Shown piece by piece: positions 1 through 64,000 of a DNA stretch of 64,000 bases (position 1 is the first letter of the stretch; each line of letters begins with the position of its first letter). Position numbers and translations under genes: made by a program. The notes beneath the pieces are model-generated. The model saw only the letters and a list, made by a program, of their open reading frames with translations, was not told the DNA's origin and did not search any database. This DNA is from Candidatus Poribacteria bacterium (GTDB lineage: Bacteria > Poribacteria > WGA-4E > WGA-3G). The stretch spans positions 3,648,001 to 3,712,000 of the forward strand of contig CBDANF010000003.1 of the NCBI GenBank assembly GCA_965197475.1, written 5' to 3'.

Positions 1-1
1 C

Positions 2-484
2 GGTTTAACGAAATTCGATACTGTTGCAGAGTGGGGGCGTTTGCCTGTGGATATAAAGGTCAGCAGAGGTGAACCCATCTTCCCGCGTATTGATCTGAAA
101 AAAGAAAAAGCACCGCAGCCAAAAACAGCTAAACCCAAACAGAAGTCGGAAGATAAAACGACTGAGCTTGTCTCCTTTGCCGAATTCCAAAAACTGGATT
201 TGCGGGTTGGGCGCATCATCGCAGTTGACCCAATTGAAGGTGCTGACCGCCTATTCAAAATGCAGGTAGACCTCGGCACAGAGAAACGGCAAGTGGTCGC
301 AGGAATTGCAGAGCACTATAAGCCAGATACCTTGATCGGCAAACAGGTAATTGTTGTGGTTAATTTAGAACCCGCTACGATTCGCAATGTTGAATCACAC
401 GGCATGATTCTTGCGGCGAGCAGTGATTCCGTGGTATTGATAACTCCTGAAACCGAAGTTCCACTTGGAACACAAGTAAAGTAA
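2..484 (+). CDS. metG: Methionyl-tRNA synthetase, C-terminal tRNA-binding domain (5' partial)
   Basis: Frame is open from the window start; IFPRID linker followed by 'FAEFQKLDLRVGRI...RQVVAGI...NLEPATIRNVESHGMIL' (Trbp111-like MetRS C-domain). Confidence 0.9.
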   Translation, partial: GLTKFDTVAEWGRLPVDIKVSRGEPIFPRIDLKKEKAPQPKTAKPKQKSEDKTTELVSFAEFQKLDLRVGRIIAVDPIEGADRLFKMQVDLGTEKRQVVAGIAEHYKPDTLIGKQVIVVVNLEPATIRNVESHGMILAASSDSVVLITPETEVPLGTQVK

Positions 485-515
485 TAAGCATACTACCTCT
501 GTCGTAACTCCCAAA

Positions 516-3500
516 ATGAGAGATATAGAAGCCATCCTTAAAACCCGTATTCAGAACGATGAGGCAGCCACCTTTGTAGTTGTTGTGCCGACCGATGCTG
601 CGCGCTTGAAACGCCAACGCGAGTTGATTGCGTATCATCCAAATCGGGCGGTTGCCAATTTGCAGGTGTATACCAGCGAAGATTTTGTCCAAAGGTTATA
701 CAATCAAGTTCGTCCATCAAGACAACACATTTCATCAGGACTTCAAAACCTCTGGCTTCACGAAATAGCAGACCCGGACTCAGCCAATACTGGTACCTAC
801 CGATATAATGCATTTCGTCCAATTGAAAACAGTGCTGTTCCTGATAGCACACTCTCCCTTATCGCGAACACGATAAATCACCTTAGGGATCAAGGCGAGA
901 GCAAACCAAACTTTGATGCAGACAATAGAACCAAGACCGATCTTATTCACATTTATAACGAATATGAGGCAAAACTCAAAAATCGATGGATAGATGAGAA
1001 GGGAAAACATCTGTACCTCGCGAACAATTTCAAGGCAGAATTCATCAAAAGAGCGTTTCCCCATACCGACTTTGTTGTTGTTGAAGGGTTCACGGTACTT
1101 TCAAAAGCAGACATAAAACTTTTAAAACGCATTGCTGAAATGTCTGAGATAGAGATGTGGTTCCGCACTGATTGCGTTGAGGATAATGAGGACCTCTATA
1201 AAAATATAATTGACCTCGTCTCGCAATTTAGAGCCGCGAAAGCCTGCATTGATACGGCGTATGAACGCGATGCTAACCGACACCGGCATTTCGCAGAAAA
1301 TCTGTTCCGCACGAATACTATCTCGGATCACAGAATTGATCTAACAGAAAACATTAAAGTTTTGGAACCGACCGACCGATCCGAAGAGGTAGAAGAGATT
1401 GCATGTCTAATCCAGCAACATGTATCGGATGGGGATTGTAACTTTGGAGATATCTGTGTAGCCTATTATAGCTTGGGTCAATATCAACAGCGCATCGCCG
1501 AGATTTTTCCTGCTTACGACATTCCCTATTTGCTTTCAGAAAGCATTCCGTTGACAAAATCAGAGGTCGTCAAAGCAATCTTTTCTCGACTTTCATCAAA
1601 CCGAGAATCTATAGGCGATGTCTATTTCTCTGATGTTGAACCTGTATCAGACACCAACCAAACAGGCACAGGTCAACTTGATCCAGAAGCATTTCAGGGA
1701 TATGTTGATGGCTTTCTCAAAGAGGGCGAAGTCCTCCAACACATTCTAAACCCGATGCTTTCAAAAAATCGTGAAATCGTTGAAGGTGAGGTAAACGCAT
1801 ATCATCAATTCACTGAAATCGTCCAAGAACTTTGTGCTGTGTTAAGGGAAGGGGAGGAGTCATATCGTCTTGATAATTTTATTAAAAAACTTCACTATAT
1901 TGCAAGGCATACACACTATCAAAGCAGGGCACGGGCAAAAGGTGAAACTGTCAGGATTGTCCCACTCAGCGAACTAAGAAGTTTAGAGTTTGATACTGTC
2001 TTTTTAGGCGATTTCGTAGACGGTGGGTTTCCACAAACGTATCGTCCTGATCCGCTGCTACCAGAAATCCCATATCGTACTGAGGATGAACAACTGCACG
2101 ATAATCGATTGTTATTCTATCGGGTTCTCAAATCTTTTCGGGAACGGCTGTATCTACTTGCACCGAAACGCGAAGGTGTATCTGAACTAATTCCCTCTTT
2201 ATTCAAAATACAATTAGAGGCAATTGCCAAGATCGGAACGGACGAAATTGCAAATCTTATGTCAAAGAGTATACCCGGTTTCCTCAGTGCGTACGGCAAT
2301 CATGTATGGTCAGCAGAAAAGCCGTCCCAAGATGAATTTCCTCGTAATCTTGAAAATATGCGTTCCTTAATTGATCATGTCGTTTCAGTTGAAAAGAGTC
2401 GTGAGGAAACACACGATAAATCGGCGTATGAAGGAATTTTGACTGTAGAAGAACTCACTTCCGAGAGTCAGTCTGATTTGAAAACACATCGCAATGAACC
2501 TTATTCGGTCACAGATTTAGAGACTTATGCTAAATGTCCCTTTCAGTACTTTGTTGCCAAAGTGCTGAAGTCTAAAATCAAAGAGGACGAGCTTGAGGAT
2601 GAACTGTCCAGTCAAGAAAAAGGAGAGTTGGTACATCAAATCCTTTGCACCTTCTATATGGAACGAAGGGAGCGAGGAGATGTTCCCATTAGAAAATGTA
2701 ATGATGAAGTTTTTGAAGAAGCAAAACGACAATTAGATGAAGTGCTACACTCCAAATCTGAGGAAAAACGCACTCCACGTTCGGATGTCAGTGAAGACAA
2801 TCTTTTTTGGAAAACAGATATAGATAAACTGCGCGCATCACTACATAAATGGCTGGAAGCGGAGCGTGCCTATGATCTACATGTTCTGCCAAGCTTTTTT
2901 GAGGTTAATATTGGACGAACAGGTGAATCTGGGGATCCGAAACTTAGTCATTCTGAACCGATTCTCATTGGCAACGTGCTTATGAAAGGCAGAATAGATC
3001 GTATTGATATGGGTGAAGGGAGCTTTAATATTATTGATTATAAGACGGGAAGTTCCACGATTAGAATATCCGAGATTCTTAATGGGCGAAGTCTCCAGCT
3101 GTCCATCTATTTACAAATCGCAAAGAAACTATTAGATGAAAAAGGGATAACCGGATTAGAACCAACATCTGGACTCTATCACAAAATCAGGTTGGATGAA
3201 TGCACAGTTGAACTTGGCATCGGGGTAGAATCATTGAATGATATTGCTTACAGAACTTTCAACGGTAACGAATGGAAACAGGCGAATAAAAGTGGGCAGT
3301 TATTAAACGACGAACTTTTTGACGTACGACTTGCGCGCGTTAATGGTTATGTTCAACAGTATGTTAACAGTATTGCTAACGGTAACTTTCCCCTCATCAC
3401 GTGTGTTGATTCATTTGTAGATTCGGAAGAGGAAGGTGCCGCACCTATCACTCCTAAAGATATTACCCAACCGTGTAATTATTGTGCTTACAAACGAGTT

Positions 3501-3545
3501 TGCCGTGTCGGTGCATTTGCTGAGGCATCCCAAACAGACGTATAA
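516..3545 (+). CDS. AddB/RexB-like protein: degenerate helicase domain plus PD-(D/E)XK nuclease with Fe-S cysteines
   Basis: SVTDLETYAKCPFQYF, GRIDRID, IIDYKTG, QLSIY and C-terminal CNYCAYKRVC; no clear Walker A motif at the N-terminus. Confidence 0.8.
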   Translation: MRDIEAILKTRIQNDEAATFVVVVPTDAARLKRQRELIAYHPNRAVANLQVYTSEDFVQRLYNQVRPSRQHISSGLQNLWLHEIADPDSANTGTYRYNAFRPIENSAVPDSTLSLIANTINHLRDQGESKPNFDADNRTKTDLIHIYNEYEAKLKNRWIDEKGKHLYLANNFKAEFIKRAFPHTDFVVVEGFTVLSKADIKLLKRIAEMSEIEMWFRTDCVEDNEDLYKNIIDLVSQFRAAKACIDTAYERDANRHRHFAENLFRTNTISDHRIDLTENIKVLEPTDRSEEVEEIACLIQQHVSDGDCNFGDICVAYYSLGQYQQRIAEIFPAYDIPYLLSESIPLTKSEVVKAIFSRLSSNRESIGDVYFSDVEPVSDTNQTGTGQLDPEAFQGYVDGFLKEGEVLQHILNPMLSKNREIVEGEVNAYHQFTEIVQELCAVLREGEESYRLDNFIKKLHYIARHTHYQSRARAKGETVRIVPLSELRSLEFDTVFLGDFVDGGFPQTYRPDPLLPEIPYRTEDEQLHDNRLLFYRVLKSFRERLYLLAPKREGVSELIPSLFKIQLEAIAKIGTDEIANLMSKSIPGFLSAYGNHVWSAEKPSQDEFPRNLENMRSLIDHVVSVEKSREETHDKSAYEGILTVEELTSESQSDLKTHRNEPYSVTDLETYAKCPFQYFVAKVLKSKIKEDELEDELSSQEKGELVHQILCTFYMERRERGDVPIRKCNDEVFEEAKRQLDEVLHSKSEEKRTPRSDVSEDNLFWKTDIDKLRASLHKWLEAERAYDLHVLPSFFEVNIGRTGESGDPKLSHSEPILIGNVLMKGRIDRIDMGEGSFNIIDYKTGSSTIRISEILNGRSLQLSIYLQIAKKLLDEKGITGLEPTSGLYHKIRLDECTVELGIGVESLNDIAYRTFNGNEWKQANKSGQLLNDELFDVRLARVNGYVQQYVNSIANGNFPLITCVDSFVDSEEEGAAPITPKDITQPCNYCAYKRVCRVGAFAEASQTDV

Positions 3546-3623
3546 TTTTCGTTTCAGTAGAAATTTTCTGTCTTTCCTTTCTAACCCAGTCTAAATTCGG
3601 TGTTTTTACGCTGATCAAAAAAC

Positions 3624-3652
3624 TTGCATGCTTTCCATAATTCTGTTATACT
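3624..3652 (+). promoter_or_regulatory. sigma70-type promoter of sodA
   Basis: TTGCAT-17 nt-TATACT with TGn extended -10; RBS GAAGGAGG upstream of ATG 3689. Confidence 0.6.
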
Positions 3653-3688
3653 TTTTTATGACCTAAATTTTGAAGGAGGCTATTTTAA

Positions 3689-4297
3689 ATGGCACACACA
3701 TTACCAGAACTCCCTTATGCACATGATGCTTTGGAACCGTATATTGACGCACAAACGATGGAAATCCATCATGGCAAACACCATCAAGGTTATGTAAACA
3801 ATCTGAATGCTGCATTAGAAGGTCATGACGACCTTGCTAAATTAGATGTTAAAGAACTACTTAGTAATATTGATCAAGTACCAGAAGACATTCGTCAGGC
3901 AGTCATCAACAACGGTGGTGGGCATGCAAACCATTCGCTTTTCTGGTCCATTATGAGTCCCAACGGTGGTGAACCCAGCAGTGGTGAAGTCGGAGAAGCG
4001 ATAAAATCTGCCTTTGGATCGCTTGATGCTGCGAATGAAGAATTCATAACTACTGCAACCAAACGTTTCGGTTCTGGTTGGGCATGGCTTGTTATTGGCG
4101 ATAATGGATTGGAAATTTACTCCACAGCAAATCAAGATAGTCCAATTATGCAGGGGCATACGCCTATTCTCGGAATTGATGTCTGGGAACACGCGTACTA
4201 TCTGAACTATCAGAACCGTCGTCCAGACTACGTTGAGGCGTGGAAAAATGTCGTCAACTGGAGCAAGGTTAACGAACTCTATTTGGCAAACGCCTAA
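3689..4297 (+). CDS. sodA: Superoxide dismutase (Mn type)
   Basis: [23 protein letters not shown] and DVWEHAYY motifs. Confidence 0.95.
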
Positions 4298-4527
4298 AAT
4301 CCGATTTGGCGTATTTGTAGGGGCGGTTTCCAATCTGCCCCTATTTCCTAAATAGCAGACACACGCCGCCGAGTTTCCATTCCGTACAAACAAAAGATTC
4401 TCCCAGTAACTGCGTTTAGAAAACCGAAGCTGAAACGCGCTACGCCGAATCACATTTTACTAAATCATCTAACGAAGATTTAATGATGTTATAACCAATT
4501 TAAGTTCCTATGTAGGAGAAAACGCCA

Positions 4528-5337
4528 ATGAAAAGATTATTTTGTTTTGTATCAATTATCGCGCTAACTTTCGTGAGTTACAGTTTCGGACAGGATGTCG
4601 CTGTCGTTTACGATGTAAAAATGGAAAACGGCAATGGCTTAGGTATTCAAAATGCGAAACAGTTAGCAGACCTCATTGTAGAAAAACTTAAAGATAAAAA
4701 ACTCACTGCGGAAATTGTTGGTGCTGACGGTTTAGTAGAATATATGGATGCGAACCCGAAAGGTATCTATATTATCACCCAAGGAAATACACCTGAAACA
4801 ATATTTCAGAATAAGGGGAAAGACGATCTCATTCATTCTTGGTTAAGGGAAGGTGGTATCGGTGGATTCATAGGAGATTTTCCGTTCTACTATTATTGGG
4901 ATTTTGATGCTAATGCACGAGTTGCCCCAGCGGAGGTAGGACAGCAAAGCGTATTCGGTGTTCAGGTCACACAAGCACAGGACCCGGCAATTACAGTTAC
5001 ACCGACAGACCTTGGTAAGTAGTACATACCTTCACTTAAACAATGGACATCAAACCGAGCTGTTGGTATCGATATTTTAGAACAAAACGATTTTGAGTTT
5101 GAAAGTTATGCAGATAACGGCGCAAATGCTGATCCAATCGCTTACAGAACAGAAGATATGAAGGGATGGTTTATCAATTTCCATACCTCTTGCTGCGGCA
5201 CTGTGATACCAGGAAACGAACAAGTCGCAACCGAATATGCAGAACTCATTTCAAATCGCTTTGCAACGGAATCACAATCGGTTGACCCAACAGGGAAAGT
5301 CAGCGTTGTTTGGGGGCAGTTAAAATCTCTACGATAG
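4528..5337 (+). pseudogene. Secreted protein with C-terminal VDPTGK..WGQLK tag, interrupted by an in-frame TAG at 5020-5022
   Basis: Signal peptide and RBS AGGAG; the same frame continues past the TAG (YIPSLKQW...VDPTGKVSVVWGQLKSLR) to a stop at 5335-5337. Confidence 0.75.
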
Positions 5338-5418
5338 TCAACCTATCATCCGTAGTCCCGATATTTCGATTGAGACTGCGGACGTGAAATTGACAAGCAG
5401 GTACTAGGGCTATTTAAT

Positions 5419-5617
5419 TTAACGTTACACCCCGCCCTAAAGGACGGGGATTCTAGGTATCATGCATAACATTATATTCAGCAAGAAAGACGTTAACGAT
5501 AGGTGGGCATCCCATACGTTTTTGCTTTGCACTTGCTTTATCTGATTACTCCAATCAAATCACAATTGTCCAAAACACACGTTGCTGTATAGTACCACAC
5601 AACGTGTGAAATGTCAA
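5419..5617 (-). ncRNA. IS200/IS605 right-end remnant with its own promoter; candidate stand-alone omegaRNA/reRNA
   Basis: Minus strand GAATCCCCGTCCTTTAGGGCGGGGTGTAACGTTAA (hairpin 5430-5449) resembles IS605/TnpB right ends; promoter TTGACA(5617-5612)-17-TACTAT(5594-5589); no tnpA or tnpB ORF. Confidence 0.45.
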
Positions 5618-5671
5618 GTCGGCAAAACACGTGTATCTGTGGTTCTGTTACGTCCTGTTATATTTAAGAAT

Positions 5672-5711
5672 AAAACGCCTCCGATGTGTTGGGCGGTCAG
5701 GGGCGTTTTTT
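5672..5711 (+). terminator. Hairpin/possible intrinsic terminator
   Basis: AAAACGCC...GGCGTTTTTT. Confidence 0.4.
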
Positions 5712-5719
5712 GCTTGGAC

Positions 5720-5748
5720 TTGACAAACGGGTATGAAATACTTATACT
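5720..5748 (+). promoter_or_regulatory. sigma70-type promoter
   Basis: TTGACA-17 nt-TATACT. Confidence 0.6.
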
Positions 5749-5820
5749 GTACCCGTAAATCAATTTTGCAAAAAGCGGGAAATTCTTTCGTGCCGCTGTT
5801 CTAAGGAAGGAAACAATCTT

Positions 5821-6806
5821 GGCTCATGTAAAAAGTAAGTGCTATTTTTTCAAAGTTATGTTAGCGTGTTACCTATGGACTTTCCAATACAATCTCTCCT
5901 GGATGAAGAAAAAACTCAAGCGTGGGTGTTGGATCATTTCCACCCTCAAGGGCTGTGTTGCCCAAAATGCCAAGCGAGCGTGGCGGAGGCACGCAAGTTC
6001 CGTCCGACTGAAACAAGTGGTCTACAAGTGTATCGCTGCAAACACTGTGAGAGCATCTACAACCTCTATACCGGGACGGTCTTTGCTGGCACGCAGTTTC
6101 GTCCCTCACAGGTCGTTCTGCTTTTGCGCGGTGTCTGTCAAGGTGTTTCAAGTGCACAACTCGGGTGTGAACTGGGTCTAAGTCGTCAAACCGTTCTTTC
6201 TATAAGACGTAAACTCCAAACTTCGGCAGAGCAGATACAACCCGAAGCTGCTTTACCTGATGCTGAAGTCGAAACAGATGAGATGTTTCAAAACGCCGGT
6301 GAAAAAGGCGATAAGCACGTTGATGCTTCGGATCCGCCGCGTCGGCGTGGCAATAAACGCAGGGGACATGGGACTTATGACAATGATCGTCCGCCTATTG
6401 TTGGGACGAAAGGTCGCGAAAGCGGTCTCCTGAGATTACGTGTTGTGCGGCACACCGATTCTGCGACGCTTTCAACACACGTTCATCAGTGGACGTTGCC
6501 GACTTCAACGGTGTATACGGATGGTTGGCGTGGCTATAACCGTATTCAGCGCGCCCGTGAGATTGTTCTCCATAAGGATGGCGAGTAGGCAAGAGACGCA
6601 GACGGTGATGGTCTTTACGAGATCCATACAAGGACGATTGAAGGTGCCTGGACGACGCTGCGAAACTTCCTTCGTCCCTTTCGTGGCGTTCATAAAAAGT
6701 TCCTCGCCGGTTACGTCGCAATCTGTGAGTTCGTCATGAATCTAAAAGCTGTCAGTGTTGATTTTATAGCAAAACTCGTCAAAAGCACTTACTCTTGACA
6801 TGAGCG
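5821..6806 (+). mobile_element. IS1595-family insertion sequence
   Basis: Imperfect TIRs GGCTCATGTAAAAAGTAAGTGCT (5821-5843) and AGCACTTACTCTTGACATGAGCG (6784-6806) flank a transposase; no clear TSD. Confidence 0.85.
5875..6798 (+). pseudogene. IS1595 transposase with premature TAG at 6586-6588
   Basis: Zn ribbon CPKC..CKHC, VETDE and VYTDGW; the frame resumes after the TAG (probably a former TGG) with ARDADGDG..HTRTIEGAW..RGVHKK to a stop at 6798. Confidence 0.85.
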
Positions 6807-6928
6807 AATACTGTTTGATCTATACTGTCTTTTATACTATACTTTATATTAGACATTATAACTAATTAGTTGTCCGTTTGGTTAGTCTCTATTATACTTA
6901 TTACAATCGGACAATAGGAGGCTAACTC

Positions 6929-7643
6929 ATGATAAGTTTTCAAGAACTAAGGGACAAACCTGATACGCTCCTGTCCCTCACCGGATATACCTTAGAAGAT
7001 TGGACTGAACTATCACCTTATTTTACTAAATGTTTTTTAGAGTATGTTCAAACACATACCCTTGCAGGAAAACCGCGCAAAAAACGGAGATATAAACCGT
7101 ATAAAAATAGTCGTTTTGATACACCTGAAGATATGTTGCTATTTATACTGATTTACCTTCGTGAAGCACCGAAACAAGTGCTATTCGGTGCGCTCTTTGG
7201 CATGTCTCAACCTCTTGCTAATAGATGGATTCACTTGCTTTTATCGATATTGAACAAAGCATTAGCAGAACTTGGAGAGTTGCCATCTCGGGAAACAGAC
7301 CCCGCACCTATATGTGCTCCATCAAAAGTATCAACTCAAAATCAAGAAGGAGAACATTTTTTTCATGATAGCACCGAACGCCCTATACGACGCCCAAAAG
7401 ACCTGTCAACTCAAAAGGCGTATTATAGTGGTAAAAAGAAATGCCATACAGTGAAAAATAATCTGATTATCAATGAGGCCTGCAAAGTCGTCCTATTGAC
7501 ACCTTCTTTTGAAGGAAGACACCATGACAAACACATAGCCGATATGGTGGGCTATTGTGTGCCACAGGGTAGCACATTGTCCCAAGATACCGGTTTTCAG
7601 GGTTTCGTTCTCCCGGATATAAACATCATTCAACCGAAGAAAG
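6929..7643 (+). mobile_element. IS5-family (ISL2-like, DDE_Tnp_4) transposase, 3'-truncated
   Basis: HTH region, DSTERPIRRP, YYSGKKKCHTVK, GRHHD, DTGFQG and QPKK; the expected final catalytic Glu region is replaced by unrelated sequence. Confidence 0.8.
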
Positions 7644-7862
7644 GTTATGGAGATTCACAGCCCAATGCTATCCAACGCACATTCAACACATTACGAAAAG
7701 CAGTTCCAAGTGTCTTGGAATGTATCAAAATCATCTATTCTGTTGCGCGAAGATATCCGAATCATCACCTCAGCAACGTCATCCCCAATTCGTATTCCGG
7801 TCTACGGCTACATCCGCGCAGACCAATCTAATACCCTATCACTGCCACAGGAAAGGGAGTAG
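7644..7862 (+). pseudogene. C-terminal remnant of an unrelated gene (beta-rich, possibly Ig-like)
   Basis: Alternative frame reads ..FQVSWNVSKSSILLREDIRIITSATSSPIRIPVYGYI..*, protein-like, and begins at the transposase break point. Confidence 0.4.
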
Positions 7863-7966
7863 GGCTATCGCTTAATGTTCAGCATTACATTTGATTTTTA
7901 ATACGAAGTTTAAAACAGACACGGTTTGATTGATGTCTGTTGAATTATGACGAATACGCGATAATT

Positions 7967-8182
7967 CTAACGCTGTTTTTCAATAAGTCTTCCAACGAAA
8001 AAGACAATAATACCGAGTGCCAAGAAACCCATCTCAACACCCATTGCTTTAGCTGCACTATACTCAAAAGGATTTACAAGGCCCAAAAAGAGGGCAGCAC
8101 CCAAGCAGACTATACCCATAAGTTCTAAAGTTTTTCCGATATAATACACCTGTTCCCCATTTTTAGGGACAAATTCCAGCAT
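7967..8182 (-). CDS. Small two-TM membrane protein
   Basis: Two hydrophobic helices; co-oriented with the upstream gene. Confidence 0.65.
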   Translation of the reverse strand: MLEFVPKNGEQVYYIGKTLELMGIVCLGAALFLGLVNPFEYSAAKAMGVEMGFLALGIIVFFVGRLIEKQR

Positions 8183-8225
8183 TTTTAGCGGTGTGCTAAT
8201 GTTGAAATTTGTCCTGATATGTTAT

Positions 8226-8930
8226 TTAGTAGAGTCTTTTGATTTGCCCCCATCGGATCAATTTTTGCTGCGCATTAGGATTTATTTTCGCTGTGAAAAC
8301 GATATCAGGAAGCATGTTGTCCTGTTCTGTATAGCCTTCTGGTCCCCAAGCGATTTTATTTTGTAATTGGCCATTATCAACGTCATTATAGGCTATACTA
8401 AAACCGATAGTATTACCTTTACTTGCGATGTCTCCAAGCCGAAAACTTAGTTCACACGTTTGACCATCATTTCCCCAAGCGACTGATGCTAAAGGTGATT
8501 TCAGAACGCCTTCCTCTATTCCTATCGGAATTTCATAGCGATAGAGGTTATCCTTACGCTGGTAGTGAAATTGATCAATATAGAGGATAAGTCGATCTTC
8601 CCTAAGAAGTTTAGATTGATATTTTTCAAACTGATCGTCTTGTATTTTGATGGCGACATATAGGAATCCGCCACGCCAGACTGCTTTGAAGGATCCGGTG
8701 AAATCATCGGATTCCATCCATTGATGTCCGGCCATGATCTCTCGGTTGAGTTTGCCAGGTAACGCTTCTTCCCACACGGGGTCATCAAGATATCCATCAA
8801 CGATAGGTGCGACAGAAACAAGTTCCGCGTTATATTGAAAATTTTGAAGATTTTCGTCTTTAAGATGCCCTAACGTATAAGATACCACTGTCAGTAATAG
8901 TACACCGGCCAAAAGAATCTGTTTACGCAC
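8226..8930 (-). CDS. Secreted CBM9/DOMON-like sugar-binding protein with C-terminal WGQIK tag
   Basis: Signal peptide, PIVDGYLDDPVW, AVW..LYVAIKIQDD and GFSIAYNDVD; RBS GGAGG upstream. Confidence 0.75.
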   Translation of the reverse strand: MRKQILLAGVLLLTVVSYTLGHLKDENLQNFQYNAELVSVAPIVDGYLDDPVWEEALPGKLNREIMAGHQWMESDDFTGSFKAVWRGGFLYVAIKIQDDQFEKYQSKLLREDRLILYIDQFHYQRKDNLYRYEIPIGIEEGVLKSPLASVAWGNDGQTCELSFRLGDIASKGNTIGFSIAYNDVDNGQLQNKIAWGPEGYTEQDNMLPDIVFTAKINPNAQQKLIRWGQIKRLY

Positions 8931-9233
8931 TCCATGAATCCTCCTTTGGACATGATTGGAATTTAGTATATCATAGTCAATTTAACTCTGTCAACTGAAA
9001 TTAATTTCAGCGCAAACCTTTAATTCTGGCAAACATTCTTATGGGAGGGCTTTGTAAGTCCAGTAATTTCTCATCCAATTGGTTGGGGGATCCACTGTGT
9101 CCTGCCGAATCAACGCTAAACGTGCTTGTGGTACTCGGGTTTAAGCAACATACCGGCTTTGACTTTTTGGCTAAGTTGAAACAACACGAATTCAGTTAGA
9201 TTGGGACTTCTATAGGATTTTTTCAAAATTCAG

Positions 9234-9262
9234 TTGATATTAAGTTAAAAGTATGTTATAAT
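9234..9262 (+). promoter_or_regulatory. sigma70-type promoter of the ftsH operon
   Basis: TTGATA-17 nt-TATAAT with TGn. Confidence 0.6.
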
Positions 9263-9547
9263 TTACCCATAAAGTTTTAAATATATTTTCAAAAAACAAA
9301 CGCGGAACAGCAGATTACGACAAAAGTTGTTGAACGTATTCAATTTCAGTGCTTGTCCTGAATGCGTGCCATAATCTGCAGCATCGTTCTAAATCTGATA
9401 AATTTTAAAAATAACGTGAGTTTGATAGTAAGTGCGGTTAGGAAACCGCACCTAATAGCGTAGTTTTGTGGGTAAAGTTCACTGAAATGGTGAATTATGT
9501 TCAAATTTACCATTAATTAAACTTACGTTAAAATAGAAACGAGGCGA

Positions 9548-11449
9548 TTGGTTGTGAACAAGAACACAAAAAACATGTTTGTGTGGTTTATTTTGGGGTT
9601 GGTTGTTGTTGTTGCTATCTACCAGCTTATCAACCGGAGTGACCAAGTTCATCAGTTGGCAACATCTGACTTTCATCGCTACATAACGGAGAAAAAGAAC
9701 TTCTTCGAAGGTTACCTAATTCTTGATGACGAATGGATTGAAGGTAAGTTTCGAGAGAATTATGTGGAAAAGGTTAGAGAAGAGCTGGAGAATGAAAAAA
9801 CGGTATTCCCGCCAAAATGGAAGGGAGAATTTAAAACAAGTCGTGATACAAATGATGAATACAACATCCAAGAAAAACTTGATGAGTATCGGATTCCTTA
9901 CGATGTTGATCCTGCCTCTAATTTTCCTGAATGGCTGCTCGTTTTCGGTACGACAATAGTGCCGTTATTGATATTCTTAGGTCTGATGATTTTCCTTTCT
10001 CGCCAGATGCAAGGGAGTGGAAACCGCGCACTCTCTTTTGGTAAAAGCCGCGCGAGGCTCCATACTGAAAATGAAAAGAAAGTTACCTTTGAAGATGTCG
10101 CAGGTGTAGACGAAGCAAAAGATGCACTTGAAGAGGTTATCGAATTCCTTAAAGCACCTAAAAAGTTTGAACGCCTCGGTGGAACAATTCCCAAAGGTGT
10201 GTTGTTAGTCGGTCCTCCCGGGACTGGTAAAACAATGCTGGCGCAAGCTGTCGCAGGTGAAGCAGATGTGCCATTTTTTAGCATAAGCGGTTCCGACTTT
10301 GTAGAAATGTTTGTCGGTGTAGGAGCATCTCGCGTACGAGACCTATTTGATGAAGGAAAGAAAAACGCTCCGTGCATTATCTTTATTGATGAACTTGATG
10401 CGGTCGGTCGCCATCGAGGTGCCGGAATTGGTGGTGGGCACGATGAACGTGAGCAAACTTTAAATGCACTGCTTGTTCAAATGCAAGGGTTTGAGACATC
10501 TGAAGGCGTTATTTTGATTGCAGCGACAAACCGTCCGGATGTTCTTGACCCTGCCCTATTACGGCCCGGTAGATTCGACCGTCAAATCATCGTTGATTTG
10601 CCTGATGTTCGCGGTAGACAAGCTATTCTCACTGTTCATACAAAAGAACCCTATAAAATTTCGGAGGATGTCAATTTAGAGATATTAGCAAAAGCGACAC
10701 CAGGATTTTCTGGAGCAGACCTGAAAAATATGGCGAATGAAGCCGCCCTGCTTGCGGCGAGACAAGATAAAGAAATGATTGACATGAGCTGCTTTGACGA
10801 AGCGAAAGACCGCGTCTTGATGGGACCCGAACGCCGTAGTTTGGTCATTAGTGAGGAAGAAAGACGCATCACTGCCTATCATGAAGCGGGGCATGCGCTT
10901 ATGTTGCATTTCGTGCCAGAAAGCGACCCTAACTATAAATGTACAATTGTGCCACGCGGTAGAGCACTCGGTGTAACCGCTATGCTCCCACTTGAAGAAC
11001 GGCATAATCTAAATAAGAAGAGGCTCCTCGCGCATATTATCTTCGCGCTCGGTGGCCGTGTTGCTGAAGAAATTATCTTCCACGAGCAGACGACTGGCGC
11101 GCAAAACGATTTTGAACAAGCAACCCGCCTTGCCCGCCGAATGGTCACCCAATGGGGTATGAGTCCAATGGGACCGTTGACTTTTGGCAGAAGAGATGAA
11201 CAGATCTTCCTCGGCAAGGAACTGGCAGTTCATCAAGATTACAGTGAACAGACCGCGATTGCAATTGATAAAGCAGTTTACGACATTGTAATGGAGTGTT
11301 ACGATAAGGCGAGAGAAATTATAGAGACAAACCTTGAGGGCTTGAAGCTGCTCGCAGATGCTCTCTTAGAACGAGAAACATTAATCACCGAAGAGATTGA
11401 AGAGATCCTCGGTCCCCGGCCACAGTTGCCAGCTAAAATCCTCACATGA
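9548..11449 (+). CDS. ftsH: ATP-dependent zinc metalloprotease FtsH (exact start uncertain)
   Basis: Two TM helices, [14 protein letters not shown], second region of homology and HEAGH. Confidence 0.97.
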
Positions 11450-12273
11450 ACTGCCGAGGTAAACAACTTGCTTTTGGCGGCAGCACCCATATTATGGGTG
11501 CCTTAAACGTTACCCCCGATTCATTTTCCGATGGCGGTGCCTACTTGGATGTGAACACCGCTATTGCACATGCTAAAACGATGGTCGCAGAGGGGGCAAC
11601 CATGATTGATATCGGAGGCGAGTCGTCTCGTCCAGGTGCAGAACCGGTGCCAGCAGACGTAGAATTAGATCGGGTATTACCAGTTATCCGTGCACTCATT
11701 TCTGAACAACTGGACGTTCTACTTTCCATTGATACCACAAAAGCAGTTGTGGCACAACACGCCCTTGAAGTTGGGGCACATATCATCAACGATATTACAG
11801 CACTTCGCGGGGATACCGCAATGGCACAAGTCGCAGCAGAAATGGAAGCGGGTGTTATTCTGATGCACATGAAAGGAACACCGCGCACTATGCAACGCGC
11901 ACCTCAGTATAAAGATGTTGTGAAAGAAGTTTACGAGGCGTTAGGGAATTGGATTAACAATGCTACGCAAAACGGTATTGACCCTAATCGAGTGATTATA
12001 GACCCAGGCATCGGATTTGGTAAAACTATCAAACAGAACCTACAAATCTTAAAATGTCTGGATGTATTCAAACGTCTAAATAAACCGATATTACTTGGCA
12101 CATCTCGGAAATCGTTTATTGGTAACCTGTTAAATCTTCCTGTAACTGAAAGGGTTGAAGGCACTCTTGCTACGGTGTGTTGGGCTATCGCACATGGCGC
12201 AGATATTGTACGCGTTCATGATGTGAAGGCTACAGTCCGCGCAGCACAGATGACAGATATTCTTTGTCGGTAA
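11446..12273 (+). CDS. folP: Dihydropteroate synthase
   Basis: NVTPDSFSDGG, GGESSRPGA, IDPGIGFGK, SRKSF and RVHDV; ATGA overlap with ftsH. Confidence 0.97.
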   Translation: MNCRGKQLAFGGSTHIMGALNVTPDSFSDGGAYLDVNTAIAHAKTMVAEGATMIDIGGESSRPGAEPVPADVELDRVLPVIRALISEQLDVLLSIDTTKAVVAQHALEVGAHIINDITALRGDTAMAQVAAEMEAGVILMHMKGTPRTMQRAPQYKDVVKEVYEALGNWINNATQNGIDPNRVIIDPGIGFGKTIKQNLQILKCLDVFKRLNKPILLGTSRKSFIGNLLNLPVTERVEGTLATVCWAIAHGADIVRVHDVKATVRAAQMTDILCR

Positions 12274-12280
12274 AGGGAAA

Positions 12281-12676
12281 TTGATGCTCCAACAGAAAAT
12301 CCAAGGGATCGGGATAGATATTATTGAGGTTGAACGGATTAAACGCCTCTCTCTTCGGTGGGGGAGTAAGTTTGAGCATCGTGTCTATACGCCGCAGGAA
12401 CTTACCTATTGCGGAAAAACACCGACTCGTTACGCGAGGCTCGCCGCTCGGTTTGCTGCGAAGGAGGCAACACTGAAAGCACTCGGTACTGGCTTAACGG
12501 TTGGAATGTATTGGCAGGATGTAGAAATATGCGCGGATGCTGTTGGAAAACCATCACTCGTCTTACACGGGCAAGTGAAGGAATATGCCGCAGAACTCGG
12601 TGTTGTTACGACCTTTGTCAGTCTGTCACATGCCGTTGATTACGCTGTCGCACAGGTAACACTTTGTTCTACTTAG
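12281..12676 (+). CDS. acpS: Holo-ACP synthase
   Basis: GIGIDIIE, AARFAAKEA and VSLSH. Confidence 0.95.
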   Translation: MMLQQKIQGIGIDIIEVERIKRLSLRWGSKFEHRVYTPQELTYCGKTPTRYARLAARFAAKEATLKALGTGLTVGMYWQDVEICADAVGKPSLVLHGQVKEYAAELGVVTTFVSLSHAVDYAVAQVTLCST

Positions 12677-12702
12677 AAGGACAAGGTTAATATTGACACA
12701 AC

Positions 12703-12792
12703 TATAACGTGAGTTCGAAATAAGGAATCAAGTGTAGTGAATCAACGCCGAATGCGCGTATGGCATTCATCGGGGTTAGAGACCTCTCCCAC
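12703..12792. repeat. REP/MITE-like mosaic; inverted copy at 14497-14551 and partial copy near 14270-14325
   Basis: TATAACGTGAGTTCG..GAATCAACGCCGAATGCGCGTATGGCAT versus the reverse complement of GATGCCATAAGCGCGTTCGGCGTTGATTC..GAATTCACGTTATA. Confidence 0.7.
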
Positions 12793-12837
12793 AAGAGCGT
12801 TCGAGAAAAGGTGGCAACTTGAGTTATTCTTGCAAAA

Positions 12838-14028
12838 GTGATGTCCCTACACATAATCTTTGGAATAAAGAAAGTGAAAAGAAAATTAGATTTTTTGCCC
12901 AATTGGATTGTGTCCTCACATTTTTTACAAATTTCGTTGTTGGTTTGTATATTTTTCCTTGTCTTCTGTTTTACCGTTTCGGATGGGATTACCTCAGAGA
13001 CGAACACAACAGCAGAAGCAGACAGGTTTCTTAAACAGCTGCTTGGTGCCGAACATCGTGGCATGGGTGGTAGTTTTGTTGGAGCGACCGGTGGTGCAAA
13101 TGCTCTCGGTAACAACCCTGCTGGTATCAGTGTCCCTGGAGGAAACCGGTTTGTAATTCACATGACCCGTTTCCCACACACTATAGCCCTACTTTCCAAA
13201 CCGAATTTCAATGTGAATTACGAAGATTATAGCCGGTATGAACAACGTGCCTCTGGCATTGAAGCATTGAATTGGGCGTTTCCAATAGGCAAGTTCGGCA
13301 CGATAGGTGTCGCGCTATCCACAGCACATGAGGGGCCTTTTCGCCGCGTTAATCATCAAGGAAAAGCACTTAACAATTTCCCAGAAAATAATCTTGCTGT
13401 TGGGCTCGGTTACGGTTTAAATACCTTGGAAGGCACCGTTGTGGGGTTTGATGTCAGGTGGTTACGTTCTAAAGTTACCGATGTATCGGGGGCAGAGCAT
13501 TTCGGCCGTGGTTACGCCTATAATGTTGGAATTATTCAAAAAGTTGGGAATGCTGTTCAGGTAGGCGTTGTCATACGTAATTTAAGTAATGGTTTGTCGT
13601 TTGTTGATCCTGCTATTCCAGATAAAATTCGCCGTGATGTCATTGCCGGTATAACGTATCAACGCGAAATTTCAAACTTTGCCCTACGTGTGGGATTAGA
13701 TATTCACCCCCCTTTTAGTGATGGTGTCCGAACCAACCTCGGTGCTGAGGTTTGGTATCGCAACTGCGTTGGCGGTAGAATCGGATATCTCAGGGATACA
13801 GAAAAGCGTTACGCCTCAGTTTTTCTTTTAGAAGAAGCTATGCTTGAGATGGAAGAGCGGAATTGGAAAGCGGAAGGTCTCTGCTTAGGATTTGGCGTGC
13901 GGGTCGCAAACATAACACTAAACGCAGCTTATACCCCCCAGTTCAAACCGACTGTGTCTGAGGATGAACGTATACACATTGTCCAAGGCACTTCTGTTTA
14001 CACCTTTTCAATCGGGCAGGATTTTTAA
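12838..14028 (+). CDS. PorV/PorQ-like outer-membrane beta-barrel protein (true start probably downstream)
   Basis: GAEHRGMGGSFVG..ANALGNNPAGI plug motif, alternating beta strands, C-terminal Phe. Confidence 0.7.
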   Translation: MMSLHIIFGIKKVKRKLDFLPNWIVSSHFLQISLLVCIFFLVFCFTVSDGITSETNTTAEADRFLKQLLGAEHRGMGGSFVGATGGANALGNNPAGISVPGGNRFVIHMTRFPHTIALLSKPNFNVNYEDYSRYEQRASGIEALNWAFPIGKFGTIGVALSTAHEGPFRRVNHQGKALNNFPENNLAVGLGYGLNTLEGTVVGFDVRWLRSKVTDVSGAEHFGRGYAYNVGIIQKVGNAVQVGVVIRNLSNGLSFVDPAIPDKIRRDVIAGITYQREISNFALRVGLDIHPPFSDGVRTNLGAEVWYRNCVGGRIGYLRDTEKRYASVFLLEEAMLEMEERNWKAEGLCLGFGVRVANITLNAAYTPQFKPTVSEDERIHIVQGTSVYTFSIGQDF

Positions 14029-14119
14029 ATTTCCTATGATGTGTTTAGATGATGTGTTTAGACTACCCTGAACACGTAATCCTAAATACATCCTTCATCT
14101 GAATACTCTGAAAATTTCA

Positions 14120-14551
14120 AAAACGAAATAAGAAATCAAGTGTAGATTGGGTAGAAGCACAGCGAAACCCATAGGTGTCAATGTTAAGTTAGGTTCAGTA
14201 GTGGAAAATGGATATTTCCGATGCCATTATTTCTTGTGGAAGGCTTTCTAATCCCGATATGTAATCAATCCGAATCAACGTCAAATGCGCGTATAGCATT
14301 TGACGGGGTTGAAAACCCCTCCCACAATATAAAAGGCGCGTGAATTGCGCGACTACAAACGCTGCTAATCCCAAAATTCGCGTAATCTGTGTAAATCCTT
14401 GATTCAGAGAAAATTAAGTGCTTAAATTGACACATAAGGCTTTCAAATTGTTCTACCCGCAGCGTGCCATACGCGCACGCTGTGTTGATTTGGACGGATG
14501 CCATAAGCGCGTTCGGCGTTGATTCCCTACTTTAGTTGAATTCACGTTATA
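14120..14551. repeat. Intergenic mosaic of several REP-like palindromes
   Basis: GTAGATTGGGTAGAAGCACAGCGAAACCCA (related to ~57960), GTGGAAGGCTTTCTAATCCC, GGGGTTGAAAACCCCTCCCAC, AATTGCGCGACTACAA (also ~33443 and ~40170). Confidence 0.65.
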
Positions 14552-14555
14552 AATT

Positions 14556-15158
14556 ATGTCAGGCGAGTACCAAACAATTGTCGGAATTGCTACTGCTAAA
14601 CATGTGGTGAAAAAATCGAGGTTTTTTGGAGAGGCATCGGCAGTAAATAGCCGCGCTGAAGTTAAAGCGTTTGTTGCGGATGTCCGATCACGGATTCGTC
14701 AAGCCACCCACTACTGTTATGCTTATAGTCTCGGCAGTAGTGACGACAAGTTGGAATATGCTACAGATGCGGGTGAACCGACAAATGCTGCGGGTCCCCC
14801 TATTCTCGCTGCGATTCGCGCCACCGGATTATCTAATACCACAATTGTTGTTGCACGGTATTACGGTGGTATCAACCTTGGAATTGGTGGGTTAATTCGA
14901 GCTTACGGCGCATGTGCACGGGCATGCCTCGAAAACGCAACTTTAGAAACCCGTACCTTTTATCACGATTTACACGTAAAGGTCCCTTACGCCCATATAG
15001 GTACAGTTGTCACACTATGTAAACGTTTAGGAGGTCAAGTAATAAACATTGAGTATGATCCAAACCCAATTATCGCAATTCGGATTCAACAAAAAGTGCT
15101 GGAAACTTTCCAAGCACAACTTCAAAGCATTGGAATTAGAAATACAGGTTTACAGTGA
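14556..15158 (+). CDS. yigZ: YigZ/IMPACT family protein
   Basis: VKKSRF, ATHYCYAY, DAGEP..AG.PI and RYYGGINLGIGGLIRAY. Confidence 0.9.
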   Translation: MSGEYQTIVGIATAKHVVKKSRFFGEASAVNSRAEVKAFVADVRSRIRQATHYCYAYSLGSSDDKLEYATDAGEPTNAAGPPILAAIRATGLSNTTIVVARYYGGINLGIGGLIRAYGACARACLENATLETRTFYHDLHVKVPYAHIGTVVTLCKRLGGQVINIEYDPNPIIAIRIQQKVLETFQAQLQSIGIRNTGLQ

Positions 15159-15185
15159 TATTATAACTTGTAGGAGGAATGCACG

Positions 15186-15617
15186 TTGAGCACAGTGAAA
15201 TATACTACAACACATGAATGGATTGAAGTTGTTGACACAGACGGAACTATTGGCATCACAGAACGCGCCCAGCTCATGTACGGCGAGGTTATTTTTGTTG
15301 ATGTGTCCCCTGAGCAAGAATGCGAACAAGGTGAAATTATTGGTAGAATTGAAACTGAAACCGGAGGAAACTTTTATCTTTATGCCCCTGTTGCTGGAGA
15401 GATTTACGAAGTCAATTCAGCACTTGAAGAAGACATTGAACTCATCAATAGTGTGCCAGAAGGTGATGGCTGGATTTGCAAAATCTACATTGATAATCTC
15501 AGTGAACTGGACTCACTTTTGAGTTTAGAGGAATATGAAGACTACGAAGAAGATGAACTTGATGAAGGTGAGTACTTGCCAGAAACCGATTTTTACGAAA
15601 ATATTGATGACTATTGA
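15186..15617 (+). CDS. GcvH-like protein lacking the lipoyl-lysine, with acidic tail
   Basis: YTTTHEWI, IGIT..AQ..GEVIFV, YAPVAGEI.EVN and N..PEGDGW; 'ETETG' replaces 'ESVKA'. Confidence 0.75.
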   Translation: MSTVKYTTTHEWIEVVDTDGTIGITERAQLMYGEVIFVDVSPEQECEQGEIIGRIETETGGNFYLYAPVAGEIYEVNSALEEDIELINSVPEGDGWICKIYIDNLSELDSLLSLEEYEDYEEDELDEGEYLPETDFYENIDDY

Positions 15618-16546
15618 TCACCTTTGGAAGTTATAAAAATACGTCGAACAAGACGCAGCTTCGGTACTGGAATAATAGTCTCTACCTGATACCCTAAATC
15701 AGAAAGCGGTTGACTGAGGTCGCGGGTATCAATAAATCCTGCTTTTGGTGCACAGATGTGCAGGTTTTCCAGAATCTCTGCGGCTGCAGCGGTATCTTTC
15801 ACAAGACTTATACCGTAAGGAAGATCAGTGGCAACTGCATCAAACCGCCCCTGTATCGTCCGAGCATCTTCTAATTGCACGTTAGCCGTGAGGCCAAAAT
15901 GTTTGAGGTTTTTGGTCGTGGCACCGACCATGCGCGGATTGATATCATAACCGGTTGCCCGAAGTCCATTATGTGCAGCCGACAAGACAATCGTGCCAGT
16001 ACCACAACATGGGTCAAGAAGATGTTCACCCGGAGAAGCCACAAGGTTTACGAGCGCGAGGGCTAACCTTGCAGGAAGTGAACTGGAGGTCACGTGCGGA
16101 CGCTGATCGTGTGTAACCCACATCCCATCGGATTCGGAGCGAAGGCGACCAAACCAAATTTTGTCGGGTGTGATGACGGTTAGAAAGACGACTCTCGGAG
16201 ACGACAAATTCGGTTTACCGCCAATAACGCCGCCTATCTGACTCGCCAACGTCATTGAGTTAAGATTTAGACTGTGAGGCTTTTTAACAACTGATACCCG
16301 AAAGTCGTCTGCATGTAAACCTGCAGAACGGATGTTCACGCAAAGTTCGGTGATACTTGCAGTTTCAAAGAGAATTTCAGTACAACTTTTGAGGTAAGCA
16401 CCCCGGCGCACATCAATACACGTGTCCGAAATCGTAATACCGTACGCATCCGGTACCGCACCCGTTAATGCAACTGATTCTGCGGATGCAAGTTCGGTAA
16501 GTTGAGAAGGAATTGCCATTAGGTAAAGATATTTTTGTGCTGCCAT
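15611..16546 (-). CDS. SAM-dependent RNA methyltransferase (Trm11/UPF0020-like); start uncertain
   Basis: SSLPARLALALVNL, LDPCCGTG and ATDLPYG. Confidence 0.75.
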   Translation of the reverse strand: MAAQKYLYLMAIPSQLTELASAESVALTGAVPDAYGITISDTCIDVRRGAYLKSCTEILFETASITELCVNIRSAGLHADDFRVSVVKKPHSLNLNSMTLASQIGGVIGGKPNLSSPRVVFLTVITPDKIWFGRLRSESDGMWVTHDQRPHVTSSSLPARLALALVNLVASPGEHLLDPCCGTGTIVLSAAHNGLRATGYDINPRMVGATTKNLKHFGLTANVQLEDARTIQGRFDAVATDLPYGISLVKDTAAAAEILENLHICAPKAGFIDTRDLSQPLSDLGYQVETIIPVPKLRLVRRIFITSKGDQ

Positions 16547-16603
16547 GTTTATCATGATACCACAAACTTCGCGGAAATAACAAAGTTAGAAAGGAAACAT
16601 TTG

Positions 16604-17440
16604 ATGCCAGAGACAGAGAAAATTCGGATAGGCCATAGTCCAGATTCCGATGATGCCTTTATGTTCTACGCCCTTGCAAAAGGACTTATTCCAACTGGGC
16701 CCTATGAAATTGTCCACGTTATAGAAGACATTGAAACCCTGAATCGACGTGCATTGGCAGCAGAACTTGAAGTTACAGCGATTTCTGTCCATGCTTATGC
16801 TTATGTTGCAAATGATTACGCACTTATGCCTTGCGGCGCAAGTATTGGAGATAAGTATGGTCCCCTTGTCGTTTCGAAAGCACCGATGGAATCTCTTACC
16901 GGTAAACGTATCGCTATACCGGGCGAGATGACCACAGCCTATTTGACAATGAAACTCTATCAACCCGATGTTGAAGTAGAAACATACCGCTTTGATCAGA
17001 TTATTGAGGCAGTGCAGCAAGGTGAAGTTGACGCAGGACTTATCATCCATGAGGGACAACTCACTTACGCGCGCGAAGGACTTCATAAAATAGTTGATTT
17101 AGGAGAATGGTGGTATGAGGAAACTGGATTGCCTTTACCTCTCGGTGCAAACGTTATCCGCCGCAATCTCGGTTCTGAGAAAATCCGATCCGTAACTTCC
17201 CTTATAAAGCAGAGTATTCAATATTCACTTGAACATCGCGAACGTGGACTTGAATATGCAATGACCTACGCTCGAGACATGGAAACCGACCTCGCGGACA
17301 AGTTTGTCGGAATGTATGTTAATGATTATACACTGGATTATGGGGAGAGTGGGAGGACAGCAGTACAGGAACTGCTCAACCGTGGGCACGAAGCTGGCGT
17401 GATTGCTAATCAAGTGGATGCCGACTTTGTTGCTGTTTGA
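16604..17440 (+). CDS. mqnD: 1,4-dihydroxy-6-naphthoate synthase (futalosine pathway)
   Basis: GHSPDSDDAFMFYAL, IAIPG..TTA, GLIIHEGQLTY, LPLPLG and YVNDYT. Confidence 0.9.
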   Translation: MPETEKIRIGHSPDSDDAFMFYALAKGLIPTGPYEIVHVIEDIETLNRRALAAELEVTAISVHAYAYVANDYALMPCGASIGDKYGPLVVSKAPMESLTGKRIAIPGEMTTAYLTMKLYQPDVEVETYRFDQIIEAVQQGEVDAGLIIHEGQLTYAREGLHKIVDLGEWWYEETGLPLPLGANVIRRNLGSEKIRSVTSLIKQSIQYSLEHRERGLEYAMTYARDMETDLADKFVGMYVNDYTLDYGESGRTAVQELLNRGHEAGVIANQVDADFVAV

Positions 17441-17496
17441 AATGTGTGTTGTCATTCCGACAGAAATTAATCTTTTCACTACCCAAAGGTCCTGCT

Positions 17497-17700
17497 ATGG
17501 ACACAAAACGCCGCAGAAGTTTTCAGTTAGAAGATGCCAAAGGTAATAAACTTGCGACAGGTGTTATCTATGATGAGGGCAATGTTCAGGTGTTGTGGCG
17601 TGTAGATTGCGGTTACACGGCTGAACAGTATGCATCTCTTAATCCTATCTTAGATTTGATGCCGGGAGTAGTTGTGCTTCGTCTCCAAGATACCGAGTGA
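17497..17700 (+). CDS. Small hypothetical protein
   Basis: Protein-like 67-aa ORF downstream of mqnD. Confidence 0.5.
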   Translation: MDTKRRRSFQLEDAKGNKLATGVIYDEGNVQVLWRVDCGYTAEQYASLNPILDLMPGVVVLRLQDTE

Positions 17701-17791
17701 TACCCAATTAACCCGATTTGTAGTGCAAGGTCTCTGGATTCTCCTCACAATGCTGACTTTTTCACAAAACTTCTAAGCAAGTTAATTGATA

Positions 17792-18265
17792 TTAGAAAAA
17801 CTGCAGCCTGCCGCCATGCAGGACTATGTCTTTTCCTGCTTCATGCAGTGTAACACGTTTTGATTGAATCTCTTTTACACGTACATCGTCAAGGGTGTCC
17901 CCGACTTTGACAGTATGCAACCGATTTGAACGCCGCTCCAATATAAACGCCTTTGAATCTGCTGTGTTCTGGGAAACTGCTGTGCCGATGAGGGTATAGT
18001 CCGGCTGTTTTCTGGGCGGTTGCCAACCGAGTGGACGGAAGATGTTGGTGTCTATGATGAGTTGGTAGAACGCGTCAGGGTTTTCTGCAGTTGTGTTGGA
18101 ATTGACAGCGTTTACCTTCGGTTGTTCCACATTTGCTATTACATCTTTTTGATGCGGAATTTCAGTTGCGGGTGCCAATTTTGGTGCATGTTGCAGATAT
18201 AGAATGATACCAGCAGTGAGGAGTAACGGGATGATAAGACCTATTATGAAGGATTTTACTTTCAT
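17792..18265 (-). CDS. Bitopic membrane protein with GspC/PilP-like C-terminal domain
   Basis: RBS AAGGAG; one TM helix; NIFRPL..YTLIGTAV..SKAFI..VKVGD.L..VRVKEIQSKRVTL. Confidence 0.7.
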   Translation of the reverse strand: MKVKSFIIGLIIPLLLTAGIILYLQHAPKLAPATEIPHQKDVIANVEQPKVNAVNSNTTAENPDAFYQLIIDTNIFRPLGWQPPRKQPDYTLIGTAVSQNTADSKAFILERRSNRLHTVKVGDTLDDVRVKEIQSKRVTLHEAGKDIVLHGGRLQFF

Positions 18266-18287
18266 TAAGTGCTCCTTTACAAAAAAC

Positions 18288-18317
18288 AGGCAGATACCCA
18301 AAAGAATATCTGCCTGT
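18288..18317 (-). terminator. Intrinsic terminator after the metalloprotease gene
   Basis: CAGGCAGATA-loop-TATCTGCCTG followed by TTTTT on the minus strand. Confidence 0.75.
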
Positions 18318-18355
18318 CAGTTCCAAGACACGCCCCTTTCTAATCTAAAGGACAA

Positions 18356-20524
18356 CTACTCAACCGACACGTAGTCAGATAAATAATCCGGATCGCCCCA
18401 CGCATCACCATTCCACGGATACACACGCGCAGTGATCTTATAGCTGCCACTCGCAGCGTCAGTAGGGAACGTGTAAGGCAACGTTAATGATGTTGCCGTG
18501 GTGCTGCCAGAGAACCATCCGATTGTTGTGCCATAGGTACTTGTATCACCCGGCGTACGCACAAACAGATGCGCCCCATAAATAGGTAACTCACATGTGA
18601 CAACCGGAGACAAAGAATCACCCGCACTATAGCTGCTTGAACCGACGACGGACAAACTGGGAGCAAAACTCAGCACAGGTGTCGGACTTGACACCGTCAC
18701 GTAGTCGGATAAATAATCTGGATCGCCATACGTACTCCCCTCCCACGGATACACACGCGCCGTAATCTTATACTCGCCACCTGGAGCGGTATCGGGGAAC
18801 GTGTAAGGCAGCGTCAATGTCGTTGTGGTGGTGGTGCCAGGGAACCATCCTATTTGTGTGCCATAGGTGCTTAAGTCCCCCGGCGTACGCACGAACAGAT
18901 GCGCCCCATAAATAGGTGCCTCACAGGTGACAACAGCAGATAAAGCATCACCCGGAAGATAGCTGTCCGAGGTGATAGATAAAGTGGGAGCAAAACTCGG
19001 CGCAGCTGGACAGATACACCACCGATGCCCACACAGTCCATTGGTATTGAAATCTGAAGGGGATCCACACGTGCCGGTGTCCGTGCAGTAGTCATTGACA
19101 GCATTGTAATCGCATCCATGATCAAGACTGATGCCGGTGTTCGTACTTATGGGATTGACAACATTGTTCTCATCTTCTTCCTCGTTAACAACTACAGGTT
19201 CCGCGTCAATGCCAGGCATTGGCGCGAAGTGTGGACGCGTCGTGGCATAATCTTCCAAATGATGTGTATAATATTTGTCTCGCGGCGTGTCAATCAAAAA
19301 CCACATGTAGCAGTCCCTCTCCTTCTCATCCTCCGCATTTTCTCCATCATCTTCATCTTCGTCATCATCTGTAGGACAATGCCCCAGATTGACACAGTGG
19401 CCTATCTCGTGTGCCAATATATTCGGTATCAAAGCCTCTTTGTCATCTGCAAAATGCGTATCCAATGTTGTTGTATAGACGATTGCCTCTGACTGATAAC
19501 TAGGTGCCGCTTTAGAAGAGGCATAACCTAATTTAAACCTATTGTTAGCTGATGGGATTATGTCGGCACTTGTTATAACATCAATCGCCCAGACCTGTTT
19601 ATACCCTTCCAAGTCTTCATTGTTGTAGTTGACATAACGACTGTCATCAGCGTCATCACCTTCCTTTGGCCCATCGGGATTTCTGACGCATTCCGATGAG
19701 AGGATATGACACGAGTGTTTTGGGAGATCATTTGCATTGCCACACCCATCTTCAGCAAGACTATCTTCTATAATCGCGAAAAAATCTTTTTGCGATGGAG
19801 AACACCGGAAGTGATGTATATCAATGACATTGTCCTCTTCATCTCTCGTCAACTTTTCAGAAAAACCGCGATATTCTGCGATTATAGAAAGTCCGTCTCC
19901 CTTATATCGATTGTTATCGGCATCCACACGCTCCGCATCTTTCGTAATATCTGCTTTTTGCGCAGCGTTGCAATTCGTATCTTCCCAAGCATCCGCAATC
20001 TTGTTTTTAGGGGTGGTATCTCGCGGTATGCGTAGTGCTTTTGTATCATCCTTTATTGAACTTGATGTGGAAACATCCAAGATACCAAAAGCAGCGGTAT
20101 CAAAACAACTGACAGCGAGTAAATAGTAGAACGTCTTTACATTCCCATCGTTCTCTGGTGGAATCCATATCTCGAATTGCCCGTTTTCTTCATCCCAATC
20201 TGTTCGCCTTTCTTCTGAACTGGTATCGGGTTTTTGCGCGGACAATAACAACTGAAGATCAGCATCCATGTTATCCCCGTAGTTTCCACAGACACCTTGA
20301 TAGATTGATACATCCGAAAGACCCGCATAAAGCCATCCACCAGAGAAATGGGGTGTAACTGTTACGTCTATATATATCGCAACATCAGACTTCCATTCCG
20401 GCAGCCAACTTGGATCGGCTTGTTCAAGTTTGCTGATAGTAACTTTCCCAACGTTTGAGATACCTGTACTACCGAAAAACAGAAGAAAAATGAGTAAACT
20501 GATGACAAAAAACGTGTTCTTCAT
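18356..20524 (-). CDS. Secreted zinc metalloprotease-like protein with Cys-rich segment and two duplicated C-terminal Ig-like domains
   Basis: RBS AAGGAG, signal peptide MKNTFF.., AHEIGHCVNLGHC and a downstream CYM; two ~110-aa repeats (SFAP.LS..PIYGAHLFVRTPGD..YKITARVYPW). Confidence 0.75.
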   Translation of the reverse strand: MKNTFFVISLLIFLLFFGSTGISNVGKVTISKLEQADPSWLPEWKSDVAIYIDVTVTPHFSGGWLYAGLSDVSIYQGVCGNYGDNMDADLQLLLSAQKPDTSSEERRTDWDEENGQFEIWIPPENDGNVKTFYYLLAVSCFDTAAFGILDVSTSSSIKDDTKALRIPRDTTPKNKIADAWEDTNCNAAQKADITKDAERVDADNNRYKGDGLSIIAEYRGFSEKLTRDEEDNVIDIHHFRCSPSQKDFFAIIEDSLAEDGCGNANDLPKHSCHILSSECVRNPDGPKEGDDADDSRYVNYNNEDLEGYKQVWAIDVITSADIIPSANNRFKLGYASSKAAPSYQSEAIVYTTTLDTHFADDKEALIPNILAHEIGHCVNLGHCPTDDDEDEDDGENAEDEKERDCYMWFLIDTPRDKYYTHHLEDYATTRPHFAPMPGIDAEPVVVNEEEDENNVVNPISTNTGISLDHGCDYNAVNDYCTDTGTCGSPSDFNTNGLCGHRWCICPAAPSFAPTLSITSDSYLPGDALSAVVTCEAPIYGAHLFVRTPGDLSTYGTQIGWFPGTTTTTTLTLPYTFPDTAPGGEYKITARVYPWEGSTYGDPDYLSDYVTVSSPTPVLSFAPSLSVVGSSSYSAGDSLSPVVTCELPIYGAHLFVRTPGDTSTYGTTIGWFSGSTTATSLTLPYTFPTDAASGSYKITARVYPWNGDAWGDPDYLSDYVSVE

Positions 20525-20540
20525 AATAGTCTCCTTATCT

Positions 20541-22091
20541 TCACTTTTTAGGGCGTTTTGCTTCAAGAAGCCGCTGCACCTGTGCGGCGACATCTGGGTC
20601 ATTTTTTTGAAGATGTTTTATCCCCTCTTTGGCACCGTAGCGTTCCATCGTTTCAAAAGCTCGGATGATACGTTCGAGGTCAAACTGTGCTTCCCCACCT
20701 TTTAGATATATCTCCATCTCCTTCATCAGGAAGTTATTCGTATCAATAGGAGATGCAGCGTTTTCAATGCTTTCCACCCATTCAAAAAAATCGTTGAATT
20801 CCTTGTTGCGTGTTATTTCTTCAAGTTTCTTGAATTCCTCGCGTGCCTTTTTGGCAGCTGCTGCCCTTGTGGCCTCAGGATCCACCGTGTCCTGTTTTAG
20901 TGGCAGCGACGGGGAGTCATCAGACCAGTGGGGGGTGTCCTCAGGGAACGTTTCGGGGATTGAGGTGCTGTTGTCCACATCAAATGGATTCCCCATATCG
21001 TGGGGCACACTGACATCGAATTTCTCCTCCGCAATTGGGAGAATATAAGGCGTGCCAGCTTCAATCGCTTTAATATGAGATTTAGGCTTCCAATGCCCCG
21101 TCTTCTTATACGCACGCTTGTGGTAAACCCAAGCTGTCTTGTAGTCACCTATACGTTCATACGCTTCACCTAATATATGATTGCTCATCACGGGATAGTC
21201 CCCATGCGGCTCATCCAACTTCGCTGCCAACTTGAGATACGGGATCGCCTCCTCCGGTTGGTCTCTCCACAGGCGATTCCCTAAATGAACGTAGATGTGA
21301 CGCCGCACGGGGATCGCTTCTTCAAGCACTGAATGGACAATATGCTGCGAATACGGATCCCTCTGTAGCAACTCACGATACAGGGAGACCGCACGGGAAG
21401 CGTCTTGATCGGTATCCGCAAGAAACAACTTCGCCTCAAAGTGCTCAGGACTATCCGAAGCTGTTTCCGAAAGAACTCGTTCAGCATGGGCGCGAAGGAG
21501 ATCGTACGATCTTGTATTTGGATGGAACGTAATTTGTTCGTGCACCACTTTCAGATGTTTAAAAGCACTCACGGTATCTAGGCGCGCTAAGAGTGCCGGA
21601 CTATAGTTGCCATGTTTTTCATAAAAACGGACCGCAGACTCCATGTCCATATCGCCTACTGTCAGTTGAAGCACTTTCTCAGAATATTCTTCTCGCGTTA
21701 TTTCATCAGCTTCCATCATTTTACGCCACTCACGCTTCTGTTTCAGTTGTCCGACTGTATACAGGATAGGCTGGGGACTGATAACACCACAGCCGAGCCG
21801 GCTCATTATACTCTCCTTACGAACAGGGGTAGGTACGGGAGATGTTTTGTGCCACACCCCGTTGCGCCAATGTCCGCTTTCTGTGGTTTCGCCAGGTGGA
21901 GGTGGTTTAACTCCTCGTTTTGAGGATTGTGATACACGGGGTCCCTGCTGATTCGGTTCCGCAGAGGGGGTGTGCTGCGCGGTTTCTGTGTCCTGTTGTG
22001 GTTTCCCACGTTGTATCAAAATCACCGTGCTAATACCGATACCGATAAGGATACCGAGTATCCAATACGCGTTGTTTCTAAAGAATCTCAT
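20541..22091 (-). CDS. N-terminally anchored TPR-like protein (paralog A)
   Basis: TM helix, PPPPGET..GHW..WHK motif, TPR-like helices (LGEAYERIGDYKTAW). Confidence 0.8.
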   Translation of the reverse strand: MRFFRNNAYWILGILIGIGISTVILIQRGKPQQDTETAQHTPSAEPNQQGPRVSQSSKRGVKPPPPGETTESGHWRNGVWHKTSPVPTPVRKESIMSRLGCGVISPQPILYTVGQLKQKREWRKMMEADEITREEYSEKVLQLTVGDMDMESAVRFYEKHGNYSPALLARLDTVSAFKHLKVVHEQITFHPNTRSYDLLRAHAERVLSETASDSPEHFEAKLFLADTDQDASRAVSLYRELLQRDPYSQHIVHSVLEEAIPVRRHIYVHLGNRLWRDQPEEAIPYLKLAAKLDEPHGDYPVMSNHILGEAYERIGDYKTAWVYHKRAYKKTGHWKPKSHIKAIEAGTPYILPIAEEKFDVSVPHDMGNPFDVDNSTSIPETFPEDTPHWSDDSPSLPLKQDTVDPEATRAAAAKKAREEFKKLEEITRNKEFNDFFEWVESIENAASPIDTNNFLMKEMEIYLKGGEAQFDLERIIRAFETMERYGAKEGIKHLQKNDPDVAAQVQRLLEAKRPKK

Positions 22092-22415
22092 GTCCGTTCC
22101 TCCTCTATTTCCCTGCTTCGCGCGTGCAAGGCGGTCCGATTGATTTTGGACAAGGCGTTTCCTGTTTTTCCAATATGATACTGTCAGATCGGGGTTGTTC
22201 TATGCAGTCAAGTTTATCCATCTGTGTTGCGCGTGTCATTTTAATAGCACCGGTCAGAATAACCCCGCTAATCAAAATGAGAACTACTGCAGTGATGAGT
22301 CTCCGCCTGTTTTTCCGGTATGCAGCCATGGCTGCCACGTCAACTTTTGTAGTTAATAACTTCGTTTTCACAATTGTATATCCTCCATTAAAATATGTCA
22401 AGCCAAATTAACGTA
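22009..22415. repeat. Direct repeat, copy 1 (copy 2 at 23920-24326)
   Basis: Near-identical ~407 bp at offset 1911. Confidence 0.95.
22105..22371 (-). CDS. Small single-TM protein (copy A)
   Basis: GTG start after RBS GGAGGA; basic N-region, TM helix, Cys-containing C-terminus. Confidence 0.7.
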   Translation of the reverse strand: MKTKLLTTKVDVAAMAAYRKNRRRLITAVVLILISGVILTGAIKMTRATQMDKLDCIEQPRSDSIILEKQETPCPKSIGPPCTREAGK

Positions 22416-22504
22416 ATGAGTTTTCCCTCCGAAATGCAGGGTATGCCAAGAAGTACACAGCAGAGGCAGAATATGCTGACAAAAAGGAATGTTCTGTTTT
22501 TCAT
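22388..22504 (-). pseudogene. Signal-peptide-only stub of a cargo gene
   Basis: RBS AAGGAG followed by MKNRTFLFVSIFCLCCVLLGIPCISEGKLI, which then runs into the repeat boundary at 22415. Confidence 0.7.
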
Positions 22505-22517
22505 AAAAGTGTCTCCT

Positions 22518-24002
22518 TTACTTTTTTGGGTGCGGTAGACGTTTTTCAGCGAGGAGGCGTTGCACCTGCTTCGCGACCTCGGGATCGTTCTTCTGGAGAT
22601 GTTTTATTCCTTCTTCAGAACCGTAGCGTTCTAAGGTCTCAAAGGCACGGACAATACGGTCCGGTTCAAATTGGGCTTGCCCACCTTTGAGGAAGGCCTC
22701 CATCTCCTTCATTAGAAAGTTATTGGAATCCATAGGCGTATCTGCGTTCATGATTGTTTCTGCCCATTGCAGAAAATCGTTGAGCTCCTTTTGTAAGAGT
22801 TCTTGATTTTTCAGGAACTCTTCGTGTGCCTGTTTTGCGGCGGCAGCTGCGCGATCACGGTCGGAGTCTACTGTCTTGTGTTCAGATCCAAACTGAGGTG
22901 AGGTTTCTTTGAACCACGCGGTATCATCACGCGATGTTTCTGAGACAGTGCCAGTGTCTTGTGGAAAAGCATCTTGCACCTCAGGCAGTTTGCCGGTGTT
23001 TTCAAGGCGTTTTTCTTTAAGCTGGGGCAACGGTTGAATCCTGGGTCTTCCAGCTTCAATTGCTTCAATATAACCATCTAAAAGCGGACCATGCAGATAG
23101 GTTTGTGCCTTCTTAAGATATACCCAAGCAGTTTTGTAGTCCCCTAATCGCTGATATGCTCTTCCTAACGCAGCAAGTCCTGCTGAGGGGTCCATGCGGT
23201 TTGCACGCTTCAGGTGGTAAATTGCCTCTACCGGATGATCCATAGCGAGGTTAACCCCCAAACCGGTTAAGGCACCGATTGAATCCGGGAAGTCTCTCAG
23301 TATTTCTCGGAACTCCGCTGCTGACCGTGCATCGTCTGGACCTCTGTAGACGAGGTAAAGACGCCCTTCAAGGAAATCGGGGTTTTCATCTATGGCACGT
23401 TGCGCATATTCACGGGCACGTTCTCTAACATACGATCCCGACGGAAAAGTCCTAAGTACTTTAAAGGCACTTGCGGTATCCAGTCCTTCTGTCAAAATGT
23501 TAATCACTTCTTGACGTTTTCCTAAAATCCATGCTTCCAGACTTACGTCAACGTCGGGGACGATAGACATCTCCTCTCCAATTTGGTGAATAAGATCTAT
23601 TTTTTCTTGTGGGACACCAAGTTCTGACATAATCTCTGTGGAAGTTCTTCTCTCGTAGTCAGGTCTATGTGGATGGTGTTTCCATTGCTTTAGTGTTGGG
23701 AGGTCCGTATCCGTTTTTGATGGAGAACGGGTTGTTTTTAGAACCGCCCTTGGGGGTTTTCTCTTTGCAGGAGCGGCATACGATGTTTTGTGCCAATGGT
23801 CACCATGCCAATAACCCGTTTCCTCTGTCTCTCCGGGCGGTGGGGGTTTTTTCGCATCCGGTGTGTGATCGGCAATATCAGGTATGTTTTGGACAGCTTC
23901 CACCACCTGTTGTTGTCCGCGTTGTACCAAAATCACGGTGCTAATACCGATACCGATAAGGATACCGAGTATCCAATACGCGTTGTTTCTAAAAAATTTC
24001 AT
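22518..24002 (-). CDS. N-terminally anchored TPR-like protein (paralog B)
   Basis: Start MKFFRNNAYW after GAGGAGG; termini conserved with paralog A. Confidence 0.8.
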   Translation of the reverse strand: MKFFRNNAYWILGILIGIGISTVILVQRGQQQVVEAVQNIPDIADHTPDAKKPPPPGETEETGYWHGDHWHKTSYAAPAKRKPPRAVLKTTRSPSKTDTDLPTLKQWKHHPHRPDYERRTSTEIMSELGVPQEKIDLIHQIGEEMSIVPDVDVSLEAWILGKRQEVINILTEGLDTASAFKVLRTFPSGSYVRERAREYAQRAIDENPDFLEGRLYLVYRGPDDARSAAEFREILRDFPDSIGALTGLGVNLAMDHPVEAIYHLKRANRMDPSAGLAALGRAYQRLGDYKTAWVYLKKAQTYLHGPLLDGYIEAIEAGRPRIQPLPQLKEKRLENTGKLPEVQDAFPQDTGTVSETSRDDTAWFKETSPQFGSEHKTVDSDRDRAAAAAKQAHEEFLKNQELLQKELNDFLQWAETIMNADTPMDSNNFLMKEMEAFLKGGQAQFEPDRIVRAFETLERYGSEEGIKHLQKNDPEVAKQVQRLLAEKRLPHPKK

Positions 24003-24326
24003 GTCCGTTCCTCCTCTATTTCCCTGCTTCGCGCGTGCAAGGCGGTCCGATTGATTTTGGACAAGGCGTTTCCTGTTTTTCCAATATAATACTGTCAGAT
24101 CGGGGTTGTTCTGTGCAGTCAAGTTTATCCATCTGTGTTGCGCGTGTCATTTTAATAGCACCAGACAGAATAACCCCGCTAATCAAAATGAGAACTACTG
24201 CAGTGATGAGTCTCTGCCTGTTTTTCCGGTATGCAGCCATGGCTGCCACGTCAACTTTTGTAGTTAATAACTTCGTTTTCACAATTGTATATCCTCCATT
24301 AAAATATGTCAAGCCAAATTAACGTA
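23920..24326. repeat. Direct repeat, copy 2
   Basis: Matches 22009-22415. Confidence 0.95.
24016..24282 (-). CDS. Small single-TM protein (copy B)
   Basis: Near-identical to 22105-22371. Confidence 0.7.
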   Translation of the reverse strand: MKTKLLTTKVDVAAMAAYRKNRQRLITAVVLILISGVILSGAIKMTRATQMDKLDCTEQPRSDSIILEKQETPCPKSIGPPCTREAGK

Positions 24327-24551
24327 CAGCAAATGCAACAACAAAAGCCCGCGACGAGACACTCCGTGTGAAACAGCGCGCGCGTGCGGGCGCGAAAATA
24401 TCGCAGCTGCTAACATCTGCGATAAGACTTTGTGAAGTAATAAAATTAACGAACGTGAAGTGGAGGGGGGGTATTAACTTATAGTTAAAATTCGCCAACC
24501 GACGTATGCTGCGTGAGCAAATCCTGCTCAGGTGGTAGGCATCCAGCGTGG

Positions 24552-24590
24552 TCACTTTCTGATTGTGGTATTCATATCTCGGTTTTTCAT
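24552..24590 (-). other. Short leader ORF MKNRDMNTTIRK, overlapping (GTGA) a 78-codon ORF at 24319-24555
   Basis: AAAGGGG RBS-like sequence before the ATG; lies in the 5' region of the cassette operon. Confidence 0.4.
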
Positions 24591-24818
24591 TGTTAAATCC
24601 CCTTTTTGCAAAATAGGTTAATGCGGTGCAACTTTATGTTAGACGCGCATAATTTCCATATTCACCCAATTCAACGTTATATATTGCAAGCTAGGTTACA
24701 GAAAATTTCAACTTTTTTCTAAAAATTCGCAAAAATTTAGATATTTACACCAATTTTCCCATGAAAATACTCGTAAGACTCGGGTTTGCCAATTTTCCAT
24801 TGTAGAAAACATGGGTGT

Positions 24819-25691
24819 TTAACGAAGTCTCCGATCAGCTAACTTGATGACCTGTCCGCTTTCCTGTGCAATATACATATAACCGAGTCCATCTAATGTT
24901 ACACCTTCTTGGTCATCCCCTGGCAATAGATAGCGATGGAGGAGAGTGCCATCTCGTTTGAGTTCGACCAAAAGGTTTGTTGTATCACTAATTAACACAA
25001 GAAAATCTGCTTGTGTATCGTAGGCAAGTCCAGAAATATCAATAAAATCCATCTCAAAAAAACGGATGATAGTCCCTTCCGCTACTTCTGTTTCAGGGGC
25101 ACTAAGCGGCACGACCACTTCACATACAACTGAAGGTTCACCGCTCGGTTTGAGATTAGCGGATTGATTACCGATCCAGAAAGTACCGCCTTCCGGATGT
25201 GAAAGGTCTGGGACAAATGCGATCGCTTCCATTCCCATGCCGCCCTTTTTCAAGAGTGTTTTGCCTTCAAAAGAACGGTTGATTTTATATTCCCGTTGAA
25301 CCGTGAGTGTCTGTGGATTAATTTCCAAGATGGCTTCATCATCTTCAACAGCAGCATAAAGCTGTCCGGTTGTAGGGTTAGTCGTAATTCCTTCAAGGTC
25401 ACGCCCTTGAAGATCCTTTGTTTGAACAACTTTTCCATCGGTGCAGATTTCATGGATATATCCTTCATCGTCTACAACGAACAGAGTCCGTCGTATTGGA
25501 TGATAGGTTACACCGGAAGGTTCCGCAATTGGTGCTTCGCTAATATTGCCTACCCACGTATACGGAAGTTCAATTGGTATAGAGGCAGCTCTTTTTTTCT
25601 TCTCTGAGTCCTCCATCTTAATGAGAAAGTAGACCATGAAAGCACTAACACCCAGAAAGCCGATCAGGACAAGAATTTTGTTATAGCGCAT
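24819..25691 (-). CDS. SdiA-regulated/YjiK-like beta-propeller protein
   Basis: N-terminal TM helix; EPSGVTY, DLEGIT, GMEAIA, DISGLAY and QEGVTLD repeats. Confidence 0.8.
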   Translation of the reverse strand: MRYNKILVLIGFLGVSAFMVYFLIKMEDSEKKKRAASIPIELPYTWVGNISEAPIAEPSGVTYHPIRRTLFVVDDEGYIHEICTDGKVVQTKDLQGRDLEGITTNPTTGQLYAAVEDDEAILEINPQTLTVQREYKINRSFEGKTLLKKGGMGMEAIAFVPDLSHPEGGTFWIGNQSANLKPSGEPSVVCEVVVPLSAPETEVAEGTIIRFFEMDFIDISGLAYDTQADFLVLISDTTNLLVELKRDGTLLHRYLLPGDDQEGVTLDGLGYMYIAQESGQVIKLADRRLR

Positions 25692-25902
25692 CGGTGTTAT
25701 CCCAAGTCTTTGAGCAGAAAATCTGTCAAAATATGTATAGGAGCAAGTTACAAGCCAAGTGTTTGTCAAGTATAAGACGGACGAAAAATAAAAACCTTTC
25801 TGATAATTGTGAAAGCACTTTTTAATGAACATTATGTTTGCAAAAAACTACCATATTTTTTATAGGATGTCAAGTGCAAAATGACACTAGTTTTCTTTTT
25901 CC

Positions 25903-25931
25903 TTGACAAACCTTTAATTCAATGATATAAT
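25903..25931 (+). promoter_or_regulatory. Consensus sigma70 promoter
   Basis: TTGACA-17 nt-TATAAT with TGn. Confidence 0.75.
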
Positions 25932-25991
25932 AAATTATTAAACCAGCATACAATATATAATATATAATGACCTTCAGCGAAGGGCAAAAAA

Positions 25992-27407
25992 ATGGCGAAC
26001 ATGTCAAGGTTAGTCGTTGAAGTCTTTGAACACGTCAATTATCAAGGACGCAAGATAACCCTCATAGAATCCATCCCAAATACTGGTGAGATAGGTGCCC
26101 AAGACGTTATCTCTTCTATTAAGATATACAAGGGACCTGGCTTCAGCGCATCTCTTAACTACAAAGCAATTTTTCATGAGCATGCAAATTTTCAAGGAAG
26201 ACGATTGGTCTTAGCACCAGGATTCTACCCGAACATCCATGAAATACCTTACAATTTCGGTGATGCGATTACCTCAATAAGTTTTAGTCCAGCCGCACAT
26301 CCGACACCACCGGAGTATGGTGCAGTTCCTGTTATCATAGAGGTGTTTCGAGATATAGATTTCAGTGGTCAGCGAAGCGTTATCATGCGTGATGTCAGTT
26401 CAATGTTTGAAATCGGTATGAATGATATGATCTCTTCTGTCCGTATTCAGCGCGGTCCGAGTTTCCCCTTCAGTGGGTGTCATATCATCTTTTACGAACA
26501 TGTGAATTTCGAAGGGCGTAGGATAAACATAGACTTGAACTCTCGTGAATTTCAGAAGTCAATCAGGAATCTTCGCTCCCTACCCCATTCACAATCGTTT
26601 TCTGATATTATGTCCTCCATAAAGATAGTGCCGTTAGGAGTCTTTCGCGTGCTAATCGTTGTTGGTGATAATCTAACAGGTGAACCTGCCGTTTTAGAAT
26701 CTTTTACTACGCTTGAAGGTTTAGAATTTCAATATACAACAGTCCATATTAACGATAATCCCGACAACCGAGGTGATCCAAAGAATGCTGTCAAACTTTC
26801 CCACATTTCCCTCTTTGATTACGACATCATTTGGTTCACTTGGTTTGCCACCGGGCATGACGGAGAGTATTTCGTTGAAGATGCTGATGATGACATCAGA
26901 GACTTCGTCAGGAAAGGCGGTATCGTGTGGACATCCGCTATGGATAACAATATCGTGCCTCCCGATGGTGTCCATGCATCTGAACCTGCATGGCGTGGGG
27001 ACTGGCTACCTGTAAATCGTCATCCTATTGATGTTGTTGGAGCTGAAGATTCCAACGTAACTATTACCGAGGATGGACAAAAAACAGGTATGTTTACTTG
27101 GCCCCATAAGATCAACGTTGATAATTTGGTGACGGACGACCATTGGGTTACCAATGACCCAAGTTACCGCAAGTTGGTAGTCAGAGAAGATAATGGCACC
27201 CCCATCAGCATCCAGTTGCAGTGGGGTGAGGGATACTACGTTGGCTTTGCCGTAGATACGCGAGATGCCCATCGCACGGCGGTCGCCAAACCTTTGATTG
27301 AAAATACCCTCTGTTATTTAGCAAGCCTTGCTTGGCAAACCTCTCCACGCCAACCACTCAAGGGACGTTATAGGACAAACCAAAGCGGTGACATAATCTT
27401 CCAATAG
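25992..27407 (+). CDS. Beta/gamma-crystallin domain protein with C-terminal alpha/beta (GATase/ThuA-like) domain
   Basis: Four Greek-key motifs (FEHVNYQG..D.ISSI, FHEHANFQG..DAITSI, FRDIDFSG..DMISSV, YEHVNFEG..DIMSSI); no signal peptide. Confidence 0.75.
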   Translation: MANMSRLVVEVFEHVNYQGRKITLIESIPNTGEIGAQDVISSIKIYKGPGFSASLNYKAIFHEHANFQGRRLVLAPGFYPNIHEIPYNFGDAITSISFSPAAHPTPPEYGAVPVIIEVFRDIDFSGQRSVIMRDVSSMFEIGMNDMISSVRIQRGPSFPFSGCHIIFYEHVNFEGRRINIDLNSREFQKSIRNLRSLPHSQSFSDIMSSIKIVPLGVFRVLIVVGDNLTGEPAVLESFTTLEGLEFQYTTVHINDNPDNRGDPKNAVKLSHISLFDYDIIWFTWFATGHDGEYFVEDADDDIRDFVRKGGIVWTSAMDNNIVPPDGVHASEPAWRGDWLPVNRHPIDVVGAEDSNVTITEDGQKTGMFTWPHKINVDNLVTDDHWVTNDPSYRKLVVREDNGTPISIQLQWGEGYYVGFAVDTRDAHRTAVAKPLIENTLCYLASLAWQTSPRQPLKGRYRTNQSGDIIFQ

Positions 27408-27446
27408 AAACAATTTCTGAAAGTGATGTTATATTTATAGGAGAAA

Positions 27447-29744
27447 GTGATGCGTTTTATTCTTGTTGTTGTCTTCTTAATCGCCGTTGCTATTGCTGTT
27501 GGATGGTTTACCTTCAGTTTCTTTGATGACGTTACACAAACAATCCGGGTGATGATAGTTGTCTCCGCCATCCTGATCGCAATTTTGGTTGTGTTGGCTA
27601 CCACAGTTATCCGCTATAGGATACCGAAGGCGGATGTTGCACTTGTCAGAACAGGTGGTGCCAGGGAAAAGATCCGTATTACCAGTGGTCTCTGGGTTAA
27701 CACAATTATCCATGAAATCAAAGAGATGTCCCTCAACACTATGCGAATTGAAGTTCTTCGGGAACAATCTGATTCTTTGATTACCAACAACTTCAACCGG
27801 GCCGATGTTGAAGTCGTCTTCTATATTAAGGTTAATCCAGATGAGGAAGAGATATTAAAAGCCGCCCAAGCCCTCGGTGACAAATCAATGACACCGGAAA
27901 CAGTCCGTGAGTTAATTGAGCCGATGTTGGATGGTGCCTTAAGAAGCGTTGCTGCCGACAGTGAAATTCAGGACCTCCTTCAAAAACGCATTGAATTCGC
28001 TGATAATGTTCAAGAGGCTTGTGGAGAAAATCTGAGACTCCATAACGGCTTGACACTTGATACCGTTTCCATTATCAGGGTCGATCAAACACCCATTGAC
28101 ATGCTAAATCCTGAGAATCGATTTGACGCTGTTGGTATCCGAGAAATCATTGAAATCACTGCCGAGCAAGAACGGGATAAAGAAGCTGCCATAAAAGCGA
28201 AAGAAGCTGCCATAAAAGATATTGAGGTTGAGCGGACAATTCGGATACTTAGAGCAGAACAGGAACAAGCATGGGCAGAAGCTGATCAACAGCGAAATAT
28301 CATTATCTACGATGCGGAGCGTGAAGCTGAAACTATTAAATATCAGTTTGAGATGCAACAAAGTATTCAAGAGCGCGAATACGAAATGAAACAAGAAGTT
28401 GAGCGTGCCCGTATTGCACAGGAACAGATTGTACAAGAACGGGAAATCGAAATGAACCGTGATGTTGAATTCGAACGCGTTGCAGCAGAGCAAATTGTCC
28501 AAGAACGAGAAATTGAGAAAAACCTTATTGTTGAAACAAGGCAGATTGAACAAACCAAAGTTGTCCAACTTGCCGAGATTGAGCAGCATCTCACTGTTCA
28601 AATGGAAAAAATTGAACAGGAACAGACAATTGCGGTTCGCGAGATAGAAAAAGAATTGTTCGTAGAGAAAGCACGTATCGCTCAGGAAGAGGGTGTGATG
28701 TTGCGAGATATTGAGCGAGACTTGACCGTGCAAACCGCTAAGTTCGCACAAGAACAACAAGTGCAACAACGCGAGATTGAAAAGAACCTCGTTGTTGAAA
28801 CCGCACAGATTGACCAAAACAAACATGTTGAACTTGCAGAAATCGCTAAGACATTAAACGTTGAAGTCAGCAAGATAAGTATGGAACAACAGGTACAAGA
28901 ACGTGATATAGAAAAAGAGTTGTTCGTAGAAAAGGCGCGCATCGCTCAGGAAGAGGGCGTTATGTTGCGAGATGTTGAGCGAGACTTGACCGTGCAAACC
29001 GCTAAGTTCGCACAAGAACAACAAGTGCAACAACGCGAGATTGAGAAAAACCTTGTTGTTGAAACCGCACAGATTGACCAAAACAAACATGTTGAACTCA
29101 CCGAAATTGCCAAGATGTTGTCGGTCGAACAATCCCGCATCAACCAAGAATTACGAGTCGCTCTCACTGACGAAGATAGGAAGATTGACGTTGCCAACAA
29201 ACAGCAGCTTACCGCACTGGCGGAGAAAGAGAAACTGGTTGCTGAGGCAGAACGCGTCGGTGCTGAAGTCAATGTTACCGCCACCGAACAGGTGAAAGAA
29301 GCTGAATGGCAACGTGATGTGGCAATCATTGGTGCCGAAGCACAAGCACAGCCGATTGAACGTCTCGCTGATGCTGTGTTGTCGGAAGCCCGTGCGAAAG
29401 CACAGGGTGAAATGGCAGAATACGAAGCCCGTAATGTCGCTGAACAACGTGTTCTCGTTCAAGAAGCTATCCTTGAACTGATTGATGAAGCACCAGAGAT
29501 TGTTGAACAACTGATGCGTCCGGTAGAGAAAATTGATAGTATCAAAATACTTGATATGGGTAATAATGACGGCAAAGGCGGCATCAACCGAAGCAGCATG
29601 GGACGGCTTGCGAATGCGTTGCTTGACACAGGTGCGATTTCACCGATGCTTAAGGAACTCTTTAACTTTGCCGATGTAGATGCCGAACAGGTAACAGACA
29701 AAATCGCAGAATATCTTGCCGACCTTGTAAACCGCCCAAGTTAA
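27447..29744 (+). CDS. Flotillin/SPFH family protein with expanded coiled-coil repeats
   Basis: Two TM helices, ALVRTG, SLNTMRIEV, NRFDAVG and C-terminal PVEKIDSIKI. Confidence 0.85.
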   Translation: MMRFILVVVFLIAVAIAVGWFTFSFFDDVTQTIRVMIVVSAILIAILVVLATTVIRYRIPKADVALVRTGGAREKIRITSGLWVNTIIHEIKEMSLNTMRIEVLREQSDSLITNNFNRADVEVVFYIKVNPDEEEILKAAQALGDKSMTPETVRELIEPMLDGALRSVAADSEIQDLLQKRIEFADNVQEACGENLRLHNGLTLDTVSIIRVDQTPIDMLNPENRFDAVGIREIIEITAEQERDKEAAIKAKEAAIKDIEVERTIRILRAEQEQAWAEADQQRNIIIYDAEREAETIKYQFEMQQSIQEREYEMKQEVERARIAQEQIVQEREIEMNRDVEFERVAAEQIVQEREIEKNLIVETRQIEQTKVVQLAEIEQHLTVQMEKIEQEQTIAVREIEKELFVEKARIAQEEGVMLRDIERDLTVQTAKFAQEQQVQQREIEKNLVVETAQIDQNKHVELAEIAKTLNVEVSKISMEQQVQERDIEKELFVEKARIAQEEGVMLRDVERDLTVQTAKFAQEQQVQQREIEKNLVVETAQIDQNKHVELTEIAKMLSVEQSRINQELRVALTDEDRKIDVANKQQLTALAEKEKLVAEAERVGAEVNVTATEQVKEAEWQRDVAIIGAEAQAQPIERLADAVLSEARAKAQGEMAEYEARNVAEQRVLVQEAILELIDEAPEIVEQLMRPVEKIDSIKILDMGNNDGKGGINRSSMGRLANALLDTGAISPMLKELFNFADVDAEQVTDKIAEYLADLVNRPS
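28641..29112 (+). repeat. Intragenic tandem duplication, 264-bp (88-aa) period
   Basis: IEKELFVEKARIAQEEGVMLRD..QNKHVEL occurs twice with near-identical DNA. Confidence 0.9.
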
Positions 29745-29860
29745 CAGGTTAGTTTTAAGTTTCAGCTGCGGAGTGTCCGCCCATTAACATTGCAAATAAC
29801 ACGCCTTCGGCGTTCAGGTTGCATCAGTATGCAAATTGATGAAACGAAAGCCGGTAAACC

Positions 29861-31183
29861 ATGCGCCATCAGAGACTTCCCACCAGACAGAAACGTATCA
29901 AAACACAAAGGTGCCGGACATGCCGTTCTAATAATGGAAAGCGCGCATGTCCGGCTCTCAGTGGCATGATAATTTGCCCGGGATGTTGTAGTGCTAAACG
30001 CGCGAAAATACCTGGATGCGACCATCACTGTAAATATTATAGTCCGCTCATCGTAAGAAGCCGAAAAGTTACCCCTCCCGAATTTCCACTTCACCTTTGC
30101 CTTGTCAGTCGTTCACGAGATACCGGCATGCTCATTGTCGTCGGCACTCGCAAACGACCTGATGGAAATCTAAAAGCGATGTTCCTTCTGCTGGACCTCT
30201 GGAAGAAAGGGGTCCGAGACTGCTTCTACGATGCGAACCTCTCTGAAAAACAGTTTGAACGCGCATGTCAACGGTTCGGAAGTAGTTATATTGAATCGGA
30301 GCAAACACTCCCAGAAGAAGAGAAAGAAAAGGAAGAAGCCGATCAAGAAAAAAGAAAGGAAAGGGATGAATTAATTCGTGTCCCAAGAAACACTCTTATT
30401 ATTGAAGCAGAATCCGCGATACATTTTGATAATAGGGTGAAGATTGTGGAAAACGAAGAAGCATCTAACGGAAAAGCGATTGACAGCGCGAGAGGTGCTC
30501 GCGGCACCTATGAAATCTACATCCCGAAAACCGGTAAATGGTATGTTTGGATCCGCACCCACTATAAAGCGAGCAATCAGGATTCATACTGGATCGGTAT
30601 TGAAGATGCAGAACCATTTCCTTGGGATGAAGAAGGGGGACCCAACGCGATCAAAATTTGGGCAGTACCCGGCGACACCTCCAAATGGAACCGCTGGCTG
30701 TGGGATACCGCAACGCACCCGCTCGATAAATCTATCCCTGGTTACTTCCGCATCAAACGCAAAGGCTACTACCGTCTCTGGTCAAAAGGTAGAGAACCAG
30801 GCGCGTGGTTAGATCAAATTTTGCTCACACGTTCCCGTCGATTCAACCCAGAAACCGCGTCCGAAGGAAAACCGATCCCAGTCCACACAGTACCGCATCC
30901 CTATGAACCGGCAACCTTTGACGAATGCCAAAAATTAATTCGCCATGCAGTTGAGATTTCAAAAGCTGTTGAGACCGAATTTCCATGGGAGTTTAAATAC
31001 TGGCTCCGCGATATCTGGGGTGATATCAGAAGATTTGCCGAACTTGAAGGTTCACTCTACAAATGCCATAAATGTGAAGAAAATTTGCCGGACCAAGCAG
31101 TTGATCTGATCAAACAACACGCCCACTCTGATGACATCCAATTCTATATCTTATGCAGGAAATGTGGTGGTGAATTTGATTGA
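29861..31183 (+). CDS. Cys-rich Zn-finger protein with an inserted carbohydrate-binding-module-like domain
   Basis: N-terminal Cys cluster, C-terminal CxxC..CxxC, and central EAE..WYVWIR..DSYWI..GREPGAWLDQILLT. Confidence 0.65.
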   Translation: MRHQRLPTRQKRIKTQRCRTCRSNNGKRACPALSGMIICPGCCSAKRAKIPGCDHHCKYYSPLIVRSRKVTPPEFPLHLCLVSRSRDTGMLIVVGTRKRPDGNLKAMFLLLDLWKKGVRDCFYDANLSEKQFERACQRFGSSYIESEQTLPEEEKEKEEADQEKRKERDELIRVPRNTLIIEAESAIHFDNRVKIVENEEASNGKAIDSARGARGTYEIYIPKTGKWYVWIRTHYKASNQDSYWIGIEDAEPFPWDEEGGPNAIKIWAVPGDTSKWNRWLWDTATHPLDKSIPGYFRIKRKGYYRLWSKGREPGAWLDQILLTRSRRFNPETASEGKPIPVHTVPHPYEPATFDECQKLIRHAVEISKAVETEFPWEFKYWLRDIWGDIRRFAELEGSLYKCHKCEENLPDQAVDLIKQHAHSDDIQFYILCRKCGGEFD

Positions 31184-33350
31184 CAAGCCCTTTGCATCTC
31201 TGGTGTTTTGCTTGGGGTGTTTCCTCATATTTACAACACTCAGTTTTGCTGCGCCTCCCAATCCCTATCTCTATTTTGACATTGACCCAACTACCGGAGA
31301 ATTGAAGCCAAAGCCCTCCGCTGGACATAATTCTGAACTCGGTGTCTCAAGATACTTACAAGCGTTGGATGGATGCTGCTTAGCAAGAGAGCAGAGCATC
31401 CTACAACCGGATGGTATTGAATATGTCCTCGCTCTTAAAATTGATTTCAGCGACCAACCCGGTAAAAGAACCAGCGCAGAATTCAATGAATATCTGTTTG
31501 CTGAAACAGGGGTTTCCCTAAAAACCTACTTTCGCGAAAACTCATATCACCAGATGGATGTACAGCCGGGACCAGTTGGCGGTGTTCTGCCAGCAGGTAA
31601 CAAATGGATTCGCGCGCAGAAACCGATGCGTTATTATGGGGAAGGAGTGAGAAATGTCACACGTTATCGGGAACTAATTGCTGAGGCGTGTCGCGCTGTA
31701 GACGCAACCGTCGATTTTTCAAAGTACGATCGCGATAAAGACGGAATCGTAGACCACCTTTTTATCATTCATGCAGGCAATGACGAAGCAACCACTGAAG
31801 AGGATGACGATATCTGGTCAATCCTAACACCAAGTGTCAATGTTATTATTGATGGTGTTCGAGTTGATACTGCCATTGTTGTCGCCGAAGAACCGGGCTT
31901 TGATAAACCCCACTTGGGCATCTACTTTCATGAATTCTTCCACGACTTCGGTGCGCCAGATGTCTACGGGTTAAACTTTACAGATGCACGTGATCATAAG
32001 TGGGGATTAATGGGAGCATTCGGTCCGTATCAAGGGCAAAATATCTTTGGAATCGGAAACGGTTTAGCACCCAGCCACATCATGGGTTATCTTAAATGGG
32101 ATTTTGATGCTCGCCCGGAAAATGGTCGCCTCGGTTGGATTAAACCTGTTAACATCACACAAAGTGGTCAGGTATCTGTTCCAAGTTTTGAACTGTCTCC
32201 CAAAACAGACAAACTTTTCAAAATTGATATTCCACATGCTCGGGAATCGTACACTATCATCGGTGGTGAGTCTCCATTACAGACCACTGTGACTAACAGA
32301 GAATTTTTTCTTATCGAAAACCGCTATAAAGACTCCGGTGCTACTTTTGACACCTATCTACCCGAATCGGGTATCCTTATTTGGCACATTGATGAGACGC
32401 AGGTTCGACGGCTGGGCAGTTATGATGCCGGACAGCAGATTTGGCTTGAAGACCCTAACGATCCTGAACACTTCGGTATCCGACCTGATGACCCCGGCTT
32501 TATAGACATCCAAACTGTCACTGCGGGTGCAGCCTATTCTGCAGATGATGACCAAACTGCCTTTACGCCCGGAACTTTGCCTAACAGCAGCGCGAACAAT
32601 GGAACGCCTTCCGGTATATCTATCACTAATATTGGCCCTGAGGGTATAATTATGCAGATGCTCGTCTCATTTGGCGACACTTATGAACCGAACGACACCA
32701 TAGAAACAGCATTTCCAATCTTCTATAGCCAACCCTACTACTCCTTTCTATATGATGCTTCGGATACCCAAGATTATTATCAAGTTGAAGCTGCTCGCGG
32801 CAAAACAGTCCGCGCTATACTCTCGGATATTCCAGTAAATCTGGATTACCGTTTATCACTCCTGACAATGACAGGCAAAACGGTGGCAATAGGAGAGAAA
32901 GCACCTGATGCACTGGGATACCAAATTCTTTACCAACCCATGACACAGCAAACGTTATATCTCAAGGTAACATCCGATGGTGGATTTAGCAGCGTTGCAT
33001 CATACAAATTATTAGTAGAACAACTGGACCCCGAATCTTTCGCTCTCACTCAGACCCGTGTTTATCCAAATCCTTTTCGTCCATCAGCATCAACATCGGA
33101 AATGACGTTTGCGTATCAACTCTCCGCCTCTCAATCCGCAGAAACCGTATCTCTTGAAATCTTTACTATTAAAGGGGAAAAGGTCTACAGTAAGACACAT
33201 CAGAATGTGTTCGCCCCCGGAAAATTTCAGTGGGACGGCTCAAATCTTCGCGGAACCCCGCTTGCTTCCGGCATCTATATTTACCACATTGCTGCAACCC
33301 AGGGAAATTCGGTCGTCCGAGACATCGGTAAACTCAGTATCCTCAGATAG
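31170..33350 (+). CDS. M6 family (immune inhibitor A-like) metalloprotease with PPC domain and FlgD/T9SS-like C-terminal domain (start uncertain)
   Basis: DFSKYDRDKDGIVD, IIHAG, HEFFH, FLIENR, GILIWHID, DTYEPND and YPNPF..WDG..LASGIY. Confidence 0.85.
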   Translation: MNLIDKPFASLVFCLGCFLIFTTLSFAAPPNPYLYFDIDPTTGELKPKPSAGHNSELGVSRYLQALDGCCLAREQSILQPDGIEYVLALKIDFSDQPGKRTSAEFNEYLFAETGVSLKTYFRENSYHQMDVQPGPVGGVLPAGNKWIRAQKPMRYYGEGVRNVTRYRELIAEACRAVDATVDFSKYDRDKDGIVDHLFIIHAGNDEATTEEDDDIWSILTPSVNVIIDGVRVDTAIVVAEEPGFDKPHLGIYFHEFFHDFGAPDVYGLNFTDARDHKWGLMGAFGPYQGQNIFGIGNGLAPSHIMGYLKWDFDARPENGRLGWIKPVNITQSGQVSVPSFELSPKTDKLFKIDIPHARESYTIIGGESPLQTTVTNREFFLIENRYKDSGATFDTYLPESGILIWHIDETQVRRLGSYDAGQQIWLEDPNDPEHFGIRPDDPGFIDIQTVTAGAAYSADDDQTAFTPGTLPNSSANNGTPSGISITNIGPEGIIMQMLVSFGDTYEPNDTIETAFPIFYSQPYYSFLYDASDTQDYYQVEAARGKTVRAILSDIPVNLDYRLSLLTMTGKTVAIGEKAPDALGYQILYQPMTQQTLYLKVTSDGGFSSVASYKLLVEQLDPESFALTQTRVYPNPFRPSASTSEMTFAYQLSASQSAETVSLEIFTIKGEKVYSKTHQNVFAPGKFQWDGSNLRGTPLASGIYIYHIAATQGNSVVRDIGKLSILR

Positions 33351-33364
33351 TTAGTTGATATTCC

Positions 33365-33511
33365 TTTTATAGTAAATTCTATAATTATTTGGACACTGTT
33401 GTAGCACAGTCAGATACAAATGTGGATGTCCAAGGCGAAATGAATTGCGCGACTACAAACGCCGCAAAACCAAAGAAGAATGTCTACTTATTTCTATAAT
33501 TCACTATAAAA
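33365..33511. repeat. MITE-like element with ~20-bp terminal inverted repeats
   Basis: TTTTATAGTAAATTCTATAA / TTCTATAATTCACTATAAAA enclose the AATTGCGCGACTACAA REP; related sequence near 40092. Confidence 0.55.
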
Positions 33512-33544
33512 ACTGAATGATTCTGATTAAGCGACATAATCTTG

Positions 33545-33573
33545 TTGACGAAAAAACACAGGTATGGTATCTT
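33545..33573 (+). promoter_or_regulatory. sigma70-type promoter
   Basis: TTGACG-17 nt-TATCTT with TGn. Confidence 0.5.
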
Positions 33574-33621
33574 AAAATTACGTCTTTTGACAAACATCTA
33601 AACTAAGTTGCCATACACAAA

Positions 33622-34791
33622 ATGGTAGGCAAGGAGGCAATTTTATCAATGAAATGGTTTAATAAGCAAACAAAATCATGTGAGAATGCACCGAGATATG
33701 TGAGGAGGAGTTTATACCGAAGCAAGCGAATCGACAGGCAGCGGAGAAAATTGACACTGCTGAATCTGGGGATACTCTTTTTATTAGGATTTGTCGTAGC
33801 AGGATGTGGTGGTAGGTCCTTAGCAAGTTTGTCGCCGATTCATCCTGTGGATAATATCGCAAGTGCATTAATGGAAAAAGGTGATAATCCTTCCCCAGAT
33901 GTGTCGATTCCAGCAATTCCTTCCATAGATCTTGCAAAGCCTATATTGGATAAACACGGACTGCAAACAGTCGGATATCGATTTGTTGAAGCAGAGACGG
34001 CGAATACTAAAGCTTTAACGTATTTATTCGCTTTTTCGGAATACGCGCACGCTATTGATAAATGGCATAATTTTTTGACAGACTGGATGGAAACAGAAAA
34101 ACAAATTGAATTGCCCACGGAAAACGAAGACAGGAAGAAAGTAGATGTCGTATTAGTTTCGGACTATCCGCAGGCTTTTAAAGTACAGGCGAAACAACCT
34201 ATCCTCACCAAAACACTGGATGACATTACTGTTTCCATCTGTTATTGGCGCAGGACAGATCTGGATCGAAAATATAATCTGGGTAACGCATTTTCACCTT
34301 TTTACGAAACTGAGGCACTCCGCCAAGGCGACAAAACGGATGTGTTTTACGTGAAGATTACCAACAATCGGAAGCAATCCATCATCTTTGATGTAAAAAA
34401 TTGCCAAATAGCTGACCAAGGTGAAAACTTCTACGAGGGACTTGATTATAATGATTTAAAGGATCGATTCACCTTTATGTCGCGTGCCTCTGGCCTTTAT
34501 GTTAAAAACAGTCTTGAAAAGGCGCGAGAGATCTTAATTGAAAAGCGTATGCCTATTGTTGAAAAACATGTTGGCGCGCCCCACCTTGGTGTTGAACCTG
34601 GAGAGAGTGTGGAAGGTTTCCTTCCATTCAGACAGACAAAACTAAATGCCCTTGCCCTCAGTGTGATTCTGCCGATTGAAAAAGTTCCACCTCCTGGAGG
34701 TGCCCAACGTTATCAAACGATAGAGTTTAAGTTCCCGTTTACGCACCACAGAGGTACTCGGGCTGCTCAACCTGCCCCACAACGTTATTAA
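33622..34791 (+). CDS. Hypothetical lipoprotein (start uncertain)
   Basis: Hydrophobic stretch ending in a VAGC lipobox. Confidence 0.7.
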   Translation: MVGKEAILSMKWFNKQTKSCENAPRYVRRSLYRSKRIDRQRRKLTLLNLGILFLLGFVVAGCGGRSLASLSPIHPVDNIASALMEKGDNPSPDVSIPAIPSIDLAKPILDKHGLQTVGYRFVEAETANTKALTYLFAFSEYAHAIDKWHNFLTDWMETEKQIELPTENEDRKKVDVVLVSDYPQAFKVQAKQPILTKTLDDITVSICYWRRTDLDRKYNLGNAFSPFYETEALRQGDKTDVFYVKITNNRKQSIIFDVKNCQIADQGENFYEGLDYNDLKDRFTFMSRASGLYVKNSLEKAREILIEKRMPIVEKHVGAPHLGVEPGESVEGFLPFRQTKLNALALSVILPIEKVPPPGGAQRYQTIEFKFPFTHHRGTRAAQPAPQRY

Positions 34792-34851
34792 GATAACGAC
34801 TTGTGCTAGTTACGTAATAGTTTTGTTGTTCTTCACAACTGTTCATATTCT

Positions 34852-34906
34852 GTAGGAGCGATCTCCGAATCGCGACACGGTATCGGGAATCGGAGTTCCC
34901 TCCTAC
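34852..34906. repeat. GTAG-type REP doublet (also 59272-59323 and 61532-61583)
   Basis: GTAGGAGCGATCTCCGAATCG..GGGAATCGGA.TTCCCTCCTAC. Confidence 0.8.
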
Positions 34907-35052
34907 CTTTAGATGTCGTCAGGAATCGGAACAGTTGCGGAATTCAAACCCAAACGAGACAAACATGTGAAATATAAACATATTAAGATTGTTATGGGAA
35001 TACTTAACCTGATACGTTTTGTTCCGGTTATATATTTTCCTGCTCTCAACTG

Positions 35053-35092
35053 AAAAGGCGTTTGATGTGGATAACCGCATCAAACGCCTTTT
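35053..35092. terminator. Bidirectional intrinsic terminator
   Basis: AAAAGGCGTTTGATG..CATCAAACGCCTTTT between convergent genes. Confidence 0.8.
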
Positions 35093-35136
35093 TCAGAATA
35101 TGGGAATGTGGTCTTTCACAGTAGATATACCGAAAT

Positions 35137-37119
35137 TCAGTTAACAATATCACAAGGTGGAAGAGAATCTAAAAATAGTTTGCCATAACTCCGGGTTCTG
35201 ATACGTGAATCCAGAATTACCACGATACCCTGATCGGTTTGTGTTCGGATAAGTCGCCCGAATCCTTGTTTAAGACGGAGTACGGCTTCCGGCAAACTGA
35301 ATTCCATGAACTCATTTCCGCCCTGTTCTTTAATCTGTTTGACACGTGCTTCAATGACCGGATGTGTTGGTACTTCAAACGGGAGTCTTGTGATAATCAC
35401 GCTACTCAGTGCTTCACCTCGTACATCAACGCCTTCCCAGAAACTGGAAGTCCCAAACAACACAGAATTTGTATCCTCACGGAACGCCTGTAGCATATCT
35501 GTCCGTGAAAGTTCTCCTCCCTGTTTAAAAGTATCAATACCGATTTCAGCAAGGTAGGGAGCAACCGCCTCGTAAACTTCATCCATCATCTTGTAGCTGG
35601 TAAACAGGATAAACGCTTTGCCATGCGTCAATTTGAGATAATGTTTTATTTCTTGAATGGCGGCGGGTATAAACTCAGTACTATTCGGATCTGGCATAGA
35701 ACGCGGAATATGAATTTTTACTTGCTCCTTAAAGTTAAACGGGGAGTGTAAAAGTAGCTCCTGGCACTCACTTATACCGATCCGGTTTTTAAAGTAATCG
35801 AAATTGCGATTGGTTGATAGTGTAGCACTTGTCATCACAACGCTCTCTTTTGCATCAAAGAGATTCTCCTGTAACATCCGGCTAACATTTATAGGAGTAG
35901 CGTTCAGAAGAATGCGAGGCGTTCGACCCCAACTTGAAGTTTCTACCCAGTAGATATAGTCTGTATCAGGTTGCCGAATCATTAGGTCCAGTTCTTCCCG
36001 AAGCCTTTTACATTGGTTATAGTATGAAGCCAATTCCTGTTCATCGTCATCCGTTGTGGCGTTATCGTGAAGTTGTTTAAGCGTCTTTTCGATGCGCGAC
36101 AACGGCGCGTCTAATACATTTCCTTTCGCAAAAACCTCAGCAACACTGTTTTCGTCAATTCTTTTTGTCGCAGTATATCTATCTGTATCGGCAAAGTACT
36201 CGGCAACGGTGTCAAAAAATAGGTTTGCTTGTTCACGTGCTTCATCAACCGCATTAATAAGTTGTGTTGAGTCAAATCGTGATGCTGTTCCGGTTTCGTT
36301 TCTCTGGTTGTGGAGTGCGTCTAACAACCATTTGACCTTGGTGTTGCTAATTTCAAGACTGGTATGATGTGTTGCTGTGGCTTCCAAATGATGTGCTTCA
36401 TCAATGATCAGGTAATCATAGTTGGGAAGAATCCCAGCTGATGGGTCAATACGCCGAATAGCCAAATCACTAAATAGGAGGTGATGATTGACGATGAGCA
36501 GGTCCGCTTCGTGCATCTCGTTCCGCGCCTTGAAGTAGAAACAGACATCGTAGGTAGGACATTTGCGACCAAGGCAGTTATCCCGATCAGATGCCACCTT
36601 ATCCCATATTTGAGACTTCGGTTGTATGGGGAGATCGGCACGGCTGCCGTCGATAGTCGTTTCGACCCAAGCAACAATATTCTTTACCATATCAACCTCT
36701 TCCATCGTGTCAAATAAGCCACGTTCATAAGTAAGTAAGCTTTCCAATCGTCGTCGCGAGAGGTAGTTACGCCGTCCTTTTGCAAGGACCGCCTTGAAAT
36801 CACGAGGAAGTACGCTTTGCAGAAACGGAATATCTTTGGTAACGAGCTGTTCCTGCAAGCTGATGGTATTGGTCGATATAACAACTGTTTGGTCTGTTCT
36901 AAGTGCGAGTGAAATGGCTGGAATAAGATATGCGAAACTTTTTCCGACACCCGTTCCAGCTTCAACGATCAGATGTTCAGATGCAGCAAATGCGCGGGCA
37001 ACCGCATTTGACATGTGAAGCTGCCCCTCGCGAAACTCATATCCCGAAAGATGCTGTGAGATGATACCGCCAGGACTAAAAATATCTCTAAGGGTCAAAG
37101 TTTTGGGTGTTTGTGCCAT
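35137..37119 (-). CDS. dinG: DinG/YoaA family ATP-dependent helicase
   Basis: EAGTGVGKS, KGRRNY, DEAHH, TSAT, FWEGVD and QGFGRLIR. Confidence 0.9.
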   Translation of the reverse strand: MAQTPKTLTLRDIFSPGGIISQHLSGYEFREGQLHMSNAVARAFAASEHLIVEAGTGVGKSFAYLIPAISLALRTDQTVVISTNTISLQEQLVTKDIPFLQSVLPRDFKAVLAKGRRNYLSRRRLESLLTYERGLFDTMEEVDMVKNIVAWVETTIDGSRADLPIQPKSQIWDKVASDRDNCLGRKCPTYDVCFYFKARNEMHEADLLIVNHHLLFSDLAIRRIDPSAGILPNYDYLIIDEAHHLEATATHHTSLEISNTKVKWLLDALHNQRNETGTASRFDSTQLINAVDEAREQANLFFDTVAEYFADTDRYTATKRIDENSVAEVFAKGNVLDAPLSRIEKTLKQLHDNATTDDDEQELASYYNQCKRLREELDLMIRQPDTDYIYWVETSSWGRTPRILLNATPINVSRMLQENLFDAKESVVMTSATLSTNRNFDYFKNRIGISECQELLLHSPFNFKEQVKIHIPRSMPDPNSTEFIPAAIQEIKHYLKLTHGKAFILFTSYKMMDEVYEAVAPYLAEIGIDTFKQGGELSRTDMLQAFREDTNSVLFGTSSFWEGVDVRGEALSSVIITRLPFEVPTHPVIEARVKQIKEQGGNEFMEFSLPEAVLRLKQGFGRLIRTQTDQGIVVILDSRIRTRSYGKLFLDSLPPCDIVN

Positions 37120-37188
37120 GTGTTTCCACTATATTGCTATCAGTTCTTAATTAAAGTCCCAGATGTGCAAAACACTTTTAACCGAAGG

Positions 37189-38517
37189 CTATTTTTGCAG
37201 CTGAACCTTTAATTTTTCTGTGCCGTGGCTGCTCTTAATGTCAAGAATAAGTTCTAAAGCATCTCGCTCAAGCTGCAGAAACGCTTCAAGCGTTTGAACG
37301 TCGGTAATTTCTTTTCCATTGATTGCAAGGATGAGTGCTCCGCGCGGAATTTTTGCGTTGAACCCAGGGGCGTTTTCCTTTACCCTTGCGACGATTACGC
37401 CGCGGTCTTTATCTGATAGGTAGGTATATCTTTGAAAATCACTCTTTTCCAGTTTCCGTACTGCCAATCCAAGTGTTTTCCATGAAACAGATTCATCTAC
37501 AATAGGTAACCCTGCCATTTCCGGCGGCATTTCGTCAATTGTCACATTAAATGTTCTTTCTTTCCCACGCCGCAACACCTTGATGATAGATTGTTTGCCA
37601 ACTTGTGATTCTGCTATGAGCGTCTGGAATTCAAGGGATTTTTGCACCTTTTTCCCATTGTATTCAAAGATGATGTCACGCCATTCTAAACCTGCTCTGT
37701 GAGCAGGTGTTCCTATTCCTACTCTTTCAATGCGAATGCCTTTTGAGACCTCCTGCATGGAAATACCGAGGTAACCACGAATAATTTTACCATTTGCTAC
37801 CAGCTGATTGCCAATAGTGTTAACAAGATTGCTTGGAATCGCAAATCCCGCACCTGCTCTTGCCGGAGCGGGTGTATTTTCAACCTTACGAATTAAGGCA
37901 TTGATGCCGATAACTTCTCCATAGATGTTTAGTAGAGGACCGCCGCTGCTACCGGTGTTAATCCACGCATCCGTTTGGATGAAGTTTTGGTGACGAATGA
38001 CGCGCAATCCAAGGGGGACAGAACGTCCTTTACCGCTCACAATACCAGTTGTTACGGTAAAGTCAAGTTGAAAAGGGTTACCTATTGCGATGGCAAATTG
38101 TCCCACTCGAACCTTGTCGGAGTCAGCTAATGGAAGAATAGGGAATTCCTTTTCTCTCTCAACTTTTAAGACAGCAACATCTGTGATGATATCCGTTCCG
38201 ACTAATTTCGCATCAAGTATGCTACCGTCTAACAATTCCACTGCAAGCCGTTCCGCATCATGTACGATGTGGTCGTTTGTTAGAATATAACCGTCTTTCC
38301 GAAAAATAAATCCAGAGCCTTCTCGATAAAAATCTTTAGTTCTATTTCTGGCGACAACCCCTACAATAGCAGGTTTACTTTGCGCAGCAATATCAACAAA
38401 TGCGTTTTCAATGGCACTTAACAGTTCCAAATTGCGCGGTTGCTTGATTCGGGAGGCACATGAAGATAAAATGATAACAAAAAGGAGTGGGACACAATAA
38501 TAAATCTTTTTTCTCAT
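37189..38517 (-). CDS. HtrA/DegP-like serine protease, two PDZ domains, lipoprotein
   Basis: LSSC lipobox, TNDH, DVAV and GSSGGPL. Confidence 0.9.
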   Translation of the reverse strand: MRKKIYYCVPLLFVIILSSCASRIKQPRNLELLSAIENAFVDIAAQSKPAIVGVVARNRTKDFYREGSGFIFRKDGYILTNDHIVHDAERLAVELLDGSILDAKLVGTDIITDVAVLKVEREKEFPILPLADSDKVRVGQFAIAIGNPFQLDFTVTTGIVSGKGRSVPLGLRVIRHQNFIQTDAWINTGSSGGPLLNIYGEVIGINALIRKVENTPAPARAGAGFAIPSNLVNTIGNQLVANGKIIRGYLGISMQEVSKGIRIERVGIGTPAHRAGLEWRDIIFEYNGKKVQKSLEFQTLIAESQVGKQSIIKVLRRGKERTFNVTIDEMPPEMAGLPIVDESVSWKTLGLAVRKLEKSDFQRYTYLSDKDRGVIVARVKENAPGFNAKIPRGALILAINGKEITDVQTLEAFLQLERDALELILDIKSSHGTEKLKVQLQK

Positions 38518-38716
38518 CAAACAATTCCTTCTTTCAGAAGTTTTTATCAAGATTATACCAAATTCTGAGGTTTTAAATGGAACAAAAGTTGCCGAAGTTA
38601 GGATAGATAACGTGAGTTCGGTAAAAAAACCGCTTGTAATGCAAACTGTTAGTTTGCACTACAACACGAGTAGGATAGTGGGTGTCAGATATGCGAAATT
38701 TGTCCACACCCCATTT

Positions 38717-40060
38717 TCAGTTAACTATTTTTAAATTGATCGCTACTTTTTGTGTGCCATGAATACTTTTAATATCAAGAACCATCATACCTGTTATGTT
38801 TTGTTTATCTTGAAGGAACGTTTCAAGGGTTTGAACGTCGGTGATTTCTTGTCCATTGATAGCAACGATGAGTGCGCCACGCGGAATTTTTGCGTTGAAC
38901 CCGAGAGAATCTTTCTTAACCTTTTCAACGATAATGCCGCGATCTTGATCAGTGAGGTAGGTATATCTTTGATAATTCCCATCCTCCAACTTTCTCAGGG
39001 CTAACCCAAGCTTTTTCCAAGAAACAGACTCAGTTTTAACAGAGCGTCCTACCAATTCAGGTGGCATCTCATCAATAGTCACATTGAGTGTGATTTCCTG
39101 TTTTTGTCGTACTACCTTAATGGGATATTGCTTGCCGATTTGGCATTCCGCAACCATCAATCTGAATTCATAGAGTTCCGGCACCTTTTCCTCATCGAAT
39201 TCAACGATGATGTCATTCCGTTTTAAACCGCATTGGGATGCAGGCGTGTCTGGTTTTACTTTTGTAATTTTGAGACCTTTTGAAACATTTTGCAGATCAG
39301 CATCAAAGTAGCCACGGATAACTCTTCCATGTGTAATCAGTTGATGCCCAATTTTTTTAGCGAGATTACTATTAATAGCTAAGGTTGATCCTTCTCCCGG
39401 GTTTAAGGAATTGATACCAATAACCTCGCCTTGGATATTCAGCAAGGGACCACCGCTACTGCCTGGGTTAATCCAAGCATCCGTTTGGATGTAATTATTA
39501 TGATATTGAAAGATCGTTGTTTTTGGATGAAAACAACGATCTTTGCCGCCGACGATACCTGCCGTCACAGTATACCTATATCGTAGTGGGTCGCCGATGG
39601 CGACAGCAAATTGTCCTATTCGAATCTTTGCTGAATCCGCCATCGTAAGAACCGGAAATTCTTCTTCTTGATCAATTTTTATAACCGCAATATCAGTGTT
39701 CTGATCGCCCCCGACCAATCTTGCATTAAACGCGCTGCCATCAAACAACGTCACCCTGATGCTTTTTGATCCGCGCACGACGTGTTCGTTGGTTAGGATA
39801 TAGCCATCTTTCCGAAAAATAAAACCGGAGCCCGTCCCTGATGTATCAATAGTTTTGTTATCCTTTCGTTCTTCTTTTCTAACGGAAAGACTAACAATAG
39901 CAGGCATACTCTGATTCACGATATTAGTAATGGCGTTTTCAAAAGAGCTTAAAATTTCAAAATCGCTTGGGGGGTTTATTTGGTTGGTTGACGTTGCACA
40001 CGAACTGATAATAGCGACGAAAATGAGTAAAAGAGTGCTTAAACTTGTGTTTCTTTTCAT
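38717..40060 (-). CDS. HtrA/DegP-like serine protease, two PDZ domains, lipoprotein (paralog)
   Basis: ISSC lipobox, TNEHV, DIAV and PGSSGGPL. Confidence 0.9.
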   Translation of the reverse strand: MKRNTSLSTLLLIFVAIISSCATSTNQINPPSDFEILSSFENAITNIVNQSMPAIVSLSVRKEERKDNKTIDTSGTGSGFIFRKDGYILTNEHVVRGSKSIRVTLFDGSAFNARLVGGDQNTDIAVIKIDQEEEFPVLTMADSAKIRIGQFAVAIGDPLRYRYTVTAGIVGGKDRCFHPKTTIFQYHNNYIQTDAWINPGSSGGPLLNIQGEVIGINSLNPGEGSTLAINSNLAKKIGHQLITHGRVIRGYFDADLQNVSKGLKITKVKPDTPASQCGLKRNDIIVEFDEEKVPELYEFRLMVAECQIGKQYPIKVVRQKQEITLNVTIDEMPPELVGRSVKTESVSWKKLGLALRKLEDGNYQRYTYLTDQDRGIIVEKVKKDSLGFNAKIPRGALIVAINGQEITDVQTLETFLQDKQNITGMMVLDIKSIHGTQKVAINLKIVN

Positions 40061-40250
40061 CAGAATACCTCTTTAGTTTTATTTTTAACTATCGTAAAAC
40101 CTATAATTATTTATACACTTTTACACATGAATGGTTGCAACGTTCTATTGTAAAGATAAGAGGGTAACGAATTGCGCGACTATAAAAGGTGTTTTTGTTA
40201 ATGAAAAGCAATCATTTAGAAATGGTACAACATCTATTTTTGTATATTCC

Positions 40251-40331
40251 ATTTTAACAGATTCTGGAGGAAATGTCAATTCATTTTTCTGACCGTATGT
40301 CTTTGACGAATCGGATTGGATGTGTTATACT
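40251..40331. promoter_or_regulatory. Divergent sigma70 promoters
   Basis: Minus strand TTGACA(40279-40274)-17-TAAAAT; plus strand TTGACG(40303)-17-TATACT. Confidence 0.6.
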
Positions 40332-40372
40332 TTTGCCATTATAATCACGAACATTTAAGGAATCGCTGATAA

Positions 40373-42127
40373 ATGAATTTGCTACGTTACTCGCTTATTT
40401 TCATCTTCGTAACCACAATCGCTATCGCTGAAGAACCCACCCCGTTTGGCATTCCACCGTGGCAACCCACAGGCAGATACACACATCCCGATATTCGAGA
40501 GAGTTCTGGTATTGTTGTGAGTAAACAGTTTGAAGATGTCTATTGGACGTTGAACGACTCCGGCAACCCCGCACTCCTTTACGCAACAAAACGGAATGGT
40601 GAATCAATCCGAGAAATCAAAGTCCGCGGTACCCGAAATTTTGATTGGGAAGCACTCGGTATTGACGACAAGGGGCAACTCTGGATCGGTGACATCGGCA
40701 ATAACAGCAGAATGCGATTTGATTTAAATGTGGTTGTCGTGAAAGAACCGAACCCGTACACTGAGGCAGAAGCAAAAGTCATAGCGAAGTATCCGTATCA
40801 GTACCCTGATAAAAATGTAGATGCAGAAGGTCTGTTTATTGCAGATGGCATACCCTATATTGTGTCTAAAGAACAAGCAGGAGCGGTGCTTTACCGTTTT
40901 CCCGAATTGAATGCGGACGCGAAGCAGGTTTTGGAACGTGTCGGTGAGTTCGCAGGAGCGAAACAAGTTACAGGTGCTGGTATCTCGGAGGACGGAAAGC
41001 GATTGGCTGTCTGCACATACAATTCCCTCTGGGTATATCACGACGCTGCTGGCGACTTAGCACAGATGATTCAGAGAAAACCGTGGGTCTTGCGGCACAA
41101 TTTTCTTGGTGAGGCGATCTGTTTTGAAGGTTATAATCTCTATTTGACAAACGAAGCGCGCGATATCTACGCACTACCACAATTTTGGTATAAGAAACAG
41201 TGGAAAATACCACCCAAAAACACACAATCGGCAGTATCCTCGTTAGACGTGCAAGAGTCAGAGGGATATAAGTTAGAAAACTATCGTGATGCTGGGATTG
41301 ATATTGATGGTGGGCACGTTGCATTGGATGCCAAAATATCAGGCGCAGCAGTACATCAAAAGATTGAAGTTCCCTATAAAAACCTGTATGAAATCAGTGC
41401 TGTCTTGACCCAAGGACCGGAATATGGACAAGCAGAACTCACCGTTAATGGAACAAAGGTTGGTCAACCTTATGATTGCTACCACCCGGAACTGATTGCT
41501 GGAACGTTGGTAACTTTCGGCACTGTCTCACTGAACCAAGGAGATAACCAAATCATATTGAGGAGTGTCGGTAAATCAACTGAGGCGACAGGTTATAAAG
41601 TTGGAGTTGATTCCTATCAGATATTGCATGCTTCTCCGTTTGTTCGGCGTTATATGATTTTAGGTCCGTTTCCGAAGGCAGATGTCAACACGACAGTTCC
41701 ATTGATTTCTTCAGAAAACCTGCTGAATCTGAACGAAACTTATAAAGGAATTGAAGGAAAAACGATCCGTTGGCGTGAAGCAGAGACCAGAACAAGCGGT
41801 ATGCTGGATTTACGAGCGAACATCGGTATGAACACAGGCGTGGTGGGATACGCGGTTACATACATCTATACACCAAAAGCGATGGACACTGTTCTGCTGT
41901 TAGGCAGCGATGAGACGGTTACGGTGTGGTTAAACGGCACAGAGATTCACAAAAAGCGGGTCTACCGACGTATAACCCCAGATGCAGATACGATTCCGTG
42001 CCAGTTGAAAGCAGGATGGAACGCGGTTGTGTGTAGCGTTGAACAGAACAGTTGGACGTGGGCACTGTATCTACGGTTTACTGATGCAGAGGGTGTGCTT
42101 AAATATAGTCTCCAACCGAAAAAATAG
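40373..42127 (+). CDS. Secreted multidomain protein (beta-propeller plus CBM-like/PA14-like domains)
   Basis: Signal peptide; ESSGI, NDSGN, DWEAL, GDIGNN and DAEGL; C-terminal LGSDE..VWLNG..LKAGWN. Confidence 0.75.
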   Translation: MNLLRYSLIFIFVTTIAIAEEPTPFGIPPWQPTGRYTHPDIRESSGIVVSKQFEDVYWTLNDSGNPALLYATKRNGESIREIKVRGTRNFDWEALGIDDKGQLWIGDIGNNSRMRFDLNVVVVKEPNPYTEAEAKVIAKYPYQYPDKNVDAEGLFIADGIPYIVSKEQAGAVLYRFPELNADAKQVLERVGEFAGAKQVTGAGISEDGKRLAVCTYNSLWVYHDAAGDLAQMIQRKPWVLRHNFLGEAICFEGYNLYLTNEARDIYALPQFWYKKQWKIPPKNTQSAVSSLDVQESEGYKLENYRDAGIDIDGGHVALDAKISGAAVHQKIEVPYKNLYEISAVLTQGPEYGQAELTVNGTKVGQPYDCYHPELIAGTLVTFGTVSLNQGDNQIILRSVGKSTEATGYKVGVDSYQILHASPFVRRYMILGPFPKADVNTTVPLISSENLLNLNETYKGIEGKTIRWREAETRTSGMLDLRANIGMNTGVVGYAVTYIYTPKAMDTVLLLGSDETVTVWLNGTEIHKKRVYRRITPDADTIPCQLKAGWNAVVCSVEQNSWTWALYLRFTDAEGVLKYSLQPKK

Positions 42128-42149
42128 GGCGGATTACGCAGATTTCGCG

Positions 42150-43196
42150 AATTATTTATCATAATTCCTCAAATTTTTACCTAATTCTCGTATTTTTCAA
42201 ATTTTACTTGATTTTTTTTGCAGAATGTATATAATTATCGTATTGAGACAATTATATACATTTACAATTATATATAACTGTCTTGATAAGATTGTATTGC
42301 AGGAAATTACTGTAATATTCGGTTTGCTTGACTGATGTAACCAATCCTTTTCAACAGACACACCACACAAGGATGCCATAAACAAAAGGAGGTATTAAAT
42401 GTTTCGCGATATTCTTACCAACAAGTGGTTTATTGGCGGTTTTTGCTTCCTGATCGTGTTTGCTATAGCGTGTGTGTTCTGGTACCGATACGATACGGCA
42501 CCTGACAGAAAATCGGCAGCGGAGACTGCTGAACTGCTCCGGCAATGGGCAGCTAAGAAAGCGGTAACTGATAGCGAGGCAGCTGATATACCTGCAGATA
42601 GTACAACGCCAAACACGGAGAAAACAACCAGGGCAGTGGCGGAAACGGACACAAGCACCGAGGCAGAAACCAAGACATACAAAGAAGGGGACATCTACAT
42701 TGGTAAGACACCCCCGCCAATACCGGTTTCTCAAGATCAGCTTGTCTCCCCTTACGGATTCGGACCCTATCCGGAATTGCCGGAAGGGTTCGGTCCCATT
42801 ACATGGCCCCGCAAACATGCTGAATCTGAGTTAATGATACGCATGGAGATAGAACTTCTAAATCAAGGTGTTCCTGTAGAAGGAATTGTTATGAAGAATG
42901 GCTTGATATATCCTATCATCAAAGGCATCTGTTATGTGGAATGGGGTGAGACATCCTACGGAAGACGATATCTCCGCCGCTCTACCGGTCATCCTGATGA
43001 TGGCGATTACATGGAAACCATTGAAGAAGAAAGAAGAAAGCGGCATGAAAGTGTCACTGCGTCTGACTTTCCTGGTATCCAACTAATACTGTATGAAGAG
43101 GGCGGTATAGACCCCTATACCTTCCTTGATTTACCAAAATAAGGAGAAACACATGAAACGTTTTATAAGTTACACACTGATTTTTACAATACTCGC
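42150..43196. repeat. Direct repeat, copy 1 (copy 2 at ~43362-44417); boundaries approximate
   Basis: Promoter, leader, anchored-protein gene and start of the cargo gene are all duplicated. Confidence 0.9.
42399..43142 (+). CDS. N-terminally anchored hypothetical protein (copy 1)
   Basis: RBS AGGAGG; TM helix; SPYGFGPYPELP motif; ends GIDPYTFLDLPK. Confidence 0.8.
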   Translation: MFRDILTNKWFIGGFCFLIVFAIACVFWYRYDTAPDRKSAAETAELLRQWAAKKAVTDSEAADIPADSTTPNTEKTTRAVAETDTSTEAETKTYKEGDIYIGKTPPPIPVSQDQLVSPYGFGPYPELPEGFGPITWPRKHAESELMIRMEIELLNQGVPVEGIVMKNGLIYPIIKGICYVEWGETSYGRRYLRRSTGHPDDGDYMETIEEERRKRHESVTASDFPGIQLILYEEGGIDPYTFLDLPK

Positions 43197-43299
43197 GTGC
43201 ACCCTCACGGTGCTTTGGGCTGACACCAAAAAGAGAAATGTAAATCAGTATTGGGAAAATGCCTCACAACTTAAAAAATCACAGATGGGAATATCCTAA
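43153..43299 (+). pseudogene. Signal-peptide stub of a cargo gene
   Basis: RBS AAGGAG followed by MKRFISYTLIFTILACTLTVLWADTKKRNVNQYW, homologous to the N-terminus of 44374-45114 and then truncated. Confidence 0.75.
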
Positions 43300-43349
43300 T
43301 CCTGATAATCTGGTAATCCTGATAATCTGGTAATCCTGGTTCAGACAAT
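43297..43349. repeat. Short 17-bp tandem repeat (TAATCCTGATAATCTGG x ~2.5)
   Basis: Seen directly; ends in GGTTCAGACAA. Confidence 0.75.
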
Positions 43350-43616
43350 TTGCACAGATTAAGCGAATTTTTTGTCATAATTCCTCAATTTTCTACTAAT
43401 TTCCAAAATTATGCAAATTTAACTTGATTTTTTTTGCAAATTTGATATAATTCATTTTAAGACAATCGTTAATTATCTATAATTACTAAATAATTGTCTT
43501 AAGGTAATTGTATTGCAGGAAATTACTATAATACTCGGTTTGCTTGACTGTTGTGTTCTATTCTTCTCAACTGATATGTTGCATACGGGCGTGTCATAAA
43601 CAAAAGGAGGTCTAAA

Positions 43617-44363
43617 ATGTTTCGTGATATTATTGGCAATAAGTGGGTTATTGGGGGGTTTTGCTTCCTGATCGTGTTTGCTATAGCGTGTGTGTTCTGG
43701 TACCGATACGATACGGCACCTGACAGAAAATCGGCAGCGGAGACTGCTGAACTGCTCCGGCAATGGGCAGCTAAGAAAGCGGTAACTGATAGCGAGGCAG
43801 CTGATATACCTGCAGATAGTACAACGCCAAACACGGAGAAAACAACAGCTGGGACAGTGGCGGAAACGGACACAAGTGCCGATACAGAAACCAAGACATA
43901 TAAAGAAGGGGACATCTACATTGGTAAGACACCCCCGCCAATACCGGTTTCTCAAGATCAGCTTGTCTCCCCTTACGGGTTCGGACCCTATCCGGAATTG
44001 CCGGAAGGGTTCGGTCCGATTACATGGCCTCGCAGGAATGCTGAATCTGAGTTATTAACGCGTGTCAGGATCAAACTTCTAAAACAGAATGTCCCTGTTA
44101 AAGGGGTTGTTATGAAAAATGGTTTGGTATATCCTATCATCAAAGGCATCCGTTATGTGGAATGGGGTGAGACATCCTACGGAAGACGATATCTCCGCCG
44201 CTCTACCGGTCATTCTGATGATGGAGATTACATGGAACCCATTGAAGAAGAAAGAAGAAAGCGGCATGAAAGTGTTACTGCGTCTGACTTTCCTGGTATC
44301 CAACTAATACTGTATGAAGAGGGCGGTATAGACCCCTATACCTTCCTTGATTTACCAAAATAA
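43617..44363 (+). CDS. N-terminally anchored hypothetical protein (copy 2)
   Basis: Near-identical to 42399-43142. Confidence 0.8.
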   Translation: MFRDIIGNKWVIGGFCFLIVFAIACVFWYRYDTAPDRKSAAETAELLRQWAAKKAVTDSEAADIPADSTTPNTEKTTAGTVAETDTSADTETKTYKEGDIYIGKTPPPIPVSQDQLVSPYGFGPYPELPEGFGPITWPRRNAESELLTRVRIKLLKQNVPVKGVVMKNGLVYPIIKGIRYVEWGETSYGRRYLRRSTGHSDDGDYMEPIEEERRKRHESVTASDFPGIQLILYEEGGIDPYTFLDLPK

Positions 44364-44373
44364 GGAGAAACAC

Positions 44374-45114
44374 ATGAAACGTTTTATAAGTTACACACTG
44401 ATTTTTACAATACTCGGTTGTAGCACCATTTCCCTTTTTGCTTACAACGACAAAGCCAAAAAGACCGTAAATAAGTATTGGGCAGGATGTATCGCAGAAG
44501 ATTGGGATGGACCTTTATTCGCTGAAGCCTATATTATAGCGGACATAGACTATCCAGGTGAAGGCGACAATTGGCGCGAAAAAATGTCGCACAGGCTTCA
44601 GGCAATTTTAAGAGGAGGCTACGGCATTCACCTTCAGGCGTACGCCAGAGTTGACGGTGAAGCCCCAAGATGGAACGGCAAAGTTGTTAATGATTACGGA
44701 GGCGAGTATGACTTATATGCAAGTGTCTGTTATGAGGATGATGCTAAAAATGATACGTGGGAAGGAGAAGTGGATGAGAAGGTAAAAGCAGAGGATTTCA
44801 TCATATTGGATGTGGACCGCACAAATTGGGATACTATACGCGCTATTAATCAATTTCCTTGTTGGGCATGGGGTGATATAGACGGATCCAGTCCTGAAAT
44901 AGTAGCGTGGAAATGGGTAGGTATTCCGTCTGGTGAATCGGGATCGGAAACCCGGTATGTAAAAGTGCGAGATTGGAATAGATCGCGCCCTGCACTGTCC
45001 CATAATGCGGTTGCAGATGTCTGGAACTTCTCATTTTATGACACTCGAGGTGAAAATAAATGGAACTGCTTTTTCTCAGGTGATACTTCCTGTCCCGAAT
45101 GCGGTGGTAGTTGA
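44374..45114 (+). CDS. Secreted hypothetical protein with C-terminal C..CPEC
   Basis: RBS AAGGAG, signal peptide, Trp/Asp-rich mature region. Confidence 0.75.
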   Translation: MKRFISYTLIFTILGCSTISLFAYNDKAKKTVNKYWAGCIAEDWDGPLFAEAYIIADIDYPGEGDNWREKMSHRLQAILRGGYGIHLQAYARVDGEAPRWNGKVVNDYGGEYDLYASVCYEDDAKNDTWEGEVDEKVKAEDFIILDVDRTNWDTIRAINQFPCWAWGDIDGSSPEIVAWKWVGIPSGESGSETRYVKVRDWNRSRPALSHNAVADVWNFSFYDTRGENKWNCFFSGDTSCPECGGS

Positions 45115-45138
45115 GGCACCGATTCCTATAGAAGAAAC

Positions 45139-45168
45139 AGGCAGGTAATCATTAAGGTTACCTGCCTA
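45139..45168. terminator. Intrinsic terminator between the cassette and ileS
   Basis: AGGCAGGTAA..TTACCTGCCT. Confidence 0.7.
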
Positions 45169-45194
45169 TTCATTTAACTGCATAAAATGCGATT

Positions 45195-48100
45195 CTACAC
45201 CTGTTCAACACTCAGCGTCGCTGGTTCGCCGTTGAGTTTCTGATCAAGACTAAATGCATTCTCACCCGGAGATTCAACGACCTCAGTCGTCAAAGTCTCC
45301 GATAGGATATAATCCCGATGTGTTTCAAACGCTTCTACCACCAGCGCGGATGATGTGTTCAAACTAAGTCTAATCCGATCAGACACATTAAAATCGGCAT
45401 CCTTCCGCATGTTCTGTATTTTGTTGACAAGTTCGCGTGCCATGCCTTCAAGCACCAACTCATGCGTCAGTTCCGTTGAAAGTGCCACAAATTTCTTCGC
45501 GTCTACTTCTACAAAAAATCCTTCCCTATTCTGTGTCTGCACGTCAATTTCTGACTGCTCAAGCGTGTAGGTTTCACCAGACGCTTCAAGCTGAAGACTC
45601 CCGTTTGATTCCAATTCCGCTTTTATCTGCATAGTATCTGCGGTAGCGAGTGCCTTTGCGATTGCCTGCACGCCTTTGCCGTACTTTGGTCCCAACACCC
45701 GGAAATTCGGTTTGAGTGTAACTTGTGCAAACGCATCTAAATCTTCTGTGAAGACAATTTCCTTAACATTCAATTCATCGTGAACAAATGCTGCCAAACG
45801 ATTGACGGTCTCTTTTTCTGTATCGGATAATCCACCAAGCGTTATTTCAGCAAGTGGTTGGCGTGTCTTAATACCGGAACGATTCCGAGCGGCATGCCCC
45901 ATACTGATGACTTCGCGTGTGAAAGCCATATCGTTTTCTAATTCAGTATCTATCAACGCAGCATCTGCGGCTGGATATTCCGCAAGGTGGACACTGAGCG
46001 GCGCATCGGGGTCAAGCGAACCGACTAAGTTGCGGTAGAGTTCATCCGCTAAAAATGGAATAAATGGCGCAGCGAGTTTCGCTACAGTAACAAGCACCTC
46101 ATAAAGCGTTGCGTAGGCAGCTTGTTTGTCCTGTCCTGCTTCCGAACCCCAGAAACGGTCGCGGGAACGGCGAACATACCAGTTGCTAAGGTCATCCACA
46201 AACGCCTCAATGGCGCGAGGTGCATTCGTGAGATGGTAATTCTCCATGTCACCGCGCACCTTGTTAATTAAGGTATGCAGGCGGGATAAAATCCATTTGT
46301 CTACGATAGCACGTTCCGCAAACGGAGGTGCATCTTGCAAGACATCAACCTGTTCTAAGTTAGCATACATCACAAAAAAACTATAAACGTTGTGAAGCGT
46401 TCCCATAAACTTTTTCAACGCTTCGTCAATACCTTCAAGTTTGAAAGTCCGCTGTGCCCAAGGCGGTGATGCTGTGAACATATACCACCGCATTGCGTCT
46501 GCACCCTGCTCGTTTAAAATCGTCCACGGATCTACCGTGTTGCCCCGACTCTTACTCATCTTCTGCCCGTCTGAAGCGAGAATTAGTTCAAGGCAGAGGC
46601 AGTTTTTATAGGCGGGTTTGTCGTAGAGGAGTGTGCCGGTTGCTAAGAGACTATAGAACCACCCGCGGGTCTGATCGATTGCTTCCGAGATGAAATCTGC
46701 GGGATAGGCACGCTCAAACAGTTCCTTGTTTTCAAAAGGATAATGCCATTGCGCGGTGTGTGCACATCCTGAGTCAAACCAACAATCAATCACATCCTGT
46801 ATGCGATGCATCGTGCTACTGCATTTCTCACAGGTAAGCACAACGTCATCCACATAAGGACGGTGCAGTTCAATATCGTCAGGCACATCGGTGCCAAGTT
46901 CCTTCAATTCGGCAATACTACCAACACAGTGTTGATGTCCACAATCGTCACAAATCCAGATTGGTAGCGGTGTTCCCCAATAACGTTCACGACTCAATCC
47001 CCAGTCGATATTATTTTCCAACCAATTACCGAACCTACCGTCTTTGATATGCTCAGGGTACCAGTTGATTTCCTGATTGTGCTGACGCATTTGGTCTCTA
47101 ATGGTGGTCGTGCGGATAAACCACGATTCGCGCGCATAGTAGAGCAGCGGGGTATCGCATCGCCAACAGAACGGATATTGGTGAGTATACTCGGTAGCTT
47201 TGAACAACAACCCTCGTCTGTCCAAGTTCTCAATGATTTTCGGGTCAGCGTCTTTGACGTATTCACCTGCCCACACATCTTTAACCTCTGCGACAAATTT
47301 GCCATCTGCCCCCACCAATTGCACTAACGGTAAATTATATTTTTGCCCAATATCGTAGTCATCTTGCCCGAAAGCGGGAGCAATATGGACTATACCGCTA
47401 CCCTCAGTCGTCGTGACGAAATCACCTGGGACAACATAATGGCATTTTTCCGGATGTTGTCCACTGTCAAAAAGCGGTTCGTATTCCCAATTGAGTAGGT
47501 CAATGCCCTTATAGTTTTCAACGATTTGCGGGGGTTCATCGCCAAATAGACTCGGCATACATTCCTTCGCGAGGATGAGGTGTTGTCCGTTCTGTTCAAC
47601 GGCGACGTAATCGAAATCTTCACCGACAGCCACAGCAACGTTAGATGGTAACGTCCACGGTGTCGTTGTCCAAACAAGTAGATAAGTATTCTCTCTGTTT
47701 TTGAGTGGAAATCGCACAAAGATGGATGGGTCATCAACTTCTTGGTAACCGAGCGCGACTTCGTGGCTTGCCAAGGTTGTGCCACACCTATAGCAATACG
47801 GTTGCACCTTATGTCCCTGATACAATAGTTTTTTATCCCATGCTTGCCGCAACACCCACCAGACACTCTCAATGTAATCGTTTGACAACGTGATATACGC
47901 CTCATCTAAATTTACCCAGAACCCGATACGTTCTGTCATCTGCCGCCAATCCTGTTCGTATTGGAAGACGTTCTCTTTGCATTTTTCAATAAAATTCTGA
48001 ACGCCGTAAGCTTCCAGTTCCGCTTTATTTGTGATGTTGAGTTGCTTTTCGACCTGATATTCTACGGGAAGTCCATGTGTGTCCCACCCCGCTTTTCTGT

Positions 48101-48338
48101 GGACGTAATGTCCTGTCATGGTCTTATAACGGCAGACAGCGTCTTTCATGATGCGTGCAAGGACGTGATGCACACCGGGCGGGGCATTTGCAAACGGTGG
48201 TCCCTCAAGAAAAATAAAGGGTGGCGCGTCTTTGTACATCTCCATACTCTTCTGAAAGATGTCGTTTTCACTCCAGAACGCTAAGATCTGTTTCTCCTTC
48301 TCAGCAAACGTGAATTGCGGTGATACCTCTTCAAACAT
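45195..48338 (-). CDS. ileS: Isoleucyl-tRNA synthetase type 2 (alternative start at 48353)
   Basis: GPPFAN, GWDTHGLP, WTTTPWTLP, CWRC, SRERYWGTP, DQTRGWFY and KMSKS; HIGH appears as GVHH. Confidence 0.97.
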   Translation of the reverse strand: MFEEVSPQFTFAEKEKQILAFWSENDIFQKSMEMYKDAPPFIFLEGPPFANAPPGVHHVLARIMKDAVCRYKTMTGHYVHRKAGWDTHGLPVEYQVEKQLNITNKAELEAYGVQNFIEKCKENVFQYEQDWRQMTERIGFWVNLDEAYITLSNDYIESVWWVLRQAWDKKLLYQGHKVQPYCYRCGTTLASHEVALGYQEVDDPSIFVRFPLKNRENTYLLVWTTTPWTLPSNVAVAVGEDFDYVAVEQNGQHLILAKECMPSLFGDEPPQIVENYKGIDLLNWEYEPLFDSGQHPEKCHYVVPGDFVTTTEGSGIVHIAPAFGQDDYDIGQKYNLPLVQLVGADGKFVAEVKDVWAGEYVKDADPKIIENLDRRGLLFKATEYTHQYPFCWRCDTPLLYYARESWFIRTTTIRDQMRQHNQEINWYPEHIKDGRFGNWLENNIDWGLSRERYWGTPLPIWICDDCGHQHCVGSIAELKELGTDVPDDIELHRPYVDDVVLTCEKCSSTMHRIQDVIDCWFDSGCAHTAQWHYPFENKELFERAYPADFISEAIDQTRGWFYSLLATGTLLYDKPAYKNCLCLELILASDGQKMSKSRGNTVDPWTILNEQGADAMRWYMFTASPPWAQRTFKLEGIDEALKKFMGTLHNVYSFFVMYANLEQVDVLQDAPPFAERAIVDKWILSRLHTLINKVRGDMENYHLTNAPRAIEAFVDDLSNWYVRRSRDRFWGSEAGQDKQAAYATLYEVLVTVAKLAAPFIPFLADELYRNLVGSLDPDAPLSVHLAEYPAADAALIDTELENDMAFTREVISMGHAARNRSGIKTRQPLAEITLGGLSDTEKETVNRLAAFVHDELNVKEIVFTEDLDAFAQVTLKPNFRVLGPKYGKGVQAIAKALATADTMQIKAELESNGSLQLEASGETYTLEQSEIDVQTQNREGFFVEVDAKKFVALSTELTHELVLEGMARELVNKIQNMRKDADFNVSDRIRLSLNTSSALVVEAFETHRDYILSETLTTEVVESPGENAFSLDQKLNGEPATLSVEQV

Positions 48339-48370
48339 GCGAAATTCCCTCATTAGTCTCAGTAATTGTT

Positions 48371-48419
48371 AAAAAACAAAACGCCCCACCGAAATTGTCT
48401 GTTTCAGTGATGGGCGCGT
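48371..48419 (-). terminator. Attenuator terminator upstream of ileS
   Basis: CGCCCATCACTGAAA..TTTCGGTGGGGCG followed by TTTTGTTTTTT on the minus strand. Confidence 0.8.
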
Positions 48420-48447
48420 CTCAATAATACTTCTTATCTGCTTGTGA

Positions 48448-48576
48448 TTAACCCACCACAACACGACGAATAGCAATAATAATGTGTATGACGCGAAGGT
48501 GGTCTTGATGTCCGGCAGTGTCGCGCGCAGACCTTTTGTATTGCGATGTGAGTGTGGTAAGCGATTGATAAAGCAT
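48448..48576 (-). CDS. Ile-rich leader peptide of ileS (42 aa)
   Basis: MLYQSLTTLTSQYKRSARDTAGHQDHLRVIHIIIAIRRVVVG; AGGA upstream; all five Ile codons fall within seven codons. Confidence 0.75.
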   Translation of the reverse strand: MLYQSLTTLTSQYKRSARDTAGHQDHLRVIHIIIAIRRVVVG

Positions 48577-48612
48577 CTTATAATCCTGATTAGATTGTAT
48601 GTTTATTAATGT

Positions 48613-48642
48613 ATGATACTACATGCTATAGTGTGATGTCAA
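48613..48642 (-). promoter_or_regulatory. Promoter of leader-ileS
   Basis: TTGACA-18 nt-TATCAT. Confidence 0.6.
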
Positions 48643-48705
48643 ATCTTTTTGGTACAAATCCTGAGAATTAGTGTATAATGGATATAGTTGAAAGGAAACA
48701 CCTTT

Positions 48706-50182
48706 ATGGAACAAGAAAAAGATAGTTCACTCAAGCAGAATACCATAGAAACACAAGGTGCCACGGTTTGCCTTGAAATAGAAAACCCTTGCTATATAGA
48801 TGGAATTCTGGTAGCAGTTCAAGGTTTCCGGGGTAGTGGTTTCTTTGTAGAACGCGACAAAATTGTAACAAACGTTCATGTCCTTGCTGGAGCAACAAAA
48901 GTCACAGCAATGCACGTTGACACAGAAACAGTTTACACTATATTGAAGGCATCATAGCATTTGATGATATAAACGACCTCGCTGTTTTAAAGGTTGCAGA
49001 AGAACGGACATCATTTCCCCTCGGTGACAGCAGTATAGTTCGGAAAGGTGACCAAGTTTGTGTTATAGGTTACCCTAAGAAAAAAGTGAGCAGCGTGGAA
49101 AGCACTGTACACAGCATCCGAAATAGCGGCAAACACCTGTGGCTAAATTTTAAGCTTTATGAAGGGAATAGCGGAGGTCCCGTGCTAAACGTTAAAGGTG
49201 AAGTAATAGCCGTTGCCGCAGCTGGAGAAATATCTTTTGATAACAGCGCACCGGGGACAGGTAGAACCATTTCCTCCAATGTTCTCAAGTTTCTGCTGAA
49301 GGAGGAAAGAAACGTGGAACCTATTAATGTATGGCAAGAACGTTCACAAATACGTGCCTATGTAGCAGCATATGAAGGAGATGATAATCGAGAACAAGGT
49401 GAATATAAGGAGGCAATAGTACACTATGATACTGCTCTCAAACTTAATCCTGATTTGTCGGACATCTACAATAATCGAGCCTCAACTAAGTTTTCCATAG
49501 GGAGGTATGATGAAGCATTTGCAGATTCACTTACTGCTCTCCGACTCGAACCTGAACGATTTAGTTTTTCAGGTTTTGGGACATTCTGTTTATGGAAGTG
49601 GAAAATTGCCAAACTTTTTTTAATGAGTCTTATTCTCAGGTTTATAAGGAATGTATTTGGTGCAGATAATTGGTTGGCAATTCAAGGGCAGGTGAAGTTC
49701 CGTCTTGCCAAAGCAAGAGCTGAACAAGGAAATATAGCAGAAGCTCGAAATTTATACCGAGCGGGATTGACAACTTTACGGAAGCTATCAATCAAAGACC
49801 GAAGAGAGGAAAATTCTATAATGGGCGGGAATGGGTGAAATACCTCTTGGGGCAACTTGAAACTAAAAAAGGAAACACCGCGGAGGCACAAAAACTATAT
49901 CAAGAAGCGGCCTCCGACGGTGATGAAGCACTCCGGTTAGAGTCAAAGAATACTAAACGTCGGTCTGCTATCTATCACACTCGTGGTGCTGCAAAAGCTG
50001 CCTTAAGCGATCATTACGGTGCCATAGAAGATTTCAATGAATCCATCCGACTCAGACCAAAGAAGGCATTGTACTATAACGACCGTGGGCTTTCAAAAGA
50101 AGCACTCGGACAGCAGGAAGATGCGGAGGCAGATTTTGCGAAAGCAAAGGAATTAGACCAAGATTTTAAAGACAAGTCTTAG
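48706..50182 (+). pseudogene. Trypsin-like protease-TPR gene with two frameshifts (~48940 and ~49765)
   Basis: Three ORF pieces are collinear with intact paralog 50216-51919 (TNVHV, DLAVL, GNSGGP). Confidence 0.85.
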
Positions 50183-50215
50183 AGACTAAGGCACAGGCAA
50201 TAGGAGAACATACCA

Positions 50216-51919
50216 ATGCAACAAGAAAGAGACAATCTATCCCAGCAAAATGTAGAAGAAATCATAGGTACAGTTGTTCGCTTGGAAAACGCCTATGAGG
50301 GTAAGGATAAAACCGGTAGAGGCAGTGGGTTTTTCATTGAACCTGACAAAATTGTTACCAACGTTCATGTTCTCATTGACGGCGAATTAGTCGGAGTAAA
50401 GTGTCAAAAAACAGGAACAGCTTACACTGTTGAAGGTATTATAGCCTTTGACGATATAAATGACCTCGCTGTTTTAAAGATTGTAGAAAAAGCTACGCCA
50501 TTTCCTCTTGGCGACAGCAGGAGGGTTCGGATAGGTGACCGAGTCTGTCTCATAGGTTGTCGTGAAGGAAAAGTAAACCGCGTGGAAGGCACTGTGGATA
50601 GCATCCGAAATAGCGGTAAACACCACTGGATAGAATTCAATATTCCTTCTGGACGAGGGTATAGCGGTAGTCCTGTACTGAATGCTAAAGGCGAAGTTGT
50701 TTCCGTTGTCCAATCTTCAGAAGCATATTCTAAACAAGATACACCAACAAAATACAGAACTATTTCCTCAAATGTTCTCAAACTTCCGTTGGAACATACC
50801 GGAGAAGTGGAGTCTCTTGAAACATGGCAAAATAGGGATCGCATACGTGCTTATGTAAAATATAATGATGGCTATCTTAGTAGTCAACACGGTGATATAA
50901 AGGAAGCAATAGCACTCTATGACGCTGCCATAAAACTCAACCCTGATGTGGCTGATGCCTACAATGGCAGAGCCGTAGCGAAGAAGTCCTTAGCGAAATT
51001 GGACGAGGCACTCCCTGATTCACTCGCTGCCCTCAAACTCAATCGGGAACGATTTAGTTTTTCGCGATTTGGGATATTCCTTTCATGGAAGTGGAGAGTT
51101 ATCAAACTTTCTGTCGCCTGCCGTTTGCAAAGATTCATAAGGAGTATATTTGGGGAAGATAAGTGGCTCAATATTCAAGTACAGGTGAGGTTACGTGTCG
51201 CCAAAACAAGAATTACGCAGGGAAAAACGTCAGAAGCTCTAAATATATACCAAGCAGTAATTGATGACTTTACTGAAGTTATTATTCAGGGACCGATTGA
51301 AGCGAAACAGAAAAACCTGAGCGCGGCACGAAGATTATATCAAGAGGCAATTGGCGATCTTACTGAAGTTATCAATCAAAAACAGAAGCCGGTACGATCC
51401 TACTATAACAGGGGAAGATCAAAATATATTTTCGGAGAATTTGAAAATCAACTGCAAAATTTGGATACGGCACAAAAACTTTATCAAAGTGCAATAAGCG
51501 ACTATACTGAAGCTATTAATTTAAAAATAGGAGGGTTGTACACCTACAATCACCGTGGACAGACAAAATATCAGTTAGCAAAGGTTGAAACGAAACAGGG
51601 GAATACCACAGCATCGCAAAACCTATATCAAGAGATCGTAGCCGATAATGATAAGGCACTTGGGTTAGAAGGAAAATGTGTCGCATGTCGTACTGCTATC
51701 CATCACATTCGCGGCGTGGCAAAAGCTGCACTTGATGATCATGAGGGTGCAATTGAAGATTTCAATGAATCCATTCGCCTAAATCCGAATAAAGCTCTCT
51801 ACTACAACGAGCGTGGGAAGGCAAAAGAAGCACTTGGGCGGCACGAAGCAGCAGAAGCCGACTTTACGAAAGCAAAAGAATTAGACCCGGATTTGAAAAT
51901 AAGTCAAACTAACAAATGA
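50216..51919 (+). CDS. Trypsin-like serine protease plus TPR repeats, no signal peptide
   Basis: GSGFF, TNVHV, NDLAVL and GYSGSP; multiple TPRs. Confidence 0.85.
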   Translation: MQQERDNLSQQNVEEIIGTVVRLENAYEGKDKTGRGSGFFIEPDKIVTNVHVLIDGELVGVKCQKTGTAYTVEGIIAFDDINDLAVLKIVEKATPFPLGDSRRVRIGDRVCLIGCREGKVNRVEGTVDSIRNSGKHHWIEFNIPSGRGYSGSPVLNAKGEVVSVVQSSEAYSKQDTPTKYRTISSNVLKLPLEHTGEVESLETWQNRDRIRAYVKYNDGYLSSQHGDIKEAIALYDAAIKLNPDVADAYNGRAVAKKSLAKLDEALPDSLAALKLNRERFSFSRFGIFLSWKWRVIKLSVACRLQRFIRSIFGEDKWLNIQVQVRLRVAKTRITQGKTSEALNIYQAVIDDFTEVIIQGPIEAKQKNLSAARRLYQEAIGDLTEVINQKQKPVRSYYNRGRSKYIFGEFENQLQNLDTAQKLYQSAISDYTEAINLKIGGLYTYNHRGQTKYQLAKVETKQGNTTASQNLYQEIVADNDKALGLEGKCVACRTAIHHIRGVAKAALDDHEGAIEDFNESIRLNPNKALYYNERGKAKEALGRHEAAEADFTKAKELDPDLKISQTNK

Positions 51920-51944
51920 TAAAGGCAATAGAAGGTGAATGACC

Positions 51945-52673
51945 ATGAAAGAGGGAAAAGATGCATTGTTACAACAACAAATTCTTGATAACAATAAAGA
52001 ATCTACAGTTTACTTGGAAATAGAAATTGATGACAGCGAAAACTTTGAATTAGACTCAGAATATCCAAACATTATAACTGCAACAGGTTTCTATGTAGAA
52101 CCAGACAAGATAGTGACGACCATAGCTGTTCTTGCCAAGGCTGAAACTGTTATTCCGTTCTCCCCAAATCAATATGAGACAATAAGGGAGCACTCCACAT
52201 CTCGCTTAGGTAAGAAACAGAACGAAATGGATATTTTCCCGTTGAGCCAATACAAAAATGTTCAGATTAACGGTAAGGAAGACATCACTATTGAAGGGTA
52301 ACCGCCTATGATGCAAAAAGCAATCTGGTACTTCTTAAAGTTGATAACATAAGTGTCCCACTATCCATCGGAAACAGCGACACCATCCAAATAAACGATC
52401 CAGTTTATATCATAGGATACCATTTAGAGACGGGATACGAGGGTAGAGCAGGTTACATTCAAGGCAGATACGGTGACAACATACGTTACCAAATAAAAAC
52501 CGAATTTATTACTGGGGCTTTCGGCAGCCCCGTTATGAATAAGAACAACGAAGTCATTGGTGTTGCTACCACAGGGTTAGATTCTGATATTGAGGATCTC
52601 AGCACTATGACTACAATTATGGTTTCCTCCAACGTGATCAATACTTTAATCGCTAATTCAGGAAATGTAATAC
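51945..52673 (+). pseudogene. Third trypsin-like paralog, frameshifted (~52297) and truncated by IS3
   Basis: ATGFYVEPDKIVT; after the shift ..AYDAKSNLVLLK..GAFGSPVMN..VSSNVI. Confidence 0.75.
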
Positions 52674-52752
52674 TGTACTGCCACCGGAAATTCGGGCCGC
52701 TCTCTAAGACAAGATTATGGTATAATATCCATCTCCTTGAAAGGAGTATCCG

Positions 52753-53043
52753 ATGGCGAAACGAAAACGAAGAAACTTCACCCCCGAGTTTAAAGCCGAA
52801 GTTGTTCTTGAGGCTCTCAGCGTTGAAAGTTCCCAAGCAGAAGTGTGTCGGCGACATAACCTCATCGATGAACAACTTTCAAAGTGGAAGCGACAGCTTC
52901 TTGAAAAAGCGGCGACCCTCTTTGAACCCGCTGATAAACAGTCTGATGCCTCTGCGGAGCGGATCGCCCAACTTGAGCAACTCGTTGGGCGGTTGACCTT
53001 GGCACTTGACATCCAAAAAAAAGCCTCAACTTACTTGAGTTAG
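52753..53043 (+). CDS. IS3 OrfA (HTH)
   Basis: RRNFTPEFKAEVV..W; A8G slippery site at 53015-53023. Confidence 0.9.
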   Translation: MAKRKRRNFTPEFKAEVVLEALSVESSQAEVCRRHNLIDEQLSKWKRQLLEKAATLFEPADKQSDASAERIAQLEQLVGRLTLALDIQKKASTYLS

Positions 53044-53048
53044 CCTCG

Positions 53049-53879
53049 ATGGAGCAGCGAGAAATGGTTACGGCATTACGGACAGACTTTTCGGTTCGGC
53101 AGATATGTGAGACACTCGGTTTCAACCGAAGCAACCTCTATTATCACTCCAAGCAGGCCCCGTGTGAAGCGGGCCTCCAGGATGAAATAGAGACGTTATC
53201 TTTGCTATATCCAACATACGGATATAGGCGTCCCACACAGTTGTTGGTGCGTAGCGGATACACCATCGGGTATAAACGTGTTGCCCGATTGATGAAGTCC
53301 GCCAACCTCTCGGTTTCTGTCAAGCGTGTCTGTCAAACCACGACATCCGTTGCGGGTGTGCGTCCCTGGAGCAATCGCCTTGAAAACCTTGATGTCTCCC
53401 GATGTAATCAGGTCTGGGTGGGCGATATTACCTACGTCCGCCTCAAAGGACACTTTATCTATGTTTGTCTGCTCATGGATGTCTTCACTCGCATGATCAG
53501 AGGGTGGCATATCAGTCAACACTTGACGCAATCTCTGACGTTGAAACCCTTGGAGACAGCATTATGTCAAAGTGTCCCAGAGATCCATCATTCTGATCAA
53601 GGCGTTCAATATCTTTCAAATGCGTCCATCTCACTGCTTAGGCATCATGGGATTGAGATTTCAGTCGCCCGGAGAGGGTGTCCTTGGGAGAACGGATATG
53701 CTGAAAGACTTATCCGCACGCTCAAGGAAGAAGAAGTTCATCTCAATGACTATGAGGACATCCACGAAGCAAGAACCCGCATTGGGCATTTTATTACACA
53801 AGTGTATAATCACAAACGCCCTCACTCTGCGTTAGGGTATTTGACACCTGTGGAATTTGAGCAAAAAAACTTGTCTTAA
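53049..53879 (+). CDS. IS3 OrfB (DDE integrase core), in the -1 frame
   Basis: YGYRR, WVGDITY, HHSDQGVQY, ENGYAE and RPHSALGY. Confidence 0.9.
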   Translation: MEQREMVTALRTDFSVRQICETLGFNRSNLYYHSKQAPCEAGLQDEIETLSLLYPTYGYRRPTQLLVRSGYTIGYKRVARLMKSANLSVSVKRVCQTTTSVAGVRPWSNRLENLDVSRCNQVWVGDITYVRLKGHFIYVCLLMDVFTRMIRGWHISQHLTQSLTLKPLETALCQSVPEIHHSDQGVQYLSNASISLLRHHGIEISVARRGCPWENGYAERLIRTLKEEEVHLNDYEDIHEARTRIGHFITQVYNHKRPHSALGYLTPVEFEQKNLS

Positions 53880-53994
53880 CTTTGCTAAATTTTGGTCTGA
53901 ATAAACGGTAGCACTTCATAGATTTTTATTTGATGGTTTTGGAAATCACGCGCCAAATTGCACAGTGACGATATAAATTTCAAAGGAAATTAAA

Positions 53995-55191
53995 ATGTAT
54001 AAAGACAAATTACATGAAATCCAAGCTATAATTGATGAGATTGAAAAACAAATTCAAGATGCTGAATGTGTGTTTCGAGGTGAACCAAAATGTTATGACA
54101 AAGTAGCCTGTGGTGCTCTACGAGAATACAGTAATGTCAAAGATACGTTTATGCCATCTACAATACTGACCGATATTCCTGGTCTAACAGTTGATACACG
54201 AGGTTTAGAAATTCACTTTAATTTTACAGCATCAAAGGAAGCAATTCAAGATAGTCAACAAGAGATGTTAAAAAATCTACAGCGTCGTATAGGCGAAGAA
54301 AACAACACGGATCACTTGAGTATGGTAGCTATACTACAACATATTGGTTACGGAACGCACCTACTGGATTTTACAAAAGATTATCGTATAGCTATGTTTT
54401 TTGCTTGTCGTAAAGAATTTGATGCAGATGGTAGAATCATACTTTTACGGACAGATAATGAAAAATACAAAATGCACAATATGTCTCAGAAGAAAGAATT
54501 ACACCTTGTAGAGGGTCGTGCTGCAGCACAAAAAAGTGTGTTAGTTGATTGCCCTGAATTGTATGTTGAGGAAGTTGATCATTATTATGTACGTAGAATT
54601 CCAAAAAACTTAAAAGTTCCTATTATGGAATATTTAAAAGCGAATGGGATTTCTGAGGAAACTATCTTCCCAGATTATTTAGGATTCATCAAAAAAGAAG
54701 AAGAACGTAAAGAAGCTCATAAGAATTTTCGAGAAGGTTTAGAACTTGAAGATAATGAAGATTACGATAAAGCCATTCAATGTTACAATAAAGCGATAAA
54801 TTTGAAGTATGACTTTGCTAGTGCTTACAAACATAAGGGTTATGTTTGGTGCATGAAAAAGGAATTGGAAAAGGCAGAAGAAGATTTAACAAAATCTTTG
54901 TATTTTGATCCTGTTGATATGAATACCGCTTTTAATGAAGTTATGTCCCTTGTAGAACCGGGTTTTTCTTATCATCATAGAAGTCGTGTTTATGCCCAGA
55001 AAGGCGAAAAAGATAAAGCACTACGCGATTGTAGAAAAGAGATAGACATTGACCCGAACTCAGCGAGACCATATTTTAATCGGGGACAAATTTATGCTAA
55101 TAATGGTGAATTAGAAAAAGCACTAATTGATATTTATCAAAATTCTTCATATGTCAATGTTTATCAATGTTTTCTTGGTATTTGTTCATGA
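53995..55191 (+). CDS. FRG-domain plus TPR protein, 3' end replaced by an IS at ~55128
   Basis: VFRGE, LQHIGYGTHLLDFT..AMFFA, AQKS and ETIFPD; TPRs break off at KALID. Confidence 0.8.
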   Translation: MYKDKLHEIQAIIDEIEKQIQDAECVFRGEPKCYDKVACGALREYSNVKDTFMPSTILTDIPGLTVDTRGLEIHFNFTASKEAIQDSQQEMLKNLQRRIGEENNTDHLSMVAILQHIGYGTHLLDFTKDYRIAMFFACRKEFDADGRIILLRTDNEKYKMHNMSQKKELHLVEGRAAAQKSVLVDCPELYVEEVDHYYVRRIPKNLKVPIMEYLKANGISEETIFPDYLGFIKKEEERKEAHKNFREGLELEDNEDYDKAIQCYNKAINLKYDFASAYKHKGYVWCMKKELEKAEEDLTKSLYFDPVDMNTAFNEVMSLVEPGFSYHHRSRVYAQKGEKDKALRDCRKEIDIDPNSARPYFNRGQIYANNGELEKALIDIYQNSSYVNVYQCFLGICS

Positions 55192-56481
55192 AAATGCTCG
55201 CTGAGATCAGACAGCATCTGCCTCTGTCCTGAAAGTTCAAGTTGTCCTTGATGAAAGGTTTTTCGCACGGAGCGACTGACCTGCTGTATCAAAAGGTAGC
55301 TCATCACTTTCACACCTAAGTTCGCATACGCGCCATTCCGTCCTTTTAGGCTCATGGATGCGAGGTTTAGGTCTGTTTTTAGATACCGCCAATACTGTTC
55401 TATACCGTGGTGTTGAGACCATATCCGCAGGATTTCACAAGCACGGAGTGGTTTCCCGAATACGAGCATTGTTCGGACTTTGCCACGGTCTGCCAAGAAC
55501 AACACCACTACTTTTCCAAAAGTTGGACTTGTGGCTTTAGTCCGATAGACCGGTTTATCGCACCCCCATTGATTGGAGAGGAGTTTGATCGACTTTTTAT
55601 GCTCCGAGAGTTTCACCTTTTTTTCATCAATCGTCATCACATAGTTGCTTTTTCCGTGCACAAGGATCGTTTCAAATCCCATTTCTCGCAAGGTGTCAAT
55701 CAAGTGGTGGCTGCCATACCACGAATCGAAGGTGATCGGATAGTTTCGGATATCTATTCCGGTCTCTTCAAAGAAGGACACCACTTCCTTGAACATAGTG
55801 ATGACACAAGAGGGTTTATCCGTGTTCCCGCGTCCTTGTTTGCTGACCAGTCGCATATTCAGCGGAATGATCTGATTTCCAATCTTTAGGACGATCCCCA
55901 ATATATTTTGCCCCTTCATCGGCTGTTTTGCTTGAGAAGACCACCAATTGGATGTGTAGGCGAGACCCTCTCCATAGCGGAAAACAAAGGTATCATCCAC
56001 ACTGATGACGATACGTAGACGCGATAGAGAAGCAGCACTTTTTGATACTGCCTCCTGTAGCACCTCTAACGCAATAGAACACCCGATACGCACAAAAAGA
56101 TGCTGCCAGAGATAAAGACTCATCGTGTTCAGTTCCCGATATAGCCTCGTTTTCGGAATAGACAACGCATCCGCCACTTGATCCGGGTTAGTGAGCCCAA
56201 ACAGATGGCAGGTTGACAAAAACACTAAGGTATGAACAAAATGCTGTTTCAAGGTCCGAAACTGTGAAGATAGAAGTTCTTGAAAAAAAGTGGTAGATTT
56301 GATAAGCTGAGTTAGCATGAGATATCCTCCTAATGTTTGTTTATATTCAAATCTGTAATTAGGATGCTATCTCATGCTATAAAAGTCAAGGAAAATGGAC
56401 ACAGCAAAAACGCATTTTCATGGTGCTATACCTTGTTTCTATTGATTATTATTAGGTTCAAGACCATTCTGAGAAATATCA
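55128..56481 (-). mobile_element. IS701/IS4-like insertion sequence
   Basis: Imperfect 16-bp TIRs TGATATTTATCAAAAT (55128-55143) and ATTCTGAGAAATATCA (56466-56481); no TSD. Confidence 0.7.
55164..56318 (-). CDS. DDE transposase (IS701-like)
   Basis: SVDDT, FDSWYG and W..IEQYWRYLK; RBS AGGAGG. Confidence 0.85.
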   Translation of the reverse strand: MLTQLIKSTTFFQELLSSQFRTLKQHFVHTLVFLSTCHLFGLTNPDQVADALSIPKTRLYRELNTMSLYLWQHLFVRIGCSIALEVLQEAVSKSAASLSRLRIVISVDDTFVFRYGEGLAYTSNWWSSQAKQPMKGQNILGIVLKIGNQIIPLNMRLVSKQGRGNTDKPSCVITMFKEVVSFFEETGIDIRNYPITFDSWYGSHHLIDTLREMGFETILVHGKSNYVMTIDEKKVKLSEHKKSIKLLSNQWGCDKPVYRTKATSPTFGKVVVLFLADRGKVRTMLVFGKPLRACEILRIWSQHHGIEQYWRYLKTDLNLASMSLKGRNGAYANLGVKVMSYLLIQQVSRSVRKTFHQGQLELSGQRQMLSDLSEHFHEQIPRKH

Positions 56482-57893
56482 GTACATGTATTTTAATCGG
56501 CATCTTGTGCCTTCTATGCCTTTTTAACCATGGAAACACCACCCTGGATGCACAGCAAATAACATCCATCCAGATTGAAGTATCAGATCTTGACCCAAAT
56601 TGGCGACCGGAAGTGAACAATTCGCTGACTTTTGAGATAAGTGTCACCGTCCCTGCCGATTTCTCCAGTGGGATGCTAGTCGCAGAGCTCCTAAATGTGA
56701 CAACCTATCCTGGTGCTTCTGGAAATATGTATTCTGTATTTGAGCATTACGGAGAAGATTCTGACGATCTTGGATTTTTTGTTAACATAGGGTGGACAAA
56801 GCCAGATGATAATAACAAGCGAAAACTTAGCTACAACATCTCGGAGACGGGGACGGTATCCCTTACCGTTCTTTGTCGTGACTACGCCGCTTATGGCGAA
56901 TTACAATTGACTGCATCTGGATCCGACGGCGCATCCACCCCGGTTACCTACACATCCAACACGGTTACCGTAAAAATACCCAGAGATGAAAACGGCAATA
57001 AAATTGCCGATGGCTGGCGAAACGATGCAACCGTGAACTACGGGCGGGATGACGATAATGATAGTGGCATCAATTCCAATTACGGCGATAACATCACTGT
57101 CCTCAACGAATACCGAGGTCTGTATGTCAACGGTGCCTGGACAGACACCGATCCCAATGCATGGGATGTTTTCGTCCAATCGAATGCTGGTATCGGTGGT
57201 GCGACTACTTTGCCTATGACCATACATCAAATGTCGTCATCGGAGGTAACGTGGGATGGGGGACAAGTCTACGACTTTGAAATTGAAAGAGAAAGCGGTG
57301 ATACATATAAACGAGTTTACGCCATTCGACTTACGAATGACCCAATGCAACTATCTAACTGTTACCATTACCAAGGTACTGCACTCGGTGAAATGGGACT
57401 TGGTCCTCCCTCATCCAACACAAGAGGTTGTATTTTTACTTCAAGGATATCAAAACATATCGGAGCTTGGGGGATAGGGGATACTACAGGTTTTACAAAT
57501 TCTATCATTGCCCATGAAATTGGGCACGGTGTTAGTCTTCATCATTGTCCGGATTATAACAACCCAAATTGCTATATGTGGGAGGTAGGAGACGGGGTAA
57601 ACCAATTTGTAACCCAGTTCGCCTGTCATCATGATCAAGACTATGCCCTATCCCCAACCACATCTGGTCCACAGTCTCCCGCTGGTGGATTTCGTCCCTA
57701 TAGAAAGTATATTTCCGCAAGCGGATTTTATACTATACAGCGCGAAGATGTTAATTTGGACGGTGTTGTTAATATTCTTGACCTAATCTATGTTGTATCA
57801 CGTATGGGTAGTACCGCTCCAACCACTGCGGATGTTAACAGGGATGGTATCGTTGATATTATAGATTTGTTGTATGTCACTACAGCATTTTGA
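56482..57893 (+). CDS. Secreted zinc metalloprotease-like protein with C-terminal dockerin-like domain; native start removed by the IS
   Basis: Partial signal peptide at the IS edge; IPRDENGNKIADGW, NEYRG, AHEIGHGVSLHHC..CYMW and DVNLDGVVNILD. Confidence 0.75.
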
Positions 57894-58020
57894 ATTAAGT
57901 TTTTTCTCTGAAGAATAGCTGGGGAATTTATACCCTATGTCTACAATGACAGCAGTGTGTAGGTTGGGTAGAAGCAACTGAACCCAACCTACGCTGATAA
58001 GCAAAAGGAGGAACTGGACA

Positions 58021-59217
58021 ATGAAGACCAAATTGTTTTTAATTTTAATCATTCTGTTTGGGGCACTTGCATTTACCCCAAATACCTTTGCCCAAGATTC
58101 ACAGCAATGGCGTTTACGAGAAGAGACGAAAATATTTTTCGGTAAAGGTTACGTATTTGAGATAGCATATTCTCCAAATGACGAGCGTTTAGTGGTGGTG
58201 AGTTCTATTGGCACTTGGCTCTACGATGCACAGACAGGCGAGAAATTTGACCTACTTACAGGACATACGGATCTGATTACATGCGCAAAGTTCAGCCCGG
58301 ATGGAAAAAAACTTGCAACTGGAAGTTTAGACGGTACCATCTATCTACAAGATGTGGAAACAGGTACACACCTCTACACACTCACATGGAATTGGGGGAG
58401 GATCGGAGAAATATCGTTCGGTCCGTATGGAAAAAAAATAGTAGTTAGTAATGCGCTTGGTTTCATCGAGTTATGGGATGTGAACACAGGAAAGTACCTC
58501 CGTACTCTCCGGGTGCCAAGAAGAAATCAGATCAATAATTACCAAGCACTTACTTTGGTAGATGATTTCGTCTCTAGCATCGATTTCAGTCCGGATGGTA
58601 AAACTATCGTAAGTGGAGGTAGTGACAAGACAGTCCATCTTTGGAATGCCAATACAGGACAACCCATCCGAACTTTCATAGGACATACAGATTGGGTTAC
58701 GAGTGTCGTATTCAGTCCGGATAGCAAGACAATCGCAAGTGGCGGTTTTGATAACATCATCCGTTTGTGGAATGCCAATACAGGACAACCCATCCGAACT
58801 TTCATAGGACATACGGATTGGGTTACGAGTATCGTATTCAGTCCGGATGGCAAGACAATCGCAAGTGGCAGTGGAGACAGAACTATCCGTTTGTGGAATG
58901 CCAATACAGGACAACAACACCTCTGTCCCCTCACAGGGCATACGGATTCTGTCACAAGCGTTGTGTTCAGTCCGGATGGCAAGACAATCGCAAGTGGCGG
59001 TCATGACAGCACGGTGCTACTATGGGATATTGTCCCATCACAACTGCCCGAAGATGTCAATAAGGACGGTATTGTCAATATTAAAGACTTGATTGTTGTC
59101 GCGAATGCTTTTGGGGAAACGAAACCGGATCTTAACGGCGATGGAGTTGCTGATATACTGGACTTGCTCATTGTGGCATCAGCATTTGGGAATACGGTTT
59201 CTGCCACTGAAGAATAG
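58021..59217 (+). CDS. Secreted WD40-repeat protein with dockerin-like C-terminus
   Basis: RBS AGGAGG, signal peptide, GH..V.SV.FSPDG..ASG..D.T..LW repeats and DVNKDG.VNI.D. Confidence 0.9.
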   Translation: MKTKLFLILIILFGALAFTPNTFAQDSQQWRLREETKIFFGKGYVFEIAYSPNDERLVVVSSIGTWLYDAQTGEKFDLLTGHTDLITCAKFSPDGKKLATGSLDGTIYLQDVETGTHLYTLTWNWGRIGEISFGPYGKKIVVSNALGFIELWDVNTGKYLRTLRVPRRNQINNYQALTLVDDFVSSIDFSPDGKTIVSGGSDKTVHLWNANTGQPIRTFIGHTDWVTSVVFSPDSKTIASGGFDNIIRLWNANTGQPIRTFIGHTDWVTSIVFSPDGKTIASGSGDRTIRLWNANTGQQHLCPLTGHTDSVTSVVFSPDGKTIASGGHDSTVLLWDIVPSQLPEDVNKDGIVNIKDLIVVANAFGETKPDLNGDGVADILDLLIVASAFGNTVSATEE

Positions 59218-59410
59218 CACGCTTAATGCCACATAAACGGTAGGAGCGATTTTCAAATCATGACACATTCCGTAGGAGCGATCTCCGAATCGTGACCGGT
59301 CGGGAATCGGAATTCCCTCCTACCTTTGTCCTGGGTTTGTAATGATTTCCATAAAAAGGAGATATTGGACAATGAAGACTAAATTCCTTTTGATTTTAAC
59401 CATTTTGTTT
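59182..59410. repeat. Identical gene-end/spacer/gene-start repeat (copy 2 at 61442-61670)
   Basis: 229 bp at offset 2260, including a REP doublet. Confidence 0.95.
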
Positions 59411-61477
59411 ACAATACTTATATTTACTCTAAACACCTTTGCCCAAGATTCCCTGCAATGGCATCTACCCGAAGGTGCGAAAATGCGCCTCGGTAAAGGA
59501 CAGATACATGAGATAGCATACTCTCCAGATGGCACGCGTTTTGCGGTAGGAAGTTCTATCGGAACTTGGCTCTACGATGCGGAAACTGGTGAGGAACTTG
59601 ACCTACTCACGGTGCATACGGTTGCTGTCAGAAGCGTGGCGTTCAGTCCGGATGGAAAAAAAATCGCAAGTGGCAATCAGGACAACAAAATCCGCCTATG
59701 GGATGTGAACACAAGGCAACTTCTCCACACACTTATAGGGCATACGAAAGGTGTTATTAGTATAGCGTTCAGCCCGGATGGGAAAAAAATCGCAAGTAGC
59801 AGTTGGGACGATACAATCCGTCTGTGGAATACCGACACAGGCACACCCCTTCACACACTCACAGGGCATATAGGTGTTGCAGGGCATATAGGTGCGGTCC
59901 ATAGCATAGCGTTCAGCCCGGATGGCAAGACACTCGCAAGTGGCAGCACGGACAAAACCATCCGTCTGTGGGACGTTAATACGGGACAACTTCTTCACAC
60001 ACTCATAGAGCATGCGAATTATGTTGTTAGTGTAGCGTTCAGCCCGGATGGGAAAACACTCGCAAGTGGCAGCACGGACAGAACCATCCGTCTGTGGGAT
60101 ACCGATACAGGCACACTTCTCCGCACAATCACAATCACAGAGCGTATATGGGGGATTTCACACGTCGTATTTAGTCCGGATGGCAAGACAATCGCAGGTG
60201 GCATCACGGACAAAACCATCCGTCTGTGGGATGTTGATACGGGACAACTTCTCCACACACTCATAGGGCATACGAAAAGTGTTATTAGTGTAGCGTTCAG
60301 CCCGGATGGCAAAACACTCACAAGTAGAAGTGCGGACAGAACCATCCGTCTGTGGGATACCGATACAGGAGAACCCCTCCGCACACTCACTTTGCCTTTG
60401 CATTTGTTTTTTGCCTCTACTAACGCTGTGTTCAGTCCGGATGGGAAAACACTCGCAAGTGGCATCACGGACAAAACCATCCATCTGTGGGATGCCGACA
60501 CAGGACAACTTCTCCGTACGCTCACAGGACATACGTTTTCGGTCCGCAGCATAGCGTTCAGTCCGGATGGAAAAAAACTCGTAAGTGGCGGTGAGCGCAT
60601 TATCCGTCTGTGGGATATCGACACAGGCACACCCCTCCGCACACTCACAGGACACGCGTTTTCGGTCCGTAGCGTAGCATTCAGTCCAGATGGAAAAAAA
60701 ATCGCAAGTGGCAGTACGGACAGAACCATCCGTCTGTGGGATGCGGACACAGGCACACCCCTCCGCACGCTCATAGGACATACGAATATTATCAATAGTG
60801 TAGTGTTCAGCCCGGATGGCAAGACAATCGCAAGTGGCAGTGATGATGGCACTATTCGTTTGTGGGATGCGGACACAGGCACACCCCTCCACACAATCAC
60901 AGTGGAAAACCGTTTTATTAATAGTATCGCGTTCAGTCCAGATGGGAAAAAGATCGTAAGTAACGGTCGTGCCCGCACTATCCATCTGTGGGATGCCGAC
61001 ACAGGCACATCCCTTCAAACAATCATACTGTCTCGAGTTCACACAGTTGGTTTGACCTATATCGAGAGTGTCGCATTTAGCCCGGATGGCAGGACAATCG
61101 CAAGTGGTACTGGTTTCAATTATGGCGGTAGACAGGGAGACAACACTATTCATCTATGGGATGCCGATACTGGAGAACATTTACGCACCTTCACAAGGCA
61201 TGCATATCCTGTGGAGCACGTAACGTTTAGTCCGGATGGAAGCACGCTCGCAAGTGTAAGTGGGGATGGTACGGTGCTCCTGTGGGATATTGCACCTTCA
61301 CAACTGTCCGAAGATATTAATGGGGACGGTGTTGTGAATATTCAAGATTTAGTTGCTGTCGCGAATGCTTTTGGGGAAGCAGAACCGGATCTCAACGACG
61401 ATGGTGTTGTTAATATTCAGGACTTGATCATTGTGGCATCGGCATTTGGGAATACGGTTTCTGCCACTGAAGAATAG
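59372..61477 (+). CDS. Secreted WD40-repeat protein (~14 blades) with dockerin-like C-terminus
   Basis: MKTK start after AAGGAG; LPEGAKMRLGKG cap; WD40 repeats. Confidence 0.9.
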   Translation: MKTKFLLILTILFTILIFTLNTFAQDSLQWHLPEGAKMRLGKGQIHEIAYSPDGTRFAVGSSIGTWLYDAETGEELDLLTVHTVAVRSVAFSPDGKKIASGNQDNKIRLWDVNTRQLLHTLIGHTKGVISIAFSPDGKKIASSSWDDTIRLWNTDTGTPLHTLTGHIGVAGHIGAVHSIAFSPDGKTLASGSTDKTIRLWDVNTGQLLHTLIEHANYVVSVAFSPDGKTLASGSTDRTIRLWDTDTGTLLRTITITERIWGISHVVFSPDGKTIAGGITDKTIRLWDVDTGQLLHTLIGHTKSVISVAFSPDGKTLTSRSADRTIRLWDTDTGEPLRTLTLPLHLFFASTNAVFSPDGKTLASGITDKTIHLWDADTGQLLRTLTGHTFSVRSIAFSPDGKKLVSGGERIIRLWDIDTGTPLRTLTGHAFSVRSVAFSPDGKKIASGSTDRTIRLWDADTGTPLRTLIGHTNIINSVVFSPDGKTIASGSDDGTIRLWDADTGTPLHTITVENRFINSIAFSPDGKKIVSNGRARTIHLWDADTGTSLQTIILSRVHTVGLTYIESVAFSPDGRTIASGTGFNYGGRQGDNTIHLWDADTGEHLRTFTRHAYPVEHVTFSPDGSTLASVSGDGTVLLWDIAPSQLSEDINGDGVVNIQDLVAVANAFGEAEPDLNDDGVVNIQDLIIVASAFGNTVSATEE

Positions 61478-61631
61478 CACGCTTAATGCCACATAAACGG
61501 TAGGAGCGATTTTCAAATCATGACACATTCCGTAGGAGCGATCTCCGAATCGTGACCGGTCGGGAATCGGAATTCCCTCCTACCTTTGTCCTGGGTTTGT
61601 AATGATTTCCATAAAAAGGAGATATTGGACA

Positions 61632-63722
61632 ATGAAGACTAAATTCCTTTTGATTTTAACCATTTTGTTTGCGGCACTTACATTTACTCCGAACATTTTT
61701 CCGCAAGATTCACCGCAATGGCATCTACCCGAAGGTGCGAAAATGCGTTTCGGTAAAGGTAGGATATATGAGATAGCATACTCTCCAGATGGCACGCGTT
61801 TGGCGGTGGCAAGCTCCATCGGAGTTTGGCTCTACGATGCGGAGACTGGTGAGGAGCTTGACCTACTCACAGGGCATACAGGTAGAGTTATTAGTGTCGT
61901 ATTTAGTCCGGATGGAAAAACAATCGCAAGTGGGAGTACGGACAGAACTATTCGTCTGTGGAATGTGGACACAGGACAACACATCCGCACGCTTACCGGG
62001 CATGGAGGGACGGTCCAGAGCGTAGCGTTCAGTCCGGATGGGAAAAAAATCGCAAGTGGCAGTAGGGATCATACCCTCCGTCTGTGGGATGCGGACACAG
62101 GCACACTCCTCCATAAATTAATAGGACACCAGGGTGGAGGTGGTCGCGGCGATGTAGAAGCAACTTATGCCTACCTTAGCGTTGCGTTCAGTCCGGATGG
62201 GAAGACACTTGCAGGCGGTAATCAAACAAGTTTTATCAACCTGTGGGATGTGGATACAGGCATGCTCCTCCGTACGCTCATAAGGAATTATGATCATGGT
62301 GATGTCCTTAGCGTGGTATTCAGTCCGGATGGGAAAAAAATCGCAAGCGGCGGTAGCGACGGCACTATCCGTCTGTGGGATGCGGACACAGGCACACCTC
62401 TCTACAGGCTCAGCGGGATTACAGAGCATTTTGCTTTTGTTAATAGCGTCGTTTTCAGTCCGGATGGAAAAACACTTGCAAGTAGCAGTAGCCACCTCGG
62501 TACTATCCATCTGTGGGATGCGGACACAGGCACACCTCTTCGTATACTCACGGGGCATGCGGAGAGTACTTATAGCGTAGTGTTCAGTCCGGATGGCAAT
62601 AAAATCGCAAGTAGTGGGAGGGACAGCACTAGTGACAGCACTATCCGTTTGTGGGATGCCCACACAGGACAACCCATCCGCAAACTCACTGAGCATTTGT
62701 TTTTATCCTCTAACGTTGAGTTTAGTCCGGATGGGGAAATAATCGCAAGCGGCAGCAACAAAGGTACTATCTATCTGTGGGATACTGACACAGGTAAGCT
62801 TCTTCGTCTCCTCACGGGACATGATCGTCGGGTCGATAGCGTAGCGTTCAGCCCAGATAACAAAACAATCGCAAGTAGCAGTGCGGACAGCACTATTCGT
62901 CTGTGGAATGCGGACACAGGCACACACATCCGCACAATCAGAGCGTATGGCGATAGCGTCGTGTTCAGTCCGGATGGAAAAACAATTGTCAGTGGCAGGA
63001 ATTACCGCACTATTCATCTGTGGGATGCGGACACAGGCACACTCCTCCGCACAATCACATGGGATGCAGTTCGAGGCTTTTATAATGTGGTCCTTAGTCC
63101 GGATGGAAAAACAATCGCAAGTGGCAGTTGGGACGGACCTATCTATCTGTTGGATGCGGACACAGGCACACTCCTCCGCACAATCACAGTGCCTCTAAGT
63201 GCTGGCAGTACGCTCGCGTTTAGCCCGGATGGGAAAAAGCTCGTAAGTGACGGTGGTCGCAACCGCACTATACATCTTTGGGATGTGGACACAGGTACAC
63301 TTCTCCAAACACTTACATGGAGTGGAGGTGCTGTCTTTAGCATCGCTTTCAGTCCGGATGGCAAGACAATCGCAAGTGGCAGTAGCGACCATACCATCCG
63401 TTTGTGGGATGCCCAAACAGGAGGAGAACCCCGCCGCGCACTTATAGGGCATACGTATTTTGTTACTAGCGTCGCTTTCAGTCCGGATAGCAAGACAATC
63501 GCAAGTGGCAGTAGCGATGGGACTGTGTTACTATGGGATATTGCACCATCACAACTGTCCGAAGATATTAATGGGGACGGTGTTGTGAATATTCAAGATT
63601 TAGTTGCTGTCGCGAATGCTTTTGGGGAAGCAGAACCGGATCTCAACGACGATGGTGTTGTGAATATTCAGGACTTGATCATTGTGGCATCGGCATTTGG
63701 GAATACGGTTGCCGATCCGTAA
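61632..63722 (+). CDS. Secreted WD40-repeat protein (~14 blades) with dockerin-like C-terminus
   Basis: Same architecture as the preceding gene; the C-terminal ~60 aa are essentially identical. Confidence 0.9.
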   Translation: MKTKFLLILTILFAALTFTPNIFPQDSPQWHLPEGAKMRFGKGRIYEIAYSPDGTRLAVASSIGVWLYDAETGEELDLLTGHTGRVISVVFSPDGKTIASGSTDRTIRLWNVDTGQHIRTLTGHGGTVQSVAFSPDGKKIASGSRDHTLRLWDADTGTLLHKLIGHQGGGGRGDVEATYAYLSVAFSPDGKTLAGGNQTSFINLWDVDTGMLLRTLIRNYDHGDVLSVVFSPDGKKIASGGSDGTIRLWDADTGTPLYRLSGITEHFAFVNSVVFSPDGKTLASSSSHLGTIHLWDADTGTPLRILTGHAESTYSVVFSPDGNKIASSGRDSTSDSTIRLWDAHTGQPIRKLTEHLFLSSNVEFSPDGEIIASGSNKGTIYLWDTDTGKLLRLLTGHDRRVDSVAFSPDNKTIASSSADSTIRLWNADTGTHIRTIRAYGDSVVFSPDGKTIVSGRNYRTIHLWDADTGTLLRTITWDAVRGFYNVVLSPDGKTIASGSWDGPIYLLDADTGTLLRTITVPLSAGSTLAFSPDGKKLVSDGGRNRTIHLWDVDTGTLLQTLTWSGGAVFSIAFSPDGKTIASGSSDHTIRLWDAQTGGEPRRALIGHTYFVTSVAFSPDSKTIASGSSDGTVLLWDIAPSQLSEDINGDGVVNIQDLVAVANAFGEAEPDLNDDGVVNIQDLIIVASAFGNTVADP

Positions 63723-63813
63723 ACCACGGACCGTAGACTTTGCTGTCCATTCAGCACATCGAGATGTTGAAAATAAAATCTGTAATTGCAGACAAGATTT
63801 CCAAGTAACTACC

Positions 63814-63999
63814 CTACTTTGACACATCAGATCTGCGCGGAAAAATCAAGATAGCATCTGAAACCGCGCGCCCTTGGAACCTTGACGTAGGACGAATCCT
63901 ACGGTTACCGCGTGCAGTCTTTGTGTTCTTCTCAGGTGCTGCTTTTTTGGACGGTTGTTTATCTGGTGACGACAGTTTAGCGTTCTTATAAGGTTGTTT
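63814..63999 (-). CDS. 3' end of an unidentified basic ORF entering from outside the window (possibly a transposase tail)
   Basis: Open frame KQPYKNAKLSS..RRSDVSK* from the window edge. Confidence 0.25.
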   Translation of the reverse strand, partial: KQPYKNAKLSSPDKQPSKKAAPEKNTKTARGNRRIRPTSRFQGRAVSDAILIFPRRSDVSK

Positions 64000-64000
64000 A

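Follow-up and report, generated by a model that had tools for sequence, protein, structure and literature searches.

The window analysed, a stretch of 64,000 nucleotides from the genome of a sponge-associated Candidatus Poribacteria, carries on its minus strand, in this order, a near-consensus promoter, a 42-codon open reading frame (ORF), a strong hairpin with a U tract and the isoleucyl-tRNA synthetase gene ileS (Table 1). The original prediction had named these parts and each of them was found where it had been placed on the minus strand; translation also gave the final codons of the 42-aa leader ORF exactly as they had been quoted. The ileS product matched TIGR00392 with E = 3.6e-292 and 971.6 bits, compared with a cut-off of 621.4. 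We assigned the gene start to the ATG at 48338, which gives the N-terminus MFEEVS. The ATG at 48353 proposed in the ORF list was rejected because the MFEEVS start is common to the relatives.

Table 1. Positions of the leader elements and of ileS in the window, in order of transcription. Helices are named after the segments that form them.
Feature	Position	Strand	Basis or remark
Sigma-70-type promoter: TTGACA (48642..48637), 18-nt spacer, TATCAT (48618..48613)	48613..48642	-	11/12 consensus positions
Shine-Dalgarno-like AGGA, 7 nt before leader ATG	48584..48587	-	read from sequence
Leader ORF, 42 codons + TAA	48448..48576	-	translation
Segment 1, GCTTACCACA, codons 5-8, predicted anti-antiterminator, partner segment 2	48553..48562	-	window MFE fold
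GCAATA, 5' strand of second 1:2 helix, partner TATTGC inside the Ile run	48539..48544	-	pair conservation
Putative regulatory Ile cluster ATA CAC ATT ATT ATT GCT ATT, codons 30, 32-34, 36	48469..48489	-	translation
Segment 2, TGTGGTGGGT, last nt of codon 39 through codon 42	48451..48460	-	strand common to 1:2 and 2:3
Leader stop codon TAA, directly after segment 2	48448..48450	-	
Segment 3, terminator 5' arm, CGCCCATCACTGAAA	48402..48416	-	nearly invariant across 76 leaders
Segment 4, terminator 3' arm, TTTCGGTGGGGCG	48382..48394	-	hairpin fold
U tract, TTTTGTTTTTT	48371..48381	-	T-rich run after hairpin in 76/76 aligned leaders
ileS ribosome-binding site GAGGG	48347..48351	-	read from sequence
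ileS, 1047-aa isoleucine--tRNA ligase, putative regulated gene	45195..48338	-	TIGR00392 match

A translatable leader conserved upstream of ileS

The best 80 of 254 confirmed genome loci served as relatives. With the window leader as query, the element was found upstream of ileS in 77 of these 80 loci, from different Poribacteria species, and the remaining three had no usable upstream sequence. A profile of the 3' part of the leader identified exactly one copy in 78 of 81 sources (the window and 77 loci) and none elsewhere in them, and wherever the element is present it lies upstream of ileS and on the same strand. This conservation in relatives is the strongest argument against chance. In addition, a pattern search for TTGAC[AT]-N15-19-TAnnnT was positive upstream of 75 of the 76 complete leaders, and, judged from the sequences, the leader transcript appears to have its own promoter ahead of ileS.

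The leader ORF (48576..48448, minus strand) encodes MLYQSLTTLTSQYKRSARDTAGHQDHLRVIHIIIAIRRVVVG followed by the stop codon. Its frame is kept among the relatives: in 72 of 75 anchored leaders a multiple of three nucleotides separates segment 1 from the stop, with nine lengths between 84 and 150 nt represented, and an ATG stands at the anchored position in 69 of the 75. Frame-0 stops were seen in two anchored leaders, both of them anchoring errors, compared with 47 and 61 of 75 leaders having stops in the +1 and +2 frames, respectively. L078, the closest relative among the loci listed, carries a +1 frameshift in its leader. In relatives of the 'MDKK' class the Shine-Dalgarno-like signal is weaker or nearer to the ATG, with a GAG only 1-3 nt from it. 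TAA serves as stop codon in 74 of 76 leaders, and in 75 of 76 segment 3 follows the stop at a distance of 27-32 nt.

The middle of the ORF shows neutral drift and many indels. Its variability at the three codon positions was 0.36/0.38/0.34 (n=19) and 0.24/0.22/0.22 (n=28), whereas the first 40 ileS codons of the same loci, taken as a control with the window's own row left out, gave 0.10/0.04/0.32 and 0.07/0.05/0.29. The middle thus varies equally at all three positions while the frame is kept, and it is therefore the frame that is conserved and not the peptide.

These data bear on the possibility that the leader encodes a functional small protein, or that a terminated transcript of ~240 nt acts as an independent small RNA, the proximity to ileS being incidental. 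Promoter, ORF and terminator do make up a complete transcription unit, and ileS lies 100 to >600 nt further downstream in many relatives; in most of them, an insertion of 45 to >600 nt lies between terminator and ileS. However, the middle of the peptide is rich in indels and evolves with no bias among codon positions, and neither NCBIfam nor Pfam gave a hit to the peptide at E up to 10. An incidental position is also hard to reconcile with one copy per source, always on the ileS strand and upstream of this gene, and with a codon cluster for the very amino acid that the product of the downstream gene handles. We consider such an independent role highly improbable.

This cluster consists of five Ile in seven codons in the window leader. 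With a background of 7.1% Ile codons, the probability of at least five Ile in seven codons is 3.4e-5 per window of seven codons and ~1e-3 per ORF of such size. When the upstream regions of ileS were aligned, the Ile cluster proved to be conserved as proposed: 74 of 76 leaders keep at least four Ile in the last 15 codons, and 61 keep five or more. All three synonyms occur among them (ATT 287, ATA 74, ATC 9), and in 8 of 76 leaders the run is lengthened in whole ATT units to four or five consecutive codons. In the window, 8 nt separate the last Ile codon from segment 2.

Pairing potential of the leader RNA

In the putative antiterminator helix 2:3, GTGGTGGGT (48459..48451) pairs with GCCCATCAC (48415..48407) over 9 bp, including two G-U pairs. 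This is the pairing of the last leader codons with the 5' arm of the terminator that the original prediction had put forward, and it is kept in 673 of 675 alignment cells (99.7%), compared with 33-70% in slid controls. The observed value was reached by 1 of 500 shuffles, and when the 92 nt upstream were shuffled 2000 times, a duplex with the terminator 5' arm as good as the real one arose only 8 times. At the pair 54-111 we counted CG 57 times, UG 14 times and UA 4 times, a compensatory switch from C-G to U-A. Double-sided covariation in 2:3 was confined to this kind of change at one pair, in one clade of 4 sequences.

Furthermore, we identified a conserved segment 1 (48562..48553), which is an addition to the scheme first proposed. 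As segment 1 can pair with the antiterminator strand, it makes the classical three-helix scheme complete. The 1:2 structure of 16 pairs was paired in 95.1% of 1201 cells, compared with 29-60% in slid controls; within it, the GCAATA:TATTGC helix, scored as helix 3, was paired in 95.7% of cells and its outermost A-T pair, scored as helix 4, in 88.0%. Double-sided covariation amounted to 5 single cells, and in 15 of 75 sequences the Thr codon of segment 1 has a changed third position that leaves a mismatch, G-G or A-G. The comparison with relatives had been suggested as a search for covariation; the pairing turned out to be conserved, but double-sided changes were scarce. Support for the predicted helices is mostly conservation together with wobble-compatible changes among related sequences, and covariation is thin. 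RNAalifold, run on the full alignment, gave a consensus structure that merged the 2:3 core with the upper stem of the terminator and did not include the 1:2 helix.

The conservation of the 3' end of the ORF could also have a different origin, namely a translation-dependent attenuator that responds to general translation capacity or coupling, or an arrest of the ribosome by the nascent peptide with its conserved C-terminus IIIAIRRAVVG. In line with this, no part of the ORF is better conserved than its C-terminal 13 codons (variability of 0.03-0.15 per position), and two leaders, L029 and L060, retain the RNA structures with only 2 Ile. However, the third codon positions of segment 2 are invariant or changed only in a manner compatible with pairing, whereas the codons just upstream of it vary both synonymously and non-synonymously, the second Arg being replaced by Q, L, C, H or Y. 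This pattern points to a constraint on the RNA rather than on the peptide. Expansion of the Ile run by whole ATT units likewise argues against arrest by a defined peptide, and a stall at the stop codon would mask segment 2 and favour termination, with no obvious benefit. We regard general translation sensing or peptide arrest as unlikely.

The terminator hairpin (48416..48382) folds with -19.9 kcal/mol (z = -3.64), and none of 200 shuffles folded as well. Pair counts on alignment A1 gave 85.8% paired and no signal over shuffles, since the lower stem has two registers, which are beyond a single structure line: the 3' arm occurs in the relatives in two register variants, GGGGCG and AGGGTG, and both of them pair. 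Conservation of the terminator was consequently scored by folding each sequence separately, in place of the A1 pair counts; the hairpin was kept in 76 of 76 leaders with energies from -13.4 to -20.5 kcal/mol (mean -17.3).

Mean duplex energies were -13.2 kcal/mol for 1:2, -16.1 for 2:3 and -19.0 for 3:4. With the complete leader folded, 72-73 of 76 sequences had the terminator in their minimum-energy structure, and this held for an absent ribosome, one stalled on the Ile codons and one at the stop. The antiterminated conformer lay on average 7.8 kcal/mol above the minimum-energy fold and within 2 kcal/mol of it in only 3 of 76 leaders. In contrast, when the ribosome was masked on the Ile codons, with an assumed value for its footprint, and the transcript ended in the terminator loop, 2:3 formed in 75 of 76 leaders. 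Of the alternative structures that had been anticipated, the antiterminator was reproduced in nascent transcripts but not in the full-length leader, which in nearly all sequences folds to the terminator regardless of the state of the ribosome. As the terminator is favoured at equilibrium, readthrough would have to be kinetic.

A candidate attenuator of ileS

We consider it likely that the element is a classical ribosome-mediated transcription attenuator of the trp/pheST type, in which translation of the leader peptide senses the charging of Ile-tRNA and controls ileS. This reading builds on what the sequences show, namely the anatomy and conservation of the leader, its open frame and Ile cluster, and the pairing potentials with their order of energies; it further supposes a suitable ribosome footprint geometry, a kinetic competition between helices and a response to Ile-tRNA. 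Transcription would start at the conserved promoter and yield a leader RNA able to form three mutually exclusive helices, 1:2, the antiterminator 2:3 and the intrinsic terminator 3:4. The 1:2 structure would comprise segment 1 and GCAAUA, paired with segment 2 and the Ile run, respectively. If the leader is not translated, segment 2 would be held in 1:2, so that 3:4 forms and transcription stops at about 48372. With plentiful Ile-tRNA, the ribosome would reach the TAA and cover segment 2, so that again 3:4 forms. When charged tRNA-Ile is scarce, through low isoleucine or low IleRS activity, the ribosome would stall on codons 30-36 with its leading edge just short of segment 2. The free segment 2 could then capture segment 3 as it emerges, before segment 4 is made; the stem adjacent to the U tract would be blocked by 2:3 and RNA polymerase would continue into ileS. 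Segment 1, left uncovered by the stalled ribosome, could compete for segment 2.

Alternatively, a bound factor, either uncharged tRNA-Ile as in T-boxes or IleRS itself, might select between terminator and antiterminator and the ORF would be irrelevant. In E. coli thrS the synthetase itself acts on its own leader, and segments 2 and 3 of the poribacterial leader are extremely conserved at the nucleotide level. Moreover, T-box leaders of ileS are described for Firmicutes, and control of ileS by T-boxes, of the translational kind, is reported for Actinobacteria (in passages of PMC1262725). The poribacterial leader shares with them the gene, the proposed signal (charging of tRNA-Ile) and alternative RNA structures that would decide expression. 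However, T-boxes bind uncharged tRNA directly and without translation, whereas here a translated frame is conserved; frame and ATG persist across nine variants of different length, and a switch made of RNA alone would have no need of them. At gathering thresholds, the whole window contained no Rfam family, T-box and amino-acid operon leaders included, and in 48200..48800, apart from two chance matches to eukaryotic RNAs, there was no T-box or other match even at E up to 10. The contrast with T-box control of ileS drawn in the original prediction holds because of this result. Control by a bound factor is in our view very unlikely, and Ile-tRNA sensing by the translating ribosome is the reading followed below.

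Relation to known leaders

The Rfam families of amino-acid operon leaders include Leu, His, Thr and Trp leaders. Control of aminoacyl-tRNA synthetase genes by leader peptides is as such already known. E. coli pheST is preceded by the pheM leader peptide, and charged tRNA, the enzyme's own product, feeds back on transcription. The poribacterial leader resembles pheST in that a leader peptide rich in cognate codons and then an intrinsic terminator stand ahead of the synthetase gene; it differs in the amino acid and gene (Ile and ileS), in a much longer leader (28-50 codons) and in belonging to another, uncultivated phylum, and there is no sequence relationship between the two. While pheST is the gamma-proteobacterial case of such control, leader peptides upstream of trpS and leuS are described in Streptomyces (both in passages of PMC1262725). 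Furthermore, ribosome profiling in Caulobacter crescentus revealed an ileS leader CDS, CCNA_03934, at 796784..796828, with ileS ending at 796705 (PMC4117421). Like the poribacterial leader, it is a short translated ORF directly upstream of ileS; it has only 14 codons, compared with 42 in the window, and the passages of PMC4117421 that describe it report no mechanism.

The likeness to the E. coli trp attenuator lies in three exclusive helices with energies rising from 1:2 to 3:4, in a ribosome at the stop codon that would cover segment 2, and in a terminator that wins thermodynamically, so that antitermination would have to be kinetic. The regulatory codons of the trp attenuator lie inside segment 1. 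In the poribacterial leader, by contrast, the 3' strand of the 1:2 hairpin carries the Ile codons, directly 5' of segment 2, and therefore a stalled ribosome would open 1:2 from the other side and leave segment 1 uncovered. The layout is accordingly a variant one, with the putative sensing codons abutting the antiterminator strand and not placed in segment 1. In the enterobacterial ilvL and ivbL leaders, Ile and Val codons sense branched-chain aminoacyl-tRNA; the operons under the control of ilv leaders are biosynthetic, and their leader codons are a mixture of Ile, Val and Leu, whereas the poribacterial leader precedes a synthetase gene and its codon cluster consists almost entirely of Ile.

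Our literature search found no paper joining Poribacteria with an attenuator, and none that brings together ileS, a leader, isoleucine, attenuation and ribosome profiling; earlier predictions in other phyla are possible, and a comparative paper by Lopatovskaya et al. 2010 (PMID 20198868) is cited in a passage of PMC4833913. We suggest, tentatively and at somewhat less than even confidence, that no transcription attenuator of an isoleucyl-tRNA synthetase gene working through Ile codons in a leader peptide was described before this one, which has a variant layout and is conserved throughout an uncultivated phylum.

The regulation of aminoacyl-tRNA synthetase genes outside the model phyla is poorly charted, and the poribacterial ileS leader, if it acts as proposed, would add an example of Ile-tRNA sensing by the ribosome itself. 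It would also imply that these sponge symbionts rely on tight coupling of transcription and translation. Moreover, the leader would be a sequence-encoded readout of Ile-tRNA status legible in metatranscriptomes, where the ratio of terminated to read-through leader could serve as a marker of isoleucine limitation in the sponge. The 76 natural variants, whose leaders and Ile runs vary in length and whose helices vary in register, offer material for a study of attenuator design. Within the window itself, a scan of the 64 kb for ORFs with amino-acid runs followed by terminators returned 3 candidates; two were weak, lay inside other regions and offered nothing comparable, and the ileS leader had the highest run and the strongest hairpin.

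The ileS leader and its relatives

The minus strand between ileS and a divergent plus-strand gene (start at about 48706) carries a leader with its own promoter. The original prediction had described a promoter, a 42-codon ORF, a hairpin with U-tract and ileS, in this order; as every part was located in the sequence where it had been placed, the description is accurate. The hairpin folds with −19.9 kcal/mol (z = −3.64), and none of 200 shuffles was equally good. The downstream gene encodes a protein of 1047 aa that matches TIGR00392 (ileS) above the curated cut-off (E = 3.6e-292). The ATG at 48353, taken from a mechanical ORF list, was rejected as its start codon because the relatives share the start MFEEVS. 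The Rfam search of the whole window at gathering thresholds gave no match, and that of 48200..48800 with E up to 10 gave only two chance matches to eukaryotic RNAs. The suggested contrast with the T-box control of ileS in Firmicutes and Actinobacteria holds, as the Rfam search of the window found no T-box.

Features of the ileS leader and of neighbouring genes
Feature	Position	Strand	Basis or remark
Promoter TTGACA-18-TATCAT	48642..48613	minus	11/12 consensus positions match
AGGA	7 nt upstream of leader ATG	minus	sequence read
Leader ORF, 42 codons, MLYQSLTTLTSQYKRSARDTAGHQDHLRVIHIIIAIRRVVVG and stop	48576..48448	minus	translation
Spacer, 32 nt	leader ORF to hairpin	minus	
Hairpin CGCCC-AU-CACUGAAA / 7-nt loop / UUUCGGUG-GGGCG		minus	folding
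TTTTGTTTTTT	3' of hairpin, ends 48371	minus	
GAGGG	between TTTTGTTTTTT and ileS ATG	minus	
ileS start ATG	48338	minus	
Divergent gene, three ORFs	48706-48957, 49086-49838, 49835-50182	plus	trypsin-like serine protease and TPR
Intact paralogue, 567 aa	50216-51919	plus	protease and TPR matches; directly after the apparently broken copy
IS3-family transposase ORF	53049-53879	plus	NF033516, E = 1.1e-79
Four consecutive ORFs, 584, 247, 248 and 255 aa	40373-45114	plus	

With the first 350 IleRS residues as query, one genome per species was scanned and the best 80 of 254 confirmed loci were analysed; they are labelled Candidatus or uncultured Poribacteria or uncultured bacterium, with IleRS identities of 79-95%. 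Of these best 80 of 254, 77 carry the element ahead of ileS, as detected by nhmmer with the window leader as query; of the other three, L075 lacks upstream sequence altogether, and the contigs of L044 and L048 extend only 151 and 501 nt upstream. A profile of the 3' half detected the element once per source in 78 sources (the window and 77 loci), with no second copy anywhere in the 64 kb of the window or the 7 kb of each locus. Two leaders (L054, L055) are cut by contig ends, which leaves 76 complete ones, the window counted.

Isoleucine codons and reading frame

At least four Ile codons occur among the last 15 in 74 of the 76 leaders (four in 13 leaders, five in 53, six in 7 and seven in 1); L029 and L060 have only two, and L060 carries 20 nt extra after the stop. 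The longest Ile run is three in 58 leaders and four or five in 8, the latter by in-frame expansion of ATT. The last 15 codons of all 76 leaders comprise ATT 287, ATA 74 and ATC 9 times, with nine ATG substitutions. The Ile frequency in the long ORFs of the window (15,840 codons) is 7.1%, which gives a probability of 3.4e-5 for five or more Ile in seven codons. ATA (74 of 370 Ile codons) is the rarest of the three Ile codons in the window (1.46% vs 3.04% for ATT), and in the alignment it is almost confined to the first cluster position (window 48487-48489). This codon is decoded by a separate tRNA-Ile, and the leader may sample both Ile isoacceptors.

The peptides fall into length classes of 28, 36, 37, 39, 41, 42 (n = 19), 45, 46, 48 (n = 28), 49 and 50 residues. 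The frame test on 75 leaders was anchored on segment 1, the first of the four leader RNA strands that form the competing helices. The distance from segment 1 to the stop is divisible by three in 72/75, with nine distinct lengths, and ATG stands at the anchored position in 69/75. Stops interrupt the leader frame in 2/75, the +1 frame in 47/75 and the +2 frame in 61/75; the two in-frame cases (L037, L006) were dismissed as anchoring errors, their intact ATG ORFs having 39 and 37 residues. Mid-ORF diversity by codon position is flat in both the 42-codon (0.36/0.38/0.34) and the 48-codon class (0.24/0.22/0.22); the first 40 ileS codons of these loci, with the window itself excluded, have the usual third-position excess (0.10/0.04/0.32 and 0.07/0.05/0.29, respectively). 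The reading frame is thus conserved and the peptide sequence not, and an open frame free of amino-acid constraint is what a leader peptide would be expected to look like. The peptide matched no NCBIfam or Pfam family.

Several leaders deviate. L078, the closest relative among the matches listed (95% IleRS identity), has a +1 frameshift mid-ORF, which could be true leader decay or an assembly error; in its leader (L078:2559-2827) 3 nt are inserted after the ATG and 1 nt mid-ORF, and the latter shifts the Ile run out of frame. L064 lacks the ATG and has an in-frame GTG just upstream of segment 1, in L073 and L040 the usual start position is ACG, with an ATG four codons downstream, and leaders of the 'MDKK' class have a poor Shine-Dalgarno-like element.

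Competing helices and the proposed switch

The terminator (helix 3:4) has an almost invariant 5' arm, CGCCCATCACTGAAA, and a 3' arm of two forms, TTTCGGTGGGGCG or TTTCAGTGAGGGTG, each pairing with CGCCCATCACTGAAA; in the upper stem U-G and U-A alternate (46 vs 29 sequences). Folded one by one, all 76 leaders form the hairpin (−13.4 to −20.5, mean −17.3 kcal/mol). Pairing of the leader's last codons with the terminator 5' arm, G-U pairs included, had been proposed as the antiterminator (helix 2:3, GUGGUGGG(C/U) with GCCCAUCAC), and this held in the relatives: pairing extends to 673 of 675 cells (pair positions times sequences; 99.7%), compared with 33-70% after sliding of the partner strand, although the sequences are related and such high percentages partly reflect shared ancestry. 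The alignment of ileS upstream regions thus conserves both Ile cluster and pairings. The score of 2:3 was reached by 1/500 shuffles. One of its pairs switches from C-G (57) and U-G (14) to U-A (4) in a single clade, where by alignment the A also pairs with a U of the terminator 3' arm; otherwise G-U is replaced by A-U, or G-C by G-U.

The anti-antiterminator (helix 1:2) consists of GCUUACCACA (codons 5-8) paired with UGUGGUGGGC and of a second part, GCAAUA with UAUUGC within the Ile run. It is paired in 95.1% of 1201 cells (29-60% in slid controls), with double-sided changes at 5 pairs, a number reached by none of 500 shuffles, and with a mismatch in 15/75 sequences at the third base of a Thr codon in segment 1. 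The anticipated covariation was therefore found in part, as the C-G to U-A switch and these five pairs, but independent compensatory events are few. The RNAalifold consensus of the full alignment contains the 2:3 core (GUGGGC:GCCCAU) together with the upper stem of the terminator, and mean duplex energies are −13.2 (1:2), −16.1 (2:3) and −19.0 kcal/mol (3:4). Third codon positions in segment 2 are invariant, or C/U only opposite G, while those of the codons just upstream are free (CGT/CGC/CGG, ATT/ATC, GCT/GCA), hence the constraint on segment 2 is at the RNA level.

The stop codon directly abuts segment 2 and lies 27-32 nt from segment 3 in 75/76 leaders. A ribosome footprint extending about 15 nt 3' of the first base in the P site, an established value, was assumed. 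Such a ribosome would leave GUGGUGGGC exposed when one of the five Ile codons, whichever it is, occupies its A site, and would cover it at the Val, Gly or stop codons. Under an assumed footprint, with the ribosome masking the Ile run, nascent RNA transcribed as far as the terminator loop forms 2:3 in 75/76 leaders. The alternative folds were hence recovered for nascent RNA but not for the whole leader, where the terminator is in the MFE structure of 72-73/76 leaders regardless of the mask and the antiterminated conformer is on average 7.8 kcal/mol less stable. Since the terminator is favoured at equilibrium under every mask, the proposed switch must be kinetic. A kinetic switch is accepted for trp attenuation; there the sensing codons lie in segment 1, whereas in the Poribacteria leader they form part of the 3' strand of hairpin 1:2. 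A stalled ribosome would open the GCAAUA:UAUUGC helix and sit between segments 1 and 2, with segment 1 uncovered; that 2:3 then outcompetes 1:2 we infer only from its greater stability and shorter loop. Taken together, conserved frame, Ile cluster and helices support the interpretation as an Ile leader-peptide attenuator, and ribosome-mediated control of ileS is, on this comparative evidence, quite likely.

Known systems and neighbouring sequences

An established case of synthetase genes under leader-peptide attenuation is pheST, and actinobacterial ileS genes have T-boxes acting on translation, as outlined in a passage of PMC1262725. Such attenuation is already known in kind, and the Poribacteria ileS would be a further case. 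Our literature search yielded nothing joining Poribacteria with an attenuator, nor ileS, leader, ribosome profiling, isoleucine and attenuation; as attenuation of amino-acid and aminoacyl-tRNA genes was surveyed earlier (Lopatovskaya et al. 2010, as cited in PMC4833913), prior ileS predictions in other phyla are possible. Ribosome profiling in Caulobacter revealed a 45-nt 'ileS leader CDS' 78 nt upstream of ileS (excerpt of PMC4117421), which resembles the Poribacteria leader in position. A DegQ-family trypsin-like protease gene lies beside them (PMC4117421, supplementary entry); a protease gene thus adjoins the ileS leader in both Caulobacter and the window, which is probably coincidence.

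In most relatives, repeats (45 to more than 600 nt) are inserted between terminator and ileS and could carry signals of their own; this spacer is a hot spot for repeats and falls into five families by BLAST. In L003, L004, L005, L014, L035 and L078 an insertion of ~115 nt begins directly after base 8 of the former ileS start, leaving behind a relic RBS and an ORF of 12-13 codons starting MFES, and brings a new RBS (CCAGGAGGC), after which the ATGTTTGAAGAG start is restored (L003, L005, L014, L078 spacers). The L022 and L038 spacers end in almost the same sequence. The L038 spacer (623 nt) contains a ~190-nt unit in three tandem copies, those of L006 and L024 have short TCAGTTA-type tandem repeats, and that of L012 is a further example.

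On the plus strand of the window, the divergent gene (48706-50182) looks like a broken copy of a protease/TPR protein. Small overlapping ORFs just upstream of the IS3-family transposase ORF may be its first frame. The four ORFs at 40373-45114 gave no NCBIfam match; the three of ~250 aa, being adjacent and similar in size, may be paralogues.
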